Positions 1 to 41,766 of a stretch of DNA of 41,766 nt are shown here, in pieces (the first letter of the stretch is position 1; every line of letters starts with the position of its first letter). The notes beneath the pieces were generated by a model, which did not search any database, was not told where the DNA came from, and worked only from the letters and a program-made list of their open reading frames with translations. The stretch is from a virus. Lineage: Duplodnaviria; Caudoviricetes. Position numbers and translations under genes: made by a program. The DNA is taken from IMG/VR virus record IMGVR_UViG_3300024181_000001, positions 1-41,766 of that record. One strand, 5' to 3'.

Positions 1-127
1 GAGTTCGTGGTGATCGAGGCGTTTCGGGAGGCGGGGAAGACCACCAAGGCGGAGGAGCACCTGATTCTGGGGGGCTGCTTTGGGAATTACCACTATGGGC
101 TGATCATCGGTGAGACCTACGAGAAGG
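1..127. repeat. Terminal 127-bp exact overlap with 41640-41766 (circular assembly overlap)
   Basis: 1-127 is identical to 41640-41766, and the TerL reading frame continues across the join. Confidence 0.97.
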
Positions 128-1896
128 CGTGCGAGCGCTTGGGCTCAATTGCGCATGAGTGCCTGACCAACACCGCGCTGCATGAAGTGTTCGGCGGTCC
201 GGTGCTGGCGAAGCGCAGTATCGAGAACAAGGTGTGGTTCCGCTCGGGGACGCTGCTGCAGGCGTGGGGGTGGGATCAGGAGCTGCAGAGCTTCAAGTGG
301 CTCACCTGGCGGCCGGATTTTGCGTTCCTGGATGACGTGGAGAACCCGGAGCGGGTCCGGGATCGGGCCGCGGTCAACGCCTCGATGACCAAGCTGCACA
401 ACGATTTGATCCCGGCGATGGACAAGGAGCGGAGGAAGGTGGTGATCAGCCAGACCCGGCGGGCGGAGGACTGCATGGTGACCCGCTTCGCCGGCAACCC
501 GGACTGGCTCTACCGCGGCTACCCGATCTGCAACGGCGACCCGGAGGATGAGCGCACGGTGGCGACCTGGCCGCAACGCTACCCGATGGAGTGGGTCAGA
601 GCGGAGAAGCGAAGATTCGAGCGCGCCGGGATGCTATCGTCCTTCCTGCAAAGCTACATGCTGCAGGCGTCGAGTGCGGAGGGGAAGCCGTTCAAGGAGG
701 ACATGCTGCAGGCGCTCGATGTTTCCCCGTGGCACTGGATGCCGCGGTTCGCCATTTACGATCCGTCGAGGAGCACGCGTGAAAAACGGGTACGTCGACA
801 AGGAGTGGATGAGGTCAAATCTGACCGTACTGGAAAGGTTGTCGTTTCGCGTTTGGGCAGTCAAATTCTGGTTCATGAAAGTTCGGGTAATTATTGGGCC
901 CCCAACGAGCTTGTTGCCGATCTTTTTTCGACTCAGGCGAATCACCGCCCGGCTAAGATCGGCATTGAAAAGAACTCCCTAGACGATTGGCTGTTGCAGC
1001 CGATCCGCTTGGAGATGCTCCGGCGCGGCATCCCGCTCCCCTTGCAGACCTTGAACGCCCCGCAGGACAGGAGCAAGGACGAGTTCATCCTGGGGCTGCA
1101 GCCCTTCGCCACCGCCAAGGACATCGTGCTGGTCGGGGGGAAGCTCGCCCACCCGCAACTGGTGGCCGAGTGGTGCAATTTCCCTTCGGGCACCCGCGAC
1201 GTGATGAACGCGCTGGCGTATGCTCTGAAAATGTTCACCGGGAGCCCGCTCTATGAAGACTTTGGTGGCGCGAACCTTGGCGAAGCGCCGAGCCCGCGAG
1301 CGGGTGAGGAAGTCATCGTCGGCTGGCAAGCCAATCCCGCCGAAGTTGTCGCCGTGGCCTGTATCCGGGAAGGTCGAAGACTATGCGTGGCTGGAGATTG
1401 GTCTGCAACCGGTGCTCTTGCGGACGCCGTAAAAACGATCGCCTTTGAGCTTCGTGCTTCCTTCCCCCGCGCCAGCCTGCAATGCTGGGTGCCCGCCGAC
1501 ACCTTCGATCAGTGGCAGCGCATCGCTCTCGTTCCGGCACTGCGGGCCGAGCACCTGACCCCCTACCGCGGCGAGCATGTGGCGCTGGCCCGCGGCTGCC
1601 TCGCCGAGCGCATCCGCACCGTCTGGCACAATGCCCGCCTGCTCACCGTCGACAAGCGGGCGGCGCTCACCTTGAACGCCATCTCCACCGGCTACGCCCT
1701 CACCGCCGAGAAGGGCGGGCGCCAGAGCCAGGAGCCGGAACCCGGGCTCTCCCGGCTCGCGGCCGAAGCGCTGGAATGCGCGGTCATGGCGCTGGACCGC
1801 CAGGAGTCCGCCACCGTCATGCCCAAAGGGGCCAACATCGCCTACAGCCCCTCGGGCATCCCCTATGTCTCGGCGAACCCACGCGCCCGCGTTTGA
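1..1896 (+). CDS. terL: Terminase large subunit, C-terminal part (gene starts at 41502 and wraps; ~677 aa)
   Basis: Walker A-like AFREAGKTT, Walker B RPDFAFLDDVE, RNase H-like AIYDPS...DRTG...IGIEKN...RDVMNA. Confidence 0.93.
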   Translation, partial: EFVVIEAFREAGKTTKAEEHLILGGCFGNYHYGLIIGETYEKACERLGSIAHECLTNTALHEVFGGPVLAKRSIENKVWFRSGTLLQAWGWDQELQSFKWLTWRPDFAFLDDVENPERVRDRAAVNASMTKLHNDLIPAMDKERRKVVISQTRRAEDCMVTRFAGNPDWLYRGYPICNGDPEDERTVATWPQRYPMEWVRAEKRRFERAGMLSSFLQSYMLQASSAEGKPFKEDMLQALDVSPWHWMPRFAIYDPSRSTREKRVRRQGVDEVKSDRTGKVVVSRLGSQILVHESSGNYWAPNELVADLFSTQANHRPAKIGIEKNSLDDWLLQPIRLEMLRRGIPLPLQTLNAPQDRSKDEFILGLQPFATAKDIVLVGGKLAHPQLVAEWCNFPSGTRDVMNALAYALKMFTGSPLYEDFGGANLGEAPSPRAGEEVIVGWQANPAEVVAVACIREGRRLCVAGDWSATGALADAVKTIAFELRASFPRASLQCWVPADTFDQWQRIALVPALRAEHLTPYRGEHVALARGCLAERIRTVWHNARLLTVDKRAALTLNAISTGYALTAEKGGRQSQEPEPGLSRLAAEALECAVMALDRQESATVMPKGANIAYSPSGIPYVSANPRARV

Positions 1897-1935
1897 CATT
1901 GGTATGAGCACGGTCTAATGTGAGCGGGCACTAAC
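1893..1935 (+). promoter_or_regulatory. Sigma70-like promoter with GTGAG..CACTAAC motif at the start site
   Basis: TTGACA(1893-1898)-17 nt-TAATGT(1916-1921), then GTGAGCGGGCACTAAC (1920-1935). Confidence 0.6.
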
Positions 1936-1953
1936 CTTTCGAGGAGCCCGGTC

Positions 1954-2124
1954 ATGGCCGTTTCCCGTTCGATCCAGAAGAAATCCCCGTCGCAGGCCCC
2001 GAAGGACTTCTTCGAGTGCAAGCAAAGCGGGGGCACCCACGGCGGCACCGCGATCCAGCCCGACAAGAGTGCGAGCGGGCCGATGCGCGAGAAGATCTAC
2101 GGGCGCAAGAACCTCGGGAAGTAG
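1954..2124 (+). CDS. Small basic hypothetical protein (56 aa, MAVSRSIQKKSPSQ...)
   Basis: GAGGAG RBS upstream; below the ORF-track cutoff; first gene after the promoter. Confidence 0.7.
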   Translation: MAVSRSIQKKSPSQAPKDFFECKQSGGTHGGTAIQPDKSASGPMREKIYGRKNLGK

Positions 2125-2125
2125 C

Positions 2126-2380
2126 ATGTCCGATCCCTATGCCGTGTCTCTGGACGTGCCCGATGCGGTGCGAGAGATGCTGACGGCCCCGCCTGATCCG
2201 CGCTTCATCGAGTTCGTTCGGCTATGGCAGGAAGATCGCGAACGGTGCGTCTTTGAAACCCTCAATTCTGCCTGCGAGGTCCGCTATGGCAAAACGCCGC
2301 ATGAAAACGAAGAAGCTGACCCTCGCCAAGCCGACCACGGCCTTCAACCGGGGGCCAAAGAAGCCGGAAAAAGACGATAG
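2126..2380 (+). CDS. Hypothetical protein
   Basis: ATG 1 nt after the previous stop; overlaps the next ORF by ~95 nt. Confidence 0.4.
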   Translation: MSDPYAVSLDVPDAVREMLTAPPDPRFIEFVRLWQEDRERCVFETLNSACEVRYGKTPHENEEADPRQADHGLQPGAKEAGKRR

Positions 2381-2465
2381 ACCTGGCCCGATGCAGGGCG
2401 GCCGGCAGCCGGGTGGCCTAGCCAAGAAAGGCCACGGCAAGAAATTGCGCGGCGTGATGATCTGA
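2286..2465 (+). CDS. Small Lys/Arg-rich protein
   Basis: MAKRRMKTKKL..., GAGG upstream, abuts the next gene. Confidence 0.55.
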   Translation: MAKRRMKTKKLTLAKPTTAFNRGPKKPEKDDRPGPMQGGRQPGGLAKKGHGKKLRGVMI

Positions 2466-2467
2466 TC

Positions 2468-2692
2468 ATGGCGGAAAAGAAGAAGCCCGGCGATCTGTCG
2501 CATCTTGGCCGTCACGATCCGGTAGCGCGCGAGGCGTCCGCCTTTCCCTATTTGCGGCAAGCCTACGGCAAGCGTACCGAGTCTGAGGTCAAGGGCGCGG
2601 AGAAGGGATACAGCGAAGCAGTGCGCCGCGAATACCGGCAGTCCGAAGATGAAGGCGCGTACCTGAAGCGCGTCAAACACCACAAGAACTGA
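2468..2692 (+). CDS. Small basic hypothetical protein
   Basis: Tightly packed ORF directly upstream of portal. Confidence 0.7.
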   Translation: MAEKKKPGDLSHLGRHDPVAREASAFPYLRQAYGKRTESEVKGAEKGYSEAVRREYRQSEDEGAYLKRVKHHKN

Positions 2693-2693
2693 T

Positions 2694-4895
2694 GTGGCCG
2701 TCGACACGCCCAAGAAGGGCCGCGGGTACAAGCCGAAAGAGGGCAAGGACCGCGAGCTAGAGTCGGCCTCCGCCGACTCCAAGGCCGACCCGATCGAGAA
2801 TTGGGCCGACCAGCAGGACTCCCCGGCCTACGAAGCCGCGCTCAAGCTCTACAAGCTCGTCCAGAAGGCGTTCGACAACAAGGACGAGCAGTACGATCGC
2901 ATCGAAGAATATCGCAATATTTATAATGCGATAACCGACGCCAACCAGCAGTACATCGGCAATTCCTCCGGCTATCAGCCCATCGTTCGCGGGGCCGTCA
3001 ATGCCAGGGCCAAGCGGGCGCTGAAGCAACTTTTTCCGAGTAACCACAAACATGTGGAAGCCGTCGCCTCCGACAGCAAGACCCCGTATACCCAGCTTTC
3101 GCTGCTGGAGCACTACATCCGCAAGACGAGCTTGAAATCGATCATCCGCACCGACCTGATCGCGGGCGACGTGACCGGGCAATGGAACCTGATGGTCGAC
3201 TGGACCTCCTCGACCTTCAACATCAAGAAGCTGGTCAAGCGCAATCCGCTGCTGCAGCAGATCGACGGCGAATCGGTCGAGGACTTGGAGATCGAAGATC
3301 CCACCGCCGACGAGGAAGAGGACACCGAAGAGGAGACCATCGAGGAGCAGGGGCCGGAGGTGATCGACTTCGCCACCGAAGACCTCGCGGTGGTCCCGCC
3401 CACTTGCACCAACCTGCAGCGGGCGAAGGCGGTTAGCATCAAGCTCAGGATGAGCGCGGAGAAGGTGCGCGAACTGGTCGACGAAGGTGTGTTCATCCTG
3501 CCGCCCAACACCGACATCGAGGAGTTCTGCAAGCCCGATCAGAGCCGGGATCGCAAGAACCCGCAGAAGAAGGCCACCGGCGATGCCGGGATCAAGACCG
3601 AAGGCACCAACAAGCACGCCGTCATCTATCAGGTCTACAGCCGGCTCGACTTGGGCGGCGAAACGAAAGACGACGCCATCATCTACTACGCCGGCCCGAC
3701 CGAGATCGTCGGCATCATCAAGAACCCGCTGTGGAGTGGCAAGCGGCCGATCTTGAGCAAGCCGGTGGAGCGGATGCAGGGCAGCTTCTTCGGGTCAAGC
3801 CTGATCGAGCCGGTCAAGTTCCTGCAGTGGCAGATGAACGACTTCTGGAACATGGGCATGGACTCGGCCATGTACAGCCTGCAGCCGATCTTCACCATCG
3901 ACCCGCTCAAGTGCCCGCAGTGGATGAACCTGACGATGGGCCTGGCCGCGATGTGGCCGGTCGATCCCAACAGTGTGAAGCCGCTGCAGCAGGGGCAGTT
4001 GTGGAAGGACGCCGCGGCGGTGTGCGATGTCATCAAGCGGCAGATTTGGGAAAGCATGGATGTCAACGAGATGATGATGGGGAGGATGCCCGCCGGGAGG
4101 AAGAACAATCAGTTGATGGGCGCGATGAGCCAGGAGCAGCAGGTCAATATCACTGATCACGCCTCGCGCTACGAGGAGGAGATGCTCAATCCCTTGCTCG
4201 AACTCCTGTTCGAGTTCGACCAGCAGTACCGAACCAAAGACCTGATGATCGAGACCCGGGGCGAGATCGGGGCCAAGGCGGCGCTCGAAATCATTCCGCC
4301 GCAGCAATGGGGGGAACGTTACTTCTTCCGCTGGACCGGCACCGAGTTCATGCTCTCGATCCAGCGCGGCCAGCAGCAGATCGCGCTCATGAACGTGTTG
4401 AAGGGCATCCCGCCGGCACAGTTGAACGGGCGCACCTTCGACGCCACCCCGATCCTCGAATCGCTGGTCGAGAACCTGTTTGGCCCCGAGATGGCGCCAC
4501 GCATCCTCGTCGACAAGCGCAACAGTTATCGCATTGACCCGGACATCGAGAACGAGATGCTGGCGAACGGGTTCGAAGTGCAGGTCCACGAGGCCGACGA
4601 CGATCCGATGCACCTGCAAGCCCACATGCGCGGGGCGAGCCTTGCGTCCGATCCTCTCGGTCTGTTCAAGTCGCACATGGGTATGCACATGGCGCAGATG
4701 CAGCGAAAGCGCGAGATGGAGATGATGCAGCAAGCTCCGAAAGGAGTGCCCGGCGGCCCGGGCGGAGCCGGCCCCGGCGTTGCCGGCGGACCGAAGCCCG
4801 GCGCCATGTCCGCCCCAGGCGGACCACGACCCGCCCAGAACCCTGCGGGCGCGATTCCCCAGGATTCCATGCTCGGCGCCCCGGGAAGAGGCTGA
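2694..4895 (+). CDS. Portal protein (podovirus type)
   Basis: 733 aa helical protein after TerL; portal-like segments (GSFFGSSLIEPV..LQ..MN; EMLNPLLE); Gly/Pro-rich tail. Confidence 0.85.
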   Translation: MAVDTPKKGRGYKPKEGKDRELESASADSKADPIENWADQQDSPAYEAALKLYKLVQKAFDNKDEQYDRIEEYRNIYNAITDANQQYIGNSSGYQPIVRGAVNARAKRALKQLFPSNHKHVEAVASDSKTPYTQLSLLEHYIRKTSLKSIIRTDLIAGDVTGQWNLMVDWTSSTFNIKKLVKRNPLLQQIDGESVEDLEIEDPTADEEEDTEEETIEEQGPEVIDFATEDLAVVPPTCTNLQRAKAVSIKLRMSAEKVRELVDEGVFILPPNTDIEEFCKPDQSRDRKNPQKKATGDAGIKTEGTNKHAVIYQVYSRLDLGGETKDDAIIYYAGPTEIVGIIKNPLWSGKRPILSKPVERMQGSFFGSSLIEPVKFLQWQMNDFWNMGMDSAMYSLQPIFTIDPLKCPQWMNLTMGLAAMWPVDPNSVKPLQQGQLWKDAAAVCDVIKRQIWESMDVNEMMMGRMPAGRKNNQLMGAMSQEQQVNITDHASRYEEEMLNPLLELLFEFDQQYRTKDLMIETRGEIGAKAALEIIPPQQWGERYFFRWTGTEFMLSIQRGQQQIALMNVLKGIPPAQLNGRTFDATPILESLVENLFGPEMAPRILVDKRNSYRIDPDIENEMLANGFEVQVHEADDDPMHLQAHMRGASLASDPLGLFKSHMGMHMAQMQRKREMEMMQQAPKGVPGGPGGAGPGVAGGPKPGAMSAPGGPRPAQNPAGAIPQDSMLGAPGRG

Positions 4896-5140
4896 TGCCC
4901 TTCGGTCCATTGCCGGCGCGCTTCGACTTCAATCGCGGGGTCGATGCGACCGTCGCCTACGACCTTAACTGGCTGCTCAATGGCATGGGCGGCGGCAGCG
5001 GCGGCTCCGGCATGATGCCCTATCTCATTCCGGTGGGCGAGACCTTCACCGTGCCCATCAACAAGCAGGGACTCTTCGCGCTCACCATCGACGTGCAGGG
5101 CACGCTGGTGGTCGATGGCCTCGTCATTCAGGTCGATTGA
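4895..5140 (+). CDS. Small structural/adaptor protein
   Basis: Coupled to the portal stop; Gly linker then beta-rich C-terminus (ETFTVP...GTLVVDG). Confidence 0.6.
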
Positions 5141-5141
5141 G

Positions 5142-6062
5142 ATGTCCGGCATCACGCTGACCGAAGTCAACCCGACGACCATCCCCGCACCCCCGGCGGG
5201 CAAGGACACGATCTTCGCCGACAGCACGGCGAGCCCGCCGGCTCCCGCCTACAAGGACAGCGGCGGGGTGACCCATACATTGGTCGGCCCTCAAGGCGCA
5301 ACGGGCGCCCAAGGTGCGACTGGCGCGCAAGGAGCCACCGGAGCGGCGTCTACGGTACCGGGACCGACCGGGCCGCAGGGGGCTGCCGGAGCGCAAGGCC
5401 CGACCGGGGCAACAGGAGCGCAAGGTGATACTGGCCCCACCGGTGCGCAAGGCGCAACCGGCGCCACAGGGGCGCAGGGGGCTACGGGGGCGACCGGAGC
5501 GCAAGGTGCTACAGGCGCCCAAGGAGCTACCGGAGCAGCGAGCAGCGGCGGCTGGGTATTGCTGGAGCAGCACACCGCCAGCAGCAGCGCGAGCATCGAC
5601 TTCACCTCGATCAGCAGCACCTACGACACCTACGTGTTCGAGGTGCTGAACACTTCGCCGTCGAGCAATGGCGATTCGCTGTTGTTGCGTGCCGGAACCG
5701 GAGCGGGTCCTTCGTGGGACGCTGGGGGCAACTACACCAACACCAATTGGCAGACCAATCAAGCCGGCGGCAGCGCCGTAGGCGGCGGCGCGGGCGCAAC
5801 CTCGATTACGCTCGGCGCTTCGCTGGGCGGCCCGCCGGCCGCAACCAGCGGGCAGGTGATCATGCACGCGCAGCAGAACGGCGTGCTCTATCCCGAGTTC
5901 ACCTATCACTTCACCGGCCTGCAGTCGAGTGGCAACTTCCACCAGTTGATCGGCGGCGGGGTCTACGTCAACGCCACCAACATCACCGGGGTGCGCTTCA
6001 TCATGAGCGGCACCAGCACCATCACCGCCGGCATCTTCCGTATGTACGGGGTGCCGAAATGA
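5142..6062 (+). CDS. Collagen-like fibre protein with C-terminal beta domain
   Basis: Long Gly-X-Y run (GATGAQ)n followed by [18 protein letters not shown]...FRMYG domain. Confidence 0.85.
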
Positions 6063-6445
6063 ACTGCCACGGCATTCCGCTGCGCCACGACCCGACCGTG
6101 CATCTCGCGCAGGCCCACGGCTTCGGCTTGAAGCGCGGCTGGATCGGCGTGAGCCACGACTTCTTCAAGTTGCCGGCGCGTGAGCAGCGGGCGATCGAGC
6201 TCCATGAGGAAGCCCATCTTCGCCATCACCACTTCGCCAAGCGCCTCGCCTTCTTGCCGCTGTACTGGACCCCGTGGGGCTTGCAACTGGCGATCGCGCA
6301 GGAGCTCGAAGCCGACGCTTTTTGTGCGCGGGCTGGATTCGGCGCAGAATTGCTCGCAGTCATCCGCCGCTACCCCTCCGGCCACTTCTATCCCGACAAG
6401 CCCCGGCGCATCGCCGCGCTCGAACAACTGATCGCCGCCTCATGA
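6059..6445 (+). CDS. M48/M56-like zinc metallopeptidase (128 aa)
   Basis: HEEAH zinc motif, ELEADAF third-ligand motif, C-terminal YP...RRI; ATGA overlaps with both neighbours. Confidence 0.8.
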
Positions 6446-7431
6446 TCATCCGCTTCCCCCCCGGCATGAGGGCCGACGCCAGCAGCGAGTTCACGCTGCA
6501 GGGCTTGATGAGCAACGCCAACGCCTACGCCGAGGAATGGGTGGGGGTCGATTCGACCCCGACCAGCGTCTTCCTCGGCACCGACGCCATCACCCTCACC
6601 ACCAATCAGGTGATGGCGAAGAACGTGATCCTGTTGGCCGGGGCAGTCAATTCTCCCTTCATCGTCTTCCTGCCGCCCACGTCCAAGATCCTCGACGCCC
6701 TCGGACCGACGGTATCGCGCGACGGCAGCTTCTGGTTCGACTTCTACATCGCCAACCAGTTGACCGGACGTGATGCCGTGCTCGCCCCGGGCGACACCGA
6801 TACGACGGTCGACAGCAACAACAACTTCATCTTGAACGGCCACTTCAACAAGTGGATGGTCAACGTCGTCCCGCAGTCCGATCCAGCGCTGCCGCTGCAA
6901 CTCAACTTCCATTCGGTGTTCAGCGCGACGACCGGCGGGGCGAGTAACCTGACCGTTACCGATGGCGTTACCAGCGTTCCCAATGTCACCACCATTGATC
7001 TTACTTCGGGCGCGACGGTCAGCAACGCCGGGGGCGGAACGGCGGATGTGGCGATCATTACCGATCAGCCCACGGTCGATTTGACCGGCAACGTCGCCAC
7101 CGAGATCAGCCTCGGCCAACATGTGTTCTACCGCTTCCTCTCCGGCGACATGGTGCTGACCGCCCCGACCTGGGCGGCGGCGGCGCCGACTAACGCCACG
7201 CCGTTCGAGGGCTATACGATTCTCTTCATCTTCGAGCAGGACGTGACCGGCGCGCACAACGTCACCCCGCCGTCGAACTTCGCCTTCCCCGACGGCTTTC
7301 CGGCGGCGATTGCCCCCGGCAGCAAAGCCTTCACCGTCTGGACCGGCGTCTACTACGGCTCCATCGGCGCGGGCACGACTCCGCTCAACGGCTGGCTGTG
7401 CGCGGTTGCCACCCAGTTCGCGGCCCGATGA
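6442..7431 (+). CDS. Multi-domain virion protein (decoration-like N-terminus)
   Basis: N-terminal ~150 aa aligns by eye with 10784-11233; C-terminal fibre-like domain (FIFEQDVTGAHNVT). Confidence 0.75.
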   Translation: MIIRFPPGMRADASSEFTLQGLMSNANAYAEEWVGVDSTPTSVFLGTDAITLTTNQVMAKNVILLAGAVNSPFIVFLPPTSKILDALGPTVSRDGSFWFDFYIANQLTGRDAVLAPGDTDTTVDSNNNFILNGHFNKWMVNVVPQSDPALPLQLNFHSVFSATTGGASNLTVTDGVTSVPNVTTIDLTSGATVSNAGGGTADVAIITDQPTVDLTGNVATEISLGQHVFYRFLSGDMVLTAPTWAAAAPTNATPFEGYTILFIFEQDVTGAHNVTPPSNFAFPDGFPAAIAPGSKAFTVWTGVYYGSIGAGTTPLNGWLCAVATQFAAR

Positions 7432-8058
7432 ATGATCATTCCGGTCTCCTACTGGTGGAAGCCTACCGCCGGGGCCGCTTGTGCGTGGGACCCGAACAAT
7501 CAGACCAGTCCCACGGTCTCGCCGATGACGCTTACCAATGCCAACCGCACCGCGCGCAGCAATGCCACCTCCGGCATCGCCACCCCGCAGGTCATCCTCT
7601 GCACGGTCGGGCACAGCACCGGCAAGTGGTACTACGAACTGATCGACGAAGCAATGACCGTAGGGGTCTCGACCGGACCGGCGTTCGGCATCGCCAACAC
7701 CGTCGCCGACGTGGGGCTGTTCTCCACCGGCATTTACGTCACAACCAGCGAGGACCAGTTGTGGGTCAACGGTGGCGTGCCCTTCACCGGCGGGGTGCCG
7801 TGGATGGTGGGCGAGCATGCGGGGGTGGCGGTGGATCTAGACGCCCATAAGTGCTGGCTCGCGCACAACAATGTCTGGTATCTGGGCGGCGACCCGGCGA
7901 CCGGCGCCAACTCGCTCGGGGCGTGGAGCGGGCTTTCCTTCCCGGCGCAGCGGGTGGCCGGTGGACAAGGCGTGCAAAAAGGCACATTGTGCCCGACAAC
8001 TCCAACTTTTCTGTATACCCCGCCGACCGGCTTTGCGCCGTGGTGCAGCGGCAGCTAG
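7432..8058 (+). CDS. SPRY/ConA-like domain virion protein
   Basis: GKWYYE, GVAVDLDAHKCW...GGDPATG and YTPPTGF motifs. Confidence 0.75.
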   Translation: MIIPVSYWWKPTAGAACAWDPNNQTSPTVSPMTLTNANRTARSNATSGIATPQVILCTVGHSTGKWYYELIDEAMTVGVSTGPAFGIANTVADVGLFSTGIYVTTSEDQLWVNGGVPFTGGVPWMVGEHAGVAVDLDAHKCWLAHNNVWYLGGDPATGANSLGAWSGLSFPAQRVAGGQGVQKGTLCPTTPTFLYTPPTGFAPWCSGS

Positions 8059-8062
8059 GAGA

Positions 8063-8383
8063 ATGATCATGAAACGCGGCGAGGAAGTCGTCACCGGATC
8101 ACGGCAACAACTGGGCTATCAGCAGATCGCCAACGCGACGCTGGCGAATGCGACCAGCCTTACCCTGCCTACCCCGCCCGCGGGGGCTTATACCCTCTAC
8201 GCCGTGATTCAGGCCAACGGCGGCGTGATCCGCTGGCGCGATGACGGCACCGCCCCGACCGCCACGGTGGGGATGGTGATCCCGAGCGGGGGCGAGTTGC
8301 GCTACGCCGCGGACTTGACCAAGCTGCAACTGATCGACGGCGGCGGCGGGACGCCGATTGCCGACATCAGCTATTACTACTAG
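8063..8383 (+). CDS. Small beta-rich structural protein
   Basis: AGGAG RBS; IRWRDDGTAPTATVGM segment. Confidence 0.75.
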   Translation: MIMKRGEEVVTGSRQQLGYQQIANATLANATSLTLPTPPAGAYTLYAVIQANGGVIRWRDDGTAPTATVGMVIPSGGELRYAADLTKLQLIDGGGGTPIADISYYY

Positions 8384-8392
8384 GGCACGCTC

Positions 8393-9322
8393 ATGGCCGC
8401 CGAAATCAGCACCGAAGTCCCTGGCAGCGGCGCGCAAGGCGCAGCGGGAGCCACCGGACCGACCGGACCCACTGGTCCCACCGGGCCAACGGGAGCCGCC
8501 GGAGCTACCGGTCCCACGGGCGCTACTGGCCCGACGGGACCGCAAGGCGACACCGGCGCTACGGGTCCGCAAGGGGCTACGGGACCGCAAGGCTCCACCA
8601 CCCTCACCGTCACCGACGGCGCCAGCACCTACACCGGCATCGGCGTCATCGGCTTCCCCGCCGGGACGGTGAGCCAGCCGGGGGTGGGGCAGGTCGATGT
8701 GTCGGGCTGGGCGCTGCAAACCATCGACCACACCAGCGGCGGCTGGACGCCTACCGGCGGCACCTGGACCTTCGTTGCCGGCGTCATCAGCCAGACCAAT
8801 GCCACGGCGGGCGTGCTGCTGATCTACAACACGCCGCTGCCCTCGCGCGGCTTCACCTTGGAGTGCGAAGTCAAGATCCCTACCGGACAGGATGCAGGGA
8901 CCGTTGCCGTCGCCGTGATAATAGCCGGCGATACTCAGGACACCAAGACGACGCTGGATTTCGACGGCAGCATCGTCACTGGGGTTGGCCTTGGCGGTAC
9001 GGTTTATGGTTCTGTTGCCGGCGACCCGCCAGCGGTTGACATGAGCACGCTTGTCGACGGTAACCTGTCCCCGAAAACCCTCGACACGGTGATTCCATTC
9101 CCCGGATTCACACTCGACGCTTGGCACAAGATGCGCTTCCAAGTTAACGGAACATTTCAGGAAGCTACCGCCGACGGGGCTTACCTGTTTGCTTCCGGTC
9201 GGGTTACCGGCGGCAATCCGATTGCCGGACCTAGCGGCACCATTGATCAGTTCTGGCTCGGGGCGCAAGGACTGATCAGCTTTCGCAACATCAAAGTCTG
9301 GACGCTCCCCGGACCAGCATGA
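8393..9322 (+). CDS. Collagen-like protein with C-terminal ConA-like lectin domain
   Basis: (GPT/GAT)n repeat; WHKMRFQV...SFRNIKVW terminus. Confidence 0.8.
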
Positions 9323-9339
9323 TCAATCTAAGGAAAACA

Positions 9340-9696
9340 ATGAAAATCCTGCTCGCCATCACGCTCAGCCTGCTCTCAACCTTCGCCTTCGCCCAACCGC
9401 CCGCCCTTGGTGCCGATTGCGGCGCCGGCGCTACCATCAGCGGTAGCATCCACGCCGGCAAAGTCACGCTCGGGACGGGTGTGGATCAGTCCGACACCTG
9501 CACGCTCACCTGGGCGGCGCAACCGAAAGCGCCCTCCTGCGCGGCGGGCGTGGAAGCCGTGAGCGACGGCACCGGCAACGCCGGCCCGCGCACGACCACC
9601 ACGACGACGACCACGCTCGTCATCGCCTTCGATGACAAGGGCCACGGCTACTTCGAGCCGGGCTATGTCGTGAGCTATCTCTGTGTGGCGCCATGA
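9340..9696 (+). CDS. Exported protein with signal peptide
   Basis: AAGGA RBS; MKILLAITLSLLSTFAFA signal; four Cys; poly-Thr. Confidence 0.7.
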   Translation: MKILLAITLSLLSTFAFAQPPALGADCGAGATISGSIHAGKVTLGTGVDQSDTCTLTWAAQPKAPSCAAGVEAVSDGTGNAGPRTTTTTTTTLVIAFDDKGHGYFEPGYVVSYLCVAP

Positions 9697-9875
9697 CCGA
9701 CGCCGAGCGCGCCTACGTCGCTAACCTTCAGCGCGACATCATCCTCGCGGAGAAGCGCATCAAGGCGCTGGAGGCTAAGGTCAACCAGCACACCACCGTG
9801 CTCAACAATTTGTCGATGCAGCACGAGGCGATGCGCCACGGCGTCTTTGGCGACGAGGGCCTGACCGCGCACTGA
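9693..9875 (+). CDS. Small coiled-coil protein
   Basis: ATGA overlap; heptad pattern. Confidence 0.6.
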   Translation: MTDAERAYVANLQRDIILAEKRIKALEAKVNQHTTVLNNLSMQHEAMRHGVFGDEGLTAH

Positions 9876-9896
9876 CTCTTTTTTGTCCATCGTAAA

Positions 9897-9958
9897 AGTG
9901 AGCACTCACTGTCGCCGAAATGCACGATTTGACACGCTCGCCATTGTGGTATCACACT
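9897..9958 (+). promoter_or_regulatory. Palindromic operator plus probable promoter for the head operon
   Basis: AGTGAG-CA-CTCACT palindrome (9897-9910); TTGACA at 9929-9934; -10 element ambiguous. Confidence 0.45.
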
Positions 9959-9984
9959 AGCCGCACTCCCCAAGGAGGATGTCC

Positions 9985-10782
9985 ATGAAACTGCGCCAGT
10001 ATCTCTCCCTGCCCGTCGTAGGTGTCCCGGGCGCCAACGCTGGCCTCGTCTTCGCCGGCAACCTCCCCGACAACGCAAGCCTCGTCACCGCGCTCAACCA
10101 GCTCTACCAGAACGCGCAATACGCCGGCGGCGGGGTCAACTTCTCGACTTCCTCGGCGACCTCGGCCACCCTGACGGCACTCGGCAATTACCTCTACCAG
10201 TTCACCGCCGGGTCGGCCACGACCCTGACGCTCGACTACGCCTACAACATCGTCAACGCCCTGCCGCAGCCGGTGTTCAACGGCCAGAAGTTCCAGTTCC
10301 AAATCCAGACCAACGCCGCCACCACCATCGCCACCCCGACGCTGTCAAGCTCTTCGGGCGGGGTGACGCTGGCCGGCGGGTCGACCGCGGTGCTGGCCGC
10401 CTCGAGCCGCTGGTATCAGGGCCAAATCACGCAGTTGACCTCGACTTCGGGCATCGCCACCACGGCGGGCACCACCTTCGTCTCGCTGACCCGGGTTGGC
10501 TCGACCAACGCCTTCACGCTGGTGCTGGGAACGAATGCCATTGTCCCGGTCGAGGGCCAGGTGGTGTTCCTGAATGTCACCGCCGGGACGCTGCCCTCGG
10601 GCTGGTACCCGATCGCCAAGGTCACCTCGGCGACCTCGATGGTGATCATGACCCCGAACAGCCAGGTCTGGACGATGACCGCCGGCACCATCGGCACCTC
10701 CACCGCCGCTCCGGCCACTTTCAGCCCGCTGGTGACCATCACCGGCCTATGGGCGCTGGTCGTCAGCACGGCGTCGGTCTGA
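9985..10782 (+). CDS. Putative capsid decoration protein with leader peptide variant
   Basis: AGGAGG RBS; Thr/Ala/Gly-rich beta protein; N-terminus MKLRQYLSLPVVGV. Confidence 0.7.
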   Translation: MKLRQYLSLPVVGVPGANAGLVFAGNLPDNASLVTALNQLYQNAQYAGGGVNFSTSSATSATLTALGNYLYQFTAGSATTLTLDYAYNIVNALPQPVFNGQKFQFQIQTNAATTIATPTLSSSSGGVTLAGGSTAVLAASSRWYQGQITQLTSTSGIATTAGTTFVSLTRVGSTNAFTLVLGTNAIVPVEGQVVFLNVTAGTLPSGWYPIAKVTSATSMVIMTPNSQVWTMTAGTIGTSTAAPATFSPLVTITGLWALVVSTASV

Positions 10783-10783
10783 C

Positions 10784-11233
10784 ATGCTGACTCCGATCCC
10801 GGCCGGTATCGTCCCGGAAAAGGCGGCGCTCTACGCCTACTTCGCGCTGCTGTCGAACGCCAACAGCTATTGCGGGCAGATGGTCGATGTCACCACCGCC
10901 GGCACCAACTCGACCCTGACCGCGGCGCAGGCCATCGCCCGCGTGGTGCATCTCTTGGCCGGAGCCTCCGGCGGCTTCACCGTGACCCTGCCGGCGACGA
11001 GTGTGATCATCAGTGCGCTCGGTCCCACCATCCCCACCGATGGGACGTACGGCCAGCCGTTCTCGATTCTCAACGACGGTGTAGGCCAGACCGGAACCCT
11101 CACCGCCGGGGATGCGAGCACCACCATCACCGGGACGGCTACCGCCTTGACCGACACCCGGCGCGACTTCTTCCTGACGGTTACGAGCCCCACGACCATC
11201 ACGATTCAGAACATGGGGAGCGCGGCGATATGA
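10784..11233 (+). CDS. Putative capsid decoration/cement protein
   Basis: TLTAAQ...FTVTLPAT...ALGP...LTAG pattern; directly upstream of scaffold. Confidence 0.7.
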   Translation: MLTPIPAGIVPEKAALYAYFALLSNANSYCGQMVDVTTAGTNSTLTAAQAIARVVHLLAGASGGFTVTLPATSVIISALGPTIPTDGTYGQPFSILNDGVGQTGTLTAGDASTTITGTATALTDTRRDFFLTVTSPTTITIQNMGSAAI

Positions 11234-11985
11234 ACCGACTCCTGCGTTACCTGTTCCTCGGCGTGGTCGAGGGCGAACCGGAACCGGCCGCACCGGAACC
11301 GACGGCTGAGCCGGGCGATGATCTATTCGGTGATGATGGCACCCTGCTCGACGCCGCAGAGGAAGGCGGCGGCACTCCCGCAGCGGAGCCGGAGGAAACG
11401 CCCGCGCTCAAGGAAGCCAAGCGCCGGGCGGACGAGGCCGAAGCACGGGCCAACGACGAGAGGAGCCGCCGCGAGGCGCTGGAACGCGCCGCGCCCGCTC
11501 CCACTCCGCAACGCGACCCCGACTTCGAGCGCGAGGAAATGGAGTTGCGGCAAGCCCGCGAGGGCGGCGCGACGCCGGAGCAGATCGCGTGGCTGCAATG
11601 GAAGATCGACAGCAACCGCAAGATCAGGACCACCGAGAGAAGCGCCGGATCGGCGCTGCAGGAAGCCCGCGACTTGGCCGACCGCACCGCCTTCGAGCGC
11701 TTGGAGATCACCCATCCCAAGGTCTACCAGCGCTACGCGAGCCGCGTGGACGCCGCCGTGGCCGACATGCGCGCCAAGGGCCAGCAAGTCCCGCCGCGCG
11801 CGGCCATCCTGCGGCTGATGATCGGCGACGATCTGCTTGCGGGCAAGGTCGCGCCGAAGAAAAAGGCGGCACCCGTGGAACGGGGACGGACACCGGGCAT
11901 CCGGTCGGACGTTCGCGGCAACGGCAAGGGCAGCATGACGGAGCACGAAAAGCGCAAGGCACGGCTGCAAAACGTCAGAATCTAA
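11230..11985 (+). CDS. Capsid scaffolding protein
   Basis: Acidic Pro-rich N-region, coiled coil, basic C-terminus; immediately upstream of MCP. Confidence 0.8.
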   Translation: MNRLLRYLFLGVVEGEPEPAAPEPTAEPGDDLFGDDGTLLDAAEEGGGTPAAEPEETPALKEAKRRADEAEARANDERSRREALERAAPAPTPQRDPDFEREEMELRQAREGGATPEQIAWLQWKIDSNRKIRTTERSAGSALQEARDLADRTAFERLEITHPKVYQRYASRVDAAVADMRAKGQQVPPRAAILRLMIGDDLLAGKVAPKKKAAPVERGRTPGIRSDVRGNGKGSMTEHEKRKARLQNVRI

Positions 11986-11995
11986 CGGAGCACAC

Positions 11996-13414
11996 ATGAA
12001 CAAGTTTTGGCACTCCCTCTCTGCTTTTCTGACGCTGGGGGTCGTGAATCTCAGCACCTCCGACAATCTGCAAGCCGACATCGTCCCCTACATCCAGGAG
12101 GAGGTCGAGCCGCTGGCACGACGGCAACTGGTGGCCTACCAGTTCGGCAAGCCCCTGCATCTGGACGTGAATCGGGGACTGACCTACACCGCCACCCGGT
12201 TCGAGCGCCTGCCGCTCCCCTTCGCCCCGCTGCAGGAGGGGGTCGCCCCGGCGGGTGAAGCGATCAGCATCGTGCAGGTCTCTGCGACCGCCCAGCAGTG
12301 GGGCGACAGCGTGACGCTGACCGATGTGGCGAACATCACCGTGTTCCATCCCCCGTTCCAGCAGGCGATTCAGCTCATCAGCCTGCAGATGCCGGAAACG
12401 CTGGAACGCAACACCTTGAACACCCTGATCGCCGCCAATCAAGTGAACTTTGCGAATGGCAGAGCCAACCGGGCGGCGCTGGTCGCAACCGATGTCATGA
12501 CCCCGCACGAAGCGAACAAGATCTGGGCCTCGCTCGTCGGCTACGGCGCCCCGCGCTTCAACGGCGACGAGCGCGAGGACATGATGCTCGAAGCCGGCAG
12601 CTATCGCGACCCCTCGAAGTCGCCCGCCGTGATGCAGCACTACGTCGCTCTCATCAGCCCGTTCCCGGCGCAGGACATGCGCGAATCGAGCCAGGTCAAC
12701 ACCGCTTGGGCATTCTCGGACGTGAACCGGCTCTACAACAACGAGCTGGGCGCCTGGGGCGGTTTCCGCTGGTGCGAAACCAACATGATGCCGTACTGGA
12801 CCGGCGTAGCGCTGGTCACGGGGACGCCATCCGCAACCGGCGGCAACCTCGGCACGTCCTCGACCTACAACATCCAGGTGACGGCGGCGCCGTTCCAGAC
12901 CTCGGTCGAGCAGAAGATCTATCAGGTCTCCGGCAACATCAGCGTCACCGGCCCCAACGGCAGCATCAGCGTCACCCTGCCGACCCTGCCGGGCTACGTC
13001 TTCAACGTCTACATCGGCACTACCGCCAGCCCGCAGAATCTCGCCCTCTCCGCCTCCGGTCCCACCACCGGACCCCTGGCGGGACAGGCGACGCAATTGG
13101 CCTCGGGTTCCACCGTCGTGCTGACCGGGATCGGTGTTGCCCAGACCCCTCCGGCAGCGCCAGCAACCGGCGTTACCGTGTTCCCGACGCTCTTCATCGG
13201 CAACCACAGCTACGGCCAGGTTTTGCTCGAGAACCCGGAATTCTTCTACCTCACGGGTGCTGACAAGAGCGACAAATTGAACCAGACTCGAGTAGTCTCG
13301 TGGAAAATGTTTTACGGTAGCATCCTGTTAAATCAGGCGTTTTTGGCTCGGGTCGAGTCAAGCTCTGCCTTCGCGCCGGGCTACAGTGCCGGCACGATGG
13401 CCGACGCGTCCTAG
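11996..13414 (+). CDS. Major capsid protein (N4-gp56-like HK97 fold) with inserted beta domain
   Basis: PLQEGVAP, QQWGDSVTLTD, ELGAWGGFRWCETN, DKSDKLNQTRVVSWK motifs; GGAG RBS. Confidence 0.9.
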   Translation: MNKFWHSLSAFLTLGVVNLSTSDNLQADIVPYIQEEVEPLARRQLVAYQFGKPLHLDVNRGLTYTATRFERLPLPFAPLQEGVAPAGEAISIVQVSATAQQWGDSVTLTDVANITVFHPPFQQAIQLISLQMPETLERNTLNTLIAANQVNFANGRANRAALVATDVMTPHEANKIWASLVGYGAPRFNGDEREDMMLEAGSYRDPSKSPAVMQHYVALISPFPAQDMRESSQVNTAWAFSDVNRLYNNELGAWGGFRWCETNMMPYWTGVALVTGTPSATGGNLGTSSTYNIQVTAAPFQTSVEQKIYQVSGNISVTGPNGSISVTLPTLPGYVFNVYIGTTASPQNLALSASGPTTGPLAGQATQLASGSTVVLTGIGVAQTPPAAPATGVTVFPTLFIGNHSYGQVLLENPEFFYLTGADKSDKLNQTRVVSWKMFYGSILLNQAFLARVESSSAFAPGYSAGTMADAS

Positions 13415-13462
13415 TCTCCTGTCCGCCGCCCCTCTCTCGGCGGGCTTGCCGCAAGGCCGCCT

Positions 13463-13488
13463 GACCCTGGCGCACAGGGTCGCTTTTT
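13463..13488 (+). terminator. Probable intrinsic terminator after MCP
   Basis: GACCCTG-GCGCA-CAGGGTC stem followed by GCTTTTT. Confidence 0.6.
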
Positions 13489-13500
13489 CAGGAGCGATAG

Positions 13501-14100
13501 ATGCCGTTCACCGACGAACAACGCGCCAAGGCCCTCGCCTCGCGCAAGCGTAACCGCGCGCTCAGGAAAGCCGTGGCCGAGGGCACCGTGCACGCCGAAC
13601 TGGTCGACGCTGCCGGGGCGAGCCCGCGGGAGAAGGAACTGCTCGAGCGCATCGCCAACCTGCAATCGCAACTCGGGGTCGCCAACGCCGCTAGGAGCGA
13701 AGCCGAGCAGGCGGCGATCACCGCGGCCTCGGACCTCTTCAGCGACGCCGAGGAGAAGGCCACCGGCAAGAAGGTGAAGGTGAAGCGCCTGGATTGCTAC
13801 AAGGAAGTCGGGTTCAAGGACGATGGCCGGCCCATCCTCAAGCCGGTGTTCAAGACGGTGGAACTCCCCACCTACGCCTACCGCATCAACATGCCGCCAG
13901 TGGGCGGGGTCGCGATCAAGATCAACGGCGATCTGGAGCTCTATCACGGCGCGACCTATGTCCTCGACCTCGACACTCTGAGGACGGTGAAGTCGATCGT
14001 CGGCAACCTCTGGGCGCACGAGCGCCAGATCCACGGCACCGACGAGAACGCCTATCGCAAGCCCACCCATCGGGTGTTCTCGATGCGGGGTGGCGCATGA
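13501..14100 (+). CDS. Hypothetical protein (head module)
   Basis: AGGAG RBS; phage-typical codon usage. Confidence 0.8.
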   Translation: MPFTDEQRAKALASRKRNRALRKAVAEGTVHAELVDAAGASPREKELLERIANLQSQLGVANAARSEAEQAAITAASDLFSDAEEKATGKKVKVKRLDCYKEVGFKDDGRPILKPVFKTVELPTYAYRINMPPVGGVAIKINGDLELYHGATYVLDLDTLRTVKSIVGNLWAHERQIHGTDENAYRKPTHRVFSMRGGA

Positions 14101-14504
14101 ACGAGGAGGGCCAACGCCTCGCCGCCGGCAACTTCACCCTCACTGGAGTCCTCGCCGAGGGCAAGCGCCAGATCGCCATGACCGGCTACGTCTACAGCGA
14201 CGATACGCCCGAGGAGATCAACGCCCGCCTCGACCGCTTTCAGGACGCCATCGACCGCCAAGTGCTGCGCGCGGAGATGAAGGTCAAGGAGGACGAGATC
14301 AAGAGGAATGAGGCAGGGATCGAGCAATTGGCGCAGCACTACGAGATGCTGACCCGGCGCAAGCAGACGGGCAAGAAGCTCACCAGTCAGGAAATTGACC
14401 AGCTCGACAAGTACGAATCGTCGACGGAATTCCTGCGCCGGTCCAATGCGGCCGCCCGCGCGGCGATTGCGGATGCCAAGAAGCGGCTCAATGGAGCGGC
14501 TTGA
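14097..14504 (+). CDS. Coiled-coil hypothetical protein
   Basis: ATGA overlap; MNEEGQRLAAG... helical C-terminus. Confidence 0.75.
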   Translation: MNEEGQRLAAGNFTLTGVLAEGKRQIAMTGYVYSDDTPEEINARLDRFQDAIDRQVLRAEMKVKEDEIKRNEAGIEQLAQHYEMLTRRKQTGKKLTSQEIDQLDKYESSTEFLRRSNAAARAAIADAKKRLNGAA

Positions 14505-15241
14505 TGCAAGCGGCAGCCATCTGCCTGCTCGCCTCGCGCATTGCCAAGGGCGGCACCGGGATGGTCGGCATCGCCGGGCAGATGCTCAACCTCGCGCTGG
14601 AGGATCTGGTCCTCAACCGTGATCTGAAAGTCAATCGGATCACCCAGATCATCACCGTAGGCCCCGGCACCTACGGTCCGTTCGCGCTGGAAGCCGATTA
14701 CCTGCGCACCTACGATCTGTTCTACCCGATGCCCGCCAGCGGCGGGGGAACGTCGAGCGGCATTACCATCTTCCTCGACCCGATTACGATGGAGCAGTTC
14801 GACGCCGAGTTCAAGTCGCCGAGCGTGTCGAACTACCCCTACGAGTACGCCACCGACACCTCGGATCAGGCGCAGACGCTCGTCAACGGTGTGGTGACCT
14901 CGGCGGGCGGGCTCTTCATCTATCCGCAGTCGAGCGGCAGCATCGCCATCACCCATCGCTACATGCGTAACCGCGACCCCATCCTCAATCCGCAAACCTC
15001 GGCGGTGGCACCGTGGTTCGCCTTCACTGACTATCTGGTGCAGGCCACGGCCGGGCGGATGATGGGCGTCACGGGGGATGATCGGCACGATGCCTACATG
15101 GCGCAGGCTGAGCAGATGCTGCGGCCCTATCTCATCATGGGTTCGAACGATGAGCAGCAGGCGGTTCACAATGTCAGATTGGATCCGCGCCATTGGAGAA
15201 CATCGCGCGGCGCCAAGCCTGTGAAAAGTTACCCTTACTGA
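14504..15241 (+). CDS. Head-tail adaptor (tail tubular A-like)
   Basis: Position between the MCP region and nozzle; LEADYLR, IYPQ..., PWF...YL motifs. Confidence 0.7.
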   Translation: MQAAAICLLASRIAKGGTGMVGIAGQMLNLALEDLVLNRDLKVNRITQIITVGPGTYGPFALEADYLRTYDLFYPMPASGGGTSSGITIFLDPITMEQFDAEFKSPSVSNYPYEYATDTSDQAQTLVNGVVTSAGGLFIYPQSSGSIAITHRYMRNRDPILNPQTSAVAPWFAFTDYLVQATAGRMMGVTGDDRHDAYMAQAEQMLRPYLIMGSNDEQQAVHNVRLDPRHWRTSRGAKPVKSYPY

Positions 15242-15248
15242 TGGCCGC

Positions 15249-17021
15249 ATGGCGATCCCCAACTCCTCGCCGATGCGGTTTACGCCTCGTGGCCTCGTCG
15301 ATGCTTTTGATGCTACCGACCGCTTCCCCGGTGCCTGCCAGACCCTTGCCAACCTGATCTTCGATCAGAGCAACCCGGAACTGGTGATCAGCCGGCCCGG
15401 CGTAACGTCGATCATCGACTTCGCCCAGAACGGGTTCGCAAGCCCCGGCTTCATCAGCATCCAAGCCGGCATCGGCAGCCGCGTCTACGGCATGGTTGCC
15501 ACGGCGTTGACGCCCGGCTTCGATCAGCCGTTCTGCTTCGATACCGCGACGGGGGCATTCGTGGCGATCTCCGGGGTAACCTCGGGCAACGTGCCGGCGA
15601 GTCCGGCGACGCAAGGCGACTGGACGCCCCCAACGCTCGCCAACATCGGGACGATGATCGTCATCACCCACCCCGGATTCAGCGGTACCGGCGCCAACTT
15701 CTTCGGCGTGATCGACATCACCAATCCGGCGGCGCCGGTATGGACCAGTGCGAACACCGTGACCAATCCGCTGCCCGCGGTGCCAGTCGCCGTGGCGAAC
15801 TTCAACAATCGCGCCTATTTCGCCGTGGCGGGGAATCAGCTCTGGTACACCGATGTCCTTACCAACCCACTGACGGTGACCAATGCCACGCAGTTCCTCA
15901 CCTTGGGCGACGCCAGCCCGATCAATGCGCTCGCCGGCCTGCCGCTGCAGACCACGTCCTCAGGCGTGATCCAGGCGCTCACCGTGTTCAAGCAGAACCA
16001 GGTCTGGCAGGTCACCGGCGACACCGTGACCTTCAACTTGAGCGAGAACTATGTTTCGTTGACGATAGGGACCAACGCCCCGCGCAGCGTCGCCCAGAGT
16101 CCGTACGGCCTCTACTTCGGCAGCAGCGGCGGGCCGTACTTCATCGACCTGCTGGGCAGTCTGCGGCCGTTGACCCACAGCCTGCAGGAACTGGAGCCCG
16201 ACGTGCAGGCGCCATTCGAGAATGCAGTCACCCCGACTCGCTGGGCGGCGGCTTACAACTCGACCGTGTATCGGGTCTGCGGCAGCACGATCATCAGGGG
16301 TCGGCAGGCCACGAATGATTACTGGTTCGACGAGCACAAGCGGCGCTGGAACGGCCCCCACACCTTCCAGTACGACTGCGCCTCGGACTTGGCTGGCTAC
16401 TTCGTGCTGTCCAGCGCCAATGTGCCGGGGCAACTGATCCAATCCTTCACCCAGCACAACCCGACGTTCGTCGCCGCGGATTTGGGCACGGCGACCTTCG
16501 CCACGCTGCTGTCCTCGACCTTTCCCAAGGCCGACCCGATGAGCATGAAGCAGGTGGCCGAGAGCCAGATCGAGCTGGCCGCCTCGGGCGGGGACATCAC
16601 TTACACGCTGGTGGCGCAGGACGAGCAGGGCAACACGCTGGAACAGGCGACGATGATCATTCGCGGCGAGACCGGCAACCTGTGGGGCTCGCCGCCGGTC
16701 GGCTCGGGCCTGCTGTGGGGCTCGCACACGACGCTGTGGGGCTCGGTCGCCCAGGGCGGTAGCGGGGCTGTCTGGGGAAATCCCTGCGTGTTCTGGACCC
16801 AGGCGGCCGGCTCGGGTGCATTGTGGGGCGAAGGGGCGCAGAATATCCCCCATACCTACCCCGTGCCGTGGCCCGCCCCCCTGGTGTTCGAGAAGATGCA
16901 ACTGCAAGTCACCGCCCAAGCCAGTGCTCAGGTCTCGATCGGCACCTTCTACGCCCGCTACCAACGTACCGGTTATATGACCCTCGGAACCTTTGCGGAG
17001 CCTGCCCCATGCGTCGTCTGA
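15249..17021 (+). CDS. Tail nozzle (P22 gp10/T7 gp12-like beta-propeller)
   Basis: 590 aa beta-rich; ANFNNRAYF, LTVFKQNQVWQV, IGTNAPRSV motifs; WG-repeat insert. Confidence 0.75.
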   Translation: MAIPNSSPMRFTPRGLVDAFDATDRFPGACQTLANLIFDQSNPELVISRPGVTSIIDFAQNGFASPGFISIQAGIGSRVYGMVATALTPGFDQPFCFDTATGAFVAISGVTSGNVPASPATQGDWTPPTLANIGTMIVITHPGFSGTGANFFGVIDITNPAAPVWTSANTVTNPLPAVPVAVANFNNRAYFAVAGNQLWYTDVLTNPLTVTNATQFLTLGDASPINALAGLPLQTTSSGVIQALTVFKQNQVWQVTGDTVTFNLSENYVSLTIGTNAPRSVAQSPYGLYFGSSGGPYFIDLLGSLRPLTHSLQELEPDVQAPFENAVTPTRWAAAYNSTVYRVCGSTIIRGRQATNDYWFDEHKRRWNGPHTFQYDCASDLAGYFVLSSANVPGQLIQSFTQHNPTFVAADLGTATFATLLSSTFPKADPMSMKQVAESQIELAASGGDITYTLVAQDEQGNTLEQATMIIRGETGNLWGSPPVGSGLLWGSHTTLWGSVAQGGSGAVWGNPCVFWTQAAGSGALWGEGAQNIPHTYPVPWPAPLVFEKMQLQVTAQASAQVSIGTFYARYQRTGYMTLGTFAEPAPCVV

Positions 17022-17839
17022 AACAGTTCCTGAGCCTGGGCGTGATCATTCCGCCGCTGCCGTTCAACATTCAGGACGGGCAGGTGATCGACGCGGTGCC
17101 GGTGATGGCCGACTTCAACCATATTGTCGCCAACGTCAACGCCAATGCCGGGGCGATCACCAACGCCAATTCGATCCCCACCTTCTGCGGCACTGCTGGG
17201 GGCAGCGCCAACGCCATCACCCTCACCCCCAACCCGGCGATCAGCGCCTACCTCGCCGGGCAGCGATTCAGCTTCGTCGCCGGCGCAACCAACACCGCCG
17301 CGGTGACGGTGGCGACCAGCGGCCTCGCCACGCGCAACCTCACCTATGCCGATGGCAGCGCTCTTTCGGGCAACGAGATCCTGTCGGGGGGGGTGTACGA
17401 CATCGAGGACAATGGTTCGCGCTACAACCTGCTCAATTCGGCGCAGGGCAGCGCGATCCTCTCCTGGACGCCGACCATCACCTTCGGCGGGGCCGGGACC
17501 GGCATCACCTACGCCACCCAGACCGGCAAAGCGTTCAAGCTGGGACGGATCGTGTTCTTCGCCTTCTTCGTGCAGTTGACGAGCAAGGGCTCGGCTACCG
17601 GCACCATGCTGGTCAACGGCTTGCCGTATACCATCAACTCCGGCTGGGGTGGCAACAACGGTGGCCCGGCGTTCGTCGAGAATGTGACCTTCACCGGCTA
17701 TCCGCTGGTGTTCTACAACCTCGGGGCGACCACGATGGGCATTCTCGACATCGTCAGCGGCGGCGCTTCGGTCGCCATCACCGACGCCGAATGCACCAAC
17801 ACCAGCAAGTTCGCCGGTTCCATGTTCTATACCGACTGA
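17009..17839 (+). CDS. Tail fibre/receptor-binding protein with N-terminal leader
   Basis: GGAG RBS; DAVPVMADFN anchor, GGSANAITLT...NTAAVT domain, SWTPTITFGG...GRIVF head. Confidence 0.8.
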   Translation: MRRLKQFLSLGVIIPPLPFNIQDGQVIDAVPVMADFNHIVANVNANAGAITNANSIPTFCGTAGGSANAITLTPNPAISAYLAGQRFSFVAGATNTAAVTVATSGLATRNLTYADGSALSGNEILSGGVYDIEDNGSRYNLLNSAQGSAILSWTPTITFGGAGTGITYATQTGKAFKLGRIVFFAFFVQLTSKGSATGTMLVNGLPYTINSGWGGNNGGPAFVENVTFTGYPLVFYNLGATTMGILDIVSGGASVAITDAECTNTSKFAGSMFYTD

Positions 17840-18342
17840 TGCACAACCTTCCGCACGTCGTCAAGACAGACTTCTACGGTCAGCCGAAGAACGTGGCGGT
17901 GGTGGAGCCGTTCGTGCTCGATGCGATGGCGCGCAAGAAGCTGGTGCAACTGGAGCAGGCGGTGGGCCGGCTGCCGCAGTTCGAGTGTCCGTTGAAGCAC
18001 TACTTCGCCGACGGTCTCTACGTGCGCGAGATTTTCATCCCGGCGGGCGTGGTGCTGGTGGGCTACATCCACATGCAGGACTGCGTGACGACCGTTTCTC
18101 AAGGCATCATCGCCATCAATGACGGCAGCGGGCCGCCGGTGCTGGTGCGCGCTCCGTTCACCAGGGCGGTGCCCAAGGGCTCGAAGAAGGCGGGCTACGC
18201 GCTCGCCGACACCATCTGGTGCGATGCCTACGTCAACCCCGACAACGAGCGCGACATCGCCAAATTGGAAGCGCGGTTGACTGCCAATACGCACGAGGAG
18301 TTCCTGTTGCGCAGTCAGCCCCAGTTGGGAGTGAAGCCATGA
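17839..18342 (+). CDS. Cupin-like protein
   Basis: HYFADGLYVREIFIPAGVVLVGYIH motif; coupled between fibre and ejection genes. Confidence 0.75.
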   Translation: MHNLPHVVKTDFYGQPKNVAVVEPFVLDAMARKKLVQLEQAVGRLPQFECPLKHYFADGLYVREIFIPAGVVLVGYIHMQDCVTTVSQGIIAINDGSGPPVLVRAPFTRAVPKGSKKAGYALADTIWCDAYVNPDNERDIAKLEARLTANTHEEFLLRSQPQLGVKP

Positions 18343-19145
18343 GCCTTGCCACGGTGGCGGCGGTGGTCGGCATCGGCGCCGGCGCCAATTCTATCTACCA
18401 GTCCACCCGCAATCGCGGCGGTGGAGGAGGTGGAGGTGGAGGCGGCGCCTCCGCCGTTTACCAGCCGCAGGGTCAGGGCACTATTGATCAGGACTGGCTC
18501 AAGATATTCCAGCAATATCTCGATCAGGGCGGCGATCTGCAAAAGCTGATGCAGATCTTTGTCCCGATACTGCAACAACAGGCTGGAGTCAGTGCCGGCG
18601 CGCAGAAGGACTTGATGGGGGCCGGCGGTCAGTTGTGGCAGACCGCGCAAGACCCACAAAACGCATTGCGCGACAAGCTCCAGCAACAGGTCACCGACGC
18701 CTCGCGTGCCGGCACCTCCGCCCGCGGCATCGGCATGGGCGGCGAGGCGGCGGGGATTGAGAATCAGGACGTGCAGAATTTCCTGCTCAACTGGGAAAAT
18801 ATGAAGCTCGGGCGCGAGGCCACGGGCTTGCAGGGCATGACCGGCGCTTATAACGAAGCTGGGCGGCAAGGGCAGGGCGTGGGACAGAACCTCACCGGTG
18901 CGGCGACGATGCAGACGTTGCCGATGCAGCAATTGCTGGCCGCTCTCGGGGCCGGAGGCAACTATCTTGGCATCGGTCAGAGTGCAAGCAACATCGGCTT
19001 CGGTCAGCAGCAGACCGGGCTCAACAATCTGACGACGGGACTCGGGCAATTGTCGAACCTGTACCGGCCGCAGCAGATCGACTATTCCGGCTACGCTACC
19101 GGCCCCGGGGCGCCGCAAACCGGAGGCCCCGGCGGCGGGTACTGA
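18339..19145 (+). CDS. Internal virion/ejection protein 1
   Basis: Hydrophobic Ala/Gly N-terminus, poly-Gly, Gln/Gly-rich, SARGIG motif. Confidence 0.7.
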   Translation: MSLATVAAVVGIGAGANSIYQSTRNRGGGGGGGGGGASAVYQPQGQGTIDQDWLKIFQQYLDQGGDLQKLMQIFVPILQQQAGVSAGAQKDLMGAGGQLWQTAQDPQNALRDKLQQQVTDASRAGTSARGIGMGGEAAGIENQDVQNFLLNWENMKLGREATGLQGMTGAYNEAGRQGQGVGQNLTGAATMQTLPMQQLLAALGAGGNYLGIGQSASNIGFGQQQTGLNNLTTGLGQLSNLYRPQQIDYSGYATGPGAPQTGGPGGGY

Positions 19146-19147
19146 TC

Positions 19148-20857
19148 ATGCCGAATTACGAAGGCGGCTACACCAGCGCGGTCAACGCCCAATCGCGGCG
19201 CGCGGTCGAGGACGCCCAGATCAAGGACATGATGGCGGCCATCGCCGCGCAGCAATGGCGCCAGCAGCAGTTCGAGCAGACGCAAGCGCAGGCCAAGATG
19301 CTCGACGCGGCCAAGGTCGACGCCGCCCGGCAGTTGCAAGCCCCGCCCGCGCCGCAACCGATGGCTCCCGGCCAGCCTTCGGTTCCCATGCAACCGCCGC
19401 CGGGTCCGCCTCAAGGCCAGCCGCCGGGCATGGGCGGCGGCACGCCGGCGCTGCTGCAAGCCTTGCTCCAAGGCGGAATGGCTCCCGGTGGCGGTGGCGG
19501 AGCGCCGCCGACCCCGCCCGGTGGAGGCGGTGCTGCAATGCCGCCGCCGGGGCCACCCACTGCCGGTCCCTCGCCTAGTGCCGCACCGCCCGTGCCGCAG
19601 GGCTTCACCCCCATCGCCGGCGGACAGTTCTCGCCGCCCATCGGCGGTCCGGCTCCCGCGGGACAGGGCAACGCCATCGGGGCGCCGCCGCCTCTGCCGG
19701 GCGAAGAAGGCCCGATCCTGCCGCCCAAGCTGCAGACGATGGAATCCGCACTCAAGATCGTCGACAAGATCAACGTGCCCGACAACGTGAAGGGGCAGTT
19801 GCTCGACCATCTTGCCGAGCAGATGGACAAGCAGAACAAGATCGCGCTGCAAAAGTACCGCGACGATGCGGCGGTGAAGGAAGCGGCGACCCGCGCCGCT
19901 GCCGAGAAGCGTCGGGAGTTGGAGGAGCAGCGCAAGATCGCAACGACTAAGGACGAGATCAAGGTCGGCAGCGAGATCGTGACGCGCCAATACAGCCCCA
20001 AGACCGGACAGATGGAAATGATCGCCCGCGCGCCGAATGCAGCGCTGTTGCGCGCGCAGGCGGTGGGCGCGGCCGGACAAGGCGGCTACAGCTCGCAGTA
20101 CGAAAAGCTCGATCCGAAGCAGCAGGCGACGGTCGACTGGTACGCTACCATGCAACTCGCCGGCGACAACACCTGGCGGGTCGGCCTCTCGCGCACCCGT
20201 GGCGGTTCGGAGCTCATCAAGGCGGTCGACGAGCGCGTTCCCGACCGGGCGCAGGAGCTTGGCCTCACCGCCGCCGACATCGGCACCAACAAGGCGATCC
20301 GGGTATCGACTCAGGCCGCGCTCACCCAGAATACCAAGGACTTGGCGATGCTGCAGCCCTACGTCGCCATGCTCGACCAGAACGCAGAGATCACCAAGAA
20401 GCTCGCGCAGAAGGCGATCGCCACCCATGCCGCGCTCGCCAACAAGCCTCTGAACTGGCTGCGGGTCAATGCCGCCGATAGCCCCGACGTAGCCGAGTAT
20501 CTGGCGCAGATCGAGATCGTCAAGAACGAAGCGACGCGGGTCATCAGCAACCCGCGGCTCGTCGGCCAGATGACCGACACCGCCCGGCAGGAGATCGAAA
20601 CCGTCATCAACGGTTCGATGCCGATGAACGCCACCGAGCGCGTGCTCGACCGGATCAAGAACGACGGCGAGCGCCGTATCGGCACCATGCAGGCGCAGCA
20701 GCAGCAGTTGCAGGCCACGCTCAAAGAGATGTTCCCCACCGGGTCCGGGACCAGCGGCGGGGCGGCGGGAATGCCCAAGCCGGGCGAAGTGCGCAAGGGC
20801 TATCGGTTCAAGGGCGGCGATCCGGCCAAGCAGGAGAGTTGGGAGAAGGTGTCTTGA
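19148..20857 (+). CDS. Internal virion/ejection protein 2
   Basis: Gln/Pro-rich, helical; C-terminal GEVRKGYRFKGGDPAKQESWEKV. Confidence 0.7.
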   Translation: MPNYEGGYTSAVNAQSRRAVEDAQIKDMMAAIAAQQWRQQQFEQTQAQAKMLDAAKVDAARQLQAPPAPQPMAPGQPSVPMQPPPGPPQGQPPGMGGGTPALLQALLQGGMAPGGGGGAPPTPPGGGGAAMPPPGPPTAGPSPSAAPPVPQGFTPIAGGQFSPPIGGPAPAGQGNAIGAPPPLPGEEGPILPPKLQTMESALKIVDKINVPDNVKGQLLDHLAEQMDKQNKIALQKYRDDAAVKEAATRAAAEKRRELEEQRKIATTKDEIKVGSEIVTRQYSPKTGQMEMIARAPNAALLRAQAVGAAGQGGYSSQYEKLDPKQQATVDWYATMQLAGDNTWRVGLSRTRGGSELIKAVDERVPDRAQELGLTAADIGTNKAIRVSTQAALTQNTKDLAMLQPYVAMLDQNAEITKKLAQKAIATHAALANKPLNWLRVNAADSPDVAEYLAQIEIVKNEATRVISNPRLVGQMTDTARQEIETVINGSMPMNATERVLDRIKNDGERRIGTMQAQQQQLQATLKEMFPTGSGTSGGAAGMPKPGEVRKGYRFKGGDPAKQESWEKVS

Positions 20858-22669
20858 ATGGCTGGGCCGTGGGAAGACTTCGCCCCGCAAGCCGCACCGG
20901 CTGAAGGTAAGCCGTGGGAGGACTTCGCGCCGCCCAAGGCAGCAGCACCCGCTCCCGCCGCGCCAAAGCCGCCCGCGGGCAAGGAGCCCGGCATCATGGA
21001 GAGCGTGGCCTCGGGCATCGCCGAGCCGATCATGGCGATGGGCAGTGGCATGTTCGCCAAGCCGGTGTCGGATGTCGCGGGCCTGACTCAATTGCTGATG
21101 CAGGGCGCGCGCCGCGCCGGGGTGCCGGGGATCGAAGAGCGCGACCCGCTCACGGTCAAGCAGGACGTGCAGCGGGCATTTACCTATGAACCGCGCACCG
21201 CTGCCGGCAAGGCGACGACCGAGTACAACCCGTTGGCGCTGATTAGCAAGGGTGTGGGCGCGGTCGGCAGCGGAGCGCGTGAATTGATCGCGCCGCCCAA
21301 GACCGCCGGCCCGGTGCGGAGCGCGGTTGGTGCGGGCGTCGAGGAAGCGATCAGCCAGATTCCCGGCTTGCTCGGGGCCAAGGCGGGCAAGAGTGTTGCC
21401 GAAGGACTCCCCGCCAAGCAGGCGGCGCTCGATGTAGAGAAGAGCCTTGCGGCGCCCAAGGATGCGATCCGCAATGCGGCGCAGCAGGCGGGCTACATCA
21501 CGCCCCCGGAAACGGGCGTCAAGGCGGCGCTCTCGGGGCTGGCCGGCAAGGCGCGGGCCGAGAAAGACCTGTCCGCGATCAACGCGCCGGTGGCGAGTCG
21601 GCGCTTCGCCCAGGAGGTCGGCATCGGCGAGGACGTGCCGCTCACCCACGAGAACGTGCAGAACAGGATCAGGGAAGCCTATGCCGGCTGGGACAACATG
21701 GTGCAAGCGGTCGGGCCGCGTCTGGAACTGACCAAGGACTACCAGCAGGCGTTGAGCGGTACGCTCGCCAAGATCAACGAGAAACTGGGTGAGAACCGCG
21801 AACTCAATGCCGACTTGATCCCGGCGCAGCGGCTCCTGATGAGCTACCTCAAGAAGTTCGAGGCTCCGAAGGCCCCGCCGCCCGGTACGGGCGCCCCGCC
21901 GATCTTCGGCACGCTGGAGAAGACCGCCGGCGAGCAACCGGGGCCGGCCATTGCCCGCACGCTCGAGCAGGCCGCCGCCGGCACGCCGGGCGAGCATGGC
22001 TTCGGAACGGTGCTGCCGGCACGGGCGACGCCGGTGCCGACCCCGCCGAACCTGACCATGCCGACCAAGCAGGCGGTGGCCGACATCAGCAAACTGCGCG
22101 AGCAGGCGTCGCAGCACTTCCGCGCCGGCGACAACGGCATCGCCTTTGCCAAGCAGGGCATCGCCGATCAGCTCGAGGGGCTGTTCGAGCAGAACCTCGC
22201 CAAGACGGGGCAGCAGGCGCTCGTGGACAAGTTCCGCGCCGACCGCGTGCTGCAGGCGAAGCTCCACTTCATCGACCGGGTGGTGGACGACGCCGGTCAG
22301 GTCAATCTCGCCAAGGTCGCGAGCCTTGCCGACACCAAGGCGTACAGCAAGGCGCTCACCGGCGAGTTGAAGCTCGCCGCCGACTTCGCCCGCACTTGGC
22401 GCAAGGCCGCGCAGCGTCCGACCGGAGAGGCTGCGCCCCGGTTCAGCGTGTTCGATGGCATGTTCGCGGTGGGTGCGCTCACTGCCGGCCATCCGTGGGC
22501 GGCCGCGGTCGAACTGGGCGGGCGCTACGGCATTCCCATCGCCGCCGAGCGCGGCCTGATGCAGAACCGCACGCCATCGTATCGCGCCGGCGGGCAGGCT
22601 CTGGTGCCGGGGCTGCCGCTCGCGGGATTCGCGTCGGACCCGCGCCAGTTGCAGAACGCCCCGCAATGA
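20858..22669 (+). CDS. Internal virion/ejection protein 3
   Basis: Repeated PWEDFAP at the N-terminus; Ala-rich helical. Confidence 0.7.
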   Translation: MAGPWEDFAPQAAPAEGKPWEDFAPPKAAAPAPAAPKPPAGKEPGIMESVASGIAEPIMAMGSGMFAKPVSDVAGLTQLLMQGARRAGVPGIEERDPLTVKQDVQRAFTYEPRTAAGKATTEYNPLALISKGVGAVGSGARELIAPPKTAGPVRSAVGAGVEEAISQIPGLLGAKAGKSVAEGLPAKQAALDVEKSLAAPKDAIRNAAQQAGYITPPETGVKAALSGLAGKARAEKDLSAINAPVASRRFAQEVGIGEDVPLTHENVQNRIREAYAGWDNMVQAVGPRLELTKDYQQALSGTLAKINEKLGENRELNADLIPAQRLLMSYLKKFEAPKAPPPGTGAPPIFGTLEKTAGEQPGPAIARTLEQAAAGTPGEHGFGTVLPARATPVPTPPNLTMPTKQAVADISKLREQASQHFRAGDNGIAFAKQGIADQLEGLFEQNLAKTGQQALVDKFRADRVLQAKLHFIDRVVDDAGQVNLAKVASLADTKAYSKALTGELKLAADFARTWRKAAQRPTGEAAPRFSVFDGMFAVGALTAGHPWAAAVELGGRYGIPIAAERGLMQNRTPSYRAGGQALVPGLPLAGFASDPRQLQNAPQ

Positions 22670-22797
22670 AGGTACTGCTCGCCCTCGCGGTGCTGGCGGT
22701 CGGCGGATTCTGGCTCTTCGGCGTTCACAGCCTGATCGTCGATACCGCGGCGGGGCTGCTCGCGGCCTACTTCATCTCCAAGCACGAGCGGGCATGA
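22666..22797 (+). CDS. Small membrane protein (43 aa)
   Basis: ATGA overlaps on both sides; two hydrophobic segments. Confidence 0.6.
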   Translation: MKVLLALAVLAVGGFWLFGVHSLIVDTAAGLLAAYFISKHERA

Positions 22798-24149
22798 GCA
22801 AGCGCCTGCTCATCGTGGACATCGGCTCCAACGCCCTCGACTTCGCCATGCGGGCGATGGATTGGGGCTGGGAAGTCATGTACTACGACCAGCCGCGGAA
22901 GAACGGCTCCCGCCGCATGGCCGGCAAGGGCATCGTGCCGAAGCTCATCGACTACAACCTCTTGCGCACCAAGTACATCGACTGGTCGGATTTGGTGTTT
23001 ACCCCGGACAACGCCCACTACACGGAGATGCTGGAGCCGTTCCGGCAGAAAGGCTATCCCATCTTCGCCCCCTCGCCCGCCGCGGCCGATCTGGAACTGA
23101 ACCGGCGCAAGGGCCAGGAGGCGATGAAGGCGGCCGGGATGAAGATCGTCCCCAGCGTCACCTTCGACGACTACGACGCGGCCGCGAAGTTCGTGGAGAA
23201 GCATCCGACCTACCTCGTCAGCAAGCCTTCGGGCGACGCCGACAAGGCGCTCTCCTACGTCGCCGACGATGCGGCGAGCCTCATTCACATGCTGCTCGAC
23301 CGCTGGAAGAAGAACGAGAAGTACCGGCGCGACGCGAAGCAGCACGGCTTCATCCTGCAAGAGAAGAAGAGCGGCTGCGAGATGGCGGTCGGCGGCTGGT
23401 TCGGCCCCGGCGGCTGGTCGCGGTGGAAGTACGAGAACGCAGAAAACAAGAAGTTGATGAACGGCGACCTCGGACCCAACACCGGCGAGATGGGCACGCT
23501 CTCCATGTACGTCCGGGAATCGAAGCTCTTCGATGTCGCCTTGAAGCCACTGACCAAGATCCTCAAGCAACTGGAGTATGTCGGCTATGTCGACAACAAC
23601 GGCATGGTCGACGAGGACGGGCAATTCTGGCCGTTCGAGCTCACCATGCGCCCGCCGTGGCCGGGCTTCTACAACCTGACCGCTACCCATGTCGGCGATC
23701 CGGCGCAGTGGATGGTCGATCTCCTGAACGGCGAGGACACGCTGCAGGTCAAGGAGAACGTCTGCTGCGTGAGTGTGGTCATCGCCATTCCCGACTTCCC
23801 TTACTCGCACCTCACCAACAAGGAAGTCTCCGGTATCCCGGTCTACAACTGTGGCGACCGCGAGCATGTTCACCTCACCGAGATCAAGCTGGGGGACAAC
23901 GTGCCGGTGCAGATCGGGGACACGGTGGTGAGGATGCCGCACTACGTCACCGCGGGCGATTACGTCTGTGTCGTTACCGGAACCGGCGACACCATTGCCG
24001 GGGCGCGGCGATCGGCCTACGCGGCAGTGAAGAAGATCAGGATGCCGGCGAGCCCGTTCTATCGCACCGACATCGGCGCTGGCCGGATGATCAAGGGTCT
24101 GCCGCTGCTGCAGAAGCACGGCTTCGCCACCAACTTTCGTTTCATGTGA
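22794..24149 (+). CDS. Divergent PurD/GARS-like ATP-grasp ligase
   Basis: ADLELNR..G, VSKPSG, KKLMNGDLGPNTGEMG, FELTMR, YRTDIG motifs; lacks the PurD N-terminal GGREH motif. Confidence 0.85.
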   Translation: MSKRLLIVDIGSNALDFAMRAMDWGWEVMYYDQPRKNGSRRMAGKGIVPKLIDYNLLRTKYIDWSDLVFTPDNAHYTEMLEPFRQKGYPIFAPSPAAADLELNRRKGQEAMKAAGMKIVPSVTFDDYDAAAKFVEKHPTYLVSKPSGDADKALSYVADDAASLIHMLLDRWKKNEKYRRDAKQHGFILQEKKSGCEMAVGGWFGPGGWSRWKYENAENKKLMNGDLGPNTGEMGTLSMYVRESKLFDVALKPLTKILKQLEYVGYVDNNGMVDEDGQFWPFELTMRPPWPGFYNLTATHVGDPAQWMVDLLNGEDTLQVKENVCCVSVVIAIPDFPYSHLTNKEVSGIPVYNCGDREHVHLTEIKLGDNVPVQIGDTVVRMPHYVTAGDYVCVVTGTGDTIAGARRSAYAAVKKIRMPASPFYRTDIGAGRMIKGLPLLQKHGFATNFRFM

Positions 24150-24155
24150 AACATC

Positions 24156-24878
24156 ATGGAGAACGACCATGCCGACAGGAAGCAAAGTGGACCGTTGCTA
24201 CCAAAGTTTACGTCGAAAAGGTTCAAGCAAGAGCAAATCGGCAAGAGTGTGCCAAGCGTCGACCGGCCAAGCGCTGGCGACGGGCAAGCCCCCAAAGAGC
24301 CGAAGAAAAGGCTCCGCCCGCGGCGCAGCTTCAGTCACGAAAAGGCGATCAAGATCCTGAGTCTGCAGGTGCGCAGCAAGATCCACGAGCAAGCGCTGCC
24401 GGAGAACATCCGCGAGGCGCTCGATGCCTCGGGCTGGGATCTCACACTCGCCTCGCGGGTGCTCAACATGTCCGTGGCGAAGCTCGACGACGCGCTGCGG
24501 CAGGTGAAGATCATTCCGCGGGCGTTGAAGGAGCTGAAGCGCCTGCCGCGGCTCTCCAAGGAATACGCCCGACTGTCGATGGAGCAGGTTGAGCAGGACA
24601 TCCTGCGGCGCAACGTCATGTACCGTTCGGACTCGCTCGACGCGATCCACGAGCTCGCCATGATGCCGCTCTCCGACCAGTCGGGGCTGATGCAGGTCAA
24701 GCTCGCCGCCGCCAGCCGGCTCTATCAGGAGACAGGTGACCACACCGTCGGCAGCGAGATCGACGTGACGCTGCGCGCCTTGAACGACGCCTACCACCAG
24801 AACGCCCCGCGCATCAAGAGCATCCGCGAGCGCACCATCGAGTTCGAGCCGGAGCCGAAACTCGTTTCGGATCAATGA
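24156..24878 (+). CDS. HTH-containing protein, possible displaced small terminase
   Basis: Fis-like HTH (EALDASGWDLTLASRVLNMS); helical VKLAAASRL segment. Confidence 0.5.
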   Translation: MENDHADRKQSGPLLPKFTSKRFKQEQIGKSVPSVDRPSAGDGQAPKEPKKRLRPRRSFSHEKAIKILSLQVRSKIHEQALPENIREALDASGWDLTLASRVLNMSVAKLDDALRQVKIIPRALKELKRLPRLSKEYARLSMEQVEQDILRRNVMYRSDSLDAIHELAMMPLSDQSGLMQVKLAAASRLYQETGDHTVGSEIDVTLRALNDAYHQNAPRIKSIRERTIEFEPEPKLVSDQ

Positions 24879-25195
24879 GCCGTGTGGAACCGCTCACCAT
24901 GACCACCATCGCCGCCGCCGTGGACGTGCAGCTCGTCATCCAAGCGTTGACCTGGGCCATCGGCATCGTCGGCGGGGCGCTGGTGGCGTGTCTGATCTGG
25001 TTCGCGATGCGAGTGATCCACCAGTTGGACCGGGTGGAAATGGCAGTGGCCGAGAACATGCACAAGCTCGACATCCGCCTCACCCGGCTGGAAGTGTGGC
25101 GCGAGGCGATGATCCAGGCCCACAACGAGCGGCAGATGTTGAAAGATGCGCAGATCGCGGCGGTGCGCAATCCCACCCTTGGCGAAGACGATTAA
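24875..25195 (+). CDS. Membrane protein (holin-like) with coiled coil
   Basis: One TM segment plus LDIRLTRLE; directly upstream of the endolysin-like gene. Confidence 0.55.
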   Translation: MSRVEPLTMTTIAAAVDVQLVIQALTWAIGIVGGALVACLIWFAMRVIHQLDRVEMAVAENMHKLDIRLTRLEVWREAMIQAHNERQMLKDAQIAAVRNPTLGEDD

Positions 25196-25594
25196 ATGAC
25201 CATGATCCCTCGCGGCATCCGCGACAACAATCCCGGAAACATCTGGCGCACCGACATCGACTGGCTGGGCGAGTTGCAGGGGGGCGACCCAAATTTCGAG
25301 ACCTTCGACACGCCAGAGCATGGTATCCGGGCGCTGGGCAAAGTGCTGCAAAGCTATCAGGTCCGTCACCTGATCCGCAGTGTGCGCGCCGCCATCGAGC
25401 GCTACGCCCCGGAGCCGTCCAACAACACCGCCGCCTATGTGCAGGACGTGTGCGCCCGCACCGGCTTTGCGCCAGATCAAAGAATCAACTTCTTCGACCC
25501 GGAGACACTGGAGAAAGTGGTCAAGGCGATCATCTGGCATGAGAACGGCGAGCAGCCCTACGCCGAGGCGGTGATCAAGCGGGCGTTGGCTTGA
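25196..25594 (+). CDS. Lysozyme-like putative endolysin (NNPGNI family)
   Basis: PRGIRDNNPGNI, F.TPEHGIRA, RYAP...NNTAAY, HENG motifs. Confidence 0.75.
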   Translation: MTMIPRGIRDNNPGNIWRTDIDWLGELQGGDPNFETFDTPEHGIRALGKVLQSYQVRHLIRSVRAAIERYAPEPSNNTAAYVQDVCARTGFAPDQRINFFDPETLEKVVKAIIWHENGEQPYAEAVIKRALA

Positions 25595-25624
25595 CTGCTA
25601 CCATGATAGGAGTATCGTTGGTAG

Positions 25625-25756
25625 ATGCCTACTGTCGTGCGTGCCGTGCATTGCCGCCGTTGTGATCATCACTGGTTGCCGCGGGTAAAGAATCCAGTCC
25701 GATGCCCAGCCTGCAAATCCCCGTTCTGGCGCAAGCCGCGAGTGCTGCGTAAATGA
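25625..25756 (+). CDS. Micro zinc-finger protein (43 aa)
   Basis: MPTVVRAVHCRRCDHHWLPRVKNPVRCPACKSPFWRKPRVLRK; AGGAG RBS; not in the ORF track. Confidence 0.75.
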   Translation: MPTVVRAVHCRRCDHHWLPRVKNPVRCPACKSPFWRKPRVLRK

Positions 25757-26211
25757 TGGAGACCGAAGATTTGTTGCGGGAACTGCTCTGCAAATTGCTG
25801 TGCCCGCCGAAACCCAAACAGAAGCCAGCGGTGATTTGGACGCTGACGCTCTGCGGTAGCAAACTCACCTTTCAAGGAGATTGGAAAATGGCTCTGCTTC
25901 CCGATGACAAGACTCTGCCCGCGAGCGTGACCTTTCTCGACGCCAAGGGCAAGAAAGCGCCGGTCGACGGCGTTCCGGTGTGGGCCTCGGACAACGAGGA
26001 TGTGGCTACAGTTGCTGCTGCGGCCGACGGCATGAGCGCGGTGGTGACGCCGGGGCCGCTGACCGGGCCGGAACCGTGGATGGCGAACATCACCGTCACC
26101 GCCGACGCCGACCTGGGTGCGGGCATGACCCCGATCATCGGCACCGGCAGCGTAACCGTGACCGGCGGGACGGCGACCGTCGTCAACATCGACTTCGGCA
26201 CGCCGCAGTAA
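25753..26211 (+). CDS. Ig-like domain protein (second in-frame start at 25888)
   Basis: PVWASDNEDVATV...ANITVTADAD Big_2-like; strong AAGGAG RBS before Met at 25888. Confidence 0.7.
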   Translation: MMETEDLLRELLCKLLCPPKPKQKPAVIWTLTLCGSKLTFQGDWKMALLPDDKTLPASVTFLDAKGKKAPVDGVPVWASDNEDVATVAAAADGMSAVVTPGPLTGPEPWMANITVTADADLGAGMTPIIGTGSVTVTGGTATVVNIDFGTPQ

Positions 26212-26597
26212 TGCGCCTCGTCTTCGCGCTGGCGCTCGCCGTCGCGCTCGGGACCGGCTGCGCCTCGATGTACGGCGGGATGAGCGCCGAGCAGATCAAC
26301 GCGGCGGCCAAGGACAAGTCGGCCACAGCGGTATGCTCCAAGATCATCGGGGCGGGATTCAGCGCCGAGACCTATGTGATCGCGCTCGACAACAAGGTGA
26401 TTCACAACGGTTCGGTGTCCGTGGGCGAGAAGTGCGCTCTCAATGTTACCGATGAGGCGACGGTCAAGGTGCCGGTGGTCGCCCCCGCTTCGGTCGCGCT
26501 GTCGCTGGACAGCAACGGTAATTGCGTCAGGACCGTGTTCGACGCCGGCGGGCACCCGACCGGATCGTCGACGGTCGATAGGGCACGCTGCCAGTGA
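26211..26597 (+). CDS. Lipoprotein (possible spanin-like)
   Basis: MRLVFALALAVALGTG-C lipobox-like signal; located in the lysis cluster. Confidence 0.7.
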   Translation: MRLVFALALAVALGTGCASMYGGMSAEQINAAAKDKSATAVCSKIIGAGFSAETYVIALDNKVIHNGSVSVGEKCALNVTDEATVKVPVVAPASVALSLDSNGNCVRTVFDAGGHPTGSSTVDRARCQ

Positions 26598-26806
26598 TTC
26601 AATCGTCACCCGCCCCAACGACGAAAACCCTCGCCGCGGGCATTGCCGGGGCGGTGACGATGATCGTAGTCTGGGCGGTGAAGACCTGGGGCAAGGTGGA
26701 CATTCCGCCGGAGATTGCCGTTGCCATCTCGACCGTGATCAGCTTCGGGGCGAGCTACTTCACCCCACCGCAGGAGAGCGACATTATCGTGCGGGGGCCG
26801 GAATGA
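26594..26806 (+). CDS. Putative holin (2 TM)
   Basis: KTLAAGIAGAVTMIVVW...IPPEIAVAISTVISFGASYFTP. Confidence 0.7.
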   Translation: MIQSSPAPTTKTLAAGIAGAVTMIVVWAVKTWGKVDIPPEIAVAISTVISFGASYFTPPQESDIIVRGPE

Positions 26807-26964
26807 CCCTGCCTGTGCTGACCCGCCTCGTCAACGCCGCGTTCCCGGCGCTCAACGCCGCCGGGGGCGAAGGACCGGGCAAGATCACCGCCGCGCAGGC
26901 GCAGGAATTGGCCGAGGCTATCGCTGCCGCCAAGGCATGGCTCGCGCAACAGGAGAAGGCATGA
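26803..26964 (+). CDS. Small helical hypothetical protein
   Basis: ATGA overlaps on both sides. Confidence 0.55.
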   Translation: MTLPVLTRLVNAAFPALNAAGGEGPGKITAAQAQELAEAIAAAKAWLAQQEKA

Positions 26965-27458
26965 CCGATACCAAAATTACCCTATCGCCCGGCGACTCGG
27001 TTCTGGTGACTGCGGTCAGCGGACCCGTCCCGCCAATCCCTCCCACGCCTCCGGTCGGCAGCGTGTTCATCGGCCATATCGACGCTGACGGTGCCCGCCA
27101 TGCGGCAACCGGCGTTACTCCGGCGACGACCTTCATCTACTGCACCTTCACCGTCCCGACCGGCGCCAACGGCAAGCAGATGCAGATCAGCACCTACAAC
27201 ACGACAGGGCCAGCGATCTGGAGGAAGGTCAACCTCGCGCGACAGCCGGGCGATTTCACGGCGCTGCCAAACGGCTCCGATCAGGGTGGCACGCCCAGCC
27301 TGCACATGGCAATCGGGACGCCACAGGTGGGCTGCGTGACGGTGCAAGCGGGCGAGGTCTGGGTACTCAACATCCGCGACCAGAGCTTCAACGGAGCCAT
27401 TTCGTGCAGTCTCGGTCAGGACTGCAACCCAACCGTGGCACTGTTCCCGCCGTCATGA
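26961..27458 (+). CDS. Beta-sandwich protein with N-terminal tag and Pro linker
   Basis: AGGAG RBS; MTDTKITLSPGDSVLV then PVPPIPPTPP. Confidence 0.7.
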   Translation: MTDTKITLSPGDSVLVTAVSGPVPPIPPTPPVGSVFIGHIDADGARHAATGVTPATTFIYCTFTVPTGANGKQMQISTYNTTGPAIWRKVNLARQPGDFTALPNGSDQGGTPSLHMAIGTPQVGCVTVQAGEVWVLNIRDQSFNGAISCSLGQDCNPTVALFPPS

Positions 27459-28342
27459 CCACGACCGAAATCACCGTCAATCCTGGAGATACCGTCATTG
27501 TCCACGGTGCGGCCGCGCAGCCGCAGCCCCCGCAGCCACCGACCACGCGCGAGCTCTACGCGGGCTACTTCCTGACCGACATGGCGCAGCCGTCACAGAC
27601 GGTCGACCACTGCAACCTGCAGATGACCAACGGCGGCGGGGATTGGAATACCGCGGCCGGGCGCAAGGCGATCATCGACTCCACGCTGCAGCAGGTCGCC
27701 GAAGCGCGTCGGGTCGGGTTCAAGCACGTTATCCTCGATTCGGCCTTCTGCGGCTTCTCGACCTCCGGGGCGCGCAAGTTCTACCGCGGCCACGTCGAGG
27801 CCCAGACCAACCTCGAGCAATTCTACCTTGCGCTGGAGCAGGCGAACATGCTGGACCTCGTCACGGCGCTGTACGCGATTGATGAACCGGAAAGAAACTC
27901 CATGGTGCCGACCGAGGACGTGACCAACTGGACGCAGGATCTGAACAACGCTTGGCGCAACATGTTCCCGGGACGCGCGATACCGAAGGTTGCGATTGCG
28001 TGGGGCGACGGGCAGGACTACCGCGGGGTCGATAGCCCCTGGCTCGACTGGGGCGGCATCGACGCCTACCACCTGGGGGCGGGCGTGCTGTCGAGCCTGT
28101 ATCCGGGGCTGATCTCGCAGATGCGCTCGGACCAGCGTTTAATCGTTCTTCCAGGCGGGGCCGACCCACCGGACTCCAACCGGCAAGACCCGGCGCCGTT
28201 CGTGGCCTACACGCAGAACAACCCGAAGGTGATCTGGTTCTGCCCGTTCCTGTGGGTGCCCTACGGGGGCCATGCCGGGATCAGGGACAACGGCCTTGCC
28301 CCGGCCTACCGCAGCGCCGGGAAGACGCTGCTAGGGCTCTGA
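27455..28342 (+). CDS. Glycoside hydrolase-like TIM-barrel protein with N-terminal tag
   Basis: LYAIDEPE acid/base-like motif, DWGGIDAY, PFLW; MTTTEITVNPGDTVIV plus Pro linker. Confidence 0.65.
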   Translation: MTTTEITVNPGDTVIVHGAAAQPQPPQPPTTRELYAGYFLTDMAQPSQTVDHCNLQMTNGGGDWNTAAGRKAIIDSTLQQVAEARRVGFKHVILDSAFCGFSTSGARKFYRGHVEAQTNLEQFYLALEQANMLDLVTALYAIDEPERNSMVPTEDVTNWTQDLNNAWRNMFPGRAIPKVAIAWGDGQDYRGVDSPWLDWGGIDAYHLGAGVLSSLYPGLISQMRSDQRLIVLPGGADPPDSNRQDPAPFVAYTQNNPKVIWFCPFLWVPYGGHAGIRDNGLAPAYRSAGKTLLGL

Positions 28343-28714
28343 CGCCGTAGGGCGCTCCTGCGCGGCGATGCAGGCATCAATCTGTTCGTCGATCTGATTC
28401 GCTTCCTTGTTATCGAAGCGGGGAACGATGCGCTTGACGAACGCAGTCCAAGTCTCGTTACCGCAGTCTCGCAGCCACCGATACCGTTCCGCGTCCTTAT
28501 GCCAATCAGACGAACGCACAGAATCCAGTTCTAGGCGAAGCGCGTCTCGCTCGGTCTCGGCACGCTCTTTCAATCGCCACGCATCCCGTCGCGCCTCATT
28601 GGCCGTTGAAATTGCCGCGTTCATGTCCGCGACCTGCCGCGCCAGACAGAGCGGACACATGCCGTCGGCGCAAGCTGTTTCGCGCTCGGCCAGATCGTGC
28701 GTGCAGTCAGTCAT
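28331..28714 (-). CDS. Ead/Ea22-like hypothetical protein
   Basis: CADGMCPLC, coiled coil, DAERYRWLR motif; GGAG RBS. Confidence 0.7.
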   Translation of the reverse strand: MTDCTHDLAERETACADGMCPLCLARQVADMNAAISTANEARRDAWRLKERAETERDALRLELDSVRSSDWHKDAERYRWLRDCGNETWTAFVKRIVPRFDNKEANQIDEQIDACIAAQERPTASEP

Positions 28715-28729
28715 GTGGTTCTCCAGACA

Positions 28730-29113
28730 ATAGGACCGGCCGTCACCGGAACTTCCCTCCGGCCTGCTTTGCTGCGCTCTGCTCTCGCTTATCGGGAACC
28801 CGTATCGTGGGCCAGACGCTTCCTACGTGTTTCTCCCGTTTGGTCGCCGTCTGCCGAGCCAAGCGCGGCGGCGAATCCCCGGCCGGTGCTGATTCAGGGA
28901 CGGTCCTGTTGCGGTCGGACATACCGCCTTCCCCCAGACCCGCGTGTCGTCTGTTTACCCGGGCGCGCAACCCGCCAGACGACAAAAAGCCCGTAAGGTG
29001 GGTTGGTCTGGAAGCGATGCGCGTGGACATCGGCAAGATATGCACCTGTGCGAGCACACCCTGCTACCAACCCCCTTACGGGCCTAGCCTCACGCGAGCC
29101 GCTTCCAAACGGC
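28730..29113 (-). ncRNA. Structured non-coding element, copy A (~390 nt)
   Basis: Multiple stems; homologous, with compensatory changes, to 35737-36290; shared 18-mer CCCGATAAGCGAGAGCAG at 28779-28796 (minus). Confidence 0.7.
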
Positions 29114-29128
29114 ACAACAGCGAGCACC

Positions 29129-29326
29129 TTACCACCCACAATTCGGGTTTTCAATCACTTCCGCAATGTCCGCTGCGGGAATGGCTATTCGCTTGTAATA
29201 CTCGTCTTCAATGATGACAAACGCACCCTCGAATTTGAGAGTCTTGGTGTAGCTTCCTCCAGCACGTCCTTCGTGGGGAAACTTGCGCTCAGTGCCATCT
29301 TTCATCTTGACTAGTATGCTGCTCAT
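29129..29326 (-). CDS. Hypothetical protein
   Basis: GAGG RBS; compact beta-rich ORF. Confidence 0.7.
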   Translation of the reverse strand: MSSILVKMKDGTERKFPHEGRAGGSYTKTLKFEGAFVIIEDEYYKRIAIPAADIAEVIENPNCGW

Positions 29327-29335
29327 CGCATCCTC

Positions 29336-29548
29336 TCAGCGCGGGTCGGCGGGGGCGGCGGGCGGGTCGGCCCGGTCGATTTCGTCCAGCACGTCCATGC
29401 TGGTCATAGATGCCGCTGACGACATTTCCGCATTGGACGTTCTGGCGATGACCTCGCGCAGCCGGTGCATGTAATCGAAGAATGGACTCTCGCCATGCAC
29501 CTTCACCAGGCGCTGATGAATCCAGATCAACAGTTCTCGTTCGGTCAT
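29336..29548 (-). CDS. Hypothetical protein
   Basis: MTERELLIWIHQRLVKVHGES...DYMHRLR. Confidence 0.65.
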   Translation of the reverse strand: MTERELLIWIHQRLVKVHGESPFFDYMHRLREVIARTSNAEMSSAASMTSMDVLDEIDRADPPAAPADPR

Positions 29549-29562
29549 CTCTCGCTCCGTCG

Positions 29563-30231
29563 CTATTCGGGCGCGGCGATCAATTGGGTGGTCAGTTGTT
29601 CCCAGGCCCGCTCGACATCTTCCAGAAATACCTTGGCGAAGGTTTCGATGTTGGCGATCTCGTCGCGGGTCGGCGTGAACCGGCGCACGAAGAGGCGCCG
29701 CTTTTCCTCCTTGATACGTGGGTCGAATGCGATGAATTCGCACCACTTGCGCCCGGTGCAAGCCATCTGGGCGAGCATCTGCGGTTTGTGTTCCTCTGGC
29801 ACCACGCCCGCCAGCAGCCATTCGACGTACTTGTTGGTGGTCGGGCACTTCACTTCGGCGTTGCCTTCGTCGCTGATGTGACCGTCAGGCGTGGCCCCGA
29901 AGTTGTCGATCATCGGGTGGTCGTAGAAGCCGCAGGGGTTGATCACGTTGCCGGTGGTGAACTGATAGACTTCCTTGGCCTCGGTTTCGTGATCCAAACC
30001 CCACTGCATCGCGTCGGAAACGTAATGGCGCACCGATAGCCCGGTCAGACGCTCGGCTAGCAGATCGCGGATCAGGTCCGAGCGGGCCTTGGCCGGGCGT
30101 CCGTCGCGCAGGATCGCCATCGCATCGCTCATCCGGCTCGCGGTGAGTTTGCCCGCGCGCTGGGCGAGCCAGGCCGCCATCTTGTCGGCTTCGAACGGAT
30201 CGTGGCCGGCCAGCATGTCGTTGACCTTCAT
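29563..30231 (-). CDS. YqaJ/lambda-exonuclease family recombination nuclease
   Basis: WLAQRAGKLTAS, MQWG..HE, GATPDG, EVKCP, QM.CTG..WC.F..FDPR. Confidence 0.92.
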   Translation of the reverse strand: MKVNDMLAGHDPFEADKMAAWLAQRAGKLTASRMSDAMAILRDGRPAKARSDLIRDLLAERLTGLSVRHYVSDAMQWGLDHETEAKEVYQFTTGNVINPCGFYDHPMIDNFGATPDGHISDEGNAEVKCPTTNKYVEWLLAGVVPEEHKPQMLAQMACTGRKWCEFIAFDPRIKEEKRRLFVRRFTPTRDEIANIETFAKVFLEDVERAWEQLTTQLIAAPE

Positions 30232-31232
30232 GCGACCTCCAGGGCGCGGTTGCAGACCTTGCGGATTTGGGCGCGGGCCTCGGCATCAGACAGGAAATCA
30301 TCCTCGACCAGACCGTGGATGACCTTGAGCGTGGTCAGCGGGTCGCGCTGGCGGTTCAGTTCCGCTTGTTTCCTAGCAATTGCTTCTCCCTGCTCGCGTA
30401 AGGCCCGTTCCTTCAAGGCGAGGTCTTCCAGTGCCAGCCGGTCGCGTTCATCCCGTTGCGCCTTGGCTTGCTCGTCCGCACGGTCCCGTGCCTCACGGGC
30501 AATCCTTGCCTCCTCGTCCAACCGCTTGCGCTCGGCCGCGGCAGCGGCATCCAGCGCAGCCTTGGCGGTTCGTTCCTCGTCCTGTCGGCGTAGGGTCGCC
30601 TCGCGGTCGATCGCGTCCTGAGCGGCCTTCTGCGCGGCCAGTTCCTGTGCCTGTAGCCGCAGCCGTTCGGCCTCTAGCTCGTTGGCGATAGCCGCGGTGT
30701 GCATCTCGCGCAGCTTGGCGAGCGTTTCGTCGCGGGCCTGCACGCCAAGATAGGCAAGCTCCTGGTAGCCAGCCTCGTCCACCACGGTCGCGGTCAGGTC
30801 TTCAACCATCTTGGCGATGCTGATGGCAGTCTTGCCGATGGCCGTGGTGACGTAGCCGCGGATGCCGGCGATGCGGGCCTGGATCGCGGCCAGACGCTCG
30901 GTTTCCTTGCGCTCGCGCTCCTTCTTCTCGGCTTCCTTGCGTCCTTCCTCGGCCTTGATCTGGCTGTCGATAGGCGCTTCCAGCGCCAGTATCTCGGCGG
31001 TGATGGCCTTGGCTTCGGCGTCGATCAGGCGCGTACGTTCCAGCGCCGGGGCCTTGAGTTTCACCCGCATGGCCTCCAGCGACGTGCGCAGCGTCACGCA
31101 CTCGCGCCGGTCCTTGCGCGCCTTCTCCATGCCGGCCCCGGTGGTCACGTCGTAGACGACGCTCCCAAGCCGGGACCGCAACTCGGCCAACCCGGAGACG
31201 GTGGCTGAGTATTCGGTGATCTGCGTGGTCAT
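30228..31232 (-). CDS. Long coiled-coil protein
   Basis: MTTQITEYS...; extended Ala/Glu/Arg heptads within the recombination cluster. Confidence 0.75.
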   Translation of the reverse strand: MTTQITEYSATVSGLAELRSRLGSVVYDVTTGAGMEKARKDRRECVTLRTSLEAMRVKLKAPALERTRLIDAEAKAITAEILALEAPIDSQIKAEEGRKEAEKKERERKETERLAAIQARIAGIRGYVTTAIGKTAISIAKMVEDLTATVVDEAGYQELAYLGVQARDETLAKLREMHTAAIANELEAERLRLQAQELAAQKAAQDAIDREATLRRQDEERTAKAALDAAAAAERKRLDEEARIAREARDRADEQAKAQRDERDRLALEDLALKERALREQGEAIARKQAELNRQRDPLTTLKVIHGLVEDDFLSDAEARAQIRKVCNRALEVA

Positions 31233-31825
31233 TGCGGGATGTCGCTGAAATCGTCGCCGGCCTGTCGCTTGGGCTGTGCGTCGGCCTTGACGGCTGCTGC
31301 TTTCATCTTTTCCAGTTGCGGACGCAGTTGGTTGCGAATGGCGTCGGAATAGCCGACCCAGGCCACGCGAAGCGCCTCGACACCGTTGTTGCTGGCGTCC
31401 CACAACTCCTGCTCGGCATTGGCGAGTGTGTTGGTCGATACCGATGCCGCTTGCTCGAAATCGTCGGCCCCATTGCCACTGACTTGCCGCGGCGGTGCCG
31501 CTTGCCGGTGCGCCCTAATCCGAATCCCTCCGACCAGTTCTTTGCCGAAGCTCACGTTCGGGTCGTCGTAGATGATGATCTTCTTGCCGATCCAATCGTC
31601 GGTTTCGTCCGAGCCTAGCGCTTTCTCGGCAAGCTGGATGTTGGTGCCGTTCATTACCATGCCCTTCGGGAACTCGCGGAAGTACATCACCCACTTATGC
31701 TCGGCGGGCTTTCCTTCCTGCGCCATGTTGACGCGCTCGAACGCCTTGATGGTGACGACCGTGCCATCTTCGCCCGCGTCATCCTTGGTCAAATATTTCG
31801 ACTCGATCATGGTGGAAGTTTTCAT
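31229..31825 (-). CDS. Putative OB-fold ssDNA-binding/recombination protein
   Basis: SKYL...N.TN...ETDDWIGKKI.....V.FG...GGIRIR; acidic tail DDFSDIPQ; near the exonuclease. Confidence 0.65.
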   Translation of the reverse strand: MKTSTMIESKYLTKDDAGEDGTVVTIKAFERVNMAQEGKPAEHKWVMYFREFPKGMVMNGTNIQLAEKALGSDETDDWIGKKIIIYDDPNVSFGKELVGGIRIRAHRQAAPPRQVSGNGADDFEQAASVSTNTLANAEQELWDASNNGVEALRVAWVGYSDAIRNQLRPQLEKMKAAAVKADAQPKRQAGDDFSDIPQ

Positions 31826-32040
31826 GCTGGTTCTCCCTTGTCTCCAAACTGCGCTTGGTATTCCTGTTCGGTCAGCGGCTTGACGATACGGTCCTGTACG
31901 GGACGCATTTTGCCGTTACGCAAGACACGGTCGCACACGTGCAGAATCCGACCGAATGCGGTCCAGTCGTCAACATCGTGTGCGTCCTGTGCTAACTGGT
32001 CGATCTCCTGCAATGCTGCGAGCAATTTATTCCTATCCAT
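31822..32040 (-). CDS. Hypothetical protein
   Basis: AGGAG RBS; coupled to neighbours. Confidence 0.55.
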   Translation of the reverse strand: MDRNKLLAALQEIDQLAQDAHDVDDWTAFGRILHVCDRVLRNGKMRPVQDRIVKPLTEQEYQAQFGDKGEPA

Positions 32041-32200
32041 TGCTGTGCTCCTGTTGGTCTTGCTGCTCTCGTGCGCCGAGATTGGCCGCATCACTGTCGT
32101 CATGGTCCGGGTCTTCCGGGTACTCGTCCTGTGGAACCGTGCTTTGTGCTGTTCCCATCTGGCGCAACAGTTGATTGGCAAACTCGACCATGTCCATCAT
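32033..32200 (-). CDS. Small acidic hypothetical protein
   Basis: GAGG RBS; coupled. Confidence 0.5.
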   Translation of the reverse strand: MMDMVEFANQLLRQMGTAQSTVPQDEYPEDPDHDDSDAANLGAREQQDQQEHSNG

Positions 32201-32460
32201 TTCCTCCCTCCCTTCGTCCACTTCCTGTCGCTGCGCCACGTTGCGGCGTGGCTGCGGCGCACATGCTCGGCGTCGCGCTTGGCGCGGGCCTGAGCCTCGC
32301 GGCAGCGGGCGTCGCAGGCGGCGTTGATGCGGGTGATGGCGGCGCGAATGAGCGCGTCCAGATCGAACGGCTCGGGTTCCAATTGATCCCGGTAATCGTG
32401 CAGCCACGACAGATAATCGTGGCGCAGATCATTGCGCAATTCTTGGTCAAACTCTTTCAT
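32197..32460 (-). CDS. Hypothetical protein
   Basis: ATGA overlaps. Confidence 0.55.
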   Translation of the reverse strand: MKEFDQELRNDLRHDYLSWLHDYRDQLEPEPFDLDALIRAAITRINAACDARCREAQARAKRDAEHVRRSHAATWRSDRKWTKGGRK

Positions 32461-32627
32461 TTCGGCCTGCCCTTGCAATCGTAAACCCGATCCGAATAGG
32501 TAAACACGCCCGCCTTGTCGCAGTCCTTCGCGACCGAATAAGCGCCAAGGCTATACATCAATCCGCCGATACAGAAAAGCAAAATCATTACCGCTGCCGT
32601 GATAAAAACTGCGAATTCATTAGGCAT
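32457..32627 (-). CDS. Small membrane protein
   Basis: One TM segment plus C..C; GGAG RBS. Confidence 0.55.
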   Translation of the reverse strand: MPNEFAVFITAAVMILLFCIGGLMYSLGAYSVAKDCDKAGVFTYSDRVYDCKGRPK

Positions 32628-32871
32628 CGTCGTCACTCCCTTGCGCCTCGCGCCCCTTGGGTTTAGGCCCGCGCGTGGGCGCAATGTAGCGCACCGCCGG
32701 CGCCGGATCGAGCCGGGAGCGCACCAGGTCGAGCGCATCCTGTTTTGTGATCCGCGTCACCCGCTGCTCGATCACCTTGCCGTCCAAGCGGATCTCGTAC
32801 ACCACCGGCAGCAGGCGTTGCAGCGTCGCGCGGCGGGTGATGGTGACGCGGGCGGGGTCGAGAGCTACCAT
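32620..32871 (-). CDS. Hypothetical protein
   Basis: Overlaps both neighbours in the operon. Confidence 0.5.
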   Translation of the reverse strand: MVALDPARVTITRRATLQRLLPVVYEIRLDGKVIEQRVTRITKQDALDLVRSRLDPAPAVRYIAPTRGPKPKGREAQGSDDDA

Positions 32872-33059
32872 TCGCCCCATCCCATGCGCTCGTCCAGTTC
32901 GCGGTGCGCCTCCTCGCGCTTGGCCCGCAATTGATCGCGCAACTCGCGTTCGCACTCCCTCGCGCCGCAGGTATCGGTGCGGTCGTAGTAGCGGTTCTGG
33001 ATCACGCCCAGCGACTTGCCGCAGTTCCAGCAGAAGCGTTCCTTCGCGTCGGTGCTCAT
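32865..33059 (-). CDS. Small zinc-finger protein
   Basis: CWNC...CGAREC. Confidence 0.65.
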   Translation of the reverse strand: MSTDAKERFCWNCGKSLGVIQNRYYDRTDTCGARECERELRDQLRAKREEAHRELDERMGWGEW

Positions 33060-33226
33060 GCTAGCAACCCCGCGAGCGCGATGGTGACCAAGGCCAGCGC
33101 GAGGCCGACCGCGTAGCCCTGCCACGCCGGGCGATGGCCGGCGAAGTCGCTGCGACGCAAACCGGACTGCCGAACGAAGGTGAAATGTTCGGGCTGGTAC
33201 GAGTTCAGGTATTCGCGTTCTCTCAT
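33056..33226 (-). CDS. Small protein with C-terminal TM segment (56 aa)
   Basis: AAGGAG RBS; ATGA overlaps; not in the ORF track. Confidence 0.6.
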   Translation of the reverse strand: MREREYLNSYQPEHFTFVRQSGLRRSDFAGHRPAWQGYAVGLALALVTIALAGLLA

Positions 33227-33456
33227 TTGCGCTCCTTACGGTGAAAGATCAGCACGTCATCACCCAGCAATTGCCCGATCGTGTGTGGCTCGCTGATAAA
33301 CTCGATCCGTGGCCCGAACTGCGCCTCGCCTTCGGCCTGCAATTGCTTGCGCCACGCCTCCGTCTCGTCGGCCATGCTCGGTGGCAGCGGGTGCCAGATG
33401 CGCGCCGGGTCGAGCCGGTTCGCAAGTTTGTGGAGGCGGTGCGCGAGCCACTTCAT
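33223..33456 (-). CDS. First leftward early protein (no HTH seen)
   Basis: ATG just downstream of the leftward promoter. Confidence 0.55.
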   Translation of the reverse strand: MKWLAHRLHKLANRLDPARIWHPLPPSMADETEAWRKQLQAEGEAQFGPRIEFISEPHTIGQLLGDDVLIFHRKERK

Positions 33457-33459
33457 GGA

Positions 33460-33577
33460 CCAAAGTATCGTCTGTGCATGTCTAACTTGTCCAATTGATT
33501 GTTGTTATTAATGTTACGTATGTCGATAACAAAAGCTAATTGGACAATTGGACATCGGTTCTATAGGATTGTTCGGC
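33460..33577. promoter_or_regulatory. Divergent early promoters with inverted AATTGGACA operators
   Basis: Rightward TGGACA(33541-33546)-17-TAGGAT; leftward TGGACA(33488-33493)-18-GATACT; TTGTCCAATT/AATTGGACAA inverted pair; AT-rich. Confidence 0.7.
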
Positions 33578-33739
33578 ATGGACCTGTACGCAAGACTGAT
33601 CGAACGCTTCGGAACCGGTCGCGCCGTAGCGCGCGTGCTTGGACTCCCTGAGCAGCGAGTCTACAAGTGGCGGGTGCGTGGCGTGCCGAAGAAGTATAAC
33701 AAACAAGCCGAGCGCGCGTTGAACAGGAACGGGCAATGA
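33578..33739 (+). CDS. Cro-like HTH regulator
   Basis: LIERFGTGRAVARVLGLPEQRVYKWRVRGVP. Confidence 0.85.
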   Translation: MDLYARLIERFGTGRAVARVLGLPEQRVYKWRVRGVPKKYNKQAERALNRNGQ

Positions 33740-34629
33740 TTGTCGTCACCGCAGGGGTGTTGCGCAAGATATTTTCCGGCGAGCCGCTGACTCGGCACGT
33801 CGGGATTATTCCTGCCGGCGGGCGGCCCAAGGGCAGCAAGAATCTGGCGGCGCGAATCGACAAAGGTCAACGCCGACGGCAACTGCATCAGCCGCGTGAC
33901 GAGGAAATGATCACGATGCACCATGACGGCAAGACGTTGGAGGAAATCGGGCAGCACTTCAACCTCACACGCGAGCGGGTGCGGCAGATTCTTGCATTGC
34001 ATGGACTCACGCGCCTTGACGGCGGGAACTCGACCAAGATGTTTTTGTCGGCGCAAGATCGAATCCAGAAAGAAAAAGAGCTTCTGGCAAAACGAGAGGC
34101 GCGAATATGGAAACAAACGGGGATGACGCTTGATCAGTGGCAGGACCACGTTTCTATCTATGGCAATGATAGCGACAAGCGATCCCCGTTTCACAAGTTC
34201 AAGAACCAGAAAAACAGCGCACGTCACCGTCTCATCGAATGGCGATTGACTTTCAAGGAATGGTGGGAGCTTTGGCAGGAATCAGGGCATTGGCACGAAC
34301 GCGGACCGGGCAAAAGCTATTGCATGGCCCGATACGGAGACAGTGGGGCCTACGCCGTCGAGAACGTTTATATCTGCACAGTGGGCGAGAACTTCTCCGA
34401 CTCGTATATAGTCAAGCCGTGGCATGAACGCTGGCCTAGTGGCCATCCCGGTTCGCACGCACGAAAAGGTCGCGGCTGGACTTATATATCGAAGCTCAAG
34501 ACCAATCCTTATCGGGCGCAATGCGCCAAAAAATATCTGGGTCAATTCCCGACTGCGGAGGCGGCACACGCTGCATACTTGGAAGCGCGTCGGCAACTCC
34601 TCGGCGGCAACGGCAAGGCGCGGGCATGA
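33736..34629 (+). CDS. Sigma70-r4 HTH + HNH-like + AP2-like multidomain protein
   Basis: TLEEIGQHFNLTRERVRQI; LTFKEWW...CMARYGDSGAYAVENV....N; YLGQFPTAEAAHAAY. Confidence 0.75.
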   Translation: MIVVTAGVLRKIFSGEPLTRHVGIIPAGGRPKGSKNLAARIDKGQRRRQLHQPRDEEMITMHHDGKTLEEIGQHFNLTRERVRQILALHGLTRLDGGNSTKMFLSAQDRIQKEKELLAKREARIWKQTGMTLDQWQDHVSIYGNDSDKRSPFHKFKNQKNSARHRLIEWRLTFKEWWELWQESGHWHERGPGKSYCMARYGDSGAYAVENVYICTVGENFSDSYIVKPWHERWPSGHPGSHARKGRGWTYISKLKTNPYRAQCAKKYLGQFPTAEAAHAAYLEARRQLLGGNGKARA

Positions 34630-34808
34630 GCGAGCCGAAATTGCGCTGGTACGTCAAGAAATCGTGGCAAGCCGCCCCAGGAAGCTGGGCCGTGGAATGG
34701 CCGCGCAACGCGGAGTTGGTGGAGGAAAAGACGCTGCAATACTTAGACGACGACGGCCAATGGAAAGAATTACCACAGATCCAAGGTCCGAGGCCCGCTC
34801 ACCCATGA
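34626..34808 (+). CDS. Hypothetical protein
   Basis: ATGA overlaps; KLRWYV...LQY....W..LP. Confidence 0.6.
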   Translation: MSEPKLRWYVKKSWQAAPGSWAVEWPRNAELVEEKTLQYLDDDGQWKELPQIQGPRPAHP

Positions 34809-35173
34809 CCGCCCCGCGCTCCGCCGCGCCGCGAGCCTCCCAGTACGCGCTCGGGCGGCTACCGGCCGGACACATGAACCAGACCGAGGCGCACTATGCC
34901 GGCCACCTCGAATGGCGCAAGTCCTGCGGCGACGTGAAGTGGTATCGGTTCGAAGGGCTCAAGTTCCGGCTCGCCGACAACACGTTCTATACGCCCGACT
35001 TCGCGGTGATGCGTGGCGACGGCCAGATCGAGCTGCACGAGGTCAAGGGGTTCTGGCAGGACGACGCCAGGGCCAAGATCAAGATCGCCGCCGAGATGTA
35101 CCCGTTTCTGTTCCTGGCCGTCACCGCGCAGGCGAAGAAGCACGGCGGGGGCTGGAAGGTGGAGCAGTTCTGA
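34805..35173 (+). CDS. PD-(D/E)XK endonuclease (DUF1064/resolvase-like)
   Basis: MNQTEAHY, YTPDF, HEVKG, KIK motifs. Confidence 0.85.
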   Translation: MTAPRSAAPRASQYALGRLPAGHMNQTEAHYAGHLEWRKSCGDVKWYRFEGLKFRLADNTFYTPDFAVMRGDGQIELHEVKGFWQDDARAKIKIAAEMYPFLFLAVTAQAKKHGGGWKVEQF

Positions 35174-35305
35174 GGCCCCCTAGCGGCGGCGGCGATGGGA
35201 CAAGATTCCGACAATTGGATTGCCGACTTGGCGCTGCGACATCTGCCGGGGCAACGGCGGCTGGTGGCACTGCTATACCTGCGCGCCGGAAGAAGGAGAT
35301 GAAGC

Positions 35306-35692
35306 ATGAATCCTGATGACGTGGTTGGCCACAAGACTTTCCATGATGGCAAGGGCGGATTTCGGCATGAACCGCTGACCCGCGCGGATGCTGACTCCAT
35401 TATGGCGCGGGTCGAGGCAGCCATTGCAGAGCGTGCTGGCCGCTATCCGACCGCGGAGGACGCGGTTACGGCGGTCTGGGGCGCGGTCCAGCGGCTCAAG
35501 GAACTGGGCTGGAAGGACGCTCGCTACGCCCCGCCTAATGGCAAGATGGTGTCGGTGATCGAGGTCGGCTGCTCGGCAATCCTCGCGGCCTATTGCGATC
35601 CTGGCGCGGGCCTTGGCGACCGGTACTGGTGGCATCCGGCCGAAGGCGACCTGTGGCCATGCCATCCGATCCTGTACTTGGACGAGGCGTAG
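35306..35692 (+). CDS. Hypothetical protein
   Basis: AAGGAG RBS; RLKELGW...YAP..G motif. Confidence 0.7.
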   Translation: MNPDDVVGHKTFHDGKGGFRHEPLTRADADSIMARVEAAIAERAGRYPTAEDAVTAVWGAVQRLKELGWKDARYAPPNGKMVSVIEVGCSAILAAYCDPGAGLGDRYWWHPAEGDLWPCHPILYLDEA

Positions 35693-35703
35693 GACAAATC
35701 CTA

Positions 35704-35732
35704 TTGCATCCGCGCGCGAGCCTTGCTATGAT
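35704..35732 (+). promoter_or_regulatory. Sigma70-like promoter driving ncRNA copy B
   Basis: TTGCAT-17 nt-TATGAT with extended -10 TG; first hairpin begins 4 nt downstream. Confidence 0.7.
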
Positions 35733-35736
35733 TGCC

Positions 35737-36290
35737 GTGCTGTCTGGAAACAGCACTTTTGGGACAGGCCCTAAACAGGGTCGGGAGCGGGGAAACCCGC
35801 CGGTGTCCGAAAGCATCGTTCCAGCCCACCCCTGTTTAGGGCTTTGTCATGGATCAATGGTACTGCAAGGTAAGCGGCGAAGCGGGGCCCCGAGTCCCGC
35901 ACAAGACGTTAGCCAAGGCCTACACCGAAGCGCGGCGGTTGTTCGATCTTCACGGTCGGACCCGCCGCGTTTACGTTTTGGAGGTCATCGGCACCATCGA
36001 GCCGGAAGCAGACCAGCCCCAGACCATGGTGCGCGACAGCCGTACACCGGACGGACCAAGGGTCTGACCCCGCCGCGCGGAGGAGCAGGGTTGGTCTGTG
36101 GCGCCTTAGTCCACCGCCCCTACACTAACAAGCCGGGGGTTCGGGGCCAGCACGACGCGGCAGCCCCGACGAAACGGGTTAAGCACGTATGGCCTGCGTA
36201 CCCGCCCCGCATACTGGGCGACCCGATAAGCGAGAGCAGCGTGCAGTCCAAAACAGTCACCGTTGGGGCCTTCCTGGTGAGGGCTTGTCT
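35737..36290 (+). ncRNA. Structured non-coding element, copy B (interrupted by a ~170-nt coding insert)
   Basis: 13-bp perfect stem 35768-35780/35830-35842; homology to copy A on both sides of the insert. Confidence 0.7.
35849..36067 (+). CDS. Small protein embedded in ncRNA copy B
   Basis: P...H.T...A..EA.RL.......VYVLE..G pattern; 3' end runs into the conserved element. Confidence 0.55.
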   Translation: MDQWYCKVSGEAGPRVPHKTLAKAYTEARRLFDLHGRTRRVYVLEVIGTIEPEADQPQTMVRDSRTPDGPRV

Positions 36291-36317
36291 TTTCTCCGCT
36301 CTAAGGGAGGATTGAGT

Positions 36318-37109
36318 ATGCACGATCCGTCGACGCAGGCATTTGTCATCCGCTATCCGTGGCCACACCGCTGGCAGCGCGACGAGAGCGACATCAGGCG
36401 CGGGCATCGTTATCACGACCCGTTCATCACCATCTGGCACGAAGACCCAGAAACGGACGGTACTGACGATTCCTGCGGCTGGTTCATGCGCGAGCGGCAT
36501 GGCGATCCCGAAGTGCTGGCGAAGATCGTCAAACGGTTCGAGTTCGATTGGGACCGGGTGTTCGTAAGCGAGCAAGACGAAAAGATGTACCCGGTGGGAC
36601 TATTCAAGCCCAATGGCGCGCCACGTCTTTCGCCGCAAGGAATCGTGCTAGACCTGTTCTTTTCCGCTGCCATCGAGGCGTTGGGCGGGCGCGAGCGGGC
36701 GGCGCGGTTCATGCAGCACAACCTGTTCGAGCTCTTGCGCTTTGCCGAGAATACGGTCGACAGCCTGTACGACAGCATCGTGCAGACCTTCGGTCCCGCC
36801 CGTGACCGCAAGCAGCGAATCGAGCAGTTCGCCGCCATCGTCTATGGCTGTATTCTGCGCGAGACCCGGCCCTGGTATCGGCATCCGCGCTGGCACGTCT
36901 GGCACTGGCGGCTACAGGTCCATCCGTGGCGGCACCTGCGCCGGTTCCTGCTGACCCGCTGTAGCGTCTGCGGCCGTGGCTTTGCCTACGGCGAGTGTCC
37001 GACGTCAGACTCATGGGACAGCCCGAGGCCGGGGTTTTTACGGGGCGAGCAAGGGCTGCGGCATTCGGACTGCGCCGTGCAGGCCAAGATGGTTGCGACC
37101 AAGCAATGA
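36318..37109 (+). CDS. Trp/His-rich hypothetical protein with C-terminal CxxC...H..C
   Basis: GGGAGG RBS; ITIWHEDPE..G.DDSCGW and RPWYRHPRWHVWHW motifs. Confidence 0.8.
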   Translation: MHDPSTQAFVIRYPWPHRWQRDESDIRRGHRYHDPFITIWHEDPETDGTDDSCGWFMRERHGDPEVLAKIVKRFEFDWDRVFVSEQDEKMYPVGLFKPNGAPRLSPQGIVLDLFFSAAIEALGGRERAARFMQHNLFELLRFAENTVDSLYDSIVQTFGPARDRKQRIEQFAAIVYGCILRETRPWYRHPRWHVWHWRLQVHPWRHLRRFLLTRCSVCGRGFAYGECPTSDSWDSPRPGFLRGEQGLRHSDCAVQAKMVATKQ

Positions 37110-37143
37110 CCGGCTGGCTGCCCTTTCGGAACCGAGCCGAAGC

Positions 37144-37332
37144 ATGAGAAGGTTTGCCGAATGGTTGGGTTGGCTCGTGATGGCCGCTGGCGGTATTGCT
37201 TTGACCGCTTCGTTCTTGGCTCTGGCGATGGATTATGCATGGGGCAAGATTAAATTGTTGCGCGATTTGCGCTGGTTGCAAAGGGCTTGTTCGGCTTATC
37301 AGAAGATCGAGCCGAAAAAGGATGGCGATTGA
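37144..37332 (+). CDS. Small membrane protein
   Basis: One TM segment. Confidence 0.45.
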   Translation: MRRFAEWLGWLVMAAGGIALTASFLALAMDYAWGKIKLLRDLRWLQRACSAYQKIEPKKDGD

Positions 37333-37349
37333 GCAAGGGAGGACGAGCT

Positions 37350-37574
37350 ATGTCGGATCATTGCAACACCATGAGTCAGGCCCAAAGGGATATGGCCGAC
37401 TGTACGGCCGCCTTTTGTGGGCGGTGCAAGCGGGTGCGACTGGTATCGGTAACCAGCGCCATCGACGCCAAGGCCAAGCGCGAGTTCGGGCAATTGGCGG
37501 CTGAGGGGTGTGATATTCGCCACATGACGGCTACCGAAGTGCGTAAGCAAGCCTTCGGCTGTATGTGCGAATGA
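37350..37574 (+). CDS. Small Cys-rich protein
   Basis: GGAGG RBS; CGRC and CMC. Confidence 0.6.
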   Translation: MSDHCNTMSQAQRDMADCTAAFCGRCKRVRLVSVTSAIDAKAKREFGQLAAEGCDIRHMTATEVRKQAFGCMCE

Positions 37575-37942
37575 GCAAGCGCGCCCGCATGGTTGCCGCC
37601 CTGACCGCCCTCGCCCGCCCGGTCTACGCCCGCGAGGCCGCGGCGCACCTGCACTGGCACCCCGAGGTCGCCCGCGAGGTTTTGCGGTCGATGGCTCGGG
37701 ACGGCAAGTGCCGGGGCTGGCTGGATGCGACCGGGCACTGGCTGTTCGCCGCCAATGAGGGCAGCGCGGCCCCGGCTCCTGTGCCGGTCAAGCCCCCCGG
37801 TCCTAGGCGGGTCCGCAAGCCGAACATCGACCCCCCAAGCTCGTCCGCGGGCTGTTTCCGAACGGACCCCTGTTTGCTCCAACAACGATGGAAAACCGCC
37901 CGCCGACCCGACGAACCGGACTGGCTGTGGCAAGTGAGGTGA
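37571..37942 (+). CDS. Winged-HTH-like protein
   Basis: AREAAAHLHWHPEVAREVLRSM...G. Confidence 0.55.
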   Translation: MSKRARMVAALTALARPVYAREAAAHLHWHPEVAREVLRSMARDGKCRGWLDATGHWLFAANEGSAAPAPVPVKPPGPRRVRKPNIDPPSSSAGCFRTDPCLLQQRWKTARRPDEPDWLWQVR

Positions 37943-37944
37943 AA

Positions 37945-38187
37945 ATGGCTCAGGAAACGAACGCTAGACAGTCCCAGGTCGCCGAGGCGAGGGGTTTGCA
38001 CCTCGAATCTGCGCCCAAGCTATATCGCAGTGGGCTCGCCCGCGCTTTTGCCGGAAAGTCCTCGCCTCGCGCGGCTATCAAGGCCAAGTGCCTCGACTGC
38101 TGCCACTGGGATCGGGCGGAGGTGGTGGCCTGCACGGTCGTCCTGTGCCCGCTGCACGCCTACCGCCCGTACCAGACTAGCGGTTAG
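37945..38187 (+). CDS. Small Cys4 zinc-binding protein
   Basis: AIKAKCLDCC...EV..C....CPLHAYRPY; GAGGT RBS. Confidence 0.75.
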   Translation: MAQETNARQSQVAEARGLHLESAPKLYRSGLARAFAGKSSPRAAIKAKCLDCCHWDRAEVVACTVVLCPLHAYRPYQTSG

Positions 38188-38277
38188 TCCGACCATCGGC
38201 GCTTTAGCGTCCCCAGTACCACGCGCACGCCAGCGCGAGCTCCAGTGCGAGCGTGATCAGGACAATGGCGGTGAGGG

Positions 38278-38523
38278 TCATTGCCCGGTCGCCTTGGCGA
38301 TAGCTGACCTGATTCGCATGGCGAGATCGGTTGCCGACTCGGCGCGGGCGTTGTAACCGGCTTCCTCGGCATCCTGTGCCAATACGTCAATTGCCTCCTG
38401 CGACTCTTGCAACAGCGCAATCAACGAGTCTTTCACCGGATCAACCAACACGGTTCTCGGGTTGGGTGATCCATCCCATTTGCCGCTGTCGCGCAACATG
38501 CGCTTCCATTCGTCGTTAGTCAT
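38278..38523 (-). CDS. Hypothetical protein
   Basis: AAGGG RBS; ends IRSAIAKATG. Confidence 0.6.
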   Translation of the reverse strand: MTNDEWKRMLRDSGKWDGSPNPRTVLVDPVKDSLIALLQESQEAIDVLAQDAEEAGYNARAESATDLAMRIRSAIAKATGQ

Positions 38524-38638
38524 GATCGTTTCCCTTTAGTCAGCGGGAGGAGTAACCTAGTCTAACCCGCGCCGCTCCTCCCTTGCGGCGCCGGCTGGGT
38601 CGCCCGCTCACTCCCCGGTGGCGCGGCGGCCCTGTTTT

Positions 38639-38977
38639 TCAGTGGTCATCCCGTTGGATCAGCATGGCTTGATCTATGGCCGCGTCCAAGGTGTCGATGC
38701 CGGTGATTGGACTGTCGTGATACCAGCGGCGGACCTTGGGTGCCATTAGCGTGCCGATGGTGAACGGACCACGGTCGGTGTAGGTCATGTTGTTGCGCAG
38801 CCAGCGATAGCGGATGCCGTCTCGATCCTGCAATTTAGCCAATTTGTCAACCGGTTGATCCTGCGGATTTGGCGATTTGTCAACCATAGCTGCGCGCAAG
38901 ATAAAGAGTGCTGGCTGTACGTCGCCCATTTCCAGCATGCCAATGGCGGTAACGATTGCAACGTGCAGATCAGCCAT
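38639..38977 (-). CDS. Ead/Ea22-like hypothetical protein
   Basis: D..RYRWLR...LDAAIDQAM motif. Confidence 0.6.
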   Translation of the reverse strand: MADLHVAIVTAIGMLEMGDVQPALFILRAAMVDKSPNPQDQPVDKLAKLQDRDGIRYRWLRNNMTYTDRGPFTIGTLMAPKVRRWYHDSPITGIDTLDAAIDQAMLIQRDDH

Positions 38978-39287
38978 GGTTGTACGCTCGCAAACCATCG
39001 CGCAACGCCATGCGCACGGTTTCTCCGGTTAGCGCTTCGTCGTTGGCAAGCGTCTCGACATAGCTCATGAACTGTTGGAATTCGTTGCCGGTGTCGTTCC
39101 ATAGGAGTTTTGCTGCTTCTAGTTCGTTGCGCAGCATGATGATGGCGTCGGCTGCTTCGCTGAGCATGCGCGATTCTTCGATGTAGGCAGCGCCCGCCTG
39201 CAGGTCGCCAGCATCGCGCTTGTCCTCGCCGCGAGCCAAGTGCCAACGCGCTGAGATACGCAACCGCTCTTCTGGCGTCGGCTTCAT
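38970..39287 (-). CDS. Hypothetical protein
   Basis: Coupled ORF; EAADAI..LR motif. Confidence 0.6.
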   Translation of the reverse strand: MKPTPEERLRISARWHLARGEDKRDAGDLQAGAAYIEESRMLSEAADAIIMLRNELEAAKLLWNDTGNEFQQFMSYVETLANDEALTGETVRMALRDGLRAYNHG

Positions 39288-39424
39288 GGCGTTAAATCCC
39301 TGTCTATCTCACGCTTGGCGTCGTCAAGCGTTTGCGCCCGCGCGATCAAACGCCCTTCGTCGCATTGGATCATGAACATGTGGCTTTTCACGTTCCAGCG
39401 TATCCAATAACCCCGGTATTTCAT
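39284..39424 (-). CDS. Small hypothetical protein (46 aa)
   Basis: AGGAG RBS; MKYRGYWI...TLDDAKREID. Confidence 0.6.
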   Translation of the reverse strand: MKYRGYWIRWNVKSHMFMIQCDEGRLIARAQTLDDAKREIDRDLTP

Positions 39425-39471
39425 GGTGTACTCCTGGCTTTTGAGCGGATTCGATCCGCTAGGGAACATCG

Positions 39472-39654
39472 TCATTTTCCTGCCTGTTTCTGATTCCACT
39501 CGTGCGCGAGCAGTACCTCGAGCCAGTGCGGGATCGGCCGCGTCCCCCGCTCCCAGTGCTGCACGGCGCGCAGCGTCACCCCCACATGCGCGGCCAGGCG
39601 CGTGAGCGTCCAGCCGGCCGCGGTGCGGGCCGCGTGCAGTTCGGCGGGGGTCAT
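39472..39654 (-). CDS. XRE-family HTH regulator
   Basis: MTPAELHAAR...LAAHVGVTLRAVQHWERGTRPIP. Confidence 0.85.
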   Translation of the reverse strand: MTPAELHAARTAAGWTLTRLAAHVGVTLRAVQHWERGTRPIPHWLEVLLAHEWNQKQAGK

Positions 39655-39777
39655 AGAGTGCCGTTAGGTGGACCAAATACGGTATGCCCCGCGTCGCCAA
39701 TCCGCCACGGCCCTGGTGTGTGTGTCGTCATCATCATCCCCGGTTAGCATCGGCGCTTTACCCTTGCCGATGATTGT

Positions 39778-39840
39778 AGTATGAACCTAGTTCACTATCC
39801 TGTCAAAGACTGATTAATCATATGGAACCATGTTCGCTAT
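39778..39840 (-). promoter_or_regulatory. Leftward promoter with two GAAC-N3-GTTC operators
   Basis: TTGACA(39801-39806)-17-CATACT on the minus strand; GAACCTAGTTC 39783-39793; GAACCATGTTC 39825-39835. Confidence 0.7.
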
Positions 39841-39987
39841 AACCTTTCGGCAGTAGCAGGCCCAAAACGTACACGCGGAGAATGGCTTGCATCCTAGCTA
39901 TCCAGGTTAGTGAGCACTAACTATCACGGAGAGCGCCTATCCACGCGGCCCGTTTTTCCTCGGTGGAGCTAAAACCTGTCAAGCGAG

Positions 39988-39996
39988 TTATCCACA
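39988..39996 (+). promoter_or_regulatory. Perfect DnaA box
   Basis: TTATCCACA inside the ~1 kb gene-poor region. Confidence 0.45.
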
Positions 39997-40767
39997 GGAA
40001 ATCAACGCTACGCCAGCGGTGCATTACCGCATCCGCACAAAGCGGAGATTAGCCAACAGCAAGCATAGCGAAGTGAGCAATCACTAACATTGCCGCAGCG
40101 CACAATCCAAATGACCGGCGGTCAGTTAAAAACTCGTGCTACATTGATTTGCCGTTTCGCGCGAAGACTGACTTCGCGTAGCGAGCGCCCTCATCAGCAA
40201 CCGTAGCCATGCCCACCGCAACCCGCACGGCGCCATCAGGTTCGGTTATGCCCGAAGAGGATCGCGAGCTGAACCGCCAGCAGCAGGAGCGCGACGACCA
40301 AGAGGAGTACCTGCCCTGGGATGAGGGACAGCATGAGCCAGGGAGCCCACCGGACTAGCTCACGCCATGAGCCAGCGATGAGCGAACCGAACGGACAGAC
40401 CAAGGTTGCTTCCCTCCCATCGCTGCAGATTATCGACAGTCCGCTTGCGATAGCTTCCGCTTATGACAGTCGGATCAGCCCGAAGTGGGAGCCCAGTGGG
40501 TAATCGGGTCCGCGACCGAAGTAGACATAATCCCCGTTACGCGACAGTACCGATCAAGCCGGGCCGCAAGTGGGAGCGGGGTGGGAAACGGGGCGATGTG
40601 AGCGCTCGCTGACCTGTCCTCCGGGACCCATCCGGGGCCGGACGGGTGGGTTGAAAGTGAAGCTCCCCCTCCCGCCGAAATGCGAGCAATTTCAGCGTTT
40701 TGACTTCCCGGCTCCCGTGTTAGGCTTGGGTGGTCCCGCTGCGGGCTTTTGGTGATAGCCTTGCTTG

Positions 40768-41502
40768 ATGACTCCCTATTGGTTCGATGATCGGTTGACG
40801 CTGTATTGCGCTGATGCGATAGACCTGCTTCCGGAGTTTCGCGCAGACGCGATCATTACCGACCCCCCTTATGGAGAAACGAGTCTTGATTGGGACCGTT
40901 GGCCTGATGGCTGGCCTGGAGTAGCCGCAAAGGTATCGTCGTCGATGTGGTGCTTCGGTTCGCTGCGGATGTTCATGGACAGGGCGGCCGAGTTCTCGAC
41001 ATGGAAGATGAGTCAGGATGTGATTTGGGAGAAGCACAACGGGACGAATCCATTCAACGACCGATTCCGTCGCGTGCATGAAATCATCGTCCACTTTTAC
41101 CGCGGCGATTGGGCCAAGGTTACCAAGACCCCGCAGTTCACCAATGACGCCACGGCGCGCACCGTTCGGCGCAAAGCCCGCCCCCCGCAATGGGGCGACA
41201 TTGGCGCGTCATCTTACGTCAGCGATGACGGCGGTCCCCGGCTCATGCGAAGTGTCATCTATGCCCGCAGTTGCCACGGGATGGCGATCCACCCGACGCA
41301 GAAGCCGGAGGAGATCATCCGCCCGCTGCTCGAATACAGCGTTCCCAATGGCGGCACGGTCCTTGATTGCTTTGCTGGAAGCGGGGTAGTTTTGCTTGTC
41401 GCCCGCAAAACCGGACGCCGTGCCATCGGCATCGAAAAGAGCGAGCAACGCTGCGCCGCGATCGTCGAACAGCTCGCGCAGGACGAATTGCTGGTTGGCT
41501 GA
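40768..41502 (+). CDS. Beta-class N6-adenine/N4-cytosine DNA methyltransferase
   Basis: ITDPPY, IWEK, HPTQKP, VLDCFAGSG motifs. Confidence 0.92.
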   Translation: MTPYWFDDRLTLYCADAIDLLPEFRADAIITDPPYGETSLDWDRWPDGWPGVAAKVSSSMWCFGSLRMFMDRAAEFSTWKMSQDVIWEKHNGTNPFNDRFRRVHEIIVHFYRGDWAKVTKTPQFTNDATARTVRRKARPPQWGDIGASSYVSDDGGPRLMRSVIYARSCHGMAIHPTQKPEEIIRPLLEYSVPNGGTVLDCFAGSGVVLLVARKTGRRAIGIEKSEQRCAAIVEQLAQDELLVG

Positions 41503-41766
41503 TGGCTGTTGACACGGAACTGTTGGCGAGGATTTCGGCTGATCGTGCCTTGGCCTCGGTGCTGCTGTTCGGGCATCGGCATCCGCAGGAGGAGGCGCCG
41601 ATGCACATCGAGATCATGGATTTGCTGCGTGCTGCGGATGAGTTCGTGGTGATCGAGGCGTTTCGGGAGGCGGGGAAGACCACCAAGGCGGAGGAGCACC
41701 TGATTCTGGGGGGCTGCTTTGGGAATTACCACTATGGGCTGATCATCGGTGAGACCTACGAGAAGG
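41502..41766 (+). CDS. terL: Terminase large subunit, N-terminal part (continues at position 128)
   Basis: ATG overlaps the MTase stop; MAVDTELLARIS...ADEFVVIEAFREAGKTT is in frame with 1-1896. Confidence 0.9.
   Translation, partial: MAVDTELLARISADRALASVLLFGHRHPQEEAPMHIEIMDLLRAADEFVVIEAFREAGKTTKAEEHLILGGCFGNYHYGLIIGETYEK

Follow-up and report, generated by a model that had tools for sequence, protein, structure and literature searches.

Two outward-facing copies of a modular, predicted structured RNA element as candidate RNA-primed origins in a soil phage without recognisable replication genes

How a tailed phage is copied when its genome shows no replication gene is the question raised by the stretch of DNA analysed here (the window, 41,766 nt), which holds a complete soil phage genome with a 127-nt terminal repeat. 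In the early region (33578..34629, plus strand), profile searches place a Cro-like gene and, after it, an HTH/HNH-type protein, at the position where the initiator usually lies in lambdoid phages. Neither 87 ORFs compared with PHROGs, nor 72 window ORFs compared with Pfam, nor 18 further ORFs yielded a polymerase, primase, helicase or initiator, and six-frame searches with phrog_1408, phrog_270 and phrog_906 recovered no replication gene in the window, upholding the absence claimed in a preliminary description of this DNA. A tRNA/tmRNA search also returned nothing. The genome carries two copies, A and B, of what we read as a new modular element, predicted to fold as a structured RNA. With somewhat less than even confidence, we propose that A and B may well be RNA-primed origins replacing the missing initiator, similar to ColE1 RNA II in working and not homologous to it.

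Architecture of the two copies

Copy A (29120-28735, minus strand) is about 390 nt long and copy B (35737-36288, plus strand) 552 nt. With copy A as query, nhmmer aligned the core of B (36114-36293, E 5e-8) and its leader (35732-35847, E 1.1e-4), confirming the homology noted in the preliminary description; on sequence comparison, A and B are true homologues that face outward on opposite strands. The identical 18-mer reported there (28779-28796 and 36222-36239) and the named hairpins and compensatory stems are present, and the proposed size of about 390 nt holds for A but not for B, which accommodates a 72-aa gene. The element is modular: a promoter-like site is followed by a kissing-loop leader of 110-140 nt and then by a core of about 190 nt with two predicted pseudoknots (PKa and PKb). 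The core was also found in two related phage records, G001 and G002. The 72-aa gene (35849..36067, plus strand) belongs to a phage family and is real as judged by its homologues, five in the database besides itself; it contains a hairpin also found in the G002 homologue, and searching the relatives of its protein gained no further copies of the element.

Each copy is preceded by a sigma70-like promoter matching 8 of 12 consensus positions, at 29126..29154 for A (minus strand; -35 at 29154-29149, 17-nt spacer, -10 at 29131-29126) and at 35704..35732 for B (plus strand; -35 at 35704-35709, -10 at 35727-35732). Both sites were unlisted by the promoter scan, that of A lying below the cut-off, and the promoter-proximal sequence of A also occurs at the orthologous site of G001. 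Leader A (28984..29120, minus strand) comprises a hairpin, H1 (29113-29098), a long multiway stem, H2 (29085-28987), and a U-run after the stem; a 7-nt pairing between its H1 loop and the H2 junction strand 29014-29008 is possible, a predicted kiss (p 0.003, the loop having been picked by eye). Linker A (28935..28983, minus strand) has a 9-bp hairpin overlapping the U-run and weakly resembles the 3' end of the ORF in B, a likeness that alone is not significant (p 0.22); three linker motifs in the preliminary description do align, but taken alone they do no better than chance (p 0.22). Leader B (35737..35848, plus strand) has H1 at 35737-35756 and the multiway stem H2 at 35766-35844, ending 4 nt before the ATG; a 6-nt pairing between its H1 loop and the junction strand 35819-35824 is likewise possible (p 0.0004), and the whole leader is more stable than its shuffles (z -5.4). 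The corresponding kissing loop of G002 failed to reach significance in the MFE-based test (p 0.37). Of 291 promoter-like sites, a promoter-plus-leader descriptor (kiss at least 6, U at least 3) picked out four, the very sites on which it had been built, and every one of them belongs to the three carriers; none of 253 sites from 24 other records fitted it.

The put RNAs of HK022 also come as a diverged, outward-facing pair close to promoters, each with two stems and a U-rich tract; they are about 70 nt long and situated at the main early promoters. The leaders described here resemble them in the promoter-proximal two-stem form, the U-run and the outward pairing, whereas the present elements are much larger (390-550 nt), are remote from the Cro region and include a large 3' core. 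Transcription control in cis is therefore an alternative suggested by the leader, which would act as a put-like antiterminator or attenuator, with the core as a 5'-UTR processing or stabilising element driving read-through of the downstream operon. The two stems and U-run, a start within about 10 nt of the -10 box and an end at the start codon in B and G002 all fit this account, as do the position of all four cores no more than about 40 nt from a downstream start codon and the lack of an annotated Q- or N-type antiterminator in the window. However, copy A leads into a lone 127-aa gene, the last of the left operon, facing the late genes, and no single family unites the genes that follow the four cores, an observation at odds with a gene-specific switch. 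Cis control is considered unlikely.

A covarying core

Core A (28735..28934, minus strand) is closed by P1 (28887-28881 with 28741-28735) and contains PKa (28901-28896 with 28880-28875), P2, PKb and P3-P6. Core B (36095..36288, plus strand) has the same plan, with PKa at 36116-36121 and 36135-36140, P1 at 36128-36134 and 36282-36288, P2, P3-P6 and a predicted PKb at 36150-36154 and 36240-36244. Eight of 29 pairs are changed on both sides, a number reached by none of 500 shuffles, and the hand register adds compensatory changes in PKb, P1 and P3. The nested fold of core B is no better than its shuffles (z +0.7; core windows +0.5 to +1.7), and copy A as a whole reaches z -1.5; only the leader beats shuffles, and the core structure therefore rests on covariation among four copies, three of them about 91% alike. 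Reading the core as coding was rejected, as the overlapping ORFs have no family matches and the alignment contains non-triplet indels; an intron was rejected because the flanking ORFs are separate genes.

An identical 5-mer occurs in the P4 loop region (28823-28819) and the P6 loop (28756-28752) of core A, and core B likewise has an identical 5-mer at 36191-36195 and 36267-36271. These twin repeats were spotted post hoc and exist in two states only; that of A lies beside a 4-nt indel and recurs elsewhere in the copy.

The closure of the core by P1 into a compact unit, together with junction sequences that are invariant in the four copies, would also suit a free-standing non-coding RNA or ribozyme, excised or self-cleaving and acting in trans like the orphan raiA, ROOL and GOLLD RNAs, with the absence of replication genes having some other cause. 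The sequence upstream of the core differs in G001 and in other contigs, as such an RNA would allow. Against it stand the Rfam searches, which gave no matches at E<=1 for the whole window and chance-level matches only for A alone, B alone and the G001 and G002 regions, and the raiA covariance model (RF03072), which had no matches. The same searches favour the earlier view of a large structured element of no known family, and the non-coding RNA or ribozyme is judged improbable.

The core might instead fold as single-stranded DNA and mark, on each lagging-strand template, a site for primosome assembly or single-strand initiation; a central origin close to the divergent promoters would then lie between the two copies. 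Single-stranded DNA and RNA motifs are described as hard to distinguish computationally (PMC5737381), and the outward orientation on opposite strands, the turn of cumulative GC skew at about 33 kb and the unremarkable RNA fold of the core are in keeping with this proposal. Conservation of G-U pairs on the sense strand and the promoter-like sites preceding the leaders point the other way; the skew turn coincides with a switch in transcription direction and has no matching pattern at four-fold sites, and a central origin would still have no initiator. This explanation appears the least probable of those considered.

Carriers of the element and their replication genes

The B core is 91% identical to the G001 and G002 cores, compared with 63-80% for flanking genes. 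G001 is a 58% fragment that covers the early region, and G002 is 99% complete with one detectable copy, so that the arrangement of one copy per strand suggested at the outset is not general. At the B site of G001 the core is present without a promoter and leader of its own. At its A site, the promoter and leader layout is kept and followed by a different large folded 3' domain (about 400 nt; z -6.8), a swap that cis control leaves unexplained. G003, which has an initiator and no model match, carries an ORF at the corresponding A site. The carriers are close kin (capsid 93%, terminase 84-97%) and probably form one clade by these comparisons. Just two small early proteins are common to all three, an HTH protein (also in G003) and a 55-aa acidic protein, and hence no dedicated protein partner is evident.

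Wider searches for the element returned the same records. BLAST against phages with either copy or with the G001 element found no further homologues, and plasmid-collection BLAST with core A gave chance-level matches only. Pattern searches recovered G001 and G002 only in viral sequences, and the window, G001 and G002 only among 95 metagenome loci; in GTDB (26 loci) the best, L260, was coding and a chance match. None of 99 loci from a leader pattern search was real, and the element was present in 0 of 20 records with kin of the downstream protein.

The window and G001 are without a recognisable replication gene, and the only match in G002 is a 122-aa domain, which covers positions 174-259 of phrog_270, an initiator profile of 383 positions; neither complete carrier (window, G002) thus has a full-length replication gene. 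For comparison, 80 of 395 matching capsid-related loci were kept and 50 records were searched with the covariance model. Among 25 capsid-related records with a completeness of 90% or more, only G002 matched the model, and G003 gave no match. Of the 25 near-complete records without the element, 24 have an initiator, primase, helicase or polymerase (G009 being counted only through an atlas match to Phage_rep_org_N/DUF1376). The exception, G008, has a truncated early region. The association has a Fisher p of 0.009, or 0.15 if the lone domain of G002 is taken as an initiator, and the carriers are so closely related that it amounts to about one independent event. The anticorrelation check proposed in the preliminary description gave the expected contrast, but about one contrast in all. 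Cis control does not explain the missing genes, and a free-standing RNA or ribozyme would leave the restriction of the element to relatives lacking a full initiator as mere chance.

Proposed RNA-primed initiation and its precedents

Priming by RNA is the preferred reading. Host RNA polymerase would start at the promoter-like site, and the kissing-loop leader with its U-run would gate or license read-through. The double-pseudoknot core would then fold co-transcriptionally and present the P4-loop 5-mer, which may pair with the template strand opposite the identical P6 5-mer to give a persistent RNA-DNA hybrid. Primer formation and extension would fall to host RNase H and Pol I, with the host restart primosome loading onto the displaced strand. 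Given their outward orientation on opposite strands, copy A would prime to the left and copy B to the right, and a single copy would be enough, as in G002. This model is favoured by the upstream promoter-like sites, the twin loop repeats, the cassette swap at the A site, a core more conserved than neighbouring genes and the compensatory base changes. It is weakened by the shuffle-level nested fold of the core, the lack of a GC-skew origin signal at A or B and the G001 B core without its own promoter and leader, and a cryptic initiator may lie among the small unannotated ORFs. None of the sequencing runs listed as containing the sequence was an RNA run.

ColE1 is described as lacking an initiator protein and as having a promoter several hundred nt ahead of a structured 3' region, with an RNA II of about 550 nt (PMC5043065). 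The 552-nt cassette of copy B has a similar layout, with its promoter-like site far upstream of the structured 3' core, and profile searches found no replicon-encoded initiator here either. In contrast to ColE1, the phage leader can form a kiss within its own molecule and carries a U-run on the same strand, a gene lies inside B, and two outward copies occur in a phage. The G6 runs of ColE1 act in RNA-template pairing, and two of them are found in the structured 3' region of RNA II in NC_001371. A word-level likeness to RNA II was rejected (nhmmer best E 39, no alignment at ori), the covariance model of the element had no matches to NC_001371 at E<=10, and Rfam with a promoter/terminator scan gave no antisense RNA I signal at the leaders, a scan that also missed the sense promoters. 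The ColE1-like origins first suggested are supported as a working mode only, through gene absence, promoter-like sites, twin repeats and swapping, but not as family membership. Even for ColE1, the R-loop trigger step is called speculative (PMC5043065).

Other precedents come from plasmids and from an orphan RNA motif. Marine RNA-based (MRB) replicons of Vibrionaceae plasmids have a Rep-less ori and RNAs unrelated to ColE1, with an antisense RNA I of about 68 nt and a conserved RNA I/terminator unit of about 110 bp antisense to RNA II (PMC3035462), which implies that RNA-dependent origins arose more than once. Compared by description, the phage element shares with them the lack of an initiator gene. 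ARRPOF, GEBRO and PAGEV are structured 223-349-nt motifs at or near plasmid origins, and ARRPOF sits in a region replicating without rep (PMC5737381); the present element differs in being phage-borne and in matching no Rfam family. The orphan Polynucleobacter-1 RNA motif (RF01718) opens with a 5' hairpin (PMC2864571), a feature in common with the element; the alignment resemblances are short and word-level only, and its model had no matches in the window at E<=10.

As of 2010, RNA-initiated replicons had been described for ColE1 and MRB plasmids (PMC3035462). A literature search, with subscription papers outside its scope, listed no report of a phage initiator gene being replaced by a structured RNA. 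More doubtfully, a P22-like podovirus clade may have dropped its initiator gene and start both forks from two strand-specific RNA primer cassettes, a swappable kit of a kissing-loop leader and at least two interchangeable R-loop-forming 3' domains that would add a third kind of RNA-primed replicon, carried by phages and evolved independently. If priming by A and B is true, it would account for the copying of some small tailed phages without replication genes and offer compact protein-free origins for vectors, and the two natural variants with compensatory changes and twin repeats would make the R-loop trigger directly testable. If it is false, a new pseudoknotted RNA family remains, with a second one in G001.

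The B promoter region (35688-35744) also occurs in other soil contigs, which then continue with different sequence; where contig cover was present, promoter variants and core variants resembling those of G001 and G002 were likewise observed in such contigs.

Homology and core structure

The two outward-facing copies of the element, A (29120-28735, minus strand) and B (35737-36288, plus strand), share two homologous blocks: the 3' core, at E 5e-8, and the 5' leader, at E 1.1e-4. The preliminary description could not assign the element to a known family; an Rfam search likewise gave no match, and no published report of such an element was found in the literature searched. The element is a real new family of predicted structured RNA. 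The size of ~390 nt first given holds for A only, as in B a real 72-aa gene separates the leader and core blocks and brings the length to 552 nt. This gene is also present at the same position in G002 (L009), a related phage record, and contains a conserved hairpin (window 35905-35965; L009 12655-12710), the two strands of which encode the two most conserved motifs of the protein. The shared linker motifs are present but not significant on their own.

Four copies of the core are known: A, B and those of G002 and of a second related record, G001 (L011). In the predicted structure, assigned by hand, helix P1 closes the core, P2, P4, P5 and P6 are hairpins and P3 is a stem. It also has two pseudoknots: in PKa, a pyrimidine tract lying upstream pairs with the G-tract that follows P1, and in PKb the P2 loop pairs with the segment following an invariant 18-mer. 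The compensatory stem changes noted earlier were borne out in alignment A2, where 99% of cells pair (38-57% in slid controls) and 8 of 29 pairs are altered on both sides, a value reached in 0/500 shuffles, in a test that is partly circular because the structure came from those same sequences. The hand register adds double changes (two in PKb, two in P3 and more in P1), with mismatches comprising one G-A in P4 (G001, G002) and one C-A in P6 (G001). At 91% identity to the core of G001 and to that of G002, the B core is better conserved than the neighbouring genes (80%, 71% and 63% identity). The nested fold of the B core was no more stable than shuffles. A free ncRNA or ribozyme is an unlikely reading of the element.

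Each copy carries one 5-mer twice, in the region of the P4 loop and in the loop of P6; the 5-mer of A differs from that of the other three copies. The 5-mer of A is not self-complementary, and therefore pairing with template DNA is one explanation, suggested after the fact by two sequence states only.

Promoter, leader and modularity

An 8/12 sigma70-like site precedes each window copy; a separate promoter scan listed neither. In the predicted leader, the loop of a short hairpin can pair with a strand at the junction of a long multiway stem (p 0.003 in A, 0.0004 in B), and this stem terminates in a U-run. It is doubtful that the element is a transcription-control RNA, a reading we rate level with the ribozyme one.

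At the G001 A site, the promoter-proximal sequence and leader layout match A (kiss p 0.011), and the 3' part is a different folded domain of ~400 nt. The whole (L011 about 980-436, minus strand; z -6.8) is a second large folded element, lying at the site orthologous to copy A, and had no Rfam, phage-BLAST or core-model match. The G002 leader keeps the layout in unrelated sequence, its kiss not being significant (p 0.37). The B promoter segment (35688-35744), in which a small inverted repeat precedes the -35 box, is found again in other soil contigs, there followed by hairpins that differ and have other loop sequences, indicating that further predicted leader variants exist. The system is therefore modular. 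A promoter-plus-leader descriptor matched 4/291 promoter-like sites, the four on which it was built, and 0/253 sites in 24 other records, some examined in part. A gene-poor gap elsewhere in the window (39654-40209) lacks a strong folding signal.

Possible role in priming

A and B may be RNA-primed origins, a reading to which we give slightly less than even weight. In this scheme, each step of which we infer, transcription would run through the leader into the core and keep an R-loop in place, on which host RNase H, Pol I and the restart primosome would act; A would prime one strand and B the other. ColE1 replication has a PriA/restart-primosome step. Its priming involves an R-loop, host RNase H and Pol I, according to an account of RNA II (PMC5043065), and the element may work like ColE1 replicons or MRB replicons (PMC3035462), although it belongs to neither by homology. 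The ColE1-RNAII-like origins first proposed as one possibility may stand in mode of working only; sequence and model comparison found no similarity to ColE1. This counts against the origin reading, as do the lack of an RNA I signal in the Rfam search and in a promoter scan that did not list the sense-strand sites either, the lack of an origin signal in skew analysis, the leaderless core in G001 and the single copy in G002. That the element is instead an ssDNA priming signal is improbable.

Replication genes in the window and its relatives

With its 127-nt terminal repeat, the window represents a complete circular phage genome; it was found in soil metagenome runs and encodes a terminase, P22-like portal and capsid; neither integrase nor tRNA was found. 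In the early region, divergent operons flank a Cro-like gene, and the genes include a YqaJ exonuclease, a resolvase-like gene, a methyltransferase and, directly after Cro, an HTH/HNH-type protein (33736-34629) with an AP2-like C-terminus. Contigs in two sequencing runs skip 33836-34254 within this last gene. An N6/N4 DNA methyltransferase (40765-41502) precedes the terminase, and the late region carries an ATP-grasp (GARS-like) protein (22794-24149) conserved in G002 and in two relatives without the element, G003 (L036) and G004 (L142). Profile searches agreed with the preliminary description in finding no polymerase, primase, helicase or initiator in the window; a cryptic initiator missed by such profiles would count against the origin reading.

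A covariance model of the core matched 1/50 capsid-related records (1/25 of those at least 90% complete), 0/20 kin of the downstream protein, and nothing in G003, the left early arm of which is shared with the window at about 80% nucleotide identity. Replication proteins are encoded by 24/25 near-complete relatives without the element: an initiator in twelve (G003, G004, G015, G021, G023, G026, G028, G029, G034, G041, G047 and, by an atlas match only, G009) and primase, helicase or polymerase in twelve (G018, G019, G022, G025, G033, G035, G037, G038, G045, G049, G050, G051). The lone exception, G008, has a truncated early region. Among the carriers, the window and G001 have no recognisable replication gene. 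About 1 kb downstream of its core, G002 encodes a stand-alone 122-aa protein (L009 14067-14435) whose matches are confined to the C-terminal domain of phage initiators and primosomal proteins; it could help load the host helicase. The anticorrelation of element and replication genes gives Fisher p 0.009, or 0.15 if this lone domain counts as an initiator, and the three carriers are probably one clade. The case for a replication role is good but indirect.

Replication modules of at least four kinds replace one another within a single capsid family (G008-G051): an initiator by itself, ParB-helicase-primase, polymerase-primase-helicase, or none. G003, which has an initiator, carries two transposase-like ORFs (6350-7678 and 13912-14742) and, at its A site, a dCMP-deaminase-like ORF, all judged by eye. 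The initiator gene (L142 2-646) of G004, a close relative without the element, contains internal iteron-like repeats.
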